DNA of 64,000 nucleotides from an uncultured Clostridium sp. (GCA_964612925.1 CAZTFU010000002.1:42196-106195); one strand, 5' to 3'; positions 1 through 64,000 are shown, counted from the first letter of the stretch. Notes: a model not told the origin generated them from the sequence alone. Translations and numbers: made by a program.

Positions 1-193
1 ACGACAGCATGTGTTTGGTGGTTGCTTTCATCTTTCCCTCCATGTAGTTTTTTGTGTGGATTCTTGGTGACATGTCTGTGAATACCGCGTGACATATTAC
101 CCTATGAGATTCTAACATGACGCTATATATAAAATCAAGCTAAAAAGGCTTTTTTCAAATAAAAAAATGCTTGCCCATATTGGCGAAATATGA

Positions 194-222
194 TTGCATT
201 AAGAAATGAACAATGCTATAAT
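194..222 (+). promoter_or_regulatory. putative sigma-A promoter for the polysaccharide locus
   Basis: TTGCAT (194-199), 17-nt spacer, TGcTATAAT extended -10 (214-222). Lies in an AT-rich region upstream of the first locus gene. Confidence 0.5.
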
Positions 223-383
223 TTTATAGATTCGGTCTTATGCTTTTCGCAATGCGCGAACGAGCATGGGCGGAATGAGGGGGAAAATACGGCATGATAA
301 CGTCACCGTCCGGCTTTTTGGCGGAGGAACAGGTTTGTGTTCAAATAAAAAAGCCGGGACTTAGACCGCAAAAGGGATATTTA

Positions 384-950
384 ATGGCGAAGCGCATCTT
401 TGATGTTTTGTGTTCGCTGTTTTGTATACTTGTGCTTGCGATACCGATGCTGATAATCGCCCTTATGATAGCGATAGATTCACACGGAGATCCCATTTTT
501 AAGCAGGAGAGACTTGGATTAAACGGAAAACCGTTTCTTATATACAAATTCAGAACTATGCGTGCAGATGCGGAATTGAACGGGCCGCAATGGGCAACGG
601 AAGACGATCCGCGCTGCACGGAATTTGGCAGGTTGCTGAGAAAAACGAGACTGGACGAGCTACCTCAGCTTTACAATATATTGCGCGGAGAAATGAGCTT
701 TGTGGGACCAAGACCCGAAAGAGCTTGTTTTTATGAAGAATTCGAAAAGTATATTCCCGGGTTTTCCTATCGCCTGATGGTGATACCCGGGTTGACGGGT
801 TATGCGCAGGTCAACGGAGGGTATACGCTTTTACCTGAAGAAAAAATCGTTTATGACATTGAATATATTGAACATAGGTCAGTTTGGATGGATATAAAGT
901 GCCTTTTTATGACGGTGAAGGTTCTTTTCAATGGGGACGGAGCATGGTAA
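384..950 (+). CDS. small monotopic phosphoglycosyl transferase (undecaprenyl-phosphate sugar-phosphate transferase), EpsL/PglC-like priming enzyme
   Basis: Track ORF 294..950. The MAKRIFD start at 384 fits remembered N-termini of small bacterial sugar transferases. One hydrophobic helix; motifs KFRTM, RLDELPQL, SFVGPRP, GLTGYAQV. Alternative start at 294 is preceded by GAGGGGG. Confidence 0.9.
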   Translation: MAKRIFDVLCSLFCILVLAIPMLIIALMIAIDSHGDPIFKQERLGLNGKPFLIYKFRTMRADAELNGPQWATEDDPRCTEFGRLLRKTRLDELPQLYNILRGEMSFVGPRPERACFYEEFEKYIPGFSYRLMVIPGLTGYAQVNGGYTLLPEEKIVYDIEYIEHRSVWMDIKCLFMTVKVLFNGDGAW

Positions 951-998
951 CATGCCGCAAATAAAAAACGGAGAAGCGAGTGAAGGAAAGTATACTGT

Positions 999-1805
999 AT
1001 GAATGAAGTTCAAAACCCTCAGGTGAATTCGGGCGGCGAAGAAATATCGCTGTGGGACATAGTCAATATACTCTTGCGGCGGTGCTATTGGTTGTTGCTT
1101 GCGGGAATGGTTTTCGGTGCGGCAGTGTACTTTGCGGTATCGTTTCTTGTCACGCCGACGTATGAATCAAAAGTAAGCTTTTATGTATACAACAGTTCGA
1201 ACAATGTAACGCAATCCGGCACCATAAACAATAGTGACTTGCAGGCGGCGGAAAGCTTGGCCACAACTTATTCGAAGATACTTGAGAGCAACTCGGTTCT
1301 GGATGCCGTGCTGGAGGATATGGGTTCGGACACGGCGCTTTCCAGAAAAGACCTGAGCGAAATGATAGATGTATCCGTGATATCAAACACACAGCTGCTT
1401 GAAGTGGTGGTATCGACATCAAGTCCCGATTTTTCTTGCGCAATAGCGGAAGCTTTTGCCAATGTGGCTCCGACGCAGATAGTGCGCATTACAAAGGCGG
1501 GCGGGGTAGAAGTGGTTGATCAGCCCGAAGTTGCAACGGAAAAATCGTCACCGAGAACGGTTTTTGACTGTATTCTCGGCTTTTTGATAGGGGTATTTAT
1601 AGCGGCCGTTATATTGATAACGCGAATGCTGTCCGATACTACGATATATCTGCCTGAGGATGTTGATAGAATGACGGGTGTTACGGTTCTTGGGCAAATA
1701 CCGAACATTAACGTAAAGGATGTAGAACGCAGCGAATGGACATTGACTGAAGGGAGGGCAAATCACAATGACTCACAAGACAAAAAGCCGCGCGGCAGCA
1801 AGTGA
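999..1805 (+). CDS. Wzz/CpsC-type polysaccharide co-polymerase (transmembrane modulator of the BY-kinase)
   Basis: N-terminal and C-terminal hydrophobic helices flank a soluble loop. Sits directly upstream of, and overlaps, the tyrosine-kinase gene. GAAGGAAAG RBS. Confidence 0.85.
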   Translation: MNEVQNPQVNSGGEEISLWDIVNILLRRCYWLLLAGMVFGAAVYFAVSFLVTPTYESKVSFYVYNSSNNVTQSGTINNSDLQAAESLATTYSKILESNSVLDAVLEDMGSDTALSRKDLSEMIDVSVISNTQLLEVVVSTSSPDFSCAIAEAFANVAPTQIVRITKAGGVEVVDQPEVATEKSSPRTVFDCILGFLIGVFIAAVILITRMLSDTTIYLPEDVDRMTGVTVLGQIPNINVKDVERSEWTLTEGRANHNDSQDKKPRGSK

Positions 1806-2532
1806 AGCCATTGCGGTGAACCGTAAGCGATTACTTGGCAACAATTCACCGTTTGCGATTAAGGAAGCCTATGTTAAGCTTCGTACAAGTTTGATGTTTT
1901 GCATGGCCAAGGATAAAATTCATCCGTGCAGAACATTTGTCGTAACAAGCTCAAATGCATCCGAGGGGAAAAGCCTTACCGCCGCAAACATAGCCATAAG
2001 CTATGCAATGCTTGGGAAAAGCGTATTGCTTATTGATGCCGACATGAGAAAGCCGACTCAGCGGCGCCTTTGGAAGGTGAGACAGGTGGCGGGATTAAGC
2101 GATTACCTTGCGGATATTCGCAAGCTTGAGGCTGCAAAGGTAAAGGAATTGCCACTGTGGTTGGTGTGTACGGGAACGATACCGCCGAACCCTTCGGAAC
2201 TGCTTGCCTCCGATAAAATGCGTGGTTTTGTTGAGGAGTGCGCAATCCGCTATGATTATGTTATCATAGATACGCCGCCTATAAATACCGTGGCCGATGC
2301 GCAGATAATATCAACATATGTGGACGGGGTTGTTCTTGTATGCAGATCAGGAAATACAACTGCCGATGCATTGAATGCCGCTATTGATAATGTAAAGCGT
2401 GCAGGTGGAAACCTTTGCGGGGTTGTGGTGAATGATATGAATATGAAGTCCGTAAAGTACTCGTATAAATATAAATATGGGGACAAGTACGGCTACAAGT
2501 ACGGGTATTCCGAATCGTACGAGGCGCATTGA
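1768..2532 (+). CDS. CpsD/CapB-type bacterial tyrosine kinase (BY-kinase)
   Basis: Walker A SEGKS, A' LLIDADMRKP, Walker B YVIIDTPP. C-terminal tyrosine cluster YSYKYKYGDKYGYKYGYSESY (2458-2529). 38-nt overlap with the upstream gene. Confidence 0.92.
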   Translation: MTHKTKSRAAASEAIAVNRKRLLGNNSPFAIKEAYVKLRTSLMFCMAKDKIHPCRTFVVTSSNASEGKSLTAANIAISYAMLGKSVLLIDADMRKPTQRRLWKVRQVAGLSDYLADIRKLEAAKVKELPLWLVCTGTIPPNPSELLASDKMRGFVEECAIRYDYVIIDTPPINTVADAQIISTYVDGVVLVCRSGNTTADALNAAIDNVKRAGGNLCGVVVNDMNMKSVKYSYKYKYGDKYGYKYGYSESYEAH

Positions 2533-2533
2533 T

Positions 2534-3172
2534 ATGGCGATTGATGCGTCAATAGACTATCATGCACATATACTGCCGGAGTGTGACCACGGGTGCGACT
2601 GCGTTGAAACGTCACTCAAACAGCTTGAAATGGCATCTTCGGTCGGAATACATACCGTATATGCCACACCGCATTTTTATCCGCATAAGGAAACGGTAGA
2701 AGCCTTCTTGACCAAAAGAAATGCGGCGGCGAAAAAACTGAAACCGCATTTAACGGAATATACACCCAAGGTTAAGCTTGGCGCCGAGGTGCTGATTTGT
2801 GACGGAATGGAAAAGATGGGTGACTTAAAAAGCCTGTGTCAGGAAGGCACCGATGAACTTCTTCTTGAAATGCCGTTTTATCAATGGCCGCACTCAACGT
2901 GGGAAACGCTCTATTTGCTTTGCGAAAGGAGCGATATTCAAATCATTATTGCACATGCGGACAGGTATAGGCCAAAAGATATAGAAAAGCTGATTAACGG
3001 TGGTATTTCGCTTCAGCTCAATGTAAGTGGGCTTGCAAACCCGTTACGCCGCATGAGGTGTGTTTCGTGGGCAAAAAGCGGGAATGTTAAGTATATTGGC
3101 AGCGATATACATATGCTTGAGCATGCGTATAGACAATGGAAAAGGTGCGGAAGGCTGCTGAAAGGAATCTAA
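2534..3172 (+). CDS. CpsB/CapC-type PHP-family protein-tyrosine phosphatase
   Basis: N-terminal IDYHAHILPECDHG metal-binding motif, plus ATPHF and IAHADRY. The ATG at 2534 lies 1 nt after the kinase stop; track ORF starts at 2477. Confidence 0.88.
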   Translation: MAIDASIDYHAHILPECDHGCDCVETSLKQLEMASSVGIHTVYATPHFYPHKETVEAFLTKRNAAAKKLKPHLTEYTPKVKLGAEVLICDGMEKMGDLKSLCQEGTDELLLEMPFYQWPHSTWETLYLLCERSDIQIIIAHADRYRPKDIEKLINGGISLQLNVSGLANPLRRMRCVSWAKSGNVKYIGSDIHMLEHAYRQWKRCGRLLKGI

Positions 3173-3185
3173 AGAAAAGAGGAGA

Positions 3186-3962
3186 ATGACGGTGCGCGAA
3201 GGCGATACACAACAGATTACGGTTTCAATTATTATGCCGGCGTATAACGCGGAAAAGCACATAGAAGAGGCTATTTGTTCCGTGCTTTCGCAGACGTACG
3301 AAAACTGGGAATTGTTGGTGATCGACGATTGTTCTTCCGACCGCACGGCCGAATTGGCAAAAGCATTTGAAACGGTAGATTCTCGCATTCGTTTTTTCCG
3401 CAACGCTCAAAACATCGGAGTAGCCGGAACGAGGAACCGCGGAATTGACATAGCCACGGGAGAATGGGTTGCGCTACTTGACAGCGATGATTATTGGCAT
3501 AAGGACAAGCTGGAAAAACAGTTGAAGAAGGCTTATGAAAGCCGTGCAGATATTATATACTGTTCCTATACACTAGCGGATAAAAACGGCAAATGTTTGA
3601 AGGATTATGTTGTGCCGCAAAAAGCTTCCTATAATCTTGTGCTAAAGGAAAATGTATTAAGCTGCTCTACCGTGCTTATAAGGCGTTCGGCACTGATAAA
3701 ACACAAATTCAGCGAAGAGTATTACCATGAAGATTATGCCCTTTGGCTTGAGTTGCTGAGGGCAGGATACAAGGCGGAGGCGTGCAGTGAGATTCTTTCA
3801 AATTACAGAATAGCGCAGGGAACACGTTCTAGCAATAAATACAGGGCCGCAAAGAACAGGTGGATAATTTACAGAAAGGCTGAAAAATTGTCGCTTGTAA
3901 AATCCGCATGGGCTTTTATCGGCTATGCCTATTACGCTATTATCAAGCACAAGATGGTGTGA
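3186..3962 (+). CDS. family 2 glycosyltransferase
   Basis: VSIIMPAYNAEKHIEEAICSVLSQTY...LLVIDDCSSDRT and DSDD motifs (GT-A fold). The in-frame GTG at 3192 has better spacing to the AGGAG RBS. Confidence 0.88.
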   Translation: MTVREGDTQQITVSIIMPAYNAEKHIEEAICSVLSQTYENWELLVIDDCSSDRTAELAKAFETVDSRIRFFRNAQNIGVAGTRNRGIDIATGEWVALLDSDDYWHKDKLEKQLKKAYESRADIIYCSYTLADKNGKCLKDYVVPQKASYNLVLKENVLSCSTVLIRRSALIKHKFSEEYYHEDYALWLELLRAGYKAEACSEILSNYRIAQGTRSSNKYRAAKNRWIIYRKAEKLSLVKSAWAFIGYAYYAIIKHKMV

Positions 3963-3989
3963 CATGACAGAGGGAGATGCTTTACAAAT

Positions 3990-4835
3990 ATGACAGACCA
4001 TCAGACTTTGATGTTGGAAATGCTGAAGGATTTTGATGCGGTGTGCAGAAAGCATGGGATAGAATATCAGCTTTTTGCGGGCACCGCATTGGGCGCCGTT
4101 CGTCATGGGGGCTTTATCCCTTGGGATGATGATGTAGATGTTATATTACTTCGAAGCGAGTATGAACGCTTTTTTGAAGAATGCGCATCGGAGCTTGACA
4201 GTGAAAAGTATTATGTACAGCGTGAATTCGGTGAGCATTGGCCGATGCAGTTTTCAAAGCTGCGCAGGAACAATACGGCTTGCATCGAAAAATATCACCC
4301 CAAGGATAAAAAGATTCATCAGGGCGTATATATAGATATTTTTCCGTGCGATAACCTGTCGGACAACCACATAATACGGCTTATGCAATTTGCCGCGTCA
4401 AAGATAATTATTGCAAAGGCACTGTATGCGCGCGGATACGAAACGCGAAATATCGCAAAAAAGGTATTTATGCAGCTGTGCAGACCGATTTCCACAGCCG
4501 CATTGCACAGGTTCTGCATTCGCAAAAAGGATGGATCATCCGCAACGGTGCACAGCTTTTTTGCCGCGGCAAAGCGATACGGAAAAAACATATATCCGCG
4601 GGAGTGGATGACAAAAACGGTACAGCTTAATTTTGAGGATGATGCTTTTCCTGTTTCGGAATACTATGATTCGCTCCTTACCACATTGTACGGAGATTAT
4701 AATACTCCACCAAGACCTGAGGAGCGCATATGTAAAACACATGCGGAAGTTTTAGACCTTCATAATTCATATGAGCAGTATATCAAGGTACAGAATGATA
4801 TGGACTTTGAAACGCTCAGTTGCAGCATTCGCTGA
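3990..4835 (+). CDS. LicD-family phosphotransferase (phosphocholine / polyol-phosphate transferase type)
   Basis: FAGTALGAVRHGGFIPWDDDVDV, a LicD nucleotidyltransferase-fold signature, near the N-terminus. Confidence 0.85.
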   Translation: MTDHQTLMLEMLKDFDAVCRKHGIEYQLFAGTALGAVRHGGFIPWDDDVDVILLRSEYERFFEECASELDSEKYYVQREFGEHWPMQFSKLRRNNTACIEKYHPKDKKIHQGVYIDIFPCDNLSDNHIIRLMQFAASKIIIAKALYARGYETRNIAKKVFMQLCRPISTAALHRFCIRKKDGSSATVHSFFAAAKRYGKNIYPREWMTKTVQLNFEDDAFPVSEYYDSLLTTLYGDYNTPPRPEERICKTHAEVLDLHNSYEQYIKVQNDMDFETLSCSIR

Positions 4836-4858
4836 TTTTTATTTAGGAGAACAATGGT

Positions 4859-5644
4859 ATGAGCATTCAAACGCTTGTTGTTACCATAGATCAAAAAGAC
4901 CGTTCGTTGGTCAAAAAGATGAACATCCGCACGGATACCGTAGTAGGCAACCAGTGCGGCTGTGTATCCGTAGACGAATTTGAATACAACGGAAGCAAAA
5001 TAACATATTTGAACAGCGACAAACGCGGAGTGGGCAGGAACCGCAATGCCGTGCTTAATTACGCAACGGCGGACATATGCGTTTTTGCGGATGATGATAT
5101 GCGTTTTGTTGACGAATACCCCAAGCTCGTTGAAAAAGCGTTTAATTGTTGCAAAAAGGCAGATATTATAATATTTAATTTGATAGAAGCAAACCCGCGA
5201 AGGTATAGAAACAAGCGCATTTGTCGAATACGGCACCGAAACTATGCAAAATACGGCGCGGCAAGGCTTGCTGTATTAAGGCAAAGCATTGTTGGCGCCA
5301 ATATATCATTCAACACGCAATTCGGCGGGGGGTGTACATACTGTGCGGGGGAGGACACCATATTTCTAAAAGAATGTCTGGACAAAGGATTGCGGCTTTA
5401 TGCGGTTCCGTGGGCCATAGCGGAAATAGATCAATGTGCGGAATCGACATGGTTCAAAGGTTACGACGAAAAATTCTTTTCGGACAAGGGCGCACTGTTT
5501 GCCCACTTATATCCAAAACTATGGGTGCTGTGCGGTATCCGCTTTTTGGTGTTGCGAAGAAAAAAGTACAAAGACGAAATGACGTTCATCAATGCGCTGA
5601 AGTATCTTGTTAACGGAGGGCGTGCATATGCAGCAAAGCGGTAA
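4859..5644 (+). CDS. glycosyltransferase, GT-A fold
   Basis: Rossmann-like N-terminus VVTIDQKD, GVGRNRN, acidic FADDDM (DxD-like). AGGAGA RBS 8 nt upstream. Lies within the GT block of the locus. Confidence 0.7.
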   Translation: MSIQTLVVTIDQKDRSLVKKMNIRTDTVVGNQCGCVSVDEFEYNGSKITYLNSDKRGVGRNRNAVLNYATADICVFADDDMRFVDEYPKLVEKAFNCCKKADIIIFNLIEANPRRYRNKRICRIRHRNYAKYGAARLAVLRQSIVGANISFNTQFGGGCTYCAGEDTIFLKECLDKGLRLYAVPWAIAEIDQCAESTWFKGYDEKFFSDKGALFAHLYPKLWVLCGIRFLVLRRKKYKDEMTFINALKYLVNGGRAYAAKR

Positions 5645-6611
5645 AACAAGGTTCAGCATAATAGTCCCCGTTTACAATACTGCACAATATTTGGCCGATT
5701 GTATCGGATCCGTAATTGAACAGACATTCGAAGACTGGGAGCTTATTCTTGTTGATGATGGGTCAACCGACGATAGCGGTTCAATGCTTGATGAATATGC
5801 CGCAAATGACTCGAGAATTCGGGTTGTTCATCAGGACAATTTAGGGCAATTCTTTGCAAGAAGAGCGGGTATAACAACTGCACAGGGTGAATACATATTA
5901 TTCTTGGACAGTGATGATGCACTTGTAAACATTTGCATTGAAAAGGTTTATTCCGAAATTGCGACAACGGGTGCCGACATACTTCTTTTTGCGGGGAAGG
6001 TTTCTGCTTATGATAACAAACCAGAAAGGGTTATTGCACACTTTTTTAACGAAAAGAGCGATATAGACAGTGAATGGATAAAGGAAAAACTGTTATCGTG
6101 CAATGAACTTAATTCTCTTTGTATGAAAGCATTCAAAAGAGAACTGTTTTTAGGTGACACATCGGATTACACTGCTTTTTTTGGCCACTGTTGTGCCGAA
6201 GATAAGGCACAGCTTTTTTACCCCGTGACCAAAGCGACTCATTATCGCTGTATTCCCGATGCGCTATACTTGTACAGATATAGATTTGACAGCGCAATGC
6301 ATTCCTTCTCACTGCATAACGTAAAACGCATGATGGCGGAGGAAATGTTTGCCCTGCTGTATGATTATATGGTAAAGTGGGGGATGGGCACTAAAGAGCA
6401 CATTGAAAGTTATTGGGTATACTATCTGAAAAACTTTCTTACGGTATACTATAACGTAAGAAAACGATGTATTGAAAACGGTAACTACCGTGAATTCCGC
6501 AGCTTTAAATGGAATGAAATACCCGACAAGCGTTCACTTTTGTATGAGAACAGCAACTTGCTGTCAAAACGCGAGAAATTTAAGCTGGTGGCTACACTTT
6601 TCAAGCTTTAA
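5628..6611 (+). CDS. family 2 glycosyltransferase
   Basis: FSIIVPVYNTAQYLADCIGSVIEQTF...LILVDDGSTDDS and DSDD. The ATG at 5628 is preceded by GGAGGG; track ORF starts at 5607. Overlaps the upstream gene by 17 nt. Confidence 0.88.
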   Translation: MQQSGKTRFSIIVPVYNTAQYLADCIGSVIEQTFEDWELILVDDGSTDDSGSMLDEYAANDSRIRVVHQDNLGQFFARRAGITTAQGEYILFLDSDDALVNICIEKVYSEIATTGADILLFAGKVSAYDNKPERVIAHFFNEKSDIDSEWIKEKLLSCNELNSLCMKAFKRELFLGDTSDYTAFFGHCCAEDKAQLFYPVTKATHYRCIPDALYLYRYRFDSAMHSFSLHNVKRMMAEEMFALLYDYMVKWGMGTKEHIESYWVYYLKNFLTVYYNVRKRCIENGNYREFRSFKWNEIPDKRSLLYENSNLLSKREKFKLVATLFKL

Positions 6612-6625
6612 CGGAGCGAATTGAT

Positions 6626-8125
6626 ATGAGGGACTCGGCAAAGGTAAGAAAAATCAATATTGTAACAACGCTTGCAAATCAGGTTGTCACCGTGCTTTGC
6701 GGTATAATAGTACCCCGAGTTTTGCTGAAAGCATTTGGGTCGGAAACATACGGTATCACGGTTTCCATAGCACAGTTTTTGTCATACATCTCCTTGTTGG
6801 AATGCGGCATAGGCGGCGTAGCACGCGGAAAACTTTATGGGCACCTTACACGGGGTGAGAACAAAGAGGTCAGCTCGGTCTATCATGCGACAAGAAGGTT
6901 CTTTAGAAACATCGGGTTTGCGTTTATAATCTACAGCCTGATTTTGGGTATTGTATTTGTTGATATAGCACATATAAGCAGCTTTTCGCGCGGGTACATA
7001 TTTGTGCTTTTTATCGCCATAAGCATATCTACGCTTGCAAAATACATGGGCGGACTTGCGGACCTTACGCTTTTGGCGGCGGATCAAAAGCAATATGTCA
7101 ATAATGCAATAAGCATAGGCATTACGCTCTGCAATACCGTAGCCGTAGTTGTACTTACACAATCCGATTGCGATATTCTGTGGGTTAAGGTCGGTAGCAG
7201 TATAGTGTTTTTACTGCGCCCGTTAGGATACGCGCTGTATGTTTATAAGCACTATAGAATCGAAAAGCATTCCGACAAAAAGGATGTTTTGCCGCAAAAA
7301 TGGACGGGAATAGGTCAGCATTTAGCATATTTTCTACACCGAAACACGGATGTTGTTTTGCTTACGCTGCTTGCAGACCCCGGCACGGTAGCCGTATACT
7401 CGGTTTATGCACTTGTAATAAACAGCATTCGGAATTTATCGGAAGCATTTTCAGGCGGAATGGAGGCGGCGTTCGGCGAACTTATAGCCAAAGGAGATTA
7501 TGATGAGCTGAGACGCTTGTACCATAGGTACAAGGCTGTTATTACGGGCGTAGCATTTACGTTATTTGCATGCACGGGTATTCTTATTGTTCCTTTTATG
7601 CGCTTATATACGCATGAAATAACGGATGCCAATTACATTCGACCGATTTTCTCTGTGGTTTTACTGCTTGCGGAGGCCGTGAGTTGCTTTACATTACCGT
7701 GCGCAAGCTTTGCCGTTGCCGCAAATCAATTAAAGCAGACACGCTTGGGAGCCTATGGAGAAGCGGCAATCAATATTATTATTTCATGTGTACTTATTGT
7801 TTGGGATCCCCTTATCGGCGTTGCCATAGGAACGTTGGCGGCATCATTGTATAAGGCAATGTATTATATGCACTTTGCATCAAAAAGAATACTGAAAACA
7901 TCTTGGATAAATATGTTGTTGCGGTTTGTTGTCGCCGTTGCATTACTTCTTGCGGTAATAATCGGCGGTAGAATGCTTATAAGCAATATTTCGATCGACA
8001 GTTATATAGACTGGATAATCTGTGGCGCAGGATGTACAATGATAATCGGTATTCCAACGGCATTGGCAATTATACATTACATGAAAAGGACGAGGCAAAA
8101 TGAAAAAGATACTCTTTGTCAATAA
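6626..8125 (+). CDS. wzx: Wzx-type polysaccharide flippase (MOP superfamily)
   Basis: 499 aa, polytopic (roughly 12-14 hydrophobic segments). Position within a Wzy-dependent locus. Confidence 0.75.
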   Translation: MRDSAKVRKINIVTTLANQVVTVLCGIIVPRVLLKAFGSETYGITVSIAQFLSYISLLECGIGGVARGKLYGHLTRGENKEVSSVYHATRRFFRNIGFAFIIYSLILGIVFVDIAHISSFSRGYIFVLFIAISISTLAKYMGGLADLTLLAADQKQYVNNAISIGITLCNTVAVVVLTQSDCDILWVKVGSSIVFLLRPLGYALYVYKHYRIEKHSDKKDVLPQKWTGIGQHLAYFLHRNTDVVLLTLLADPGTVAVYSVYALVINSIRNLSEAFSGGMEAAFGELIAKGDYDELRRLYHRYKAVITGVAFTLFACTGILIVPFMRLYTHEITDANYIRPIFSVVLLLAEAVSCFTLPCASFAVAANQLKQTRLGAYGEAAINIIISCVLIVWDPLIGVAIGTLAASLYKAMYYMHFASKRILKTSWINMLLRFVVAVALLLAVIIGGRMLISNISIDSYIDWIICGAGCTMIIGIPTALAIIHYMKRTRQNEKDTLCQ

Positions 8126-9263
8126 CAATATGTATATAGGCGGAGTACAGAAGGCTCTTGTCAATTTGCTTAACGAGATACATGACCAATATGATATTAC
8201 ATTGCTGCTGTTTTATAAAGGAGGCGCACTAACGGAGCAAATACCGAATGATGTTACCGTTATTGAGGCACCGTTTCCGCTGTGCTGTTGGGGCATGAAC
8301 CAAAAAGATGCCGTTGGTTTTCGCAATAGATTGGGTCGAGCGTTTTTTGCGGCGACAACAAGGCTTTTTGGCAGAAAGCTTGCATTGAAAATTGCTTTTG
8401 CAAGGAAAATTAAGCTACCGAAGTATTATGCCGCCATATCCTATTTGCATAGCGGTGCGGATAAAGTTTTTTATGGCGGTTGCAACGAATTTGTATTGGA
8501 TTGCGTGGATGCGGAAAAGAAGCTGACATTTGTTCATTGCGATTATAAGCTCAGCGGTGCCGATACTCTTAACAATATCGAGCTTTACAGCCGATTTGAT
8601 GGTATAGCTACCTGCTCCGAAGGCTGTAAGGGTGCTTTTTTGCGGTGCTTACCCGAATTGAAAGATAAGGTGTTTGTTGTATCGAACTGTCAAAACTATG
8701 CGCATGTATTAAAAAGCGCAAATGAAGAAGCGCACTGTTTTGATAAAAACAAGCTTAATGTTGTTTGCGTGTCGCGCTTTGGCAGAGAAAAGGGGATGCT
8801 CAGGGCCGTTCATGCGCTTGCTTCAATCGGAAAGCGTATAAACGAACTGAGTTGCACATTTATAGGAGACGGAAAGGAACTCGATGCCGCCAAAAGGCTA
8901 ACCGAAGAAATGGGTATAGGCGAATCTATAGCATTCTTGGGAGAGAGGAAGAACCCATATGGCTATATTTCTTCTGCCGATGTACTGCTTATTCCATCTT
9001 ATTCTGAGGCGGCACCGCTGGTCATAGGCGAGGCCGCATGCTTGGCAACACCGATATTGTCCACAGAGACCTCTTCAGCTCGCGAAATGATAGAAAAAAC
9101 GGGGTTTGGATGGGTCGTCAATAATTCGGAAGTCGGCATTAGGGAAGGTATCGAAGCATTGCTGGATCATCCCGAAATGATTGCGGAAAAAAAAGAGTAT
9201 ATGAAAAATATAAACTTTGACAACAAGGTTGCCGTCGAAAGCTTTATGAGATTAGTGGGGTAA
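8100..9263 (+). CDS. family 4 (GT-B) glycosyltransferase
   Basis: C-terminal EX7E-type motif PSYSEAAPLVIGEAACLATPILST and an FIGDG motif. Overlaps wzx by 26 nt. Confidence 0.85.
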   Translation: MKKILFVNNNMYIGGVQKALVNLLNEIHDQYDITLLLFYKGGALTEQIPNDVTVIEAPFPLCCWGMNQKDAVGFRNRLGRAFFAATTRLFGRKLALKIAFARKIKLPKYYAAISYLHSGADKVFYGGCNEFVLDCVDAEKKLTFVHCDYKLSGADTLNNIELYSRFDGIATCSEGCKGAFLRCLPELKDKVFVVSNCQNYAHVLKSANEEAHCFDKNKLNVVCVSRFGREKGMLRAVHALASIGKRINELSCTFIGDGKELDAAKRLTEEMGIGESIAFLGERKNPYGYISSADVLLIPSYSEAAPLVIGEAACLATPILSTETSSAREMIEKTGFGWVVNNSEVGIREGIEALLDHPEMIAEKKEYMKNINFDNKVAVESFMRLVG

Positions 9264-10609
9264 TGATGCGAAGGATATTTGCGCGAAAACAAACTGCACC
9301 GCAAAACACACAGCCGCCTTTCGGATTTGCCGTTTTCGGAAGCCTAATTATCGTAGCGCTTCTTTGTTGCGCACATATAACGGGCAGTACACTGCTTATT
9401 CTTGCGGTGCTGATAGCGTATATAGCATTTGTAATATTTATGACCGTTCATGACATGGGGTATGAGACGATACTGTTCTTTTTGCCATGGAGCGCTCTTT
9501 TGAAGCTGTATAGCGGCGGCATATCATGGTTCACAATAGCACTTATTCTTTATTGTGCGATAAGCCTGATTAAGAAAAAAATGAAGTTGCTCAGCTATCA
9601 ATTCATAATTCCTGCAATACTGATGGCACTTACTCTACTTGCAAAGCTGATTCAAGGCAACGGCATAGCGGCCGATTATATATTCTTTTTTGTAATGCTG
9701 GTGATATTCCCGTGTGCGGTCACATGCGAAGCGGATAAATCATCATTTTGGAACCTGACGATATTCTTTTCTCTTGGAATAATATCCGCGGCATTTTCCG
9801 CCCAGCTTACGGAAGGGTATGCAAATATTTCAAAGTTTATTACCGTACACTCTTATCAAAGCATTACAAGACTTTGCGGATTCTATAGTGATCCCAATTT
9901 TTATTCGGCGCACATAACGGCATGCTTGAGCGGCGTTTTAACACTGCTGAGCTATGAAAAAACTTCACGAAAAAGGCTTTTACTGACTGCTTTGGCAATA
10001 GTGCTTATTTATTGTGGGCTGCTGTCGGCTTCAAAATCGTTTATAATAGTAATAGCCTGCCTTTTCCTTGTTTGGATACCGACTATCATGAGCAGACGCG
10101 GAGGGAAAGCAACAAAATTACGAATACTTTTGGGCGTTATATGTGCCGCCGTCATAATGCTTTCCTCGGTGGCGGTTCAAGAGCTTTTGAAAATGATGAG
10201 TCAACGCTTTTCATATCATTCTGACATATCTCAGATTACAACAGGTCGCACCGAAATATGGCTTAACTATCTTAATGAGTTTTTGGAAAACCCGTTGGTA
10301 CTGTTATTTGGTCAAGGATATACAAATGTTCTTGTTGGGGGCAGAGCATCTCACAATTCGGCCATTCAGACTGTTTTTCAATTCGGCCTTATTGCCTCTC
10401 CGCTGTTGCTGCTTTGGATCCTTGGAACGTTGCGGATAATAAGCAAGAAACTAAACTCGATAGAGTGGAAGTTTGCTTTGCTTATGTGCATTGGCATAGT
10501 GCTGCCGTGGATGGGATTGGATATTCTGTTCTTTGACGAATTCTTTATCCTACCGTTATACGGCATGCTTGCCGTTGCGCACTGCGATAAAAACGTCATG
10601 CAACAGTAA
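9263..10609 (+). CDS. wzy: Wzy-type polysaccharide polymerase / O-antigen ligase-like membrane protein
   Basis: 448 aa, highly hydrophobic polytopic protein with a larger loop near the C-terminal third (RTEIW...GQGY). TAATG overlap with the upstream GT. Confidence 0.72.
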   Translation: MMRRIFARKQTAPQNTQPPFGFAVFGSLIIVALLCCAHITGSTLLILAVLIAYIAFVIFMTVHDMGYETILFFLPWSALLKLYSGGISWFTIALILYCAISLIKKKMKLLSYQFIIPAILMALTLLAKLIQGNGIAADYIFFFVMLVIFPCAVTCEADKSSFWNLTIFFSLGIISAAFSAQLTEGYANISKFITVHSYQSITRLCGFYSDPNFYSAHITACLSGVLTLLSYEKTSRKRLLLTALAIVLIYCGLLSASKSFIIVIACLFLVWIPTIMSRRGGKATKLRILLGVICAAVIMLSSVAVQELLKMMSQRFSYHSDISQITTGRTEIWLNYLNEFLENPLVLLFGQGYTNVLVGGRASHNSAIQTVFQFGLIASPLLLLWILGTLRIISKKLNSIEWKFALLMCIGIVLPWMGLDILFFDEFFILPLYGMLAVAHCDKNVMQQ

Positions 10610-10624
10610 TGTAATATAAGTTAA

Positions 10625-10667
10625 ACAGCCGCTCTTGACCGAATCTCATAATTCGCAAGGCGGCTGT
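10625..10667. terminator. long imperfect hairpin between convergent wzy and the zinc-ribbon gene (putative bidirectional terminator)
   Basis: ACAGCCGC(t)CTTG(ac)CGAAT ctcata ATTCG CAAG GCGGCTGT, with GC-rich outer 8 bp. Flanking U-tracts are weak. Confidence 0.5.
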
Positions 10668-10706
10668 ATAAGGGCTTTTGCACATATTCGGCCTTACGGC
10701 TGAATA

Positions 10707-11054
10707 TTATCTTCTGCCGGGTCCGTGACCCGGACCACCCATGGGTTCGCGACTTCCCATCGGACCATGTCCACCCATAGGGCGCATTGGCCCCATATGC
10801 CCCATGGGACCGTGAGCATGGCTCCTGTACGGCGGAGGCATAAAGTGAATGTGCCGTCTGCGATTCCTTCTCAGGGCATTGGTTAGCAATGAAACGCCGG
10901 CAGCCGTTCCTGCGGCAGTAAGGATTGTCTTTGTCGTGTCCGACGTGGTGTTTGCTGATTGTTGGGTTGCGGAACCGCTTAGTGCCGCACCGCAGTTTGG
11001 ACAGAAATTCGCATCCGTATTCAACTGTGTTCCACAATACTGACAATATGCCAT
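10707..11054 (-). CDS. zinc-ribbon protein with His/Met/Gly/Pro-rich repetitive C-terminal tail
   Basis: CQYCG-x10-CPNCG zinc ribbon at the N-terminus, a weakly hydrophobic segment, RRNRRRH, then HGPMGHMGPMRPMGGHGPMGSREPMGGPGHGPG. Strong AGGAGG RBS 9 nt upstream of the ATG. Confidence 0.75.
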   Translation of the reverse strand: MAYCQYCGTQLNTDANFCPNCGAALSGSATQQSANTTSDTTKTILTAAGTAAGVSLLTNALRRNRRRHIHFMPPPYRSHAHGPMGHMGPMRPMGGHGPMGSREPMGGPGHGPGRR

Positions 11055-11233
11055 TTATTTTACCTCCTGTTAATAGTAATAGTTACTCAGTGTCATTATT
11101 AACAATATAACACATTTTTACTCAATAAAGAATGCTTTTCATTGTTTTATCATGTAAAGTTCATCTTATGTTGACATTCTGATTGATGACAGACTTATGA
11201 AATCTATTTTTACACCCAAATCAGGTGAGACTG

Positions 11234-11263
11234 TTGAAAGGCATATCGGAGTTTTGATATAAT
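11234..11263 (+). promoter_or_regulatory. putative sigma-A promoter for the ASCH-GNAT pair
   Basis: TTGAAA (11234-11239), 18-nt spacer, TGaTATAAT (11255-11263). Confidence 0.5.
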
Positions 11264-11322
11264 ACTTGTATATAGAGATGCAGACTTTTGGAATGTATGC
11301 AAAAATAGGGGAAAGATATATC

Positions 11323-11670
11323 ATGAAGCATTACATGAAATTGTGGCAGCGGCCATTTGAAATGATTCGTTCGGGCGAAAAGACAATCGAACTGCGTTTA
11401 TATGACGAAAAACGCAGGCAGGTCAAAGTGAATGATGAGATTGTATTCACATGTCCGACTAACAATGAAACTCCTATTACGGTTCGGGTGATTGCGTTGC
11501 ATTGTTTTAACAGCTTTGATAAGCTTTATGCTTCGCTTCCGCTCACAAAATGCGGTTATACAGATGAAACCGTGGCAGAAGCATCCGCAAGGGATATGGA
11601 TAGCTATTACAGTGCAGACGAACAGACTCGATACGGCGTTGTCGGAATTGAAATCGAGCGGATAGACTAA
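11323..11670 (+). CDS. ASCH-domain (PUA-like fold) protein
   Basis: MKLWQRPFEMIRSGEKTIELRLYDEKR, a typical ASCH N-terminal strand pattern. The start at 11323 follows a GGGGAAAG RBS; track ORF starts at 11266. Confidence 0.7.
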   Translation: MKHYMKLWQRPFEMIRSGEKTIELRLYDEKRRQVKVNDEIVFTCPTNNETPITVRVIALHCFNSFDKLYASLPLTKCGYTDETVAEASARDMDSYYSADEQTRYGVVGIEIERID

Positions 11671-11696
11671 CAAAAAGTAGCGGGGGAATAATACGG

Positions 11697-12221
11697 ATGC
11701 TGTTGAAAACAGAACGGTTGACGATAAGACATATTAAGGCGGGGGATTGGGAAAGCATAAAAAACTTATGGCAGGATTTTAATGTAAGCGCCCTTTCAAA
11801 ATATGACAGGTCGCACATAACCGACGATGATGATGTACGCTCGAGAATAGCAAGATGGGCTGTGGCAAACGCAGGTACCGAGCATATGTTTTTCGCCGTT
11901 TGCCTCGAAAAAGTCGTTATAGGTTATGTCAGCTTCAACACAAGGAGCAATAATTATGAAATCGGGTATTGCTTTCATTCTGCATATCACGGAAACGGCT
12001 ACGCAAAGGAGAGCATTTCGGCATTGCTTAAATACTTATGCACATTGGGCATAACAAAGTTCACGGCGGGCACGGCCATAGATAATACTCCATCCGTAGC
12101 ATTGCTGAAATCCTTGGGGTTTACATTGATTAACACGGAAAACGTTTCTTTCTATAAAGACATTAACGGGCGTGATATCGTGTTCAAGGGCGGAATTTTT
12201 GAATTGGATTTGGCTCGATAA
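11697..12221 (+). CDS. GNAT-family N-acetyltransferase (RimJ/RimL-like)
   Basis: LKTERLTIRHI N-terminus, IGYCFHSAYHGNGYAKE acetyl-CoA pocket-like motif, NTPSVALLKSLGF. Confidence 0.85.
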   Translation: MLLKTERLTIRHIKAGDWESIKNLWQDFNVSALSKYDRSHITDDDDVRSRIARWAVANAGTEHMFFAVCLEKVVIGYVSFNTRSNNYEIGYCFHSAYHGNGYAKESISALLKYLCTLGITKFTAGTAIDNTPSVALLKSLGFTLINTENVSFYKDINGRDIVFKGGIFELDLAR

Positions 12222-12227
12222 AAGAAT

Positions 12228-12265
12228 AAAGCAATAGCCATGGGAAAAGGTGGCTATTGCTTTTG
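12228..12265. terminator. rho-independent terminator shared by convergent GNAT (+) and M20 peptidase (-) genes
   Basis: GCAATAGCCA (12231-12240) pairs with TGGCTATTGC (12251-12260). 10-nt loop, TTTT downstream on +, A-run upstream giving a U-run on -. Confidence 0.7.
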
Positions 12266-12287
12266 TGCTTATTAAAAACGAGCAGTT

Positions 12288-13478
12288 TTATTTGCAAAAG
12301 CGGCGTATTGCTTCAAAATAAGCTTTTGCACAGCGGAACATATCATCGGGTTCAATAAATTCTTCGCGGCTATGGCACAGCTCCAAATTACCGGGCCCCC
12401 AAACCACGGTCGGTATTTTGCTGTAATGCGAAAGCAGACCGCCGTCCGTCCAGCAGGGAACACCAACGCAGGACAGCGGCGCACCGAGTACGGATTCACC
12501 CGCCTGAATACAGCACTGCACCAGCGGATCACTTTCTGCGGTTTCAAATCCCTGATGAACATAGCCCTTTTCCATAATACTGGCGGGTAAAACCGATAAT
12601 TCCGCATGAAAATCGGTATCCTCACGGGCAAGCTTATCCAATATGGACTGAAGCTGTGCCGTGACAAGCTCATAAGTTTCTTTATCGGGAAGAAAACGCC
12701 TGTCGAGCTGCACACTGCAATGACCCGCAACCGTGGAGGGCTGAGTGCCGCCGCGTATTACAGCGATATTTACCGTACTTTCCTCCAACAGCGGGTGCGT
12801 GAGCGAATGCAACATGGGCTGCAATTCTTCTTCCACGGCACGAATGAAATGCGAGGCTTTTGCTATTGCGTTTATACCAACGCTCTGACTGCTGCCGTGT
12901 ACCGTGCGCCCGATAAAATCAACCTGATACCATTCAAGACCGCGTTGAGCCACGCCCAAGCATGATGTTGAAAGGGGCTCACCGACTATTGCACCATCGG
13001 CATGTATTCCGTTTTCTATCAGGTTTATTGTGCCAAGACTGCCTTCTTCTTCATCCGCTACGCCCGAGAACACAACATCGCCGCTTAAATCAAGTTTGCT
13101 TCGCTTTGCGGCAATTATGGCGGCCATCATGGTGGCAAGAGGACCCTTCATATCCGCTGTACCGCGTCCGAAAAGCTTTTCGCCTTCAATGCGGGGCGTG
13201 CAAGCGTTTTCCATGTCATAAGGCGGCACGGTATCCATATGTCCGTTAAAAAGCAGTGTGCGCCCGCCGCCGACTCCATTCAGCGTTGCGATAACGTTTG
13301 CGCGGCCGTTGGGCAATTCCTGTATGCGGCAAGGAATACCCTCTTTATCAAATACACTTTTGATGTACTTGGCTACGGCCATTTCCTGTTCGGCTATTCC
13401 GGGGTATGACGGTATGGACACCATATCCATTGTCCATTTTACGATTTCATCTTTTGAAACCGCGAATTCGTTTATCAT
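12288..13478 (-). CDS. M20-family metallopeptidase, ArgE/DapE-like
   Basis: HMDTVP, GRGTADMKG and ADEEEGS metal-ligand motifs. Last gene of the ldcA-peptide transporter operon; 4-nt overlap with the upstream gene. Confidence 0.88.
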   Translation of the reverse strand: MINEFAVSKDEIVKWTMDMVSIPSYPGIAEQEMAVAKYIKSVFDKEGIPCRIQELPNGRANVIATLNGVGGGRTLLFNGHMDTVPPYDMENACTPRIEGEKLFGRGTADMKGPLATMMAAIIAAKRSKLDLSGDVVFSGVADEEEGSLGTINLIENGIHADGAIVGEPLSTSCLGVAQRGLEWYQVDFIGRTVHGSSQSVGINAIAKASHFIRAVEEELQPMLHSLTHPLLEESTVNIAVIRGGTQPSTVAGHCSVQLDRRFLPDKETYELVTAQLQSILDKLAREDTDFHAELSVLPASIMEKGYVHQGFETAESDPLVQCCIQAGESVLGAPLSCVGVPCWTDGGLLSHYSKIPTVVWGPGNLELCHSREEFIEPDDMFRCAKAYFEAIRRFCK

Positions 13479-14725
13479 GCTTCCTCCTTTGCAATGCGGC
13501 GAAGGTATTCGGTATATACCTCGGTTACGCGAATAAAGTCCGCATATGAAGTGTGCTCATTTTCCTCATGCGCACTGCCCTCATCCGTGGGCAGTGTCGG
13601 ACCCCAGCCCACATGGTGCGGAAATGCACTGCAATACGATGCACCCGATGCCGTATAACAGCCGGGTGTTATGTCGAATTCTTCGCCAACCTTATTCATA
13701 AGGTGAATGAATGGCCTGTCGGGGTCAACAAACATTGGCGTTGAAGCATTCGATTTACTTATTATAAAACCGTATTTTTCGGAAAGCACTTCAAACGCCA
13801 GGTTTATTTGCTCTTTTGATGCACCCGGACGAAGCCGTATGTTTATGTTTAATGCGGCCTTGCCGTCCTTTAGAGAAAGGACGGTTGGCGAGCATACGGT
13901 TTTTCCTACATATATGCCGTTGAACGTGTCCGAACCGTCATCTATGCCCAAGGTAACGGAGGGATGATCGTTAGTGAACATATCATTGATAAACCGCCAT
14001 AGTGATGCATCACATGCTTGTTTTGCAAGGTGCAAAATAGCATTATCTCCCTTTTCGGGGGCGGAGGAATGAACGGACACTCCCGTTGTAGTAACAACCG
14101 TACCATCCTTGCGGCGCAAATGTGCAAACGAAGGCACCGTGTTCGGACTATCTCCCGCATAAAGCTCATCAATGTCGGGCACGTCAAACAGAAGGAGATA
14201 ATCGGCATAGCCCTTTTCGGCATTGTAAACGGGAAATGCCGCATCGGGCGAAAAACCGTAATCGGGCACGCCGAATTGTGTCTTATAATGCTCCATATCC
14301 GTCCATTCGCTTTCTTCGCTTGTACCGATGATAAGGCGAATCTTTTTGCGTAGCGGGATACCCTCTTCAACTATTGTGTTCATGGCATGCAGGCATTGAA
14401 TAACGGGGCCTTTATCGTCCTCAACTCCGCGACCGTAGAGAACGCCGTCACGCAGTGTAAGCGTAAACGGGTCGCTTATCCACTTTGCCCTGTCACCAAT
14501 GCCCACAACATCAACGTGTGCCAATATGCCCAAGGTGACTTCGCCCTGACCGATTTCCGCCCACCCTGCATCACCTTCTTTTGTGATGCCGATACGCATA
14601 CCCATTTCACGCGCCCTGTTAAGAACAAAATCAAGTGCCTGTCGGCATGGCTTTTGATCACCTGACAGAGAGGGGATTGCTATCAATGCGGAAAGATCGC
14701 TTATAAGCTGCTTTTCATTTATCAT
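13475..14725 (-). CDS. M20-family dipeptidase, PepV/Sapep-like
   Basis: LAHVDVV, GRGVEDDKGP, GTSEESEW motifs. 4-nt overlaps on both sides. Confidence 0.85.
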   Translation of the reverse strand: MINEKQLISDLSALIAIPSLSGDQKPCRQALDFVLNRAREMGMRIGITKEGDAGWAEIGQGEVTLGILAHVDVVGIGDRAKWISDPFTLTLRDGVLYGRGVEDDKGPVIQCLHAMNTIVEEGIPLRKKIRLIIGTSEESEWTDMEHYKTQFGVPDYGFSPDAAFPVYNAEKGYADYLLLFDVPDIDELYAGDSPNTVPSFAHLRRKDGTVVTTTGVSVHSSAPEKGDNAILHLAKQACDASLWRFINDMFTNDHPSVTLGIDDGSDTFNGIYVGKTVCSPTVLSLKDGKAALNINIRLRPGASKEQINLAFEVLSEKYGFIISKSNASTPMFVDPDRPFIHLMNKVGEEFDITPGCYTASGASYCSAFPHHVGWGPTLPTDEGSAHEENEHTSYADFIRVTEVYTEYLRRIAKEEA

Positions 14726-15723
14726 GTATCCTCCACAACGTGACAGGCAACCTGGTGATCCGTGCCGATATCTTTCAGCATAGGCTCCTCATGGCGGCAA
14801 CGCTCGGTACAATACTTACAGCGTGATGCAAATTTGCAGCCCTCTATTACGGCGGCGGCATTGGGCGTTTCGCCCTCAAGCAACTCGCGCTTGCCCCGCC
14901 TTATTTGACCGGGGACGGGCATAATGTTTATCAGTGCTTTGGTATAAGGGTGTATGCCATGGCGCAATATTTCATCGGCCGTGCCGATTTCCATTATTTT
15001 GCCAAGATACATTATTGCGATACGATCCGATATCAACCACGAAAGAGAAAGATCGTGAGTTATGAAAAGATAGGTGAGACCCATCTTCTCTCGCTGTTCA
15101 AGCATAAGCTTAACTATGCCCGTGCGAATACTTGCATCAAGCATTGAAACGGGTTCGTCCGCAACGATAAATTCGGGTTCCATAACCAATGCACCGGCAA
15201 TGGCTACACGCTGACGCTGCCCGCCAGATAGGGCATAGGGATAGCGGTAAAGATAATCCTCCGGCGGCGTAAGCCCCGCATTAGACAATGCGCATGCAAT
15301 ACGGTCGGCACGGTCCTTTGCATCTGTTGCAATGTTATTGACATCCAGCGGCTCACCCACGATATCGGAAATATACATGCGCGGGTTAAGCGCCTGATAC
15401 GGATCTTGGTATATCATTTGTGCACGGCGGCGGAAAGCTTGCAGTTCCTTAAACGTAGTACCGATGGGGCGACCGTTATAGAGTACCGATCCGCCGCTTA
15501 TCGGTGCAAGCTGCAATATTGCTTTGCCTGTTGTCGTTTTGCCTGAGCCCGATTCGCCTACCAAGGACAGTATTTCGCCCTTTTGTATTGAAAAGCTTAC
15601 ACCGTCAACCGCCTTGAGCACCTTCTTGCTGCCGAAAAGCGCACTTGCCGCAGAATCTTTAACGGGAAAATGCACCTGCAGGTTTTCAACTTGGACTAAG
15701 GGATTATTATCTGTCATGGTCAT
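14722..15723 (-). CDS. oppF: oligopeptide/dipeptide ABC transporter ATP-binding protein
   Basis: Walker A GESGSGKTT, signature LSGGQRQR, Walker B FIVADEPVSMLD. Cys-rich Opp-type C-terminal extension CKFASRCKYCTERC. Confidence 0.9.
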   Translation of the reverse strand: MTMTDNNPLVQVENLQVHFPVKDSAASALFGSKKVLKAVDGVSFSIQKGEILSLVGESGSGKTTTGKAILQLAPISGGSVLYNGRPIGTTFKELQAFRRRAQMIYQDPYQALNPRMYISDIVGEPLDVNNIATDAKDRADRIACALSNAGLTPPEDYLYRYPYALSGGQRQRVAIAGALVMEPEFIVADEPVSMLDASIRTGIVKLMLEQREKMGLTYLFITHDLSLSWLISDRIAIMYLGKIMEIGTADEILRHGIHPYTKALINIMPVPGQIRRGKRELLEGETPNAAAVIEGCKFASRCKYCTERCRHEEPMLKDIGTDHQVACHVVEDT

Positions 15724-16685
15724 ACCTCCTTACAATGGCAGGCAACAAAATGCTTTTCGCCTATTTGACGCATTTCGGGTTCAACCTTGTCGCATATCTC
15801 GGTGCAGCAATGGCAGCGCGGATTAAACCTGCATCCGTTTGGTGGGTCGATAAGGTTTGGCGGATAACCGGGGATTCCGTCGGGAATCGCACGGCGAGAA
15901 TTTATGTTTGGGAAGCACTCTATCAGCCGCCGCGTATACGGATGGGCGGGGTGATTGAATATATCGTCAACCGTGCCTATTTCGGCTATTTTTCCCGCGT
16001 ACATTACAGCTATGCGGTCACATGTTTCACCGAGTATTGAAAGGTCATGCGTAATAAGTATCATGCCCATATGCATTTCACGGCGAAGCTTTTCAAGCAG
16101 TTCAAGTATTTGTGCCTGTATCATAACATCAAGCGCGGTCGTAGGCTCGTCGCCTATGATAAGCTTTGCATTGCAGGCAAGTGCCATGGCTATCATTGCA
16201 CGCTGTTTCATGCCGCCCGAGAATTCGTGCGGGTACTGACGAACACGAGAGCGGGGGATGCCCACAAGTTCAAAAAGATCTCCCGCGCGGTTCCACGCCT
16301 GCTCTTTTGTGAGTCCGTCATGAAGCATCATAGCCTCCGCAAGCTGCCAGCCGACACGCTTGACGGGGTTGAATGCGTTCATTGCTCCTTGAAAGATTAT
16401 GGAAACGTCCTTCCAGCGATGTTCGCGCATTTCTTTATCGCTGAGCTTATGGTAGTCTATGCCGTCAACAAGTATTTCGCCGCCGTTTATGTAACCTTCC
16501 TTTGGCAGCAGATTACATATTGAAAGTGCGCTTGTACTTTTTCCGCAGCCTGATTCGCCGACTAAGCCCAGGCATTCTCCTGCCTCAAGGTCAAAGCTTA
16601 CTCCGTCGACCGCGCGCAGTTCGCCCTTTGTGGTATGGAAATATGTTTGCAGATTCTTAACTTCGAGTAATTTCATGGCACTCAC
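15720..16685 (-). CDS. oppD: oligopeptide/dipeptide ABC transporter ATP-binding protein
   Basis: Walker A GESGCGKST, signature FSGGMKQR, Walker B LIIGDEPTTALD. C-terminal CRFNPRCHCCTEIC. Confidence 0.9.
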   Translation of the reverse strand: MSAMKLLEVKNLQTYFHTTKGELRAVDGVSFDLEAGECLGLVGESGCGKSTSALSICNLLPKEGYINGGEILVDGIDYHKLSDKEMREHRWKDVSIIFQGAMNAFNPVKRVGWQLAEAMMLHDGLTKEQAWNRAGDLFELVGIPRSRVRQYPHEFSGGMKQRAMIAMALACNAKLIIGDEPTTALDVMIQAQILELLEKLRREMHMGMILITHDLSILGETCDRIAVMYAGKIAEIGTVDDIFNHPAHPYTRRLIECFPNINSRRAIPDGIPGYPPNLIDPPNGCRFNPRCHCCTEICDKVEPEMRQIGEKHFVACHCKEV

Positions 16686-17584
16686 CTCTTTTTCAGTTTG
16701 GGATTGAGTATTTCGTCAAACGCATAACCCATTAGAGTAAACCCGAGCGCAACTAAAATAACGCATATGCCGGGTGTTATAAAGTACCACCATGCACCGT
16801 TAGTCATGGCTCCTGTCGAATAAGCGTCGTTCAGCATAGTGCCCCAGCTTGGATTGGTCGGGTCGCCAAGGCCAAGGAACGCAAGTGAGGTCTCGGTAAG
16901 TATGGAGCTTGAAATTATAAGTATGCTTTCCGAAAACACAAGCGGAAAAACGTTTGGCAAAATGTGGCGCATCATAATATGGCGCTTGTTTGCGCCTATG
17001 GATACCGTGCGCTCAACATATTGCTGCTCTTTAACGGACAATGTCTGTGCGCGGATAACGCGAGCCGTGCCCGCCCAACCTGTAAGGCCGATAACAAGAA
17101 TTATATTCCACATACTGTTTCCGAGAATGGCCGCAAGCACCATACAGAATGGGAGCCATGGGAGAACAAGGAAAAAGTCTGTTATGCGCATAAGCAGATT
17201 GTCTACCCAGCCGCCAATATAGCCTGCGGTTATGCCTATAAACGTGCCGAGCAGCATTGATATAACGGTTGCGGTTATGCCCACGAACAACGATGAACGT
17301 GCTCCGCTCATCAGATAGGCCAGTACATCGCGGCCGAGATTGTCGGTACCCAACAGGTGCTGCCATGAGGGCGGATTGAATATTTCGCTGCGGCTTGATG
17401 CTATATCCGTGGTCTTGAATGGCATGATTATTGGGCCGATAATAGCCATAAGGATAAAGAATGCAATTATGAACATACCTATCCGTGCCATCAAATTGCC
17501 ATAGGTTTGGCGGAAAAACTCACGGTTTCTGTTGCGACGAAGCGAACGTTTTAACGCACGGCTTTCGTTGAGTGATTTTGTCAT
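16682..17584 (-). CDS. oppC: peptide ABC transporter permease
   Basis: BPD-type permease with about 6 TM segments and an EAA-like loop (SIGANKRHIMMRHILPN). Confidence 0.88.
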   Translation of the reverse strand: MTKSLNESRALKRSLRRNRNREFFRQTYGNLMARIGMFIIAFFILMAIIGPIIMPFKTTDIASSRSEIFNPPSWQHLLGTDNLGRDVLAYLMSGARSSLFVGITATVISMLLGTFIGITAGYIGGWVDNLLMRITDFFLVLPWLPFCMVLAAILGNSMWNIILVIGLTGWAGTARVIRAQTLSVKEQQYVERTVSIGANKRHIMMRHILPNVFPLVFSESILIISSSILTETSLAFLGLGDPTNPSWGTMLNDAYSTGAMTNGAWWYFITPGICVILVALGFTLMGYAFDEILNPKLKKR

Positions 17585-17600
17585 AATTTAACCTCCTTCC

Positions 17601-18569
17601 TTAATTCTTTACTCGCGGATCTATCAGGGCGTATATACTGTCAGTAACAAAGTTTGTAACGACGACAGCTATTGTCGTTATCACAAAACAGCCCTGCAAA
17701 AGCGGATAATCACGCTTTATAAGCGCCTCATACATAAGCTTTCCGAGTCCTTGCCAAGAGAACAGCGTTTCAAGCTGAATGGCACCGCCAACAACGAGTG
17801 AAAGGTTCATTGCAATAACGGTTATCATCGGCAGCATTGCATTGGGCATGGCATGCTTCATAAGAATATACCTTGTTGAAAAACCCTTGGCGCGGGCCGT
17901 GGTTATGTAATCCTCCGTGAGCACGTCTATCATGGTGCTACGCATCAATATTGCATAGCTGCCAAGCATCAGTATGCCCATACAAAGCATAGGCAGTATC
18001 ATGTGTTTAAGATAATCCTGAATATGCTTCCATCCCGTATAATTGGTTCCTGCCGTGGTTATGCCGCCTGTCGGGAACCAATGAAGGCCAACGCAGAACA
18101 CGAATATAAGCACCATTGCAAACCAGAATGTCGGCATGGAATAAAGCACGAGCGAGCCCGAAAGCAATCCCGTATCAAGTGCGGTACCGCGTTTCCACGC
18201 ACATATAACGCCTATAAGTATACCGAGCACAATGGCTATTATCTCTGCGGCAACAAGCAGAATTACGGTATTTGGAATGCGCCCCGCAATTATTGCAAGC
18301 ACGTCCTGCTTACCGTCATATGTGTTAAATGCATCTCCAAAGTCTCCCGTAAGAAGATCGCTCATGTACTTTACAAATTGCTTCATAATGGGCTGGTCAA
18401 GCCCCGCGTTTGCAATAAGACGATCCTTGACTTCTTGAGAGGTGGTGCTTTTTGCTATTATGGTTGTGGCATCACCCGGCATAACACGGAAAAGAAAGAA
18501 GTTGAACGCCACAACAAAAAGAATGGTGATAATGGCAAACAACAGTTTTTTGATAATATGTTTGGTCAA
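17601..18569 (-). CDS. oppB: peptide ABC transporter permease
   Basis: BPD-type permease with EAA-like loop TARAKGFSTRYILMKHAMPNA. Confidence 0.88.
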   Translation of the reverse strand: MTKHIIKKLLFAIITILFVVAFNFFLFRVMPGDATTIIAKSTTSQEVKDRLIANAGLDQPIMKQFVKYMSDLLTGDFGDAFNTYDGKQDVLAIIAGRIPNTVILLVAAEIIAIVLGILIGVICAWKRGTALDTGLLSGSLVLYSMPTFWFAMVLIFVFCVGLHWFPTGGITTAGTNYTGWKHIQDYLKHMILPMLCMGILMLGSYAILMRSTMIDVLTEDYITTARAKGFSTRYILMKHAMPNAMLPMITVIAMNLSLVVGGAIQLETLFSWQGLGKLMYEALIKRDYPLLQGCFVITTIAVVVTNFVTDSIYALIDPRVKN

Positions 18570-18612
18570 ATTCGAACACCTCCGGGGTGCGGTAATTTAA
18601 ATCGGAATAAGG

Positions 18613-18646
18613 CGCGGGGTGTGCAGCAAATGCGGCACACCCCGCG
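18613..18646 (-). terminator. GC-rich intercistronic stem-loop between the binding-protein and permease genes (partial terminator / mRNA stabiliser)
   Basis: Perfect 12-bp stem CGCGGGGTGTGC / GCACACCCCGCG with a 10-nt loop, 16 nt after the oppA-like stop. Only a weak U-tract follows. Confidence 0.5.
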
Positions 18647-18661
18647 ATTGAGCAGCTTAGG

Positions 18662-20245
18662 TTATGCTGCCGGCTTTACGTTTACGTAAGTGTCTATACG
18701 CTCATTGCCGAATAAGCCCACTCCGTTTGTCGGGTAACCCGTCCAACGGGTGGAAATGGCTTCAACGCTGAGAGAATAGCAGATGATGGAGTAGGGGCAA
18801 TCCTCATAAAGTATGCGCTGGCATTCTTCGATGGCGGCAGCACGCTCCTCCTCGTCAATGGTGGCATAGGCCGCGGCATATGCTTCATCATATGCGGGGT
18901 TGGAGTATCCGCTAGAGGAGTATCCGAGCGTTTCCCAATCCTGGAATATGCACAGTATGAATGCAGGGTCGGCATCTCCGCCCCAACCGTCAAGATTGAG
19001 CTGCCAATCGGGATTGCCATCGTATACGGTATCCCACATGGTGACCTTTTCAAGTGTGGTCCATCTTATCTCTATACCTGCTTCGGCGCAGTTTGTAATC
19101 AGCATGTTTACAACCGCAGACTGCCATGAGCTGCGTTCGGAAGCCGTTATAAGCTCAATGCTCAGCGGTTCACCGTTGCGTTCGCGTATGCCGTCTCCAT
19201 CGGTGTCGATATAACCTGCTTCATCAAGTATCTCATTTGCTTTATCAATGTTCAAATCGCGACGAATATCATCGGAAGGAACATATTTATAACCGGGGTT
19301 ATTAACCATGCCGTAGCCGATTTCGGCAAGTCCGCCATAGCCCATTTCTATTGCGCTTTCACGGTCAAGGCAATAATCTATTGCGTGGCGAATAACCTTA
19401 TCGCCCGTAACCTCATTCAGCATGTTATACGCAAGGTGTTCTTCACCAAAGCTTTCATAAAGCTCGGTATACGCACCCGAATCACCCTGAAGGTTATCAT
19501 ATTGTGTGCGGTCAAGGCCGTAGCAAGCATCAACTTCGCCAAGCTGCATAGCCTGTACCATGGTGTCATAATTGTCATACGGGGTGAATACAAGCACGTC
19601 GACATTGGGCTTTGTTCCCCAATAATTATCGTTGCGGATAAAGGCTATATTGCCGTTTGCACTGCGGGAAGAATCATAGATAAACGGACCGGAGCCGACA
19701 AGAGTATCCGTTTCATAGGTGAGTATATCATCCACCGTACTCCAAACATGCTCGGGCAGAACGGGGATTATCTGGTAAAGCATATCGGGCTTCGGCGTTT
19801 CGCAGTTGAACACCACGGTATATTCATCGGGACATTCTATCGAAGTAAAGCCACTTGCATGGGTTGAATACATATAGCTTTCTATTGCATTTTCATATGT
19901 CCACTTTACATCGGCCGATGTTACGGCTTCTCCGTCGGAGAATACCGCATCGTTGCGCAGATGGAATGTCCATACAAGTCCGTCATCGCTGCTTTCCCAC
20001 GTTTCCGCAAGACGAGGTACGGCCTTGAAGTCATCATCGTAAGCAATAAGCGAGTCGTAGCAAAAGTTCAAAAAGTCATAAACCATGCTCGAAGTTGTGG
20101 AGAAGAAGTTGAGTGTATCATAGTCGCCCGTAATTGCAACCTTGAATATAACTTCTTCATCGGTGCCTGCATTATCACTGCACGCGGTACAAAGGCTGAA
20201 CACCATGACCATGGACAGCAGTATAACTACCAGTTTTTTCATCAA
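18662..20245 (-). CDS. oppA: family-5 peptide-binding lipoprotein of the ABC importer
   Basis: Signal peptide MMKKLVVILLSMVMVFSLCTAC with Cys lipobox candidates. 527 aa, SBP_bac_5-like length and composition. AAGGAGGA RBS. Confidence 0.85.
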   Translation of the reverse strand: MMKKLVVILLSMVMVFSLCTACSDNAGTDEEVIFKVAITGDYDTLNFFSTTSSMVYDFLNFCYDSLIAYDDDFKAVPRLAETWESSDDGLVWTFHLRNDAVFSDGEAVTSADVKWTYENAIESYMYSTHASGFTSIECPDEYTVVFNCETPKPDMLYQIIPVLPEHVWSTVDDILTYETDTLVGSGPFIYDSSRSANGNIAFIRNDNYWGTKPNVDVLVFTPYDNYDTMVQAMQLGEVDACYGLDRTQYDNLQGDSGAYTELYESFGEEHLAYNMLNEVTGDKVIRHAIDYCLDRESAIEMGYGGLAEIGYGMVNNPGYKYVPSDDIRRDLNIDKANEILDEAGYIDTDGDGIRERNGEPLSIELITASERSSWQSAVVNMLITNCAEAGIEIRWTTLEKVTMWDTVYDGNPDWQLNLDGWGGDADPAFILCIFQDWETLGYSSSGYSNPAYDEAYAAAYATIDEEERAAAIEECQRILYEDCPYSIICYSLSVEAISTRWTGYPTNGVGLFGNERIDTYVNVKPAA

Positions 20246-20272
20246 AAGATCCTCCTTGATATTATTCTTGTT

Positions 20273-21223
20273 TTATGCTTCAATGCCGCTTTCAAGTACG
20301 GTAAATTCCTTCTTTACCGAATCAAGCCGAACTTTTACGCCCAGCGGCAGAGTTGCCATGTCGTTTGTGTGCCCAAGCGGTAAACCGTACATTACGGGCA
20401 CACCAAGCGGTTTGAGGTAGTATTCAAACACCTCTTCAATATGGACATCGGAAAGAAATCCGGGTTTATAGTCAAAAGGAACGCAATTGCTGCATTCACC
20501 TATCATAATTGCGGCAACGTCATCGAAAACGCCTGCGTTTCTTAAATGACTCATGGCGTTATCGACTATCCACGGTTCCGAATCCACCTCTTCGAAAAAC
20601 AGTATCTTGCCGCGGGTATCGGGCTGATAGGGGGTACCCATGCTGGCACATAGGAGGGTTAGATTGCCGCCTATAAGCTCGCCTTCCGCAACACCTTCGG
20701 TTATTGTATGCAGCCACTTTTTTGGATCATGCAACGGGATAACTCCAAGCGGTTCTTCAGTGGTAAGTGCTTTGAAAAACTGCTGCTTTGTATATTCCGT
20801 AAGATCTTCGGGATTAAAGCGTGCCATACCCGGACCATGGAATGTAACAAGCTGAGAAAACTTGTTTATCGCAAGGTGTAGCGATGTTATATCCGAAAAG
20901 CCGGTGAAAATCTTCGGGTTATTGTGTATAAGCTCGAAATCAAGGTGGCGAATTATTTGTGCGCTGCCGTAGCCGCCACGTGTACAACAGACGGCATCTA
21001 TAGACGGATCGGCAAACATGGCATTTATATCCGCCGCACGTTCAAGCTCGCTTGCGGCAACGAAGCCTTTACGAAGGTCAACATGCTGACCCATAACAAC
21101 CTTATAACCCATTTCTTCAATAAAATGCTTGGCGCGTGGGAGTTCCGACGGACAATCGGAAGGACTGGCCGGGGATACAAGGCCGATGGTAGCACCGAGT
21201 GAGAGCTTTTTGGGCTTTAACAT
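20273..21223 (-). CDS. ldcA: LD-carboxypeptidase (S66 family; muramoyl-tetrapeptide carboxypeptidase)
   Basis: GLVSPASP N-terminus, nucleophile motif FTGFSDITSLH, C-terminal GHTNDMATLPLG. The ATG at 21223 follows an AAAGGAG RBS; track ORF starts at 21241. Confidence 0.9.
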   Translation of the reverse strand: MLKPKKLSLGATIGLVSPASPSDCPSELPRAKHFIEEMGYKVVMGQHVDLRKGFVAASELERAADINAMFADPSIDAVCCTRGGYGSAQIIRHLDFELIHNNPKIFTGFSDITSLHLAINKFSQLVTFHGPGMARFNPEDLTEYTKQQFFKALTTEEPLGVIPLHDPKKWLHTITEGVAEGELIGGNLTLLCASMGTPYQPDTRGKILFFEEVDSEPWIVDNAMSHLRNAGVFDDVAAIMIGECSNCVPFDYKPGFLSDVHIEEVFEYYLKPLGVPVMYGLPLGHTNDMATLPLGVKVRLDSVKKEFTVLESGIEA

Positions 21224-21256
21224 ATGCGCTCCTTTCCACATAAATACATTATTAAA

Positions 21257-21287
21257 AGAATAAACCTCGGAGCAACTCCGAGGTCAA
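21257..21287 (-). promoter_or_regulatory. MerR-type promoter/operator for the ldcA operon, which may double as the terminator of the upstream regulator gene
   Basis: Minus strand reads TTGACC (21287-21282), 19-nt spacer, TATTCT (21262-21257). The spacer is filled by a perfect dyad ACCTCGGAG-TTG-CTCCGAGGT (21284-21264). Begins 12 nt after the MerR stop. Confidence 0.55.
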
Positions 21288-21298
21288 TACTTTTTTAG

Positions 21299-22087
21299 CT
21301 ATTGTTGAATAACGGCATATACGCAATAAATGGCCTTGCGGTGACCGCCCACAAAATAGTTTGTGTTTTCATGTCCGTAAAACTTTCCCGTAAGGGCTAT
21401 GCCGTTTGATGCGGCATAATCGATAATGGGCTGCAGCATATTCATGGGCTCATCATTAAAGTGAACCTCGGTAATGAGGCAATGCGGTTCCTGTTCAACT
21501 ATTATATCGTTGCGCATGTTGGACGGTTTTAATCTTACGGACCCGCGAAATGACAAATATCTTTCCATATGCGGAGATGAGTCGTTTTGATCATACGTAA
21601 AGGACATTGAAATATCCATCCAGTTGCCGCGCTCAAAGTCAAAGCAGTTTTTAAGATATTCCGCTATATGCTTGCTTTGGTCATAGCAATCTCGGCGGCG
21701 ATAGCATGGCGGCATTGGGCCAAAGCTGAATGTACCTATACTGCGCATTTCTTCAACGTGCAGCTCGCTCCATGACTGTAACTCGTGCAAAGCATCGATC
21801 TTTTCGCGTATTTCGCTTATAAGCTCACTTTTGCGATGCTCTATGACCTGCTGTATATCCTCAAGCGGAAGCTCATCAACCATAATCGAACGAATATCGG
21901 GTATCGTAAGCGACATGCTGCGATAAAACAGAATATCCGTAAGCTTTAATAAATCCTCGGATGAGTATTCATAATAGTTGTTGTTTTGATTGCGCTGTGG
22001 AGTAATAAGCCCTTCGCGGACATAATAGCGAATGGTTTCCGTGGATATATTCAGTGCCTTTGAAATTTCATTGGCCGTTAGATTCAT
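21299..22087 (-). CDS. MerR-family transcriptional regulator with a C-terminal effector-binding (probably GyrI-like) domain
   Basis: N-terminal wHTH MNLTANEISKALNISTETIRYYVREGLITP, a coiled-coil linker and a ~150-aa C-terminal domain. The start at 22087 fits the usual MerR HTH position; track ORF starts at 22102. Confidence 0.85.
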   Translation of the reverse strand: MNLTANEISKALNISTETIRYYVREGLITPQRNQNNNYYEYSSEDLLKLTDILFYRSMSLTIPDIRSIMVDELPLEDIQQVIEHRKSELISEIREKIDALHELQSWSELHVEEMRSIGTFSFGPMPPCYRRRDCYDQSKHIAEYLKNCFDFERGNWMDISMSFTYDQNDSSPHMERYLSFRGSVRLKPSNMRNDIIVEQEPHCLITEVHFNDEPMNMLQPIIDYAASNGIALTGKFYGHENTNYFVGGHRKAIYCVYAVIQQ

Positions 22088-22126
22088 GTCAGCATCTTCC
22101 ATCGCGCTAAGCGCAGGATTTATCTT

Positions 22127-22155
22127 ATTTTATCGCTTCATAGCGGGGAAGTCAA
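22127..22155 (-). promoter_or_regulatory. putative sigma-A promoter of the MerR-family gene
   Basis: Minus strand TTGACT (22155-22150), 17-nt spacer, TAAAAT (22132-22127). Confidence 0.45.
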
Positions 22156-22190
22156 TGCGGGCAAATGACACGACAGAGAAAGTATATAAA

Positions 22191-22227
22191 ACCGCAGCAA
22201 TAGGGGAGTATACCATTTTGCTGCGGT
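22191..22227 (-). terminator. putative terminator after the DUF1653 gene
   Basis: 10-bp stem ACCGCAGCAA / TTGCTGCGGT with a 17-nt loop, followed on the minus strand by TTTATATACTTT. Lies 11 nt after the stop. Confidence 0.5.
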
Positions 22228-22237
22228 CAAAAACATT

Positions 22238-22480
22238 TTAAGTGTTTAATTCTATATTCTGTAGCTCAAACCTGTACTTCTGCTTACACTCGGGATATTT
22301 TTCGTGATCCACCTCACTTAAAAACATGTCAAGCGGTCGAATCCAAAGCGAACCGTCACCGTATAGCTTCCTATATATAACATATTGCTCTCCCGTTTCA
22401 CTGTGGAGTGCAATATCTTCAGTAAGATAATAATTGCCTTTGAAATGGCGGTATACTCTTTTAAGCTTTATTTCGCGCAT
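22238..22480 (-). CDS. DUF1653-like small protein
   Basis: [45 protein letters not shown] matches my recollection of the DUF1653 signature. The ATG at 22480 follows an AAAGGA RBS; track ORF starts at 22552. Confidence 0.65.
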
Positions 22481-22494
22481 TACGTATCCTTTCA

Positions 22495-22522
22495 TAATAA
22501 AACCGAGAGTAACAACTCTCGG
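22495..22522 (-). terminator. putative intrinsic terminator directly after the orphan carrier-protein gene
   Basis: Minus strand CCGAGAGT-TGTT-ACTCTCGG (22522-22503) followed by TTTTATTAT. Lies 27 nt after the stop at 22549. Confidence 0.5.
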
Positions 22523-22548
22523 CTTGGTTTGCGGCGTAAAAGACAGCG

Positions 22549-22758
22549 TCACGCCGTGAGCGCATCAACGCGGCAAATAAGATCGTTGAGCGTATGTATA
22601 CTTTCTTCATCCTCAACTATCAAATCGAGCTGATCCTCGACCTCAAGTATAATTTCGGTAAGATCGAGTGAATCTATACACCTGTCGCACTCACCTTCCA
22701 TGGAAGATTGGCCGGTTACGGCGCAAGCTATCTCCACGATCCTTTCCAGATTTGACAT
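22549..22758 (-). CDS. orphan acyl/peptidyl carrier protein-like protein (69 aa)
   Basis: A DSLD phosphopantetheine-attachment-type motif ([18 protein letters not shown]), acidic helices, ACP-like length. GGAGG RBS 7 nt upstream of the ATG at 22758. The 160-aa track ORF N-terminus is antisense to the neighbouring gene. Confidence 0.65.
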
Positions 22759-22825
22759 AAAATGACCTCCGAATAATTGCTTATAAATAATATGAAGTAT
22801 TATGCGTAAAAAACACGCAAATGCG

Positions 22826-22854
22826 ATTCTACCGCAATTGAAGCATATTGTCAA
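22826..22854 (-). promoter_or_regulatory. near-consensus sigma-A promoter for the carrier-protein gene
   Basis: Minus strand TTGACA (22854-22849), 17-nt spacer, TAGAAT (22831-22826). Confidence 0.6.
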
Positions 22855-22933
22855 TACGGCTAACATATCGCTTCCATATATTGTGCTTTTGCGGTATAAT
22901 GCACAATATAAGCTGTGGGTAAAGGAGCAAAGC

Positions 22934-23911
22934 ATGAGCAACAAAAGTAAAACAAAAATGGATGCCAAAACAAAGAAAAAGCTGATGTATATAGTAATCG
23001 CGGCGGTTTTGGCCTTAATAGCCATATTCAAACCCGAATGGCTTGATTACTTCATTGATAATACTGATGAAGCGGGAAATATGGGCACCGTTGACGCAAC
23101 GCTTTCGCCTGATGTTTCTTCAAACGACGGTAATGATGACAGCGGATTGTATGTTGCTTTTATAAATGTGGGGCAGGGGGACAGTATTTTTATGCGCTCC
23201 ACAAGCGGGAAAACATTGCTTATTGATGCGGGCACGCCGGATGCTTTTGAAAGCATAAAAAACGTGCTTGACGAAAACGGTGTTACAAAGCTTGATGCCG
23301 TGGTAATGACGCACCCGCACAGCGACCATATGGGCAGTATGAAAAAGGTCGTGGAGAATTATGACATAGGCGTATTCTATATGCCCGATGCCGTGAACAC
23401 AACAAGCTCGTTTGAAAAGCTCATAACCGCACTTGAAACAAACAAAGTAAAAACCAAAACGATATGGGGTGGGCCAAGCGCAACCTTAAGCTGGGATGAC
23501 GATGTTGAAATAAGGGTTCTTTCACCGCTGAAGGGCAATGATTATGACCTTAACAACGTGAGCATTGTTTTACATGTTGCATACAAAAACACATCGCTCC
23601 TTCTGACGGGAGATGCGGAAAAATACGCGGAAAAGCTTATACTTGAGGATGAAGCGGATTTATTGAAGGCTGATGTGCTCAAAGCGGGTCACCACGGTTC
23701 CTCAACTTCAAGCAGTCAGGCATTTCTTGATGCAGTCGATCCCGAAGTGGTCATACTTTCGCTCGGTAAAGACAATGACTACGGTCACCCCCATAAGGAA
23801 ACCATGGAACGACTGAATAAACTCGGCGTAAAAATATACCGTACCGACGAGGTCGGCACGGTAGAAATGCTGTTTACGGAAAACGAAGTGCGCTTACTCA
23901 GCGGGAAATAG
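22934..23911 (+). CDS. membrane-anchored MBL-fold hydrolase, ComEC/Rec2 C-terminal-domain type
   Basis: N-terminal anchor KKKLMYIVIAAVLALIAIF, then VGQGDS, MTHPHSDHMG (HxHxDH), GDAE, AGHHGS. The ATG at 22934 follows AAAGGAG; track ORF starts at 22802. Confidence 0.82.
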   Translation: MSNKSKTKMDAKTKKKLMYIVIAAVLALIAIFKPEWLDYFIDNTDEAGNMGTVDATLSPDVSSNDGNDDSGLYVAFINVGQGDSIFMRSTSGKTLLIDAGTPDAFESIKNVLDENGVTKLDAVVMTHPHSDHMGSMKKVVENYDIGVFYMPDAVNTTSSFEKLITALETNKVKTKTIWGGPSATLSWDDDVEIRVLSPLKGNDYDLNNVSIVLHVAYKNTSLLLTGDAEKYAEKLILEDEADLLKADVLKAGHHGSSTSSSQAFLDAVDPEVVILSLGKDNDYGHPHKETMERLNKLGVKIYRTDEVGTVEMLFTENEVRLLSGK

Positions 23912-25621
23912 TTCCGCAAAAAGCTCACGTATTTGTTGAGCAGGCAGCTTTTCAACGGCCCTGTCATATGTGACGAGACCATTAAGCTCATCCTCGACAT
24001 CACTTAATTGAGTATATATTGCTGCGGATAGCCCTTGCCGATAGGCGGGGGCTATATCTTCGCGGTAAAGCTCACAGAACTCCTTCAAATATTCTTCATC
24101 ATTCTTCATGCGGCGATAGCCGTAATCCTTTCTGTTGAAGCAATGTCCGTTTATTCTGCGATTATAGCCGCCAAACTCACTTAATACAAGCACTCGCCCA
24201 AGCTTATCGGGCTTGAACTTGTAATCTCTAAAATAGATGTGCAAGCTTTCAACATCACCGGCACCTTGGTCATGCCAACCGCTTGCATGGTCGATGGTGC
24301 GCGTATCGTCAATGGAACGAACAAGCTCACTGACCTTTACAGAATCAAATTGACCCCAGCCTTCATTAAACGGTACCCACATTGCTATGCATGGGCAATT
24401 ATAAAGCTGATGTATCATCTCTTTAAGCTCCGCATAGTATTGTTCGCGCCCCTCGGCATCCTCACGAGCAAAGCTTACATAATTCTTTTCGGTATCGCTC
24501 ATGCTGCCAATGCCGACCAACGGTGCGATTATGACTGATGTTTTGTATTTGCCACCGCCAGATGGCATATCCTGCCAAACAAGCATACCAAGCCTGTCAC
24601 AATGATAGTAGAAACGCAGGGGTTCTATTTTTATATGTTTTCTCAGCGTATTGTAACCGAAGGCTTTCATGGTGAGAATATCATTTATATATGCTTCATC
24701 ACTCGCTGCGGTATACAAACCATCTGACCAGTAGCCCTGATCGAGCACTCCGTTATGGAAATAGGGCTTATTGTTCAGCATAAGGCGGGGGAGCCCGTTC
24801 TCGTCTTTACCAACCGAGAATTTGCGCATGGCAAAATAGCTTTTTACGCAATCCTCACCCATGCGTATATCAAGATCGTAAAGATAAGGAGATTCGGGTG
24901 TCCATTCACGGAAACCTGCCATGCTCATATGTATCGGCTGATTGGCCATACCATGAGCCACAACATCACCGACCCGTACAATACACTCTTTAGAAGAATC
25001 GGGATAATTGCTGAATGCGGTTACCTCAATTGCACTTTGGTCAAACAACGGGGTTATTTTCAATGCCTCAATATAATCGTCACACACGCTTTCAAGCCAA
25101 ACGGTCTGCCATATGCCGCTTTGCGGAGTGTACCAGATCCCGCCTCGCTTTATCTTCTGCTTGCCGCGAGAATGATACGAGGTATCCGTATAATCCCGTA
25201 CCTTTACGGTAAGTACGTTTTCCTTCTTTATATAATCGGTAATGTCAAATGTAAATGAGGTGTATCCTCCGATATGGGAACCCACATCAACTCCGTTAAC
25301 GTATACGGTCGCTATCTGGTCAACGGCACCGAAATGGAGCAATACGCGCCCACGATTAAAGTCAGCAGGAATATCGAAACTGCGCGAATACCAAAGCAAC
25401 TCATCCGGCTGAACCATTCTCTTTACGCCCGAAAGCTCACATTCGGGAGAAAACGGAACAATGATTTCGCCATCCATGGCCTCGGGCACGGCATTCGCGG
25501 CGGTTATTGCGTATTGCCACGCTCCGTTAAGGTTTATATAGCTGTTGCGCACAAGCTGAGGACGCGGGTATTCCTGCAAAACCGAATCCTTATCAAGCTT
25601 TTTACCCCATTTTGTTAACAT
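23894..25621 (-). CDS. glycoside hydrolase family 2 (beta-galactosidase/beta-glucuronidase type)
   Basis: GH2 sugar-binding N-terminus (INLNGAWQY, LHFGAVDQIATVYVNG) and TIM-barrel acid/base region MWVPFNEGWGQ. Confidence 0.85.
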   Translation of the reverse strand: MLTKWGKKLDKDSVLQEYPRPQLVRNSYINLNGAWQYAITAANAVPEAMDGEIIVPFSPECELSGVKRMVQPDELLWYSRSFDIPADFNRGRVLLHFGAVDQIATVYVNGVDVGSHIGGYTSFTFDITDYIKKENVLTVKVRDYTDTSYHSRGKQKIKRGGIWYTPQSGIWQTVWLESVCDDYIEALKITPLFDQSAIEVTAFSNYPDSSKECIVRVGDVVAHGMANQPIHMSMAGFREWTPESPYLYDLDIRMGEDCVKSYFAMRKFSVGKDENGLPRLMLNNKPYFHNGVLDQGYWSDGLYTAASDEAYINDILTMKAFGYNTLRKHIKIEPLRFYYHCDRLGMLVWQDMPSGGGKYKTSVIIAPLVGIGSMSDTEKNYVSFAREDAEGREQYYAELKEMIHQLYNCPCIAMWVPFNEGWGQFDSVKVSELVRSIDDTRTIDHASGWHDQGAGDVESLHIYFRDYKFKPDKLGRVLVLSEFGGYNRRINGHCFNRKDYGYRRMKNDEEYLKEFCELYREDIAPAYRQGLSAAIYTQLSDVEDELNGLVTYDRAVEKLPAQQIRELFAELFPAE

Positions 25622-25648
25622 ATAACATTCCTCCGTAAATCAAGTTTA

Positions 25649-26380
25649 TCAATATGGAAAGCCCCCGCTTACTTCAAGCACTTGCCCCGTTATAAAAGAA
25701 GCATCGTCTGAAGCAAGAAAGAGCATTGCCTTTGCAACATCGTCAGGCCGACCGAGTCTGCCAAGCGGGGTTTGATTCATCAGCTGACGCTTATCTGCTT
25801 CATCGAAAACGGACATCATATCCGTTTCGATAACCCCGGGCGCAATACAGTTCACTCTGACGCCGCTTGGCCCAAGTTCTCGACTGAGTGCCTTGGTAAG
25901 CCCTATCACGCCCGCCTTTGCGGCCGAGTATGCAACCTCACAGGAGCCGCCGTATATGCCCCAAACCGAGGAAACGGTAATTATGCTACCCATTCTTTGC
26001 CTGATAAGGGGCAAAGATGAATGAATCATGTTGTATACGCCCGTAAGGTCGGTATTCATTACATTTTGCCAATCATTAAAGCTTGTATCCTCAAGGAGAG
26101 AATAGCAGGCGATGCCCGCATTCGCTATTACAACATCTATTCCGCCAAGTGTTGATTCAATGTTTTTGGCCAAGGCTTCGGCAACTTGCGGATCGGATAT
26201 GTCACCCTTTACGGGCATTGCCATTGCGCCGATGTCGCTAAGCTCACTCATCAGTTTTTTTATGGCAATATCATTACTGCAATAACCTGCGGCTATTTTA
26301 TAACCGGCCTTGGCAAATGCCAATGCGGCACTTCGGCCTATTCCGCGTGATGCGCCGCTTATCCATACGGTCTTTGCCAT
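25649..26380 (-). CDS. short-chain dehydrogenase/reductase (FabG-like)
   Basis: ISGASRGIG cofactor motif, NAG, catalytic SSVWG...YSAAK, PGVIETDM. Confidence 0.88.
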   Translation of the reverse strand: MAKTVWISGASRGIGRSAALAFAKAGYKIAAGYCSNDIAIKKLMSELSDIGAMAMPVKGDISDPQVAEALAKNIESTLGGIDVVIANAGIACYSLLEDTSFNDWQNVMNTDLTGVYNMIHSSLPLIRQRMGSIITVSSVWGIYGGSCEVAYSAAKAGVIGLTKALSRELGPSGVRVNCIAPGVIETDMMSVFDEADKRQLMNQTPLGRLGRPDDVAKAMLFLASDDASFITGQVLEVSGGFPY

Positions 26381-26554
26381 GTTTGCCCTCCGATTTCATG
26401 CCGAATTATTATTCTAAACGATATCATAAAATAGGTTTTATTTCCACATGTTTTTACCGAAAACCACAAATTTAAGTAACTAATTAAACTGTTTTATATT
26501 TTTTGTAAATGAGTTATAATAGGTGCTGTTAGTAAAAAAGAAAAGGAGCGAATA

Positions 26555-28354
26555 ATGTCACATAAGAAAGAGCGCAAAGCGGGCATAATGGATATTCTAC
26601 GCAGCCCATACGCGCATCGGTTTTTCCGCAAGTACAAGTGGAGCTATCTTATCGGTATGGCAATACTGGTGATTATAGACGCCGCACAAACGGAAGTACC
26701 CGGCATAGTCGGCGGAGTTATAGACGGGATAAGGGATGCAAGCATAGAAGAAACAGACTTTGTTTCCGCAATAATTAAAATGGCTCTTATAGGCATTGCT
26801 GTTTTTGTCGGAAGAATAGGGTGGAGATATTGCATCTTCGGCGCATCGCGCAAAATAGAACGCGATATGCGCAACGATCTTTTCAGCCACCTGAACACCC
26901 TGCCGGTATCATTTTTCCACGAGCATAAGGCCGGTGAAATAATGGCATACATGACCAACGACATAGAGGCCGTTCGCATGACGTTTGCCGTTACGATTAT
27001 GATGGGTCTTGATATGATTACGATAGGCATAACCACGCTTATTAAAATGATAACCCAGATAGATCTGCGTTTGAGCCTTATAACCGTTATACCGCTTAGC
27101 ATGGTTGCATTTGTAAGTATGTTTGTCGGGCGCGAAATGCATAAGCGCTTTACAAAGCGTCAGGAGGTATTTGCCAAGGTTTCGGACTTCGTGCAGGAAA
27201 AGCTGAACGGCATAAAGGTAGTAAAGGCATTTGTGCAGGAAGAAAAGGAATATGCCGCATTTGAAGCGGTAAACAGCGAATCCCGCACGGCAAACATAAG
27301 GGACGCTAGAATACAGGCGTTCATGTTCCCGTTCATGCATATGATAGCCGGCTGTTCAATGGCCATAGCCATAGCGTACGGCGGTTATATTGCAATACTC
27401 GGGCGCATATCTGTTGGCGATTTTTCCGCGTTTGTACAGTACCTCAATATGCTTGTTTGGCCGATAGCTTCCATAGGAAGGATAATAAACGTGGTAACGC
27501 GCGGCTCCGCTTCTCTAAAACGAGTTGAAGCTGTACTGCATACGGAATCCGACATAAAGGATGCTCTGCCTGAGGTTACAAGTTCGGAACCGATACGCGG
27601 AGAGATAGAAGCGCGAGAGCTTACTTTCCGTTATGACGGTACCGATAAGGATGTGCTGAAGGATATTTCATTCCACATTCAGCCGGGTCAGACACTTGGC
27701 ATTGTCGGCCGCACGGGCGCTGGAAAAACAACGCTTGTCAATCTGTTCCAAAGGATTTACGATCCCGATGACGATATGCTTTATATCGGCGGCAGGGAAA
27801 TACATACGATACCGCTTGAAACTCTTCGTGCGTCAATGGGCTATGTCATGCAGGATAATTTCCTGTTCTCCGATACGGTACGCAATAATATTACCTTCGG
27901 TGACCATTCAAAAACATTTGAGGAAGTTCAGCATGCGGCCGAAATGGCCTGCGTACACGACAATATAGTGGATTTCCCCGATGGGTATGAAACAGTGGTA
28001 GGCGAACGCGGCGTATCGCTTTCGGGCGGACAAAAGCAGAGGATTTCCATTGCGCGTGCGCTTATACTAAACCCTGAAATTCTAATACTTGACGATGCAC
28101 TTTCCGCCGTTGATACCGATACGGAGGAAAAGATACTCGAAAACCTCAAAGAAGAAAGACGGGGCAAGACCAACGTTATAATTGCGCACCGTATATCAAC
28201 GCTGCAAAATGCGGATAAGATAATCGTAATAGACGGTGCAAACATAATAGAAGAAGGTAACCACGATCAGCTTGTTGCCATGGGCGGAATGTATGCGGAG
28301 CTTTACCATAAGCAGCTTCTTGAAAAGATGAAGAAGGAGGAGTATAAGCTATGA
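26555..28354 (+). CDS. ABC exporter half-transporter (TMD-NBD), subunit carrying the degenerate catalytic site
   Basis: 6-TM N-terminal domain. Walker A GRTGAGKTT, canonical signature LSGGQKQR. The Walker B is ILILDDALS, with Asp in place of the catalytic Glu. Confidence 0.9.
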   Translation: MSHKKERKAGIMDILRSPYAHRFFRKYKWSYLIGMAILVIIDAAQTEVPGIVGGVIDGIRDASIEETDFVSAIIKMALIGIAVFVGRIGWRYCIFGASRKIERDMRNDLFSHLNTLPVSFFHEHKAGEIMAYMTNDIEAVRMTFAVTIMMGLDMITIGITTLIKMITQIDLRLSLITVIPLSMVAFVSMFVGREMHKRFTKRQEVFAKVSDFVQEKLNGIKVVKAFVQEEKEYAAFEAVNSESRTANIRDARIQAFMFPFMHMIAGCSMAIAIAYGGYIAILGRISVGDFSAFVQYLNMLVWPIASIGRIINVVTRGSASLKRVEAVLHTESDIKDALPEVTSSEPIRGEIEARELTFRYDGTDKDVLKDISFHIQPGQTLGIVGRTGAGKTTLVNLFQRIYDPDDDMLYIGGREIHTIPLETLRASMGYVMQDNFLFSDTVRNNITFGDHSKTFEEVQHAAEMACVHDNIVDFPDGYETVVGERGVSLSGGQKQRISIARALILNPEILILDDALSAVDTDTEEKILENLKEERRGKTNVIIAHRISTLQNADKIIVIDGANIIEEGNHDQLVAMGGMYAELYHKQLLEKMKKEEYKL

Positions 28355-30168
28355 GCAAAAAAGGCAATAAAACCAAAAAGCTTTCGCCAAATCGCCGCCT
28401 TCTCAAATATGCGCGGCCGTATATAGGGCATTTTGCACTCGCATTTGCTATAATACTTGTGCTTGTTTGGCTTGAACTCTATCAACCGCAAATACTCGGT
28501 GATGCGGTTGATGAATGTGTTGCCAAGTACGAGACCGTTTCAAGTGAAGGCTTTAGCATAGAGGAGCTTAAAGAGCTTAGGGCGGACGATTTGAGCAATG
28601 TTATCAGGCTTGGCCTACTGTACCTTGCAACGGTGCTTGCAGTCATGGCATTAACGTATGCGCAGGCTACAATACTTGCAACCGTTGGCCAAAAGATAAT
28701 TTACAACCTGAGAAATGACATATTCAGCCACATGATGAAGCTTCATATAGGCTTCTATAACGACAATCCCATAGGCCGACTTGTAACAAGGGTTACAAAC
28801 GACTGTGAAACGGTAAACGAAATGTTTACAAGCGTTATAGTAAACATACTCAAGAGCATTATAGTTCTTGTTGGCGTTATCGTAATGATGCTGAGCTATA
28901 ACGTTAAGCTTTCGCTGTATATATTCATTGTACTACCTTTTGTTACAGTTGCTACATTTGTGTTCAGAACCGCAACACGAAAGATATATCGCATAATGCG
29001 TGCCAAAATATCGGAGCTTAACGGCTTCGTGGCGGAACATGTTTCGGGCATGAAGGTGGTTCAGGCATTTACCGCGGAAAACGATGTAAAGACGGATTTT
29101 GAAAACAGGACGGAGGAGCTTCGCGGCATAAATATGCGCCAGCTTATGGCGTTCGCGCTGTACAGCCCGATTTCATATGTTATGAACATTGTTGCGCTTG
29201 CCATACTTATATTCGTCGGCGGACATATGGTGCTTGAAAACGTCATAACGATAGGCACGATAGTTATATTCCAGCGCTATATAAACAAATTCTTCCAGCC
29301 AATTCAGGAACTTGCGGAACAGTTCAACACCATTCAATCCGCAAATGCTTGTGCGGAGCGCATATTCTGGCTGTTGGATACGGAACCCGAAATAAAGAAC
29401 GATCCCGATGCGGTAAGCGTTGATTCTTTCAAGGGCAGAATAGAGTTCAAGAATGTCTGGTTTGCCTACAAGGGTGAAGATTGGGTACTGAAGGACGTTT
29501 CCTTTACGGTTGAGCCCGGACAGCGCGTTGCATTTGTCGGCGCAACGGGCGCGGGTAAAACAACCATACAGAACCTTATCTGCCGCTATTATGATATCCA
29601 AAAGGGCAGCATCACCATTGACGGCATAGACGTAAAAAAGATAAAGACGGAAGATTTAAGGCGTAATATAGGGCAAATGCTTCAGGATGTATTCCTGTTC
29701 TCGGGCGATGTCAAGGACAATATTCGCTTAAACGAAACCTCTATATCCGATGAGGCCATAATGGAGGCCGCAAAGACCGTCAACGCAGCAACCTTCATTG
29801 AAAAGCTTGACGGCGGTTATTCACACAAGGTTATCGAGCGCGGCGCGGCATTTTCCGCAGGACAAAGGCAGCTTATATCCTTCGCACGTGCGCTTGCATT
29901 CAAACCGTCGGTATTGATTCTTGATGAGGCGACGGCGAATATAGATACCGAAACCGAGGGCCTTATTCAGGATGCACTCGGAAAGCTTATGGAGGGTCGA
30001 ACCACAATCATGGTAGCGCACAGGCTTTCCACCATACAGAACGCGGACAACATAATTGTCATGCATAAGGGATGCATCGTTGAAGAGGGTACACATCAGG
30101 AACTGCTTGAACAGGGCGGCATATATTATAAGCTGTATAAGCTGCAATACGAACACGAAACCGCATAA
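28351..30168 (+). CDS. ABC exporter half-transporter (TMD-NBD), consensus-site subunit
   Basis: Walker A GATGAGKTT, Walker B LILDEATANID with Glu present, non-canonical signature FSAGQRQL. 4-nt overlap with the partner gene. Confidence 0.9.
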   Translation: MSKKGNKTKKLSPNRRLLKYARPYIGHFALAFAIILVLVWLELYQPQILGDAVDECVAKYETVSSEGFSIEELKELRADDLSNVIRLGLLYLATVLAVMALTYAQATILATVGQKIIYNLRNDIFSHMMKLHIGFYNDNPIGRLVTRVTNDCETVNEMFTSVIVNILKSIIVLVGVIVMMLSYNVKLSLYIFIVLPFVTVATFVFRTATRKIYRIMRAKISELNGFVAEHVSGMKVVQAFTAENDVKTDFENRTEELRGINMRQLMAFALYSPISYVMNIVALAILIFVGGHMVLENVITIGTIVIFQRYINKFFQPIQELAEQFNTIQSANACAERIFWLLDTEPEIKNDPDAVSVDSFKGRIEFKNVWFAYKGEDWVLKDVSFTVEPGQRVAFVGATGAGKTTIQNLICRYYDIQKGSITIDGIDVKKIKTEDLRRNIGQMLQDVFLFSGDVKDNIRLNETSISDEAIMEAAKTVNAATFIEKLDGGYSHKVIERGAAFSAGQRQLISFARALAFKPSVLILDEATANIDTETEGLIQDALGKLMEGRTTIMVAHRLSTIQNADNIIVMHKGCIVEEGTHQELLEQGGIYYKLYKLQYEHETA

Positions 30169-30185
30169 CACAAAAAGGTCTAAAA

Positions 30186-30216
30186 GGAGCAGGGAACTAT
30201 CTCTGCTCCCTTTTTT
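30186..30216 (+). terminator. rho-independent terminator after the ABC exporter pair
   Basis: GGAGCAG (30186-30192) pairs with CTGCTCC (30203-30209), followed by TTTTTT (30211-30216). Confidence 0.75.
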
Positions 30217-30339
30217 ATTACAAAAAGCAGGAAAAAGTTGTCCGACGGTAAACAAGTGTTTTTACCTAAAATACACGGATTTTTCACACTTGACATTATG
30301 AGGAAACAAACACATCGGTTTTTTCCATGGTAAAAAGCA

Positions 30340-30368
30340 TTGATAAATACGATATGCTTTGGTAACAT
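30340..30368 (+). promoter_or_regulatory. putative sigma-A promoter for the symporter gene
   Basis: TTGATA (30340-30345), 17-nt spacer, TGgTAACAT (30360-30368). Confidence 0.4.
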
Positions 30369-30444
30369 ATTATAAAAGTCAGGGCAAAAAAGAATAGGGG
30401 TGTTCTTATTTGACTCAGAAATTCTATAGGAGGAATATCATTTT

Positions 30445-31866
30445 ATGAACGACGTTTTGCTCCCAATCGTACAAAAGATCAATGGGTATCTTTCAGACTA
30501 TGTTTTGATCATCCTTCTCATTGGCTGCGGCTTGTATTTTTCTATTCGCACTAAATTTGTGCAGGTCCGTTGCTTTGGCGAAGGTATGAAGAATGTTTTC
30601 GGTAATTTGTCACTCAAGGGCGGCAAGCAGGGCGGCGGTATGAGCTCTTTCCAGGCTCTTGCAACCGCAATAGCCGCACAGGTCGGTACCGGTAATATAG
30701 TCGGTGCCTGCGGCGCCATACTTGTCGGCGGCCCCGGTGCAATCTTCTGGATGTGGATAATCGCATTCCTCGGCATGGCTACCATTTATGCAGAAGCTGT
30801 TCTTGCACAGAAGACCCGTATTGTTAAGGAAGACGGACAGGTACACGGCGGCCCCGTTTACTACATCCGTACCGCATTCAAGGGCACCTTCGGTAAGATA
30901 CTTGCCGGCTTCTTTGCCGTTGCTATCATAATAGCTCTCGGCTTCTTCGGCTGCATGGTTCAGTCCAATTCCATAGGTTCCACCATGAATACCGCTTTCG
31001 GTATCCCCACGTGGATTGTCGGTATTGTTCTTGTTATCATCTCCGCCTTCATATTCCTTGGCGGCATGGATCGTCTTGCATCCGTTACCGAAAAGGTAGT
31101 TCCCGTCATGGCGGCTTTCTACATCCTTGGCGGTCTGGTAATCTTCTTTGCCAATATAACCAAGGTTCCTCAGGCGTTCGGTCTTATCTTTAAGTATGCA
31201 TTTGCTCCCCAGGCCATTATCGGCGGCGCATTCGGCGCGGCCATAAAGTCTGCTGTTTCTCAGGGCGCAAAGCGCGGCCTGTTCTCCAACGAAGCCGGTA
31301 TGGGTTCTACCCCTCATGCCCATGCACAGGCCAATGTTAAGGATCCTCATGAACAGGGCACCGTTGCCATGATCGGCGTGTTTATCGACACCTTTGTGGT
31401 TCTCACCATAACAGCCATCAGCGTTGTTATAACCCTTTACACCAGCGGCGGCATACTTGAAAGCGGCGTCATTCCCGAAGGCATCAATAAGACCAACCTT
31501 GCACAGACTGCATTCGGCACACTGCTCGGCGAGGCCGGCGGTAACATCTTCATAGCTATTGCACTGTTCTTCTTCGCATTCTCCACCGTTCTCGGCTGGA
31601 ACATGTTCGGCAAGATCAACGTTGCATACCTCTTCGGTAAGACCCCTAAATCCGAGAAGATAGCCACTACCGCTTACACTGTAATCTCTATAATCTTCAT
31701 ATTCCTTGGCACTCTTGCCTCCAACGATCTGGTTTGGGAGCTGAGCGATATGTTCAACCAGCTTATGGTTATCCCCAACGTTATCGGCTTGATAGCGTGC
31801 AGCGGAATAATACTTTCCGTTACACACTTCAATAAAAAGAAAGACGAAATAAAGGTCGTTGAATAA
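30445..31866 (+). CDS. alanine/glycine:cation symporter (AGCS family)
   Basis: 473 aa polytopic protein. N-terminal LLIGCGLYFSIRTKFVQ and GGPGAIFWMW motifs typical of AGCS. AGGAGG RBS. Strongly biased C/T-ending codons. Confidence 0.88.
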   Translation: MNDVLLPIVQKINGYLSDYVLIILLIGCGLYFSIRTKFVQVRCFGEGMKNVFGNLSLKGGKQGGGMSSFQALATAIAAQVGTGNIVGACGAILVGGPGAIFWMWIIAFLGMATIYAEAVLAQKTRIVKEDGQVHGGPVYYIRTAFKGTFGKILAGFFAVAIIIALGFFGCMVQSNSIGSTMNTAFGIPTWIVGIVLVIISAFIFLGGMDRLASVTEKVVPVMAAFYILGGLVIFFANITKVPQAFGLIFKYAFAPQAIIGGAFGAAIKSAVSQGAKRGLFSNEAGMGSTPHAHAQANVKDPHEQGTVAMIGVFIDTFVVLTITAISVVITLYTSGGILESGVIPEGINKTNLAQTAFGTLLGEAGGNIFIAIALFFFAFSTVLGWNMFGKINVAYLFGKTPKSEKIATTAYTVISIIFIFLGTLASNDLVWELSDMFNQLMVIPNVIGLIACSGIILSVTHFNKKKDEIKVVE

Positions 31867-31899
31867 TATCATCAACCTGTTTTTCACCTGAATGTAATG

Positions 31900-31931
31900 A
31901 ATCAAGGCTCGAATTTCTTCGAGCCTTGATT
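31900..31931. terminator. perfect 14-bp hairpin between convergent symporter and GTPase-NYN genes
   Basis: AATCAAGGCTCGAA-TTTC-TTCGAGCCTTGATT. No long U-tract on either side. Confidence 0.55.
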
Positions 31932-31954
31932 CGTTTAAGACTAATCCGACGGTT

Positions 31955-34570
31955 TTATTCGTTTTTATCTTCCGAAATACGTCCCTGTGCAAGCTTAACT
32001 GATGATCTGTTTACGAGCGCATTTTTCTCCATAAGTTCACGCATGGCGGCCATTGCGGCATCCACCTGCTTTTTGAATTCGTTTGCGCTCAACCGCGCCG
32101 CGCCGTTTCCTGCAATTATAACTTGTTCCATCCTGTCGGATGTTGCGACCTCAACGCGATAGTTTTGGCTCAGTTCGTGGGATGTTTTTTCGATATATGT
32201 ATCCGCGGTTTCGGCCTCCTTGGTATAGACAACGGTAATATTATTTATCTTTTCAATGCTTCCAACATGCCCTTTTATTCGATATGCATCGAAAACCAAA
32301 ATGATTTCACATTTTCTTACTCCCTTGTAATTGCACATAAGGTTTATCAGCCTGCTGCGCGCAAGTTCCATGTTGTCCTTGGCGATTTCCGCAAGTTCAT
32401 CCCATGCAAAAATAATGTTGTAACCGTCAACCAGCAAATAGTCCGCACCCGCGGGGAAGGGGGATATGGCTGTATCCGCTTGAACGGTTTTTGTATTGGT
32501 GCGTCTGAATGCCGCAAGCGGGTCACTCTTGATGGGCCCGTATGTGCGCTCATATATTCTTATAAGCTCCGCTTCATCTTCTCTTGAAAGCGGCTTATAT
32601 GCGGATACATTCGATGAAGGAACGGTTTTCGGCTTCAATGTCCTTTCAAGGTGCATGTGCTCAAAAACCTCATTCCACTTTACGGTATGCCCCGCACCAT
32701 GTACGCAAAAGACGGAATCGGCAGGATTGAGTGTGTCGGCTTCGGCATTGTAGCATAGCTGAGCCACTACCTCATCGGTATTATGACATTCGCGGTATTC
32801 GCTGCCGATTATGCCAAGTCTGCCCATGCCATGGGTATACAGCGCAAGCTGAGATGAATAACCCTGCATTTTTACGGCGGGAGCAAATCCGCGTATAGTG
32901 GCGGTGGAGCCATCCTGTTCGGGAGCCGAAAATTCGGCACAAAGCCGTTGCATATCGCTTAATGCACGCCCTATGGATTGTTCGGGTACGCGCAATGAAA
33001 ACTCATACCATGGTTCAAGCAGCACGCTTTCCGCCTGCATCAAGCCTTGTCTGACTGCGCGATAGGTTGCCTGCCTGAAATCGCCGCCTTCGGTGTGTTT
33101 CAGGTGCGCTCGTCCCGAAACAAGCGTTATTTTAACATCCGTTATGGGAGAGCCCGTAAGAACACCTATGTGTGTTTTTTCGGCCAGATGTGTAAGAATA
33201 AGCCGCTGCCAGTTTTTATCGAGCTTTTCTTCCGAACAATCTGTACAAAGCACTATACCGCTCCCGCGCTTCAGCGGTTCAATAATGACGTGCACTTCGG
33301 CATAGTGCCTTAACGGTTCATAATGGCCCACGCCCTCAACCTTATTTGAAACGGTCTCCTTATAAAGTATACTGCCGTGGTCAAATGTGACTGCCATATT
33401 AAACCTGCTTTTCAAAAGGCTTTGCAGCACTTCCAACTGTATTTCGCCCATAACATGAACGTGTATTTCCTTTAATCGGTCATTCCATACAACGTTAAGT
33501 TCGGGCGTTTCATCTTCAATGCGTTTTAATGCGGTAAATACCTTGGCGATATCAAGCCCGTCGGCAGGTATTACGCGATATGCAAGCACGGGGGCGAGCA
33601 TCGGCTTGGGAGAATTCTTTTCCACGCCAAGTCCTTCGCCCGGCCTTGCAAAAGAAAGGCCGCACAGCGCACATACATTCCCTTCAAACGCTTCTTCCAC
33701 GGTTCTATACTTTGCACCCGAGTAAATGCGTATTTGATCAATCTTTTCGTTCCATTCTTTATTGCCGCTTGTGCCGCACAGTGTTGATTTGACCTTTAGT
33801 CTGCCCGAGGTTATCTTTACAAATGTCAGCCTTGTATCCTGCACATCGGTGGCTATCTTAAAAACCTTTGCTCCGAATTCCTTCTTATGATGTTGCTGTG
33901 CAGTAAAATGAGCAAGGCTGTCCAAAAGTTCGTCTATACCGTCAATTTTCAGTGCAGAACCGAAAAGGCAGGGGAATACGGCACGTGCTTTTACGGCCTT
34001 TATTATGTTTGTATCGCTGACAGTGCCTGAAGTAAGGTAATCCTCGAGCATTTCTTCCGTACAGGTTGCAAGCTCTTCGTACAGCTCATTTTTCGGCCTT
34101 GTGGCCGAAAAGTCGATGAAGCCCGAGGATAACGCAGAAAGCTCGGCTATCAATTCAGCCCTTGACTTTGCGGCTATATCCATCTTATTTACAAAAACAA
34201 ATGTTGGAATACTTGCGCGTTTAAGCATACGAAACAGCGTTTCCGTATGGCTTTGAACGCCGTCGGGAGCACTTATAACAAGAATTGCATAATCTATCAC
34301 GTTAAGCGCGCGTTCCGCTTCGGATGAAAAGTCAACATGACCGGGAGTATCCAAAAGCACAAACTCACATTCGCCGTAATTCAGCTCGGCTTGTTTTGAA
34401 AAAATGGTTATTCCGCGTTGTTTTTCAAGCATATGCGTATCAAGAAAGGCGTTGCCGTGGTCTACTCTGCCGACCCTTCTGAGCATACCGCTCGTGTAGA
34501 GCATAGCTTCGCTAAGGGTCGTTTTCCCTGAATCCACGTGGGCCAAAATGCCTAAGGTAAGTCGTTTCAT
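31955..34570 (-). CDS. translational GTPase (Tet(M)/EF-G family) fused to a C-terminal YacP/Rae1-type NYN ribonuclease domain
   Basis: G1 AHVDSGKT, G3 DTPGH, G4 NKMD, then ~640 aa collinear with ribosomal-protection/EF-G proteins. After a linker come LLVDGYN, LVFDA, ETADTYIE, VATSD (about 32078-32443). The ATG at 34570 (MKRLTLGILAHVD) is preferred over the TTG at 34582. Confidence 0.85.
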   Translation of the reverse strand: MKRLTLGILAHVDSGKTTLSEAMLYTSGMLRRVGRVDHGNAFLDTHMLEKQRGITIFSKQAELNYGECEFVLLDTPGHVDFSSEAERALNVIDYAILVISAPDGVQSHTETLFRMLKRASIPTFVFVNKMDIAAKSRAELIAELSALSSGFIDFSATRPKNELYEELATCTEEMLEDYLTSGTVSDTNIIKAVKARAVFPCLFGSALKIDGIDELLDSLAHFTAQQHHKKEFGAKVFKIATDVQDTRLTFVKITSGRLKVKSTLCGTSGNKEWNEKIDQIRIYSGAKYRTVEEAFEGNVCALCGLSFARPGEGLGVEKNSPKPMLAPVLAYRVIPADGLDIAKVFTALKRIEDETPELNVVWNDRLKEIHVHVMGEIQLEVLQSLLKSRFNMAVTFDHGSILYKETVSNKVEGVGHYEPLRHYAEVHVIIEPLKRGSGIVLCTDCSEEKLDKNWQRLILTHLAEKTHIGVLTGSPITDVKITLVSGRAHLKHTEGGDFRQATYRAVRQGLMQAESVLLEPWYEFSLRVPEQSIGRALSDMQRLCAEFSAPEQDGSTATIRGFAPAVKMQGYSSQLALYTHGMGRLGIIGSEYRECHNTDEVVAQLCYNAEADTLNPADSVFCVHGAGHTVKWNEVFEHMHLERTLKPKTVPSSNVSAYKPLSREDEAELIRIYERTYGPIKSDPLAAFRRTNTKTVQADTAISPFPAGADYLLVDGYNIIFAWDELAEIAKDNMELARSRLINLMCNYKGVRKCEIILVFDAYRIKGHVGSIEKINNITVVYTKEAETADTYIEKTSHELSQNYRVEVATSDRMEQVIIAGNGAARLSANEFKKQVDAAMAAMRELMEKNALVNRSSVKLAQGRISEDKNE

Positions 34571-34599
34571 AGTGCAATCCAATCTTTTAGGATTGTAAT

Positions 34600-34629
34600 A
34601 TTATACATATCTTTGCCCCATCAATGCAA
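34600..34629 (-). promoter_or_regulatory. putative sigma-A promoter for the GTPase-NYN gene
   Basis: Minus strand TTGCAT (34629-34624), 18-nt spacer, TATAAT (34605-34600). The leader to the ATG at 34570 is about 25 nt, with no strong SD. Confidence 0.5.
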
Positions 34630-34635
34630 TACGCC

Positions 34636-34664
34636 TTGCCAACGGGCAAGCAAACAAATATAAT
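34636..34664 (+). promoter_or_regulatory. putative sigma-A promoter for the MATE gene
   Basis: TTGCCA (34636-34641), 17-nt spacer, TATAAT (34659-34664). A small inverted repeat CTTGCC-N4-GGCAAG overlaps the -35. Confidence 0.55.
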
Positions 34665-34720
34665 ATGGCATTGTGAGTTGCGTTTTAGACGCACGATTTT
34701 TAGCTAAAGAAGGACGGATT

Positions 34721-36073
34721 ATGACCAACGATCTTACTGTCGGAAAAAGCGAAAGAGTGCTTTGGCGGTTTTGTTTGCCGCTTTTCGGTAGCATTATATT
34801 TCAACAGTTGTATAATATTGCGGACAGCCTTGTTGCGGGCAAGTTTATCGGGGAAAATGCGCTTGCCGCCGTTGGCAACAGCTATGAAATAACACTCATT
34901 TTTATCGCTTTTGCTTTTGGTTGCAATATAGGCGGGTCGGTTATCACGGCTCAGCTTTTCGGGGCAAAACGTTTTGCGGATATGAAAACGGCCGTAAGCA
35001 CAACCTTTTTGGCAAGCGGTGTTTTGTGTGCTGTACTTATGGCCGTGGGTCTGCCGCTGTGCAATGAACTGCTTGCGCTTATAAATACTCCAATGGAGGT
35101 CATGGAAGATTCCGCACTGTATCTTCGAATATATATTTACGGCCTGCCGTTTGTATTTTTCTATAATGTGGCCACGGGTATATTCTCGGCACTTGGGGAT
35201 TCAAAAACTCCGTTTTATTTCCTTGCCGCTTCATCGCTCAGCAATATCGGAGCGGATATCCTTTTTGTAACCGAGTTCAATATGGGCGTTGCGGGCGTTG
35301 CGTGGGCAACGTTTATTTGCCAAGGCGTAAGTTGCGTGCTATCACTGTTGTTTGTCTTTTTGAAGCTTAAAAAGGTAGAATCCGAGCATAGTTCGCGCCT
35401 GTTCTCGGCAAAGCTGTTAAAGCAAATTGCCAAGATTGCAATACCGAGCGTTTTGCAACAGAGCTTTATTTCCGTTGGCAACATAATCATACAGGGCGTT
35501 ATAAATTCATTCGGCACGGCGGTAATGGCAGGCTATTCTTCGGGAGTCAAGCTTAATAATCTCGTTGTGACCTCATTTACAACGTTGGGCAACGGTGTGT
35601 CCAATTTCACCGCACAAAACATAGGTGCGGCAAAGCCCGAACGAGTAAAGAGCGGCTATTGGGCAGGAACAAAGATGGTATGGATGCTGTCCGTTCCGCT
35701 GACATTACTGTATTTTCTTCTTGGCGATAAGCTGTCGCTACTCTTCCTTGAACAGCCCACCGAGCTTGCGCTTCAAACCTCGGTAACATATCTTCGCATT
35801 CTTTCGCCGTTCTATGCAGTGGTATCGGCAAAGCTTGTTGCGGATGGCGTACTCAGGGGCAGCGGGCGAATGAAGCAGTTTATGGCCTCAACTTTCACCG
35901 ACCTTCTTCTAAGGGTTGTGCTTGCGGCGATGCTTTCTTCAACATCGCTTGGCTCAACAGGTATATGGGTTGCATGGCCAATAGGCTGGTGTACGGCAAC
36001 GGTACTGTCTGTGCTGTTTTGCAAAAAGAGTATTGAGCAGGGCATGAGCAACAATGCGGAACACACGGCCTAA
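34721..36073 (+). CDS. MATE-family efflux transporter
   Basis: 12-TM profile. N-terminal LWRFCLPLFGSIIFQQLYNIADSLVAGKF is typical of MATE. The ATG at 34721 follows GAAGGA; track ORF starts at 34673. Confidence 0.88.
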   Translation: MTNDLTVGKSERVLWRFCLPLFGSIIFQQLYNIADSLVAGKFIGENALAAVGNSYEITLIFIAFAFGCNIGGSVITAQLFGAKRFADMKTAVSTTFLASGVLCAVLMAVGLPLCNELLALINTPMEVMEDSALYLRIYIYGLPFVFFYNVATGIFSALGDSKTPFYFLAASSLSNIGADILFVTEFNMGVAGVAWATFICQGVSCVLSLLFVFLKLKKVESEHSSRLFSAKLLKQIAKIAIPSVLQQSFISVGNIIIQGVINSFGTAVMAGYSSGVKLNNLVVTSFTTLGNGVSNFTAQNIGAAKPERVKSGYWAGTKMVWMLSVPLTLLYFLLGDKLSLLFLEQPTELALQTSVTYLRILSPFYAVVSAKLVADGVLRGSGRMKQFMASTFTDLLLRVVLAAMLSSTSLGSTGIWVAWPIGWCTATVLSVLFCKKSIEQGMSNNAEHTA

Positions 36074-36088
36074 CGTACCTACATTCGT

Positions 36089-36117
36089 TTGACTTGCGCA
36101 GGAATCGCGGATATAAT
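36089..36117 (+). promoter_or_regulatory. near-consensus sigma-A promoter upstream of the TetR-family gene
   Basis: TTGACT (36089-36094), 17-nt spacer, TATAAT (36112-36117). Confidence 0.6.
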
Positions 36118-36172
36118 AAAAAGCAACCGTTGTTATATCAATGAAAACGAACGATAACGAAGGAGACGTATC

Positions 36173-36748
36173 ATGCCGCCAAGTTTCTTGTTCAAGCGAG
36201 AAGAAGTGGTATCTGCCGCAATAAACGTAATAAGGAAAAACGGCGCCGACGGCCTTACGGCAAGGTCGCTTGCGGCTGAACTTGGCTGTTCGGTAAAGCC
36301 GATATTCGGTCTATTCAAAAACATGGAGGAAGTTCGGTTTGAGTGTATAAAGGCTGCCGATAAAATTTATATTGACAGCATTAACAAGGCCGCATTAACG
36401 AACGACAAACCATATAAGGCCATGGGCATGGCGTATATACGTTTTGCAAAGGAAGAAAAAGAGCTTTTTAAGCTGCTTTTTATGCGAGACCGATCGGCCG
36501 AAAAGATTAACACCGCCGAGGATGAAGAAAGGGCCGCTGAGTATGTGCGTATGATATCCTCCGCAACAGGATTAAATGAACAGGATGCTTATTTATTGCA
36601 CATAGAATTGTGGGTATACGTTCACGGTGTTGCAACAATGCTTGCAACGGATTACCTTGATTGGGACAGCCAATTTATAAGCAATTCACTCACGGATTGC
36701 TATACAGGTCTTTTACATAGGTTCAAAAGCAGAAATACGGAGCAATAG
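36173..36748 (+). CDS. TetR/AcrR-family transcriptional regulator
   Basis: N-terminal HTH AAINVIRKNGADGLTARSLAAELGCSVKPIFGLFKNMEE and a helical C-terminal domain. GAAGGAG RBS. Confidence 0.85.
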   Translation: MPPSFLFKREEVVSAAINVIRKNGADGLTARSLAAELGCSVKPIFGLFKNMEEVRFECIKAADKIYIDSINKAALTNDKPYKAMGMAYIRFAKEEKELFKLLFMRDRSAEKINTAEDEERAAEYVRMISSATGLNEQDAYLLHIELWVYVHGVATMLATDYLDWDSQFISNSLTDCYTGLLHRFKSRNTEQ

Positions 36749-36785
36749 AATCTTTTTATAATAACAAGCACAGGAGAAACAAAAG

Positions 36786-37505
36786 ATGAAGATCATTAAG
36801 GCAAAAAATTACGATGAATTAAGCAGTCTTGCGGCCGATATGCTGCTTGAGCAGATAGCGCATAAGCCATGCTCCGTGCTTGGCTTGGCCACGGGCAGTA
36901 CACCCATAGGAACCTATAATAAGCTTGTGCAGTATTATGAAGAGGGCAAGGTATCCTTTAGCGATGTAAAAACCATAAATCTTGATGAGTATTGCGGTCT
37001 TTGCGAAAATCATGAGCAAAGCTATCGTTTTTTTATGAACGCGCACCTATTTGACAGGATAGACATAAAGAAGGAAAACACATTCGTACCAAACGGCCTT
37101 GCGGAGGATGTTTCTTATGAATGTCGGCGCTATGATGAAATATATGACAGTATTGGCCCTGCGGACATACAGCTTCTCGGCATAGGCGTAAACGGGCATA
37201 TCGGCTTTAACGAGCCTGATTCCTGCCTTATTGCGCCAACGCATTGCGTTACCCTGACCGAAAGCACACGCATAGCCAACAGCCGCAACTTTACCTCACT
37301 TGATGAAGTTCCGCATAAGGCCATAACGCTTGGCTTAGCGGGCATAATGAAGGCGAAAAAAGTACTTCTGCTTGCCTCGGGTAAATCAAAGCTTGATGCT
37401 ATCCAAAAAACCGTTTACAGAAGAGTTGATCCTCATGTGCCTGCGAGCTTTTTGCAGCTGCATGACGATGTTACCGTGATATGCGATTTTGATATTAATG
37501 AATAG
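36786..37505 (+). CDS. nagB: glucosamine-6-phosphate deaminase
   Basis: LGLATGSTP, NLDEY, GIGVNGHIGFNEP motifs. 239 aa. Confidence 0.92.
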   Translation: MKIIKAKNYDELSSLAADMLLEQIAHKPCSVLGLATGSTPIGTYNKLVQYYEEGKVSFSDVKTINLDEYCGLCENHEQSYRFFMNAHLFDRIDIKKENTFVPNGLAEDVSYECRRYDEIYDSIGPADIQLLGIGVNGHIGFNEPDSCLIAPTHCVTLTESTRIANSRNFTSLDEVPHKAITLGLAGIMKAKKVLLLASGKSKLDAIQKTVYRRVDPHVPASFLQLHDDVTVICDFDINE

Positions 37506-37527
37506 TTCCGTAAGAATGTCTATCAAA

Positions 37528-37567
37528 CAAGGCAAAGCAGTCAAAATGGAAGCTTCGCCTTGTTTTT
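37528..37567. terminator. terminator between convergent nagB (+) and the deacetylase gene (-)
   Basis: CAAGGCAAAGC (37528-37538) pairs with GCTTCGCCTTG (37552-37562) at 10 of 11 bp, followed by TTTTT. Confidence 0.65.
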
Positions 37568-37619
37568 CGTCCTTGTAGAAAATCCGTTTTGTATTATTTA
37601 CGTTATATACAGTAAGAAA

Positions 37620-38438
37620 TCAAGCACTCTTTTGCTTTTGAACGCCGTTGACATCTATTATGGTTTCTCCGTCAAGCAGCAGTTCGCTTACCGTTACGAA
37701 CTCATAGCCAAGCTCCTGCGCCGTTTTGATCAACGTGGGCAGATATTCTTTTATTTTGTAGCCGTTATTGTGGCAAAGTATTATGCAGCCGGGATGCAGT
37801 TTGGGAATAACGGTATCAAGTATGGTCTGCGCGCTGCGTTCCTCCTTCCAGTCTATGGTATCAATATCCCATTGTATCACCTCATAACCAAGTGAACGCA
37901 TTGTAGTTATAACGGTATCGTTGTATTCACCGAACGGAGCACGGAAAAGCTTGCTCCGTTGGCCTGTCAGCTTTTCGATTGTATCATCGTAATCAACGGT
38001 TTCCTTTTTCATTTGTTCTTTGGATATGCCGTTCATGTGCGGATGCGTAGCCGAATGGTTGCCGATTTCGTGACCCGCTTCGGCTATAAGTTTAACATCA
38101 TCAGGATATTTTTCAGTCCAATACCCGCAAAGAAAAAACGTTGCTTTTACGCCGTATTCTTCAAATGTATCAAGAATGAATTGAGTTTTGTCATCCTCCC
38201 ATGCCGCATCAACGGTTATGGCTATTTTCATATCGCTACGTTCAACGCTGTACACGGGCAGTTCCTTCTTTTTGCCGGCAAGCACCTCAAGCTCGTATTC
38301 CTCCGTTTGTAACATAGCTGATGTGGGTGAAACCGCGCCCTGCGAAAATGACAGGACAATTATTACCGCCGCTGTAACGGCGGCAATGATTATTGCTGCT
38401 ATAATAAGCATCTTTTTTGTTATGACGAATATCTTCAT
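37620..38438 (-). CDS. polysaccharide deacetylase (NodB homology domain), membrane-anchored
   Basis: N-terminal anchor MLIIAAIIIAAVTAAVIIV, then ITVDAAWEDD, GNHSATHPH, RAPFGEYN, ILCHNNG. The ATG at 38438 follows GGAGGAAAG; track ORF starts at 38480. Confidence 0.85.
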   Translation of the reverse strand: MKIFVITKKMLIIAAIIIAAVTAAVIIVLSFSQGAVSPTSAMLQTEEYELEVLAGKKKELPVYSVERSDMKIAITVDAAWEDDKTQFILDTFEEYGVKATFFLCGYWTEKYPDDVKLIAEAGHEIGNHSATHPHMNGISKEQMKKETVDYDDTIEKLTGQRSKLFRAPFGEYNDTVITTMRSLGYEVIQWDIDTIDWKEERSAQTILDTVIPKLHPGCIILCHNNGYKIKEYLPTLIKTAQELGYEFVTVSELLLDGETIIDVNGVQKQKSA

Positions 38439-38670
38439 AAGCTTTCCTCCGCTAAACTGATTATGTCTATGCTTATGCACCGAAAAAGCAAAGCTTTCAT
38501 AATATAATAATTACAATGCATTTTGAAATTATAAAAGCATGGTTTTATGGAGCACACAAAATAGCAATGCTTGTGCCAAATACAAGGCGTAAGGGTAGAG
38601 CCACAACGGATCTCATTAGACTATTTTGTCTTGGACGGCCTTGAGGTATTGCTCGATTTTCCTTACTTCA

Positions 38671-38699
38671 TTGCCATAATATTGAGCATATGGTAGAAT
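38671..38699 (+). promoter_or_regulatory. putative sigma-A promoter for recD2-comFC
   Basis: TTGCCA (38671-38676), 17-nt spacer, TGgTAGAAT (38691-38699). Confidence 0.5.
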
Positions 38700-38728
38700 A
38701 AACTTGGCACATAGGGAGGCTGTTTACC

Positions 38729-40966
38729 TTGGATACATTTGTCGGTACGGTAAAAAGCATAATATATAAAAACGCGGAAAACGGTTATACGGTGCTGGAA
38801 GCCGTTGATGATAGCGGTGACGAGCGCACTGTTGTTGGTTCTCTTCCGCTTATTGTTGTGGGCGAAAAGGCCGAATTTGGCGGAGAATGGACGGAGCATC
38901 CCACATATGGCACTCAGTTCAGGGCCCGCACAAGCAAAACCTTGGCACCGGCGACATTGGGGGCGCTTATAAACTATCTTGGCAGTGGGCTTATTAAGGG
39001 TGTCGGCGCTTCAACAGCGCGAGATATTGTTGCAATGTTTGGCTCCGATACGCTCAATGTGCTTGAAAATGAGCCGGAAAGGCTGCGTGAAGTGCCGGGA
39101 ATAGGCCGCATAAGGGCTTCTAAAATAGCGCAATCATTCGCAATGCAAAGGGGAATGCGCGAGGTTATGCTTTCCCTGCAGGAATTCGGCATAACGGTTG
39201 CGCAAAGCATGAAACTGTATAATACATACGGCGATCTTTGCATAGCAAAGCTTAAAGAGAATCCATACAGATTGATAGATGATATTGAAGGTATTGGCTT
39301 TATAACAGCGGATAAGCTTGCCGCAAAGGCAGGGTTCGAGGCGGATTCTCCGTTCAGAATAAAGGCAGGACTAAAATATACGCTGCAATGGGCAAGGCAG
39401 GAGGGGCATACCTATCTGCCGCGAGAAAAGTTGCTTGAAGTTGCCACGGGCATTCTCAATACAGACTTGCTTCCGACCGAAACAATGCTTGACGAGCTTA
39501 TAATATCTCAGGATGTTGTATATAAGCTTATTGACGGTACGGATGCCATTTTCTTACCGGGAATGTACAGCGCGGAAAGCGAATGCGCAAGGCGCATTGC
39601 AAGCATTGCTTCGCGCGGGGGAGCTCAGCTTCTGTTCGGCACAAAAGCGCAAATCGATTCGCTTGAAAAGGAATTCAAAATACCGCTTGCACCGCAGCAG
39701 CGCAGAGCGGTGGAAACTGCACTTAAAAGCGGTGCGACAGTAATAACGGGCGGACCGGGCACAGGAAAAACTACCATATTAAAATTTATAATTCGCCTTG
39801 TCGAACGAATGGGGCTTGATTATGAACTGTGTGCGCCAACGGGTCGCGCCGCAAAGCGCATGAGCGAGGCTACGGGCACGCAAGCACGCACGATACATCG
39901 TATGCTCGGTTACGGCGTAGGCGGGGACAGGTTTTTGCACGATGAAGACAATCCGCTGTTGACGGATGTTGTAATCGTTGATGAAATGTCCATGGTTGAC
40001 GTGTTGCTTATGCGTTCGCTGCTCAGGGCCATTCCAAGCGGGGCTCACCTTATAATGGTAGGCGATGCCGATCAGCTACCGCCCGTGGGGCCGGGCAACG
40101 TACTAAGGGATATCATATCAAGCGATATGGTGCCGGTTATACGCCTAAGCGATATTTTCCGCCAAGCCGAACGCGGTATGATAGTTGAAAACGCACATCG
40201 CATAAACAACGGCAAGGATCCCGAACTTTATTCGGATACGGATGACTTCAAATTTGAAGAAATATCGGGTGCGGAACAGATTGTGCGCCGCGTAATAGCA
40301 CTGTATTCGGGAAAAACAAACAAGCTGATGACAAGCGAACCCGCAATGGATGTGCAGGTGCTTGTTCCGATGAAAAAAGGGGCACTCGGTACGGTAAATC
40401 TTAACACACGCCTTCAGGCGGCAATGAACCCGCCATCCCCGTACAAAAAGGAGCGCAAGCAGGGTGACATGATATTGCGCGAAGGCGACAAGGTCATGCA
40501 GATAAAGAACGATTACAAAATACCGTGGAAGCGCACGGCATCGGGCGAGGAGGGCAGCGGAGTATTCAACGGCGATCTTGGTACAATAGAGCGGATAGAT
40601 CTTTCCGAACAGGAGGTAACCGTGCTTTTTGATGATGAACGTGCCGCCGCTTATGATTATTCCATGCTTGATGAACTAAACCTTGCCTATGCATCAACGG
40701 TTCATAAGAGTCAGGGCAGCGAATACCCCATTATAATAATGCCGCTTGCAGGCGGCGCACCGCAGCTTATGACAAGAAACTTACTCTACACTGCGGTCAC
40801 AAGGGCAAGAGAACAGGTATTTATACTCGGCAGCAGCAAATGCGTTTACGATATGGTTAACAACAACCAAATCCGCCGCAGATACAGCGCGTTAAAATGC
40901 ATGCTGGAGGAACTTAATTCTATCTCATTAAGGTTTGATGGTGAAGAAGATGGGGCGAATACTTGA
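38729..40966 (+). CDS. recD2: RecD2-type SF1B ATP-dependent DNA helicase
   Basis: TTG start after an AGGGAGG RBS. N-terminal OB/HhH region; Walker A ITGGPGTGKTT, VVIVDEMSMVD, GDADQLPPVGPG, C-terminal YASTVHKSQGSEY. Confidence 0.9.
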   Translation: MDTFVGTVKSIIYKNAENGYTVLEAVDDSGDERTVVGSLPLIVVGEKAEFGGEWTEHPTYGTQFRARTSKTLAPATLGALINYLGSGLIKGVGASTARDIVAMFGSDTLNVLENEPERLREVPGIGRIRASKIAQSFAMQRGMREVMLSLQEFGITVAQSMKLYNTYGDLCIAKLKENPYRLIDDIEGIGFITADKLAAKAGFEADSPFRIKAGLKYTLQWARQEGHTYLPREKLLEVATGILNTDLLPTETMLDELIISQDVVYKLIDGTDAIFLPGMYSAESECARRIASIASRGGAQLLFGTKAQIDSLEKEFKIPLAPQQRRAVETALKSGATVITGGPGTGKTTILKFIIRLVERMGLDYELCAPTGRAAKRMSEATGTQARTIHRMLGYGVGGDRFLHDEDNPLLTDVVIVDEMSMVDVLLMRSLLRAIPSGAHLIMVGDADQLPPVGPGNVLRDIISSDMVPVIRLSDIFRQAERGMIVENAHRINNGKDPELYSDTDDFKFEEISGAEQIVRRVIALYSGKTNKLMTSEPAMDVQVLVPMKKGALGTVNLNTRLQAAMNPPSPYKKERKQGDMILREGDKVMQIKNDYKIPWKRTASGEEGSGVFNGDLGTIERIDLSEQEVTVLFDDERAAAYDYSMLDELNLAYASTVHKSQGSEYPIIIMPLAGGAPQLMTRNLLYTAVTRAREQVFILGSSKCVYDMVNNNQIRRRYSALKCMLEELNSISLRFDGEEDGANT

Positions 40967-41609
40967 GGCACTGCTTGATGCGATATACCCCAATGACCTT
41001 GTTTGCGCCATATGCTCTCAGGAAGCACATGTTGACGAACACGGGCTGTGTGACGATTGCGCTTTACAGCTTGAATATGTAAAACAAACGGATAAGCAGG
41101 AGTATATAGATGACATATACTGTGCCGTATATTATACAAATCATATCGCAGGTGCAGTACATAACTTCAAGTTTAATGATGCGCGCTACCTTTGCCGCGC
41201 CTTAGCATCGCTTATCGATCTTCCGAACGAGTGGGAAGCGGACTGCATTGTACCGATACCTTTGCACAAGGCAAGAAGGCGTAAACGCGGCTATAACCAA
41301 AGTACACTTATTGCCGAAGAACTGTGCAAAAGATACGATGTTGCCATTGATGAATCGCTCGTTGAACGCATTTCGAATACAAAAAGTCAACGTACATTGG
41401 GTCAAGCACAACGCGCCGAAAACATTATCGGAGCGTTTTCGGTCACGGGTGATGTTAAGGATAAAAAGATTTTGCTCATAGATGACGTATTTACTACCGG
41501 CGCAACAATGAACGAATGCGCCAGAGTGTTAAAATGCGCAGGCGCAAGCAAAGTATATGCCGCCGCGGTGTGCATGGCAAAGAAGCCCGACGATAATAAA
41601 ATCCAATAA
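40938..41609 (+). CDS. comFC: ComF-family protein (ComFC; phosphoribosyltransferase fold with N-terminal zinc finger)
   Basis: CAICSQE...CDDC zinc finger, PRTase motif ILLIDDVFTTGATMNE. Overlaps the recD2 3' end. Start uncertain (40935 TTG / 40938 ATG / 40950 ATG). Confidence 0.85.
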   Translation: MVKKMGRILEALLDAIYPNDLVCAICSQEAHVDEHGLCDDCALQLEYVKQTDKQEYIDDIYCAVYYTNHIAGAVHNFKFNDARYLCRALASLIDLPNEWEADCIVPIPLHKARRRKRGYNQSTLIAEELCKRYDVAIDESLVERISNTKSQRTLGQAQRAENIIGAFSVTGDVKDKKILLIDDVFTTGATMNECARVLKCAGASKVYAAAVCMAKKPDDNKIQ

Positions 41610-41670
41610 CCATGTATTATCCCTCAAACACGTTCATAAGCTTTAGCAAAGCTTTTGTTGGGGGGATAGC

Positions 41671-41967
41671 ATGTACACATATATTGAAGAACGTGTATTG
41701 AATGTAGCCGAATACATAGTTGAACACGAAGCTACCGTAAGGGCCGCCGCAAGCAGATTCGGCATAAGCAAGTCAACCGTGCATCATGATATGCAGGTTC
41801 GTTTGAAAAACATAGATGCCGATATGGCGGATAAGGTACGCGCAATACTCGAGAAGAATAAAAGCGAACGCCATATTCGCGGCGGAATGGCAACATACAT
41901 AAAATATAAAGGTAAGCCCATACAGAATAATACAACGGGTAGAAAAACCAAGCCTATAGTGCTGTAA
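41671..41967 (+). CDS. spoIIID: sporulation transcriptional regulator SpoIIID
   Basis: IEERVLNVAEYIVEHEATVRAAASRFGISKSTVHHDM...RHIRGGMAT. HTH and basic C-terminal region as in SpoIIID; 98 aa. Confidence 0.9.
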   Translation: MYTYIEERVLNVAEYIVEHEATVRAAASRFGISKSTVHHDMQVRLKNIDADMADKVRAILEKNKSERHIRGGMATYIKYKGKPIQNNTTGRKTKPIVL

Positions 41968-42006
41968 GTATTGCTAAATGCGGTGCAATAAAGTATACTG
42001 TCGCAC

Positions 42007-42720
42007 ATGGAAGAGAGATTTGTACGAACACAGGCTTTAATAGGCGATGATGGGCTGACGCGGCTGAAAAACGCCAACGTGATCCTCTTTGGCGTAGGCG
42101 GGGTAGGTTCTTATGCGGCAGAAGCGCTTATAAGGAGCGGCATAGGTTCAATAACACTTGTTGACGGTGATACCGTTGCCGTAAGCAATATAAACCGTCA
42201 GCTTATAGCACTTGATTCAACCGTCGGCATTCCCAAGGTCGAAGTGATGGCCTCAAGGGGCAGAGACATTAATCCGCACTGTAAAATAACCGCGCTTAAT
42301 TGCTTTTATGATGCTTCTAGCGCAAAGACGATAGAGTTTGAAGCCTATGATTACGTTATTGATGCAATAGACACGGTTTCTTCAAAGCTGCTTATAATCG
42401 AATCCGCCGTACAAGCGGGGACAGGAATAATAAGCTGTATGGGAACGGGCAATAAGCTTGACCCTACATTGTTTGAGGTTACGGACATTTATAAAACATC
42501 CGTCTGTCCGCTTGCCCGCGTTATGCGAAAGGAGCTGAAAAAGCGCGGAATAGATCGGCTGAAAGTGGTCTATTCAAAAGAAGTGCCCACAGCGCCGCAT
42601 TTTAACGAAGGAGAAGCCGATACACGTAGAAGATCAACACCCGGCAGTATATCGTTTGTACCCGGCGCAGCAGGTCTTATACTGGCAGGAGAGGTAATAA
42701 AAGACATCGCTTTTAATTGA
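42007..42720 (+). CDS. tcdA: tRNA threonylcarbamoyladenosine dehydratase (ThiF/E1-like)
   Basis: ILFGVGGVGSYAAEALIRSGIGSITLVDGDTVAVSNINRQ nucleotide-binding motif. 237 aa. Confidence 0.85.
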   Translation: MEERFVRTQALIGDDGLTRLKNANVILFGVGGVGSYAAEALIRSGIGSITLVDGDTVAVSNINRQLIALDSTVGIPKVEVMASRGRDINPHCKITALNCFYDASSAKTIEFEAYDYVIDAIDTVSSKLLIIESAVQAGTGIISCMGTGNKLDPTLFEVTDIYKTSVCPLARVMRKELKKRGIDRLKVVYSKEVPTAPHFNEGEADTRRRSTPGSISFVPGAAGLILAGEVIKDIAFN

Positions 42721-42787
42721 TATCGCGGAATAACATCAACTTTGCGGGGCAACCATAAGAGCATAACGTTTTAAGTGAGGTGCTCAT

Positions 42788-43561
42788 ATGGCGATCAACA
42801 AGGTTGATATCTGCGGACTTGATACTTCAAGACTTCCGCGACTGACTCAATCACAGAGCAAGGAGCTTCTTGTGCGCATAAAGAACGGCGACAATGCTGC
42901 AAGGGATGAGTTTATAAACGCCAATTTACGGCTTGTATTAAGCATAATTCAGCGATTCTCGGGCCGTGGCGAACAGATGGATGACCTTTTTCAGGTCGGT
43001 TGCATCGGTCTTATTAAGGCAATAGATAATTTTGATATAAGCATGGACGTTAGGTTTTCCACCTACGCCGTGCCCATGATAATAGGTGAACTAAGGCGCT
43101 ATTTGCGTGACAACACCGCACTTAGGGTCAGCCGTTCGATAAGAGATACGGCATATAAGGCATTAAAAAAACGTGCGGAGCTTATGGATCGGCTTTCGCG
43201 CGAACCAAAGCTTGACGAAATAGCAAAGGAACTTGAACTGAAGGAAGAAGATGTAGCATTTGCCTTAGAGGCGATACAGGATCCCGTATCGCTATACGAA
43301 CCCGTATATCATGATGACGGAGATGCCATATTTGTTATGGATCAGATTAAGGATGATAAGGATTGCGACGATAAGTGGCTTGATTCAATAGCGATAAGCA
43401 ACGGACTTGACAGTCTTGCCGAACGTGAAAGAAAGATAATCGAACTTAGATTTTTCCACGGACGAACGCAAATGGAAGTTGCCGATGAAATAGGTATAAG
43501 TCAAGCGCAGGTATCAAGGCTTGAAAAAAACGCGCTTAAAAGCATGAGAAAATACATATAA
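42788..43561 (+). CDS. sigG: forespore sporulation sigma factor SigG
   Basis: NKVDICGLDTSRLP...NLRLVLSIIQRFSGRGEQMDDLFQVGCIGLIKAIDNFD...FSTYAVPMIIGELRRYLRDN is near-collinear with my recollection of B. subtilis SigG. GAGGTG RBS. Confidence 0.85.
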   Translation: MAINKVDICGLDTSRLPRLTQSQSKELLVRIKNGDNAARDEFINANLRLVLSIIQRFSGRGEQMDDLFQVGCIGLIKAIDNFDISMDVRFSTYAVPMIIGELRRYLRDNTALRVSRSIRDTAYKALKKRAELMDRLSREPKLDEIAKELELKEEDVAFALEAIQDPVSLYEPVYHDDGDAIFVMDQIKDDKDCDDKWLDSIAISNGLDSLAERERKIIELRFFHGRTQMEVADEIGISQAQVSRLEKNALKSMRKYI

Positions 43562-43571
43562 AATGCCATCG

Positions 43572-43599
43572 TCATATTGCATCGTCGCCCGCATACAAT
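43572..43599 (+). promoter_or_regulatory. candidate sigma-E-type (mother-cell) promoter for yqfC-yqfD
   Basis: TCATATT (43572-43578), 13-nt spacer, CATACAAT (43592-43599). The remembered B. subtilis sigma-E consensus is ZHATAXX-14-CATACAHT. Confidence 0.5.
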
Positions 43600-43620
43600 G
43601 CTGTATGGGGGCGTTTGTTT
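43586..43620 (+). terminator. hairpin after sigG (possible terminator), overlapping the candidate sigma-E -10 element
   Basis: CGCCCGCATAC (43586-43596) pairs with GTATGGGGGCG (43603-43613) at 10 of 11 bp, followed by TTTGTTT. Confidence 0.4.
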
Positions 43621-43911
43621 ATGATTAAGAAAAGGCGTAGAATAAAGCTTGGACGGCGCATAGGCGAGTTTTTGGACATTCCCGAAGAAGCTTTCGGGGA
43701 TACGTTAAAAATATGCATGATAGAAAACGGCTTTGCAAGCGTAGAAAACTATAAGGGGGTATTTGAGTGCGATAAGCAGCTTATAAAGCTGCGCTCGTCA
43801 AGCGGCATTGTTCGAATAGACGGATCTGAGCTCGTGCTCGGAGAGATAAGAAGTGATCGCGCAGTGGTGTTTGGAAAGATAAAATCCGTTTCTTTTGAGG
43901 AGCAATTATAA
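43621..43911 (+). CDS. yqfC: YabP/YqfC-family sporulation protein
   Basis: ~96 aa with the YabP-type pattern (ENYKGVFECDKQLIKLRSSSGIVRIDGSELVLGEI). Sits immediately upstream of yqfD, as in Bacillus. Confidence 0.8.
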   Translation: MIKKRRRIKLGRRIGEFLDIPEEAFGDTLKICMIENGFASVENYKGVFECDKQLIKLRSSSGIVRIDGSELVLGEIRSDRAVVFGKIKSVSFEEQL

Positions 43912-43946
43912 ATTTTTCTAAAATTTTGCGTTAGGAAAGGCAACCT

Positions 43947-45125
43947 ATGAGGTTTGGCATATGGCATTATCTTTCGGGATATGTTATTATTGAAGTCAAA
44001 GGCAGGCACCTTGAAAGGTTCATCAACCGCGTGGTGCAAAGCGGGGGCGATATATGGCAGGTAAGGCGCACGGGCACCGAATGCGTTCGTGCATGCGTAT
44101 CCGTTGCAACGTTTTATGCCATGCGGCCGATAGTGCGTCAATGCGGCGTAAGCGTAAGCATAGTGAAAAAATGCGGTGCATTGATAACACTTTCAAGGTT
44201 TCGCTTTCGAAAGGTACTGCTTTTCGGTTGGGCAGTAGTGCTGTCGCTGCTTATAGGAGCCTCGCGCTATGTGTGGTTTGTCGAGGTTTCGGGCTGTGAC
44301 AGAGTACAGCCCGAAAAGCTTATAGCCACCCTTGAGGACATGGGCGTAGGTATCGGGTCAAGCAAGCGCACAATTGGTACGTATTCGCTTGGTCAGAGGT
44401 TAATGACCACCGATAAGCGTATAGCGTGGGCGGGAGTGAGCATAGACGGTGTTGTGCTCAAAATAGACATAACTGAAGTCGAAGATCATGTTGTAAAGGA
44501 GCTCATGACCGACGGAGCAAACAGCCTTTATGCCTCAAAGGACGGCATAATAACGGAGCTTAGAATTCTTGACGGCAAAGCCGTGGTTTGTGTTGGGGAT
44601 GCGGTCAAGAAAGGTCAGGAACTTGTAACGGGCGTGTTGAGAAACGATGAGCTCGGGTTCATTACAACCGCGGCACGCGGTTCGGTAACGGCCAAGGTGG
44701 GCTATATCGTATCCGCTGAGGTTGGGCCAAAGCTTATCAAGCAAACCTATAGCGGTAAAGCGGCCGAGTATAACGTGATCAAGCTTTTCGGACTTAATAT
44801 AGCCGATGAGCCCGAGTACAAAAGCTATACCGATGAGGCATTATGTGAGTATGTACTCAGCGGGTGTGTTGTGCCGATTAGCATAGAACGAAGAATACGG
44901 CGGGAAACCGTAGGAACGTATGAAAACGCATCTATGCAAGAGCTTGAAAATGCCGCGTCGGCAGATGCGGAAAGAAAGCTTATTGATACTCTTCCGCACA
45001 GCGCAACCATACTTACAAAAACCACTCGATATGAGTACGGTTCCGACGGAACAGTCACGGCTATTATTGCTGTAACCACAAGCGAAAATATAGCACAGGT
45101 AGGGGATATATATGGAGAAGAATGA
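43947..45125 (+). CDS. yqfD: sporulation protein YqfD
   Basis: N-terminal LSGYVIIEVKGRHLERFINRVVQSGGDIWQVRR pattern, a central TM segment, 392 aa. Synteny yqfC-yqfD-phoH. Confidence 0.82.
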   Translation: MRFGIWHYLSGYVIIEVKGRHLERFINRVVQSGGDIWQVRRTGTECVRACVSVATFYAMRPIVRQCGVSVSIVKKCGALITLSRFRFRKVLLFGWAVVLSLLIGASRYVWFVEVSGCDRVQPEKLIATLEDMGVGIGSSKRTIGTYSLGQRLMTTDKRIAWAGVSIDGVVLKIDITEVEDHVVKELMTDGANSLYASKDGIITELRILDGKAVVCVGDAVKKGQELVTGVLRNDELGFITTAARGSVTAKVGYIVSAEVGPKLIKQTYSGKAAEYNVIKLFGLNIADEPEYKSYTDEALCEYVLSGCVVPISIERRIRRETVGTYENASMQELENAASADAERKLIDTLPHSATILTKTTRYEYGSDGTVTAIIAVTTSENIAQVGDIYGEE

Positions 45126-46113
45126 AAGCGGCATGCTGAACAAAGAAAATGAGGAACTTTGCGTACTGCAATCATCCGTTGAATCAATGGATGAGATGAT
45201 AAAGCTTTTTGGCGTGTTTGATGAAAACCTGAAGGTGATAAGTGCCGAAACGGGCGTGCGCATAATCGCCGGTGGTGACTGTATACAGATCGAAGGCAGC
45301 CCTGATGCGGCAGAGTTGGCCAAAACCGTTGTGGACAAGTTGCTTATCACCGTGCGCCGCGGCGAGAACATAGACAGAAGTCGCATTCGCTATGCGGTAG
45401 ATCTTGCAAAAGAAGGCAATGCAGAGCTTATAACGGAGCTTGAAAGCGACGTTGTGGCGTTTACCGCCAAGGGCAGACGCATAAAGTGCAAAACGCTTGG
45501 TCAGAAAAAGTATGTTAATGCACTTAAACGCAATACCGTTGTTTTCGGCGTGGGTCCTGCCGGTACGGGCAAAACCTATCTTGCCGTAGCAATGGCGGTG
45601 CTTGCGTACAAAAATAAAGAGGTTGAGAAGATAATCCTTACCCGACCCGCGGTGGAGGCGGGCGAAAAGCTTGGATTTCTGCCGGGTGACCTTCAGAATA
45701 AGGTTGATCCGTATTTAAGGCCGCTTTATGATGCACTGTATGACTTTCTCGGGCCCGAGATGTTTAAGAATCTGTCCGAACGCGGAGTTATAGAGGTTGC
45801 ACCCCTTGCATATATGCGCGGCCGCACGTTGAACGATGCATATATAATTCTTGATGAGGCGCAAAACTGCACCATTGAGCAGATGAAAATGTTTCTTACC
45901 CGCTTTGGTGAAGGTTCGCGCGTTGTGGTCACGGGGGACATAACGCAGATTGACCTGCCGCCCGAAAGAAAGAGCGGTTTGGTTCACGCACTCGGTGTTT
46001 TGAAGGACGTTGAAGGCATTTCCCAGATATATTTGACATATAAGGACGTTGTTCGGCACGAAATGGTACAGCGCATCATAAGCGCATATGATAAAGCGTA
46101 CAAAAGAAACTAA
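45112..46113 (+). CDS. phoH: PhoH-family ATPase
   Basis: Walker A GPAGTGKTYLAVA, RPAVEAGEKLGFLPGD, ILDEAQN, GDITQIDLP. Confidence 0.92.
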   Translation: MEKNESGMLNKENEELCVLQSSVESMDEMIKLFGVFDENLKVISAETGVRIIAGGDCIQIEGSPDAAELAKTVVDKLLITVRRGENIDRSRIRYAVDLAKEGNAELITELESDVVAFTAKGRRIKCKTLGQKKYVNALKRNTVVFGVGPAGTGKTYLAVAMAVLAYKNKEVEKIILTRPAVEAGEKLGFLPGDLQNKVDPYLRPLYDALYDFLGPEMFKNLSERGVIEVAPLAYMRGRTLNDAYIILDEAQNCTIEQMKMFLTRFGEGSRVVVTGDITQIDLPPERKSGLVHALGVLKDVEGISQIYLTYKDVVRHEMVQRIISAYDKAYKRN

Positions 46114-46131
46114 GCAGGAGGTGCAGGTGAA

Positions 46132-48270
46132 TTGGCAAAGCGTGAAGCGGCAAAACAAATAAACAAGAAAAATGCAAGGCTGATATCCTTGGGTATGCTT
46201 GCAGTATCACTTGTGATAGCATTTGTCTGCGTAAACGGCGTGCTTACCCCGATAAGATATGATGTTAAGGTTGGTGAACCGTCCCCGGCAACCATACTTG
46301 CAACATGCGAGGCCGTTGATGAAATAAACACCGAGATAATGCGTGAGAAAGCGCGCAACGAAGCGGGCAACGTATATAGCATCGATTCCGATAAAGTAAG
46401 CGAATATCAAAAGAATGCTCAAAACTTTTTTAAGGGCTTAAGCGCACTTTACGATAAGGCAGTGGCAACGCTTGATCAGGAAGCGGCATTGCCCTCATCC
46501 ACCGAAATGTGGGAAGAGGCGCTATCTTCATCAACAAAACAAGTCTTGCTCCAAAGTGTTACTCCCAATATAGATGAGGAAGCTTTATATACAATTCTCT
46601 CTTCTACAAAGGAACAGCTTCAGACGCTACAGGATATTACCCTTTCAAAGCTTGATACGGCACTTGAAGCGGGCATTTCCGAAAGCGGCAGGGACGAGCT
46701 CGTTGCCACATGTACACGCGAAATCAATGCAATGAGCGCCATACCGTCGGGGCTTAAAAAGGTGGCGGTGCAAGCGTTCAATGCGTTTCTTAATCCTACA
46801 CTCAGCGTTGACACATCCGCAACGCAGGCTCAGCATGCTGCCGCGATAGAAAGCGTTGAACCGATAGTCGTAAAAAAAGGACAGGTCGTTGTTGAAAAGG
46901 GCGGTATAGTAAGCGAATCTCAATTCGCGTTGCTTGAAGAAATGGACCTCATAAAGGGTGAGGACAGTAATGCCGCGCTGACGCTTGGCGTAATACTTAT
47001 GCTGTTGCTTATGTTTGCACTGTTTGCGGTATACATGCGCTTTTGCAATGCGGCAACGCTTGCCAATATAAAGAGTATGGTCATAGTGGCGGTGCTTATA
47101 ATGCTCTCTTGCGCACTTGAATACCTTACCTGCCGCATTGATTATCGCTTTACGCCGATACTGCTGCCGATTATGCTTTGCTATCTTCTTATTGAAGAGG
47201 GTACGGCATATGCACTTACCGTGTTGCTTGGTGCAATGTTTGGCATAATGGCAGGCGGATCGGGGAACGGTGTGCTTAATACAAACTGCATTATTATGAC
47301 GATGTGCAACATTTCAGCCGGTATTGCATCCGTATTTGCATTAAAGCAGGCCCAAAGCAGAGCATCCATGATAGCCGCAGGTGCCGTTGGCGGCGGATTT
47401 GCTGCACTTATAATGGTTGCCGAGCAGCTTATGTTAAAGACGGCGTTCTGGGGCGTAGTTGAATCGTTTGCATGGATAATAGGCGGCGCAATACTCTCAG
47501 CCCTGCTTGTTACGGGGTCATTGTCCATATGGGAAAACCTGTTTGATGTTGCGACTTCCGCAAGGCTTAATGAGCTGAGCAACACCAACCATCCTTTACT
47601 GAGACAATTGATGAGTGAAGCACCCGGCACATATCAACACAGCATAATGGTTGCCGCTTTAGCTGAAGGTGCCGCCGAAAGGATAGGTGCAGACCCATTG
47701 TTGGCGCGTGTGGGAGCCTATTACCACGATGTCGGCAAACTGCGCAGACCGCTTTATTTTAAGGAAAACCAGAAAAGCGGAGAGAATATACACGACACAC
47801 TGCCCCCGCTTGAAAGTGCGCAATCCATCATTGCCCATCAAAGGGATGGCGTAACGCTTTTGACGAAGTACAAGCTTCCTTCCGCGGTAATAAAAATATG
47901 CGGTGAACATCACGGTAATTCGCTTATGACCTATTTTTACTACAAAGCGAAGCAGGCGGACGATTTAACAAAGGAAAAGGGATTTAGATATAGCGGCAAT
48001 CGCCCGTCAAGCAAAGAAAGCGCCATAGTTATGATGGCCGATGGGTGCGAAGCCGCCGTAAGGTCGCTTGGCGATACGAACAGCGAAGCCGTTGAGCAGA
48101 TGGTGCATAAGATAATATGGGGCAAGCTTAATGAAAACGAAAACATGATGTCCAATGCTCCGTTGACCATTGCGGAAATATCCGAAATAGAGAAGAGCTT
48201 TCTTAAAACCTTCTCAGGACTTATGCATGATCGCATCGAATATCCCAATATGGAGGAGCTTAAAGCATGA
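46132..48270 (+). CDS. pgpH: 7TM-HD membrane phosphohydrolase (PgpH/YqfF-type cyclic-di-AMP phosphodiesterase family)
   Basis: TTG start. Extracellular N-terminal domain, 7 TM segments, HD domain HSIMVAALAE...YHDVGK...GEHHG. Synteny with phoH and ybeY. Confidence 0.85.
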   Translation: MAKREAAKQINKKNARLISLGMLAVSLVIAFVCVNGVLTPIRYDVKVGEPSPATILATCEAVDEINTEIMREKARNEAGNVYSIDSDKVSEYQKNAQNFFKGLSALYDKAVATLDQEAALPSSTEMWEEALSSSTKQVLLQSVTPNIDEEALYTILSSTKEQLQTLQDITLSKLDTALEAGISESGRDELVATCTREINAMSAIPSGLKKVAVQAFNAFLNPTLSVDTSATQAQHAAAIESVEPIVVKKGQVVVEKGGIVSESQFALLEEMDLIKGEDSNAALTLGVILMLLLMFALFAVYMRFCNAATLANIKSMVIVAVLIMLSCALEYLTCRIDYRFTPILLPIMLCYLLIEEGTAYALTVLLGAMFGIMAGGSGNGVLNTNCIIMTMCNISAGIASVFALKQAQSRASMIAAGAVGGGFAALIMVAEQLMLKTAFWGVVESFAWIIGGAILSALLVTGSLSIWENLFDVATSARLNELSNTNHPLLRQLMSEAPGTYQHSIMVAALAEGAAERIGADPLLARVGAYYHDVGKLRRPLYFKENQKSGENIHDTLPPLESAQSIIAHQRDGVTLLTKYKLPSAVIKICGEHHGNSLMTYFYYKAKQADDLTKEKGFRYSGNRPSSKESAIVMMADGCEAAVRSLGDTNSEAVEQMVHKIIWGKLNENENMMSNAPLTIAEISEIEKSFLKTFSGLMHDRIEYPNMEELKA

Positions 48271-48704
48271 TAGATGTTATATTGGAGGTGGCATGCCCTC
48301 GCGATACCGAGGAAATCATAAAAAGGGCCGCAAGTGCCGCACTTAACGAGGAATGTGCATCGGGCGACATAAGCGTTTTGATAACGGATGACAACGGTAT
48401 TTGGGAAATGAACAAGGATTACCGAAACGTTGACAGGCCAACCGATGTACTGAGCTTTCCTTCAAGCGAAGGGGATACGCTTTCATCCGTTCCGGACGGC
48501 TTTCTCGGTGACATTGCGATATCGATAAACCGCGCCAAGGCTCAGGCATTGGAGTACGGACATTCATTTGAAAGAGAGCTTTCCTTTTTGACTGTGCATG
48601 GGTGCTTGCATATACTTGGCTATGACCACATGACCGATGAAGATAGGCAAACGATGTTTGCCCTTCAAGATAAAATACTAAACGATATGGGGATAACAAG
48701 ATGA
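48267..48704 (+). CDS. ybeY: rRNA maturation endoribonuclease YbeY
   Basis: Zinc motif HGCLHILGYDH and an upstream DVLSFP motif. Confidence 0.92.
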   Translation: MIDVILEVACPRDTEEIIKRAASAALNEECASGDISVLITDDNGIWEMNKDYRNVDRPTDVLSFPSSEGDTLSSVPDGFLGDIAISINRAKAQALEYGHSFERELSFLTVHGCLHILGYDHMTDEDRQTMFALQDKILNDMGITR

Positions 48705-49117
48705 GAAACATACATGAGTTTGAAGTAAAGAATCTATTGAGAATGGCAAATGATGCCAAGGAAAGGGCGTATGTGCCTTATTCGGGTTTTCGCGTGGGCG
48801 CGTGCTTAAAGGGCGCATCGGGAGCATACTATTTTGGTTGCAACATTGAAAATGCGGCCTATTCACCCACCGTATGTGCGGAGCGCGTGGCAATGTTGCG
48901 TGCAATATATGAGGGCGAACGTGAATTCGATGCATTGGCTATCGTGTGGGACGGTGACACTCCCGCAGTACCTTGTGGCGTATGCCGCCAAGTGCTGAGC
49001 GAATTCTGCGATGGCGAAATGCCCATAATTTGCGCCAATCGCAAAGGCGAATATAAAATGATATCGCTGTGTGAATTGCTGCCGTACGCATTTTCAAAGA
49101 AGGATATGAATCTATGA
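48701..49117 (+). CDS. cdd: cytidine deaminase
   Basis: CAERVA and PCGVCRQ zinc-ligand motifs. 138 aa. Confidence 0.92.
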   Translation: MRNIHEFEVKNLLRMANDAKERAYVPYSGFRVGACLKGASGAYYFGCNIENAAYSPTVCAERVAMLRAIYEGEREFDALAIVWDGDTPAVPCGVCRQVLSEFCDGEMPIICANRKGEYKMISLCELLPYAFSKKDMNL

Positions 49118-50010
49118 TAAATCAGGGCTATCGTTCGGGTTTTGTGTCGATAATCGGTTCGCCGAATGCCGGCAAAAGCACGCTGATGAACCGTATTGTG
49201 GGTCAAAAGGTCTCGATAGTGTCTCCAAAGGCGCAGACCACCAGAAATCGCATAATGGGCGTGGCGACACGAAATGGTTATCAGATAATCTTTCTTGATA
49301 CGCCAGGCGTGGCCGCGCCGAAAAACCGACTTGGCGAATACATGCTTAAGGTGGCATATGAATCACTGAACGAGGTTGAGTGTGTATTGTTCATGACCGA
49401 TGCCGCAAACGGAATACGCGAACGCGACGAAGCGATAATTATAAAGCTGAGGGAAGCACGTTCACCCGTAATAGCCGCAATAAACAAGTGCGATATAGCA
49501 AGCGCAAGTGCCGTTGAAAAGGCACGAGAAAGGCTCGAAAAAGAAGGCTTTTTCAAGCAGATAATCGAAATATCAGCTGAAGAAGGAAGCGGCGTTGACA
49601 AGCTTGAAACGGTACTTGAGGGGTTTCTTGTTGAAGGGCCTATGTATTTCCCCGAGGATATGGTTACTGATATGCCCGAGCGCATAGTGTGTTCCGAAAT
49701 AATAAGGGAAAAGACATTGAACCTTTTGAAGGATGAAGTGCCGCACGGCATAGGCGTGGGCATAGATAAAATGGCCCTCAGAGAAAGCGGAGATCTGTAT
49801 GACATGTGGGCTACGATTTACTGTGAGCGCGAAGGGCACAAGGGCATTATAATCGGCAAAAAGGGTGCAATGCTCAAACAGATAGGTAGTGCCGCGCGCA
49901 AGGACATGGAATGGATGCTCGGCGCACGGGTAAATTTGCAACTTTGGGTAAAGGTGCGCGATGATTGGCGCAACAGCCCGGGTGCATTGAAGGAGCTCGG
50001 CTACGAATAA
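49114..50010 (+). CDS. era: GTPase Era
   Basis: G1 GSPNAGKST, G3 DTPG, G4 NKCD. C-terminal KH domain (GIIIGKKGAMLKQIG). Confidence 0.93.
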   Translation: MINQGYRSGFVSIIGSPNAGKSTLMNRIVGQKVSIVSPKAQTTRNRIMGVATRNGYQIIFLDTPGVAAPKNRLGEYMLKVAYESLNEVECVLFMTDAANGIRERDEAIIIKLREARSPVIAAINKCDIASASAVEKARERLEKEGFFKQIIEISAEEGSGVDKLETVLEGFLVEGPMYFPEDMVTDMPERIVCSEIIREKTLNLLKDEVPHGIGVGIDKMALRESGDLYDMWATIYCEREGHKGIIIGKKGAMLKQIGSAARKDMEWMLGARVNLQLWVKVRDDWRNSPGALKELGYE

Positions 50011-50028
50011 AAAGGAGATAATAACGAC

Positions 50029-51339
50029 ATGAGAATGGTCGATCTTATTTTGAAAACACGTCACGGCGAACCGTTAAGCGATGAAGAAATTCGCTTTATC
50101 GTAACGGGATTTACGTCGGGCGAAATACCCGATTATCAAATGTCCGCATGGATGATGGCCGTGTGCATGAACGGCATGGGTGCGAAGCAAACAGCCGCAC
50201 TTACAATGGCAATGATGAATTCGGGCGACACGGTTGATTTAAGCGACCTTAAAGGCATAAAGGTAGATAAACATTCAACCGGCGGTGTAGGCGATTCTAC
50301 AACACTTATTGCAACGCCGCTTGTGGCAGCTTGCGGCGGAACGGTTGCAAAGCTTAGCGGACGAGGACTCGGTCACACCGGCGGTACGCTTGATAAGCTT
50401 GAATCGGTTCCCGGTGTAAGCATAGAACTGAGCATGGTTAGATTTAAGAGCATAGTTGAGGAAATCGGCCTTTGCGTAATGGGACAGACGGGTAATTTTG
50501 TGCCCGCGGATAAGCTTATGTATGCCCTTAGAGATGTTACGGGCACGGTTGAAAGCGTGCCGCTTATTGCATCGAGCATAATGAGCAAAAAGCTTGCTTC
50601 GGGTTCCGATGCTATAGTGCTTGACGTGAAGGCGGGTAGCGGCGCATTTATGCATACACCGCACGATGCCGAGGTGCTTGCAAAAACAATGGTTGATATA
50701 GGTAAACACATGGGCAGGCGAACAACGGCCCTTATTACGGATATGAATCAGCCGCTTGGCTTAGCTGTTGGAAATGCGCTTGAAATAATCGAAGCGTATG
50801 ATGCGCTTTCTGGTAAGCTTGCCGAAGATGATCCGTTGCTTTCGATAAGCCTTACACTTGCATCAAAAATGCTGGTGCTTTCAGACCTTGCCAAGGATAA
50901 TGCTGAGGCAATGGAAAAACTTACATACGCATTAAAGTCAGGCGCAGGATTAAATAAGCTCAAACAGATGCTGTCAGCCCTCGGTGGGCGGGACGAATAT
51001 GTTAACGAGCCCGAAAAGCTTATCAATGTTAAGAAGATCATTGATATTTATCCCGAAAAGCCCGGCTATATTGGCGATATGCACGCAAATATGATAGGCA
51101 CAAGCGCGCAGTTACTCGGTGCGGGGCGAGCAAAAAAGGGAGATGCAATAGACCCGTCGACAGGCCTTATTATGCACGTTAGGCGGGGGGATCATGTTTC
51201 GTTGGGCGATGCCATTGCCACTATGTATGTCAATGATGATTCACGTTTTGACGAGGCAAAGCGTATGCTTCTTGATTCAATTTGCATTTTGGATGAGCCG
51301 GCCGCACCTATACCCATGGTTTATAAAGAGGTGGAATAA
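50029..51339 (+). CDS. pdp: pyrimidine-nucleoside (thymidine) phosphorylase
   Basis: DKHSTGGVGD, SGRGLGHTGGTLDKLE, SIMSKKLA motifs. 436 aa. Confidence 0.92.
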   Translation: MRMVDLILKTRHGEPLSDEEIRFIVTGFTSGEIPDYQMSAWMMAVCMNGMGAKQTAALTMAMMNSGDTVDLSDLKGIKVDKHSTGGVGDSTTLIATPLVAACGGTVAKLSGRGLGHTGGTLDKLESVPGVSIELSMVRFKSIVEEIGLCVMGQTGNFVPADKLMYALRDVTGTVESVPLIASSIMSKKLASGSDAIVLDVKAGSGAFMHTPHDAEVLAKTMVDIGKHMGRRTTALITDMNQPLGLAVGNALEIIEAYDALSGKLAEDDPLLSISLTLASKMLVLSDLAKDNAEAMEKLTYALKSGAGLNKLKQMLSALGGRDEYVNEPEKLINVKKIIDIYPEKPGYIGDMHANMIGTSAQLLGAGRAKKGDAIDPSTGLIMHVRRGDHVSLGDAIATMYVNDDSRFDEAKRMLLDSICILDEPAAPIPMVYKEVE

Positions 51340-51344
51340 GCACA

Positions 51345-53915
51345 ATGGCACGACTTATCGCAATAGACGGCAACAGCTTAATGCATAGGGCATTTCATGC
51401 GCTGCCGCTTACCATGACGAATAAAGAGGGCACTCCCACCGGGGCGATATATGGCTTCTTGAGCATGCTTTTAAGGCTTGTGCAACAAAAGCCCGAATAC
51501 TTGCTTGTGGCATTCGATATGCACGGCTCAACCTTCAGGCATGACGAATACAGTGAATATAAAGCGGGCCGAAAGGCTACGCCCGACGAGCTTAGGACGC
51601 AGTTTGCCATTATTCGGGAATTGCTTCCAAGCATGGGAATAACCATATGCGAATGTATGCGTTACGAAGCGGATGATATACTTGGCACATTTGCCCGTAT
51701 AGCAAATGAAAACGGAGTTGACGCATTGCTTGTTACGGGTGACAGGGATGCTTTACAACTTATAAGTGAACACACACATGTCCTTATGACCAAAAAAGGA
51801 ATAAGTGAAACCATTGAATACGATAAAAAGGTACTGTTTGAGCAATACGGTCTTGAACCGTGCCAAATGATAGACCTCAAAGCTTTAATGGGTGACGGAT
51901 CGGATAATATACCGGGCATAGCGGGCATAGGCGAAAAAACAGCATTAAAGCTGCTTGAAAAATACGGCACCATGGAAAATACGCTATCTCACGCTGAGGA
52001 CGAAAAAGGCGCATTGCGGCAGAAGCTTCTGAACGGCAGAGAAAGCGCCCGCATGAGTTACCGCATAGGCACTATAAACACCAATGCACCCGTTGAAGTT
52101 CCGTTTGATAAAACCCGTTTTGATGAAAAAAGACTATGCGGCGGAATACCCATGCTACGAAAGCTTGAACTGAGGAACATAATAGAACGCCTGCCAGAAG
52201 GCACGGTATATACAGAGGAAGCCGGCACCGAAAAAGCTTATAACGTACAGCACATAAGTATTGATACCGTTGACGGTTTGAATGCACTTTTGCCGATTAT
52301 CGAAAAAGCAGAACTGTTTTCCTGCCATATAGACGGAATGTTCAGCATAAGCACCGACCCGTTTGTGCAATACGACATAATGCTCGGCGCAACGTTGCTC
52401 GATTCGGGCATCAGTGAAGGCGACATATATTCAACATTAAAGTCGGTATTTGAAAATGACGGTATAGGCAAGGCCTTCTTTGACAGTAAGACTATGCGTC
52501 ACCTTGCGGCCCAATTCGGCGTTGAAATACGCGGTGTACGCTTTGATGCCATGATAGCTGATTATCTTTTGCACGCCATTCATCCTGCAACAGATCTGAA
52601 AACGCTTTCGGCCGAACGGCTTAATTCAAAGGAATGTGGTTCGGCCGCGCTTTTGAAGCTGAATGAACTGCTTTCGCATCAGCTTGAAGAAAACGGACTT
52701 ATGAAGCTTTATTCCGAGATTGAATTGCCGCTTACGGATACGCTTTTTGACATGGAACGTATGGGTTTCAGTGTAGATAAGGCCATTCTGACCGACATGA
52801 GCAAGCAAATGAAGTCGCGCATAGAAACGCTTGAAGCGGATATATATATGCATGCGGGTGAACGATTCAATATTCTTTCAACCAAGCAGTTGGGCTATAT
52901 TTTATATGATAAGCTTGGGCTTCCGCCGACCAAAAAAACAAAAACGGGGTATTCCACCGATTCGGAATCCCTTGAAGGTCTGCGTGATAAGCACCCCATA
53001 GTGCCGCTGATAATTGAATATAAAACACTTACAAAACTATGCTCAACATTCGTGGACGGTCTGCTTCCTCTGATCGATAAAACTGGGCGCGTGCACACAC
53101 GATTTAACCAAAACGTTACCGCAACAGGCCGAATATCGAGTACCGAGCCTAATTTGCAAAACATACCCGTTCGCACACAGCTTGGGCGCGAAATAAGGCG
53201 GGCATTTGTTGCAAGCGAGGGAAGAACACTTATTGATGCCGACTATTCGCAAATAGAGCTGCGCCTTCTTGCGGCAATGAGCGGCGATGAAGGAATGTGC
53301 CGTGCGTTTTTGGAGGGGGAGGACATACATCGCCGCACGGCAAGCGAGGTATTCGGTGTACCGTTAGACTTGGTAACAAGTGAAATGCGAAGTGCCGCAA
53401 AGGCTGTAAATTTTGGCATAGTGTACGGAATAAGCGATTTCGGGTTAGCAAAGCAGCTTAATATCAGTCGTAAAGAGGCCGCTCGATATATTGAGCTGTA
53501 TTTTATGCGCTATAGCGATGTGCAGACCTATATGAAGAATTGCATCGCCTCGGCACGACAGCACGGATATGCTCAAACGCTTTTTGGCCGTAGGCGCGAA
53601 ATGCCCGAGCTTATGGCTTCGAATTACAATGTACGTTCGTCAGCTGAACGCGCCGCAATGAACATGCCCATTCAGGGGACTGCGGCCGATATAATTAAGC
53701 TTGCGATGGTAAAGGTTCACAGCGAATTGAAATCGCGTGGTTTGAAATCAAAGCTCATACTTCAAATACACGACGAGCTTATAATCGATGCACCGCTTGA
53801 AGAGGCGGAAACCGCTGCCGAAATACTCAAAACCTGCATGGAAAATGCGGTAAGCTTAAATGTGCCGTTGCTATCTGAGGTACGTATTGGGCACAGCTGG
53901 TATGATACCAAATAA
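51345..53915 (+). CDS. polA: DNA polymerase I
   Basis: 5' nuclease LIAIDGNSLMHRAFHAL, Pol motif A DYSQIELRLLA, B RSAAKAVNFGIVYG, C LQIHDELI. I could not find a DxE Exo I motif in the middle domain, so it probably lacks proofreading, as in Bst-type enzymes. Confidence 0.93.
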   Translation: MARLIAIDGNSLMHRAFHALPLTMTNKEGTPTGAIYGFLSMLLRLVQQKPEYLLVAFDMHGSTFRHDEYSEYKAGRKATPDELRTQFAIIRELLPSMGITICECMRYEADDILGTFARIANENGVDALLVTGDRDALQLISEHTHVLMTKKGISETIEYDKKVLFEQYGLEPCQMIDLKALMGDGSDNIPGIAGIGEKTALKLLEKYGTMENTLSHAEDEKGALRQKLLNGRESARMSYRIGTINTNAPVEVPFDKTRFDEKRLCGGIPMLRKLELRNIIERLPEGTVYTEEAGTEKAYNVQHISIDTVDGLNALLPIIEKAELFSCHIDGMFSISTDPFVQYDIMLGATLLDSGISEGDIYSTLKSVFENDGIGKAFFDSKTMRHLAAQFGVEIRGVRFDAMIADYLLHAIHPATDLKTLSAERLNSKECGSAALLKLNELLSHQLEENGLMKLYSEIELPLTDTLFDMERMGFSVDKAILTDMSKQMKSRIETLEADIYMHAGERFNILSTKQLGYILYDKLGLPPTKKTKTGYSTDSESLEGLRDKHPIVPLIIEYKTLTKLCSTFVDGLLPLIDKTGRVHTRFNQNVTATGRISSTEPNLQNIPVRTQLGREIRRAFVASEGRTLIDADYSQIELRLLAAMSGDEGMCRAFLEGEDIHRRTASEVFGVPLDLVTSEMRSAAKAVNFGIVYGISDFGLAKQLNISRKEAARYIELYFMRYSDVQTYMKNCIASARQHGYAQTLFGRRREMPELMASNYNVRSSAERAAMNMPIQGTAADIIKLAMVKVHSELKSRGLKSKLILQIHDELIIDAPLEEAETAAEILKTCMENAVSLNVPLLSEVRIGHSWYDTK

Positions 53916-53936
53916 ACTGTTACGGAGTGTTTGTTT

Positions 53937-54539
53937 ATGATAATCGGGCTTACCGGAAGCATAGGATCGGGAAAATCCACCGTGTCGGCGCGGCTGAAAA
54001 GCCTTGGCGCGCTGATACTTGATGCAGATATAATAGCGCGGGAGGTAGTGGATATAGGCACGGACGGTTTGAAGCAAATAGAGCGTGTATTCGGCAGTGA
54101 AGCCATATCCGCGGACGGCCGTCTCGACAGAAAAGCGGTTGCAAAAATCGTTTTTGAAGACAGTACAAAACGCAAGCAGCTAAACGATATAATCCATCCG
54201 GCCGTGCTTAATGAGCTGAAAAAGCGATCTTCAGAGCAATACAATGTGGATCACAACCGCCTTATAATATGGGATGTACCACTGCTTATAGAGGCGGGAT
54301 GGGCGAATCTTACGGATTCAGTATGGCTTGTGACCGCACCGATGCAAACAAGGCTTGAAAGAATAATTAAAAGGGACGGCTGTACACTTTCTCAGGCCGA
54401 AAGCCGCATACGCGCCCAATTAAGCGAGGATGAAAAGCGGCGTTACAGCGACGAGATAATCGATAATTCCTGCGGATTGGCCGAGCTTTATGCTCAAACA
54501 GATAAGCTTTATCACAAATACACGGGTGTGAATGCATGA
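53937..54539 (+). CDS. coaE: dephospho-CoA kinase
   Basis: IIGLTGSIGSGKST P-loop. The ATG at 53937 lies 9 nt after ACGGAG; track ORF starts at the TTG at 53931. Confidence 0.9.
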   Translation: MIIGLTGSIGSGKSTVSARLKSLGALILDADIIAREVVDIGTDGLKQIERVFGSEAISADGRLDRKAVAKIVFEDSTKRKQLNDIIHPAVLNELKKRSSEQYNVDHNRLIIWDVPLLIEAGWANLTDSVWLVTAPMQTRLERIIKRDGCTLSQAESRIRAQLSEDEKRRYSDEIIDNSCGLAELYAQTDKLYHKYTGVNA

Positions 54540-55201
54540 GTGCTTCCGTAACGGCAAAAAAGCAGAACGCAAATAAAAAGGCGGCTTATGGTAAAAAGAG
54601 AAAAGTGCGCAAACGTGGTACTACAGCCATGGCAAAGAAGCCTATTATTTGCATATGCGCCGTTGTACTCTTTTGCGCTACCGTAATAGGTGCAGTGAGC
54701 ATAACAAGAATTATGGAACGCAAAACGTATAAGCTCATATACGCTAACGAGATATTGGCCTATTCCGAGGAGTTTTCGCTCGACCCGTGCCTTGTTGCAG
54801 CCGTTATACACACGGAAAGTTCCAACAGGGCTAATGCCGTTTCACCCAAGGGTGCCGTGGGGCTGATGCAAATAATGCCGTCTACGGGCGAATGGATTGC
54901 AAAAAAGCTGAAGATTGACGATTATACGGAAGATAAACTGTCCGACCCCGATATAAACATTCGCCTCGGGTGTTGGTACATAAGGTATTTGTGTGATAAA
55001 TACAGCGGTGTTGAGCGCACGGCTCTCGCGGCGTATAACGCGGGTCCCGGAAACGTTGACAAATGGCTTGACGAATCGCAATACGGAAGCGGTATGCGAC
55101 TTGATAATATACCGTATGCCGAAACCGCCGCATATACGGATAAGGTTGAGGCTGCAAAGGAGAAATACAGAGAACTATATGAAAACCTGCTTTGTAAATA
55201 A
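54536..55201 (+). CDS. membrane-anchored lytic transglycosylase (SLT domain)
   Basis: Basic N-terminus plus a TM segment (ICICAVVLFCATVIGAV). SLT motifs VIHTESS, GLMQIMPSTG, AAYNAGPGNV. Confidence 0.88.
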   Translation: MSASVTAKKQNANKKAAYGKKRKVRKRGTTAMAKKPIICICAVVLFCATVIGAVSITRIMERKTYKLIYANEILAYSEEFSLDPCLVAAVIHTESSNRANAVSPKGAVGLMQIMPSTGEWIAKKLKIDDYTEDKLSDPDINIRLGCWYIRYLCDKYSGVERTALAAYNAGPGNVDKWLDESQYGSGMRLDNIPYAETAAYTDKVEAAKEKYRELYENLLCK

Positions 55202-56828
55202 GCTAAAAGGATGCTTTTGCCTGCTGATATCCGTGCTTATGGCCGTATCAAGCGGCTGTACGAACAGGCAAAACACTACGGTAGTAGCAGATGAAACGCC
55301 CTACACAGAAGAAGCTATGCCCGCTTTGCTTGCACCAACCCCAACGCCTTCACCCGTGCGCGGCGGCACGCTTAGACTTGCCATGCCCGAAAATGCAGAC
55401 ATTTCGGATCCGCTGTCCGTAAATACAAAGGAAATGCTCGGCTTCTTTTCTTTAATATATGAAAGCCTTATCGAAATAGATCAATCGGGCGTTGTAACAC
55501 CGTGCTTGGCCGAAAACTGGAGCTGTGACGATACGGGGCTTGTCTGGACAATGAAGCTTCGCTCTTCTGCGCGTTGGCACGATACGGGACTTGCGATTTC
55601 CGCTTCGGACGTTATTTATTCGTTCCAATGTATTAAGCAAAGTGGCGGCTATTATTCATATGCCGCGGATAAAATAGATAACATTCAGGCGGGGGAGAAC
55701 GGTACCGTAATAGTAACGATGAAACAGCAGGGACTATCCTCGCTGTACGCACTGAATTTCCCGATTAAAGAAAGCCCAACCACCGCCATATCCGATCGCA
55801 GTGCAGGTACAGGGCCATACAGCATTTCTTCAACGATCGGAGAAAAGGTGGTTCTTGAAGTCAATAAAAACTGGTGGAAGGAAGAACCATATATAAGCAA
55901 AATAGAGTTTTACCAAAGAAGCAGTAATGATGTTTCCATTGCATCATATGCGGCGGGTCAGCTTGATATGGTATTTACTTCCTCTCTTTCCGTTGGACGC
56001 TATCGTGAGGATGGAGTTACAAATGTTTTGGATATAATGACGCAGACGGCAGAGGTAATGCTGTTTAACTACGCTAACAGTGATCTTGCCACCAAGCAGG
56101 TTCGTCAGGCAATAGCTTACGCGATAGACAGAAGCACGATAATAACAAACGTATATATGAACCGCGCACGCGCCTGTGATGTGCCTATCGCTCCCGACAG
56201 TTGGCTTTATAACAGCCGTTCCAAGGTATATGATTATAATACGGAGCTTGCATTGAACCTTTTTGAACAGGCGGGGTGGGCGGATACCGATGGTGACGGT
56301 TATCTCGAAAAAAACGGTCGCCGCTATGAGGAAATGACATTAAAACTGCTTGTGAACAAATCCACCGATTCTACACGCGAGACTGCCGCGGGAGTTATTG
56401 CAAGTCAGCTTGAAGCCATTGGCATACATGTTGAGGTAGTCACGGCGGGCTTTACCCTTGGTGACGAAAACAGCGAATATGTACAAATGCTTGAGAACGG
56501 CGAATTTGATATTGCACTTACTGGCTTTAACCTTTCAAGAGATTGCGATATATTACCGTATATTGACGCTTCGGGTGAGTACAATTACGGCGGATACAGA
56601 GGCGATTCGCTTTCAATCTTAGCTAAAACGCTGAATACCGCACGGGATGAATCTGCTTGCCGTGAAGCTGCGGATAATCTTCAAATGAGCTTTGTTGAGG
56701 AATTGCCCTTCGCCACACTGTATTTTAGGCTTAGCAGTATACTTTACAATGCATCCGTATGTGGATTGTCCAACGAAAGAGAGCCCAATCCGCTTTCAAA
56801 TATCGCAAATTGGTATATTGAAAGTTGA
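55179..56828 (+). CDS. orphan family-5 peptide/solute-binding lipoprotein
   Basis: Lipoprotein signal MKTCFVNKLKGCFCLLISVLMAVSSGC at the internal ATG 55179; the track ORF from 54993 is an out-of-context extension. SBP_bac_5-like body. No adjacent permease or ATPase genes. Confidence 0.8.
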   Translation: MKTCFVNKLKGCFCLLISVLMAVSSGCTNRQNTTVVADETPYTEEAMPALLAPTPTPSPVRGGTLRLAMPENADISDPLSVNTKEMLGFFSLIYESLIEIDQSGVVTPCLAENWSCDDTGLVWTMKLRSSARWHDTGLAISASDVIYSFQCIKQSGGYYSYAADKIDNIQAGENGTVIVTMKQQGLSSLYALNFPIKESPTTAISDRSAGTGPYSISSTIGEKVVLEVNKNWWKEEPYISKIEFYQRSSNDVSIASYAAGQLDMVFTSSLSVGRYREDGVTNVLDIMTQTAEVMLFNYANSDLATKQVRQAIAYAIDRSTIITNVYMNRARACDVPIAPDSWLYNSRSKVYDYNTELALNLFEQAGWADTDGDGYLEKNGRRYEEMTLKLLVNKSTDSTRETAAGVIASQLEAIGIHVEVVTAGFTLGDENSEYVQMLENGEFDIALTGFNLSRDCDILPYIDASGEYNYGGYRGDSLSILAKTLNTARDESACREAADNLQMSFVEELPFATLYFRLSSILYNASVCGLSNEREPNPLSNIANWYIES

Positions 56829-56881
56829 ACGAAACCGAAAGGCATGGTAAAATATTGCCTGCAAATAATGGGGGATAGGAT

Positions 56882-57394
56882 ATGTTAAGCATTATTATAG
56901 TCATAATAGTTCTCGCATTGGATCAGCTTTCAAAGCTTGCATGTGCAAATATGCTCAAGCTTGGCGAAAGCATAGATGTGATAAAGGGCGTATTTTCGAT
57001 AACATATGTTGAAAATCGAGGTGCGGCGTTCGGCATGCTGCAAAATGCACAAGCGCTTTTTATAATCATAACCGTAATAGCATGCACCGCACTTGTATAC
57101 TTCATCATTCGCGAATACAAGCGTATGCCCGTGTCAATGCATATTTCGCTTGCATTGATTCTTTCGGGCGCAATAGGCAACTTTACAGACAGGGTCGCAC
57201 TGGGCTATGTTAGGGACATGCTTTATTTTGAACTTATCGATTTCCCCGTATTCAATATTGCCGACAGCGCCATTTGCGTAGGCGCGGCCATACTGATAAT
57301 TGACGTGCTGTTTTTTAAGGGAAAGACCTTTTTGAACGAGCTCGAAAAAAAGAGCGCGACAAATGATAATAAAGACGGCAACACAGAGGAATGA
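56882..57394 (+). CDS. lspA: lipoprotein signal peptidase II
   Basis: 4 TM segments, NRGAAFG and FNIADS catalytic-Asp motifs. Confidence 0.92.
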   Translation: MLSIIIVIIVLALDQLSKLACANMLKLGESIDVIKGVFSITYVENRGAAFGMLQNAQALFIIITVIACTALVYFIIREYKRMPVSMHISLALILSGAIGNFTDRVALGYVRDMLYFELIDFPVFNIADSAICVGAAILIIDVLFFKGKTFLNELEKKSATNDNKDGNTEE

Positions 57395-58392
57395 ATGTAA
57401 TGGAGACCCCCGCTTGCCCTACAATAGAGTACAGTGAATACGGAAGAACCGTAAAAGCTACGGCCAACGGAGGCGAAAGGCTTGACGTTTTTCTTGCCGC
57501 TGCTTGCGGGGAGACGCGCTCCTTCATTCGCCGCCTTATTGATGAAGGTGAGGCAAGCGTTAACGGCAAGGAAGAAACAAAGGCAGGCTATAAGCTTAAA
57601 TGCAATGACGAAGCCGAACTCTTTATTTCGCTTCCTGCCGCAACAGAACTTACGGCCGAAAACATTCCTATTTCAATTGTTTATGAGGACGGCGACATTG
57701 CCGTTATAGATAAGCCCAAGGGGATGGTGGTTCATCCCGCCCCTGGCAACGAAAGCGGCACACTTGTTAATTCGATAATGTACCATATAAAGGATCTTTC
57801 GGGTATAGGTGGCGAATTGCGCCCGGGAATAGTACACAGAATAGACAAAATGACATCCGGATTGATCGTAATAGCAAAAAACGATAATGCGCACCGTTGC
57901 CTTGCCGATCAGATGAAAACTCATGAGGCAGGAAGAATATACCTTGCACTTGTAAACGGAAATATAAAAGAAGATTACGGTACAGTTGCCGAAACTATCG
58001 GCCGCCATAAAACCGATCGCAAAAAAATGGCCGTAACACGGGATGGACGGAACGCGGTCACGCATTACGCGGTGCTTGAAAGGCTGAACGGATATACTCT
58101 TGTTGCCGCAAAGCTTGAAACGGGGCGTACACATCAAATTCGCGTACATATGGCACACATCAAGCATCCACTTGTCGGAGATGATGTGTACGGATCGGGC
58201 AAAAACAGCTTCGGCCTTGACGGACAGGCACTCCATGCCGCCAGACTTACATTAAGGCACCCGACAACAAATGAGATAATGACGTTTAAGGCACCGTTGC
58301 CCGAATGGTTTGTTTCCGCACTAAAAAAGGCAGGACACGACAACACATTGGATCCAAATAAGCTTTTAGACGGGGTGAAGTTCAATGGATAA
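57391..58392 (+). CDS. rluD: RluA-family 23S rRNA pseudouridine synthase (RluD-like) with an S4 domain
   Basis: S4-like N-terminus (RLDVFLA...), catalytic HRIDKMTSG, GRTHQIRVH. Confidence 0.9.
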   Translation: MNVMETPACPTIEYSEYGRTVKATANGGERLDVFLAAACGETRSFIRRLIDEGEASVNGKEETKAGYKLKCNDEAELFISLPAATELTAENIPISIVYEDGDIAVIDKPKGMVVHPAPGNESGTLVNSIMYHIKDLSGIGGELRPGIVHRIDKMTSGLIVIAKNDNAHRCLADQMKTHEAGRIYLALVNGNIKEDYGTVAETIGRHKTDRKKMAVTRDGRNAVTHYAVLERLNGYTLVAAKLETGRTHQIRVHMAHIKHPLVGDDVYGSGKNSFGLDGQALHAARLTLRHPTTNEIMTFKAPLPEWFVSALKKAGHDNTLDPNKLLDGVKFNG

Positions 58393-59089
58393 GATAAAAA
58401 AGAGTAATGAAAAAGCAGTCAAAAGCGAAAAGGGCGCCAATATTCTTTTCACCGCAGTTATAATCCTTATTGGCGTACTTCTGTTTTTGCTTACGGATAC
58501 GGGCGCAGAGTTTTTGGATTCCTTTGGCATCGCGACATCCGTGAACAAAGTCGATGACGATGTGCTTGTTATCAAGGATGATGATAAGAATAGTGTTTTA
58601 GCATCCGTAAACGCCGAAAAACTTATAAAACAAATTTCGTCCGAGTGGCCGAACAGTAAATACAAGGCAGGTTATGCCGATGCGGGTAAGGCTGAATATA
58701 CGGTTTATTCCGAAGCTTTAAGCGTAAGCATCGATCTCATATATTCCGACGGAAACTGTTCCTGCGTGACAATCGAGTATTCCGTAGTCGATGCCCCGAA
58801 TGAACATGGCAGCGATCTTACGCCTATAGAAAGTTATATAGCCGCCAAAGAGGATGCCGCATATGAGCAATACTGTACCGATATTCGTGCGATGCTCAAT
58901 TCACTGCTTATCGCGTTGAACGGCGGTAGCACAAAAGGCATAGACAGCACGCTCAATATGTTGCACAGCGCAGTCCTTACGGCCGAAGAAAGCGGCAAAG
59001 TCAATTCTTTTGAGGGTATGAACCTCGGTTTTAAGGTGTATACTACCGGCTCAAAGGATGAAAAGTCGGTTGTAATAAACATTGAATGA
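58385..59089 (+). CDS. hypothetical membrane-anchored protein
   Basis: One N-terminal TM segment (ILFTAVIILIGVLLFLL) and an acidic extracytoplasmic body with no motif I recognise. 8-nt overlap with rluD. Confidence 0.5.
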   Translation: MDKIKKSNEKAVKSEKGANILFTAVIILIGVLLFLLTDTGAEFLDSFGIATSVNKVDDDVLVIKDDDKNSVLASVNAEKLIKQISSEWPNSKYKAGYADAGKAEYTVYSEALSVSIDLIYSDGNCSCVTIEYSVVDAPNEHGSDLTPIESYIAAKEDAAYEQYCTDIRAMLNSLLIALNGGSTKGIDSTLNMLHSAVLTAEESGKVNSFEGMNLGFKVYTTGSKDEKSVVINIE

Positions 59090-59192
59090 TAAGTCCGCAT
59101 GCGGAATTTTCAGCCAATTCATACAATATATAGATGAAAAAGGTTGAATCTTGATACAATACATAGTATAATACACTTGAGGTGTTGCTTTT

Positions 59193-59516
59193 ATGGATAA
59201 CAATCGCACCATAGTGCGTGTAGCCGGCATGGAATTTAAGCTTACCGGCGATGAAAGCCAGCAGTATATGGATTCTCTGGCCGAAATGGTAAATACTAAA
59301 GTGGACGAAGTAAAACGTGCATATCCGATGTTAAGCACCGGTAACTGTGTTTTACTTGCCGCGCTTAATATGGCTGATGAGCTTACAAAGCTGCGTAGCG
59401 ATTATGAGGCACTGGATCAGCGCATATCCGATTTGAGGGAAATGCCAAAGCGTAGCAGTGCATCCGCACCTGTAAAGCGTCCGTTTGCCGCAAAGCAGGA
59501 AACGGGGGTTCGCTAA
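59193..59516 (+). CDS. zapA: cell division protein ZapA
   Basis: VRVAGMEFKLTGDESQQYMDSLAEMVNTKV...LLAALNMADEL, a ZapA pattern with a coiled-coil tail. Synteny with mutS2. Confidence 0.85.
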   Translation: MDNNRTIVRVAGMEFKLTGDESQQYMDSLAEMVNTKVDEVKRAYPMLSTGNCVLLAALNMADELTKLRSDYEALDQRISDLREMPKRSSASAPVKRPFAAKQETGVR

Positions 59517-59650
59517 GGGCGCAGCACGGGGCGCAATATGATTTGCGCCGCAAATTTATTACCAAAGAATATTGGCGCGGCCGGAGCGTTTTGTTTCGGT
59601 CGCTCTTTTATTTGTAACGACAAACCAATTGATTTAATCGGAGAAGATAA

Positions 59651-62017
59651 ATGGAAAACAGAGTGTTAAAAACGCTTGAATACGATAAGATACTCGCCAT
59701 GCTTAAGCAACGCGCTTCATGCTGTGTATCGCGTGAGATGGTTGATGCATTGGAACCGTACAGCGAATATGAAGATGTCGAACGCGAACTCAAGCTTACA
59801 GCGGAGGCGGAAACCATACTTTACAGAACGGGCCGATCTCCCGTGGATGATTTCCCCGATATGCGCCACTGCATAGAAAGAATGCACGCAGCACTTTTTC
59901 TCTCGACAGGTGAATTGCTCGGAATAGCAAGCTGTCTGAAAGCGGCAAGGCTTACAAAAAGCGCGCTCATAAAAGATGATACGGAAGGCGGCGAAGCATG
60001 TTTCCTTGCAAATTTGGCCGAACTGCTTGTCACGCACAGAAGCGCAGAGGAGGAGATAAACCGCTGCATAATAAACGAGGATGAGATATTTGATGGTGCA
60101 TCGCCCGCGCTTGCCCGCATACGCAGATCAATGCGCATAGCAAACGAACGGGTACGCGAAAAGCTGAACAGTATGATCCGTTCAACCGCATATCAAAAGT
60201 ATCTTCAGGAACCGATAATAACAATCCGCAACGGCCGTTTTGTCATTCCCGTAAAGCAGGAATACAGGCAGCAGATACCCGGCCTTATCCATGATCAAAG
60301 CGGCAGCGGCGCAACGCTTTTTATCGAGCCGTCCGCAGTTGTTGAACTTGGGAACGAATACAAAAAACTGCTTGCCGAGGAAGCGGAGGAAATAGAACGG
60401 ATCCTGACCGAGCTTACGGCCATGCTTGCGCCTTACGCTTCCGAGATTCGCGAGGATCTTAATATAATGGGGCAGATAGACCTTGTTTTTGCGAAAGCAA
60501 AACTTTCCCGTGAATTGAATGCGGTAATGCCCAAGCTGAACAAAAACGGATATATGCGTATCGTTCGCGGCAGGCACCCGCTCATACCTGCGGACAAGGT
60601 GGTACCCGTTGATATATGGATAGGTAAAGACTATCGTTCGCTTATAATAACGGGCCCCAATACGGGCGGCAAAACCGTTACGCTCAAAATAGTCGGGCTT
60701 TTTGCGCTAATGGTGCAAAGCGGCATATTCGTTCCCGCAAACGAGGGTAGCGAGTTCCCCGTATTTGAAAGCGTTTATGCCGATATCGGTGATGAGCAAT
60801 CAATTGAACAATCGCTTTCAACATTTTCTTCCCATATGAAAACGATTGTGGGCATACTCGATAAAGCCGATGAAAATTCGCTTGTTCTGCTTGATGAGTT
60901 AGGCGCTGGCACTGACCCGATAGAGGGTGCCGCACTTGCAATGAGTATATTGGAGGAGCTTAACAACCGCCGCTGCATTTGCGTTTCCACAACGCATTAC
61001 AGTGAAATAAAGGCCTTTGCCATGACCCATGATGGTATGGAAAATGCATCCATGGAATTTGACATTGACCGTCTGTGCCCCACATATAAGCTTTTTATAG
61101 GCATACCGGGCAAATCAAATGCCTTTGAGATTTCGTCAAGATTGGGTTTGCCCGAGGGAATAATCAACAGCGCAAAAAGCTTTTTGAAAGGCGAGGATGT
61201 GCGCTTTGAGGATATTATTTCAAGTGCACAGTCTCAGCATAGAATTGCAGAAGAGGAACGCAGGCTTGCCGAGGAAGCGCGTATGGAGCTTGAAAAGTTG
61301 CGTGCGGAAGCGGAACGCGAGCGCAAAAAACTCGAGGATGACAGAACGCGGCTTCAAAACAAAGCCAAAGAGGATGCAAAGCGCATAATTGCGGATACAA
61401 AACGGCAGATGGAAAAGCTGATAGTCGAGATCCGCTCAATAAAGGAAATTGACAGAAGCACCGCGGACAGAGCCATTCAAGAGGCGCGCGACACCATGAG
61501 AGCAAGTGAAAACGCCGTTAACGAAAAGGATTCTGTAAAAAAGGAAGATAATTCAAAGCCGCCGAAAACGGTTCGTGCGGGAGATACTATAAGAATAGTG
61601 TCGCTTGACCAAAAAGCTACGGTGCTGACCGCGCCCGACTCAAAGGGTGAAGTAATGGTGCAGGCAGGCGTCATGAAGCTTAACGTTAAGCTTAAAGACA
61701 TTCGCCTTATCGAGGATAAAAAGCCTGCTGTATCAACATCCGCAAAGGTCGGGCTCAGTGCGGATAAGCAGGTCTCACTTGAAATAGATGTGCGCGGCAT
61801 GTTGGTCGATGAAGCAAACATAGTCGTGGACAGGTATTTGGACAATGCATACAATGCAGGATTAAGCGAGGTAAATATAATCCACGGTAAAGGTACCGGT
61901 GCATTGAGGAACGGCATACAGCTCTTTTTGAAGCGTCACCCGTTGGTAAGCTCCTATCGCATGGGCAGCTATGGCGAAGGTGATGCGGGCGTTACGGTTG
62001 TAACGCTGAAAAAGTAA
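59651..62017 (+). CDS. mutS2: endonuclease MutS2 (MutS domain plus C-terminal Smr)
   Basis: Walker A ITGPNTGGKT, LLDELGAGTDP, long KE-rich coiled coil, Smr domain LEIDVRGMLVDEA...IIHGKGTGALR. Confidence 0.93.
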   Translation: MENRVLKTLEYDKILAMLKQRASCCVSREMVDALEPYSEYEDVERELKLTAEAETILYRTGRSPVDDFPDMRHCIERMHAALFLSTGELLGIASCLKAARLTKSALIKDDTEGGEACFLANLAELLVTHRSAEEEINRCIINEDEIFDGASPALARIRRSMRIANERVREKLNSMIRSTAYQKYLQEPIITIRNGRFVIPVKQEYRQQIPGLIHDQSGSGATLFIEPSAVVELGNEYKKLLAEEAEEIERILTELTAMLAPYASEIREDLNIMGQIDLVFAKAKLSRELNAVMPKLNKNGYMRIVRGRHPLIPADKVVPVDIWIGKDYRSLIITGPNTGGKTVTLKIVGLFALMVQSGIFVPANEGSEFPVFESVYADIGDEQSIEQSLSTFSSHMKTIVGILDKADENSLVLLDELGAGTDPIEGAALAMSILEELNNRRCICVSTTHYSEIKAFAMTHDGMENASMEFDIDRLCPTYKLFIGIPGKSNAFEISSRLGLPEGIINSAKSFLKGEDVRFEDIISSAQSQHRIAEEERRLAEEARMELEKLRAEAERERKKLEDDRTRLQNKAKEDAKRIIADTKRQMEKLIVEIRSIKEIDRSTADRAIQEARDTMRASENAVNEKDSVKKEDNSKPPKTVRAGDTIRIVSLDQKATVLTAPDSKGEVMVQAGVMKLNVKLKDIRLIEDKKPAVSTSAKVGLSADKQVSLEIDVRGMLVDEANIVVDRYLDNAYNAGLSEVNIIHGKGTGALRNGIQLFLKRHPLVSSYRMGSYGEGDAGVTVVTLKK

Positions 62018-62120
62018 AAAAATTAGGGCAAATTGTCCATGTTCATACCTTGTTCACAAATTGATGCTATTATATGTGTAAAGGTGCGGAATTTTGACGC
62101 ATAAACAGCGGGAGGTAAGC

Positions 62121-62804
62121 ATGGATACTAATAACGTTATATTGGTTGTTGATGATGATACCAATATACTGGCAATAATCGAAATGTACCTGAAAAAGGA
62201 AGGCTACAGCGTAGCAACCTGTACCAGAGGTGATGAAGCTATAGAGAAGTACAGAAGCATTAAGCCTTCACTTGTACTGTTGGACGTTATGCTCCCCGGC
62301 ATGGATGGATGGACGGTGCTTGAAAAGCTTCGCGAGGAGAGCAATATACCCGTGATAATGCTCACGGCAAAGGGAGATACGCTTGACAGAATACAGGGAC
62401 TTGAGCTCGGTGCTGACGATTATATACCAAAGCCGTTTGAAACAAAAGAGCTGCTTGCAAGGATAAGGGCTGTGCTTCGCAGAAGTGTAGCTCCCGAGGA
62501 TGATAAGGAGCTGCGATTCCCAGGCCTTATAATATCGCTCAATAACTATAATGTAACCCTTGACGGCAAGCAGCTTGATATGCCGCCAAAGGAAATAGAG
62601 CTACTGTTTTTCCTTGCATCACATGAAGGCAAGGTTTTCACAAGGGAACAGCTTCTTGAACAGGTATGGGGCTTTGATTTCTTTGGCGATTCGCGCACGG
62701 TTGACGTTCATATCAAGCGTATACGCGAAAAGATAAGCGGAAAACCCGAATGCGAAATAAAAACCGTTTGGGGCGTCGGATATAAATTTGAATCCACCAA
62801 ATAG
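62121..62804 (+). CDS. OmpR/PhoB-family response regulator
   Basis: Receiver ILVVDDD...LLDVMLPGMDG...MLTAK and a winged-helix C-terminus (RTVDVHIKRIREKI...VWGVGYKF). The ATG at 62121 follows GGAGG; track ORF starts at 62094. Confidence 0.92.
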   Translation: MDTNNVILVVDDDTNILAIIEMYLKKEGYSVATCTRGDEAIEKYRSIKPSLVLLDVMLPGMDGWTVLEKLREESNIPVIMLTAKGDTLDRIQGLELGADDYIPKPFETKELLARIRAVLRRSVAPEDDKELRFPGLIISLNNYNVTLDGKQLDMPPKEIELLFFLASHEGKVFTREQLLEQVWGFDFFGDSRTVDVHIKRIREKISGKPECEIKTVWGVGYKFESTK

Positions 62805-62828
62805 CATTTTATAACCGTGGGAGGATGA

Positions 62829-64000
62829 ATGCGCAAGGGCCTGTTTGACACGTTGTTTTCGCGTATGCTCAGCATGTACTTAACGGTTATGCTGCTTATT
62901 ATTTTGCTTCTCGGCATGACAATAGGCAGAATGTTTACTGCTCAGTATATTAGCGAAAACAAAAATGAGCTTACACGCGAAGCCACGGAAATAAATCGTG
63001 TTGTTGCAACACAATACACGGATCCCGCAAAGCGTTCCGTTGCAAAGGATACGCTAAAAACAACGGTACGTAAATATGATGCCATGCTTCAGCTTTATTT
63101 TATTGACGAAACATACGGCAAAGTCGTTTTTCGCGATGAAATGAGCGAGGCAAAATGGGGCGTGCTAAGCGACATTGATCTAAGCGACGAGGCGGCGGAA
63201 ATAATGCGTCACGGCGGCGAAGTCGAGGTTGACTCAAACAGATTTCAGGTAAGCAGCGTTCCCATAATGACACTTACACGCGCGATAGTGGATCAGGACG
63301 GTGAAATTATAGGCGCAATGTTTTTCCATACGGATATGAGCCGAACAAACAGCTCCATTCGTCAGGTATATTTTAATGTGCTTATTTCGGCATGCGTATC
63401 GGTCATGCTTGCAATACTTGTTGTAACGTATATAACCGGCCGCATGACAAAGCCTATAATCGACATGAACAACACCATAAAGCGCTTTGCCAAGGGCGAT
63501 TATGATGCAAGGGTAGAGGTTACAAGCAAGGATGAGGTGGGTCAGCTTGGCCAAAGCTTCAACGATATGGCAACGGAGATAAATGCACTTGAACAATCAA
63601 GGCGAAGCTTTGTTGCAAACGTTTCACATGAGCTTCGCTCGCCGCTTGCAGGAATTATGGGCTTCCTTGAAGCGATGCAAGATGGTACAATATCAAGGGA
63701 GGAACAACCGAAATACCTCGAAATAGTCGTTAACGAGTGCAAGCGTATGACGGGTATGGTAAACGGTTTGCTTGACCTTGCGCGTATAGAATCGGGCCAA
63801 TATGAATTTAAGCTTGAACCGTTTGATATGAATGAGCTTATTATACGCACCGTGCTAACGTTCGAGGCGCGTATAAATGCAAAGCACATCAATATCGTAA
63901 TGGATATGGGCGATGAACACACCGTGGTCGAAGCGGATAAAATACAGATAGCGCAGGTCATACGCAACCTTGTGGACAATGCGATAAAGTTTTCACCTAA
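62829..64000 (+). CDS. sensor histidine kinase, truncated at its 3' end by the window
   Basis: My own translation is open from the ATG at 62829 to the window end; it is absent from the ORF track because there is no stop. 2 TM segments, a HAMP-like segment (FAKGDYDARVEV...LGQSFNDMA), H-box SHELRSPL (His codon 63627-63629), N-box NLVDNAIKFSP. Confidence 0.88.
   Translation, partial: MRKGLFDTLFSRMLSMYLTVMLLIILLLGMTIGRMFTAQYISENKNELTREATEINRVVATQYTDPAKRSVAKDTLKTTVRKYDAMLQLYFIDETYGKVVFRDEMSEAKWGVLSDIDLSDEAAEIMRHGGEVEVDSNRFQVSSVPIMTLTRAIVDQDGEIIGAMFFHTDMSRTNSSIRQVYFNVLISACVSVMLAILVVTYITGRMTKPIIDMNNTIKRFAKGDYDARVEVTSKDEVGQLGQSFNDMATEINALEQSRRSFVANVSHELRSPLAGIMGFLEAMQDGTISREEQPKYLEIVVNECKRMTGMVNGLLDLARIESGQYEFKLEPFDMNELIIRTVLTFEARINAKHINIVMDMGDEHTVVEADKIQIAQVIRNLVDNAIKFSP

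Follow-up and report, generated by a model that had tools for sequence, protein, structure and literature searches.

A conserved, probably MerR-type promoter whose 19-bp spacer holds a palindromic operator, between a BmrR-like regulator gene and a peptidase and peptide-transporter operon of a Clostridium

The window, a stretch of 64,000 nucleotides from an uncultured Clostridium sp., carries on its minus strand a MerR-family regulator gene (21299..22087), a 31-bp promoter-like element (21257-21287) and, behind it, genes for the uptake and breakdown of peptides. The first of these, ldcA (20273..21223), encodes an LD-carboxypeptidase of peptidase family S66, recognised by the Pfam models Peptidase_S66 and S66C; its match to the NCBIfam muramoyltetrapeptide carboxypeptidase model falls below cutoff. 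Its start codon is placed at ATG 21223 (MLKPKK), as in homologues and in keeping with the ribosome-binding site GGAAAGGAG (21229..21237), the mechanical start at 21241 being too long. Five genes of a peptide ABC transporter follow (14722..20245), encoding an SBP_bac_5 binding protein (18662-20245), two permeases (17601-18569 and 16682-17584), an OppD-like ATPase (15720-16685) and an OppF-like ATPase (14722-15723). The last two genes encode M20 enzymes, a dipeptidase of the Sapep/PepV family (13475..14725; NCBIfam TIGR01887 at 247.8 bits, cutoff 207.95) and a deacylase of the ArgE/DapE family (12288..13478; NCBIfam TIGR01910 at 222.9 bits, cutoff 217.6), and are followed by an intrinsic terminator, GCAATAGCCA-(10 nt)-TGGCTATTGC and then TTTATTCTTTT (12220..12260). 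All of these features lie on the minus strand. Because stop and start codons overlap within the operon and a clean terminator closes it, the unit behind the element is predicted to comprise eight genes, from 21223 down to 12288. The original prediction, which spoke of an ldcA-peptide transporter operon, therefore had these genes right and the extent too short, as the M20 dipeptidase and the DapE-like deacylase belong to the unit as well.

The regulator, a protein of 262 amino acids, starts at ATG 22087 (MNLT), a position that fits its homologues and a ribosome-binding site (the mechanical open reading frame from 22102 is too long), and its gene ends with the stop codon TAG at 21301-21299. Upstream of the gene, on the same strand, lies a promoter of its own, TTGACT-17 nt-TAAAAT (22127..22155), with an ordinary spacer and no dyad; in the related loci L001-L003 this promoter has the form TTGACW-17-TAMAMT. 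Farther upstream, also on the minus strand, a DUF1653 gene (22238-22552) is followed by the hairpin ACCGCAGCAA-(17 nt)-TTGCTGCGGT with a T-run (22184-22227), which the terminator scan missed on account of its long loop. This hairpin is probably the terminator of the DUF1653 gene and would make the regulator gene a separate transcription unit.

Read on the minus strand, the element between regulator and operon consists, as had been predicted, of a -35 hexamer TTGACC (21282..21287), a 19-nt spacer TCGGAGTTGCTCCGAGGTT (21263..21281) and a -10 hexamer TATTCT (21257..21262), the last of which agrees with the consensus at four of six positions. The 11 nucleotides CTAAAAAAGTA separate it from the stop codon of the regulator gene; the distance of 12 nt first given fits if the -35 hexamer is counted as beginning at the 12th base. 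The spacer is filled by the operator dyad ACCTCGGAG-TTG-CTCCGAGGT (21264..21284, a feature of both strands alike), a perfect 9-3-9 palindrome whose predicted position is exact: it starts inside the -35 hexamer, the last three bases of which, ACC, are its first three, and it ends 1 nt ahead of the -10 hexamer. At its core is the box CCTCGG-N7-CCGAGG, 2 bp from the -10 hexamer and centred near -24; the dyad centre is position 14 of the site, which equals -24 if the -10 hexamer spans -12 to -7. From the position of the -10 hexamer, transcription is predicted to start on the minus strand at an A approximately 7 nt past it (21249..21251).

Within the window, the element stands alone. A motif scan of both strands for TTGAC-N20-TAnnnT with at least 6 of 9 dyad pairs found this as the sole site in 64 kb, and nothing else in the window matches the dyad at up to 3 mismatches, with 0.02 matches expected. 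No second operator was found in the window, whether ahead of the regulator gene, ahead of the M20 gene or elsewhere, and a promoter scan found no other promoter-like site between the regulator gene and ldcA. Perfect stem-loops with arms of at least 9 bp are nothing unusual in themselves, occurring at 5 distinct places in the window, as against 1.7 expected from shuffles; we used this direct count instead of the inverted-repeat listing for the window, which was dominated by short overlapping palindromes and hence uninformative.

The regulator resembles known MerR proteins by sequence only in its DNA-binding part. Pfam MerR_1/MerR covers residues 9-74 only, and residues 115-262 have no Pfam or NCBIfam match. 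HspR, TnrA and others are among the weak N-terminal NCBIfam matches, and the name ‘choline utilization activator’, given by another NCBIfam model, was rejected, as that match spans only the N-terminal 112 residues and lies far under cutoff. Similarly, a profile search of PDB sequences recovered N-terminal regions only, those of EcmrR, Mta, BrlR, CueR and BmrR. The AlphaFold (AF2) model, built on an alignment, has a pLDDT of 89.6 and consists of a winged helix-turn-helix (HTH), a long helix at residues 75-116 and an alpha/beta C-terminal domain. In a Foldseek search of the PDB with this model, the top eight matches are all full-length BmrR (E 1e-12, TM ~0.6, 16-17% identity), followed by BrlR and EcmrR; the isolated GyrI-like domains BmrR-C (1bow), EcmrR-C (6wl5) and BrlR-C (5xbi), along with CTR107 and SOUL, are found at E 4e-4 to 2e-3. 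The C-terminal ligand-binding domain that the original prediction had assigned to the regulator is thus borne out by the match to full-length BmrR, GyrI-like domain included. The regulator has the winged HTH of the BmrR class and its long helix of an antiparallel, dimerising coiled coil, and its C-terminal domain is predicted to be GyrI-like, by structure prediction and fold search only. The DNA-reading residues E17, R20, Y22, N36, Y38, Y41, S42 and S43 are invariant across the family of its relatives. Farther along the protein, H140, Y237, E240, R250 and Y257 are invariant as well.

This family carries the element with it. A protein search with the regulator gave 56 homologues at 35-95% identity and a genome scan gave 51 loci, mostly from Anaerovoracaceae and other Clostridia. 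In the DNA 3′ of the regulator stop codon, most loci contain the family motif TTGACC-TCGnn-nnn-nnCGA-GGTT-TAnnnT, down to 39% regulator identity. Counted by motif scan, the window and 49 genome loci, with regulators 39-77% identical, hold 55 sites, 44 of them distinct. The spacer measures 19 nt in every one of these sites (55/55), and likewise in all family sites from metagenomes and extra contigs. All but one of the motif-scan sites share the orientation of the regulator gene, and in every case the site points at the downstream gene. Of the 49 genome loci with a gene for a full-length relative, approximately 45 have regulator and site together; L020, L033 and L041 have a regulator homologue without an adjacent site.

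As the motif scan itself imposed TTGAC and TA...T, the sites were located afresh from the strongest hairpin of each locus, with no other criterion. In approximately 35 of 49 loci, the dyad is that hairpin, and every dyad anchored in this way has TTG directly on its 5′ side and T-TA-nnn-T on its 3′ side, at fixed offsets. The -10 hexamers of the relatives read TATAAT, TATACT, TATATT or TATTAT, compared with TATTCT in the window. The flanking DNA differs between loci, as does the downstream gene, and the intergenic alignment of the ldcA clade shows conservation of nothing but the 31-mer and the ribosome-binding site, the latter with an invariant GAAAGGA. Four further contigs, with regulators of 75-82% identity and the ldcA or SBP gene kept, also carry the site. 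In a check set beforehand, dyad and spacer proved to be kept in all eight relatives (8/8) in which the regulator stands beside an ldcA or SBP gene (L001-L004, L172-L175). A DNA-pattern scan of metagenomes with 16 specified bases returned 120 hits, mostly chance matches; filtering on the unspecified dyad pairs and the -10 hexamer left 36, of which approximately 20 belong to this family and lie on independent contigs in the order regulator-site-M20. Because the same element adjoins homologous regulators in dozens of unrelated contigs, we set a chance origin aside and take the element to be beyond chance. An invariant 19-nt spacer with a dyad centred near -24, next to a MerR-family gene and its homologues down to 39% identity and amid diverged flanks, supports the MerR-style reading originally proposed, and the 31 bp are, in our judgement, very probably a strongly conserved MerR-type promoter with a palindromic operator.

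Across the 44 distinct sites, the outer pairs of the dyad are invariant, and pairs 7/21, 8/20, 10/18 and 11/17 change on both sides. Position 11 of the site follows residue 24 of the regulator: among 39 pairs, R24 occurs with A in 16 of 16 and Q, D or N24 with G in 17 of 19, counts in which related pairs are treated as independent and phylogeny is ignored. This correspondence suggests co-evolution between the inner dyad and the end of the recognition helix, which would read it. In window coordinates, the codon for residue 24 is at approximately 22018-22016 and site position 11 at 21277.

Several loci vary the arrangement of regulator and site. In two (L019:4813 and L025:1644), the -35 hexamer contains the TGA stop codon of the regulator gene (T-TGA-CC), and the coding sequence thereby overlaps the promoter of the target. 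Two others have two sites each (L038:3937 and 4797; L039:3939 and 4825), a weaker one with a TTGACA -35 hexamer and a 7/9 dyad before the regulator gene, and a perfect one behind it, before the dipeptidase gene, which implies that this lineage would combine autoregulation with control of the target. In one lineage, represented by three independent metagenome-assembled genomes (MAGs), regulator and M20 dipeptidase form an in-frame fusion, a single 712-residue open reading frame (L034:4001-6139, L035:4001-6139 and L036:4001-6139), with MerR_1 at residues 3-70 and Peptidase_M20 at 343-701 and a site at approximately 3947 in each. The fusion junction keeps an SD-like GGAG and an ATG, and the fused peptidase might also be made on its own; in the related loci L028 and L031, the genes are separate, with a stop codon followed by 1-7 nt.

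A similar frame, TTGACC...GGTTTA with a 19-nt spacer and a perfect dyad, is also found in three types of unrelated MerR-type module (L055, L135, L158; L062, L110, L151, L154, L156; L056, L064, L066, L080). In one type, the element stands before a 273-residue MerR gene and ABC-like genes. In another, it overlaps the stop codon of a 288-residue MerR-like gene and precedes a 740-residue lipoprotein, which is again a tandem layout of regulator, site and target, and in the third it precedes a 402-residue protein.

The genes behind the site differ among members of the family. A Sapep/PepV-type M20 dipeptidase follows the site in approximately 35 genome loci, a YfcC/DcuC-type carrier stands behind a second copy of the site in six, and the regulator gene itself is behind the site in seven; ldcA is found there in the clade of the window. 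The DapE-like deacylase is also downstream of the site in L014, L022, L024 and L155, and L014 has the same gene set as the operon of the window, in the order M20-dapE-ldcA-SBP. Judging from these gene neighbourhoods, the conserved target of the regulator family would be the M20 dipeptidase and not ldcA, with ldcA and the importer as clade-specific additions to the regulated unit. The control of multidrug efflux pumps in answer to lipophilic cationic drugs is a functional habit of the known BmrR-class members and not a structural criterion of the class; the genes behind the site encode M20 dipeptidase, YfcC-type carrier, LdcA, peptide ABC importer and DapE-like deacylase, with no multidrug efflux pump among them.

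In ordinary sigma-70 promoters, the spacer measures 17 ± 1 bp. By comparison, all 28 of 28 experimentally confirmed MerR-type promoters have spacers of 19-20 bp (PMC7722741), and the long spacer is essential for MerR-type activation (PMC9909328), as it is for the induction of merT according to the account of Parkhill and Brown (1990) given in PMC9909328. In the best structural parallel, BmrR, the operator is kinked at its centre, -24 (PMC7722741). BmrR of Bacillus subtilis, EcmrR and BrlR, which belong to the multidrug-sensing subgroup of MerR proteins, share the three-part architecture of our regulator over its full length, and the bmr promoter, also a Firmicute sigma-A promoter, likewise has a 19-bp spacer filled by a long palindrome that begins within the -35 hexamer, with the operator centred near -24. 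The two systems differ in that identity is only 16-17% and the GyrI-like domain of the window regulator is too divergent for Pfam; in the target, which consists of peptidases and peptide or amino-acid transporters instead of an efflux pump; and in the layout, with the window regulator directly upstream in tandem and the operator 11 nt past its stop codon.

A parallel at the level of the DNA is CueR, whose box CCTTCC-N7-GGAAGG lies 2 bp from the -10 hexamer in a 19-bp spacer and for which a 1-bp shift impairs activation (PMC8169799). The window element has the same 6-N7-6 repeat as Escherichia coli PcopA (CCTCGG-N7-CCGAGG against CCTTCC-N7-GGAAGG), at the same 2 bp from the -10 hexamer and with the same 19-bp spacer. 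PcopA presumably also has a TTGACC -35 hexamer and a GGTTTA junction, as here. As a protein, CueR differs from the window regulator in being a short metal sensor without a GyrI-like domain that senses Cu(I) and controls a copper ATPase. With the prototype of the family, MerR/merT of Tn21/Tn501, the locus shares a dyad operator in a 19-bp spacer; the mer regulator, however, is divergent from its target and autoregulates via the same operator, whereas the regulator gene of the window runs in the same direction as its target, from a promoter of its own with a 17-bp spacer.

The gene content has parallels of its own. In murein-peptide salvage loci such as E. coli ldcA/mpp-opp and B. subtilis dpp-ykfABCD, an LdcA homologue occurs together with a peptide ABC importer, and the operon resembles these loci in combining an LD-carboxypeptidase, an Opp/Dpp-type importer and downstream peptidases. 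We know of no MerR-type activator control of either of these loci.

Together, these comparisons point to a textbook MerR mechanism. The promoter would be of the sigma-A/sigma-70 type, with hexamers 19 bp apart, 2 bp over what RNA polymerase can use, and the gap would be occupied by a palindrome, the operator of the regulator whose gene lies directly upstream. This BmrR-class regulator would be made constitutively from its own promoter with a 17-bp spacer and, by analogy with BmrR and CueR, its dimer would sit on the dyad, on the face of the DNA opposite RNA polymerase. With no ligand, the promoter would be off; a ligand in the GyrI-like pocket would cause the dimer to kink and under-twist the spacer around -24, which would bring the -35 and -10 hexamers into register. 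Transcription would then start near 21250, giving a 5′ untranslated region of approximately 27 nt before ATG 21223, and the output would be the uptake and breakdown of small peptides, possibly from the cell wall. We put the probability that the element is a MerR-type promoter activated by DNA distortion at roughly 0.85, where binding, activation, start site and ligand identity are what we infer from the characterised systems. Most likely, then, the BmrR-like regulator would switch on the eight-gene peptide-uptake and peptidase operon via this element.

The dyad may have a second use, which would add to the promoter reading. As RNA, it would form a G+C-rich hairpin of 9-10 bp with a 3-nt loop, followed by UUUAUUCUUUU (21253..21285, minus strand), a candidate intrinsic terminator of the regulator gene. 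If the hairpin and the U-rich tract end the regulator transcript, the operon would be insulated from constitutive read-through, and the promoter would be nested inside a terminator. The terminator scan scores the element on both strands, with a 10-pair stem, 6 G-C pairs, a 3-nt loop and the tail TATTCTTTTA; the RNA hairpin has a dG of -19.6 kcal/mol (z = -4.8), stands 11 nt after the regulator stop codon and is the only hairpin between that codon and ldcA. Its 12-nt tail TTTATTCTTTTA (21253-21264) recurs unchanged at the terminator that closes the operon. An ordinary terminator ends the regulator genes of L043, where the site is elsewhere, and of L033, which has no detected site. Copies behind the regulator gene also differ from those in front of it, the hairpins being stronger (mean -12.8 versus -4.9 kcal/mol) and the bases after the -10 hexamer richer in T (4.5 of 6 versus 2.6-3.1; Mann-Whitney p = 1.4e-4). 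The 32 distinct dyads behind the regulator contain 12 G.U pairs on the sense strand versus 1 A.C (binomial p = 0.0017), a bias not seen in front of it, where there are 2 G.U, 4 A.C and 5 transversions. Because the sites are phylogenetically related, these p-values are optimistic.

Other features count against a terminator role. Other MerR subfamilies have perfect dyads in this frame where there is nothing to terminate, an example being L158 with its divergent upstream gene; a perfect dyad therefore belongs to the operator as such. The G.U cases lie for the most part at pair 7/21, whose T is adjacent to the -35 hexamer and may be fixed by the needs of the promoter. The run of U is broken (UUUAUUCUUUU), with the extra T-run 8-13 nt past the stem, beyond the usual release point, and a 3-nt loop is tight. 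Compensatory changes in the dyad were rejected as proof of an RNA hairpin, as the operator of a homodimer is symmetric anyway, the inner dyad tracks recognition-helix residue 24 at position 11, such that protein-DNA co-evolution can explain the symmetric covariation, and L158 has a perfect dyad too. The suggestion that the same hairpin terminates the regulator transcript is accordingly plausible and unproven: scan, dG, tail and context statistics lend it some support, and we consider the odds of dual use about even. A terminator role could account for part of the conservation of the element. The broader combination, in which the dyad would be under selection both as DNA operator and promoter and as RNA terminator, and the BmrR-class regulators would respond not to drugs but to a peptide or a metabolite derived from the cell wall, is a tentative proposal that we hold a little below even.

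A much less probable alternative keeps the dyad as the operator and has the regulator only repress a weak promoter, in the manner of HspR or GlnR, with no activation by DNA distortion. Members of the MerR family without an activating mode exist, namely the plain repressors of the HspR and GlnR/TnrA types, and because of them the activating mode is read from spacer length only. Apo-MerR proteins do repress as well (PMC9909328). An operator for mere repression, however, would need no disabled spacer, and the spacer is 19 nt in all family sites as against 17 in the regulator's own promoter; the full-length fold, moreover, is that of BmrR, EcmrR and BrlR, all of which are ligand-dependent activators. 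We therefore consider repression alone quite unlikely.

Least probable of all, to the point of near-dismissal, is that the element is only the intrinsic terminator of the regulator gene and that its resemblance to -35 and -10 hexamers is coincidental: it does have what is expected of a terminator and lies 11 nt past a stop codon, but terminators keep no primary sequence between proteins 39-77% identical, whereas here the sequence and the ends of the stem are conserved, together with the outlying TTG and the TAnnnT that follows, at constant spacing in divergent loci and several gene contexts, the element stands before the regulator gene in seven loci and, as a second copy, before the YfcC-type carrier, and its geometry equals that of characterised MerR promoters to the base pair. 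The same conservation of stem and outlying hexamers led us to reject chance.

The gene content of the window operon suggests small peptides, possibly murein-derived, as the signal, and the family core of dipeptidase and YfcC-type carrier points to a simpler signal, peptide or amino-acid-related. Dipeptides or murein peptides are the candidate ligand class; a cell-wall fragment as the ligand is speculation, and a lipophilic cation is unlikely.

Literature searches for a dipeptidase or an LdcA operon under MerR control, and for terminator activity of MerR operators, returned nothing specific. The mechanism is textbook MerR, and current understanding is therefore not overturned; the subfamily itself is new, as are its operator motif and peptide-catabolic regulon. 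These define a previously undescribed BmrR-like MerR subfamily in Anaerovoracaceae and related gut Clostridia, with a regulon of Sapep/PepV dipeptidase and YfcC-type carrier to which some clades add LdcA, a peptide ABC importer and the DapE-like deacylase. The tandem layout offers a natural case for asking if a MerR operator doubles as a terminator; should the dual role hold, it would amount to a compact, insulated tandem module of regulator and target across a regulator family of gut anaerobes. Two cultured carriers of the same module, Emergencia timonensis SN18 (L010) and Aminicella lysinilytica DSM 28287 (L009), make these predictions directly testable. More generally, with this subfamily the ‘multidrug-sensor’ architecture would reach into the catabolism of nutrients and peptides by asaccharolytic anaerobes that ferment amino acids.
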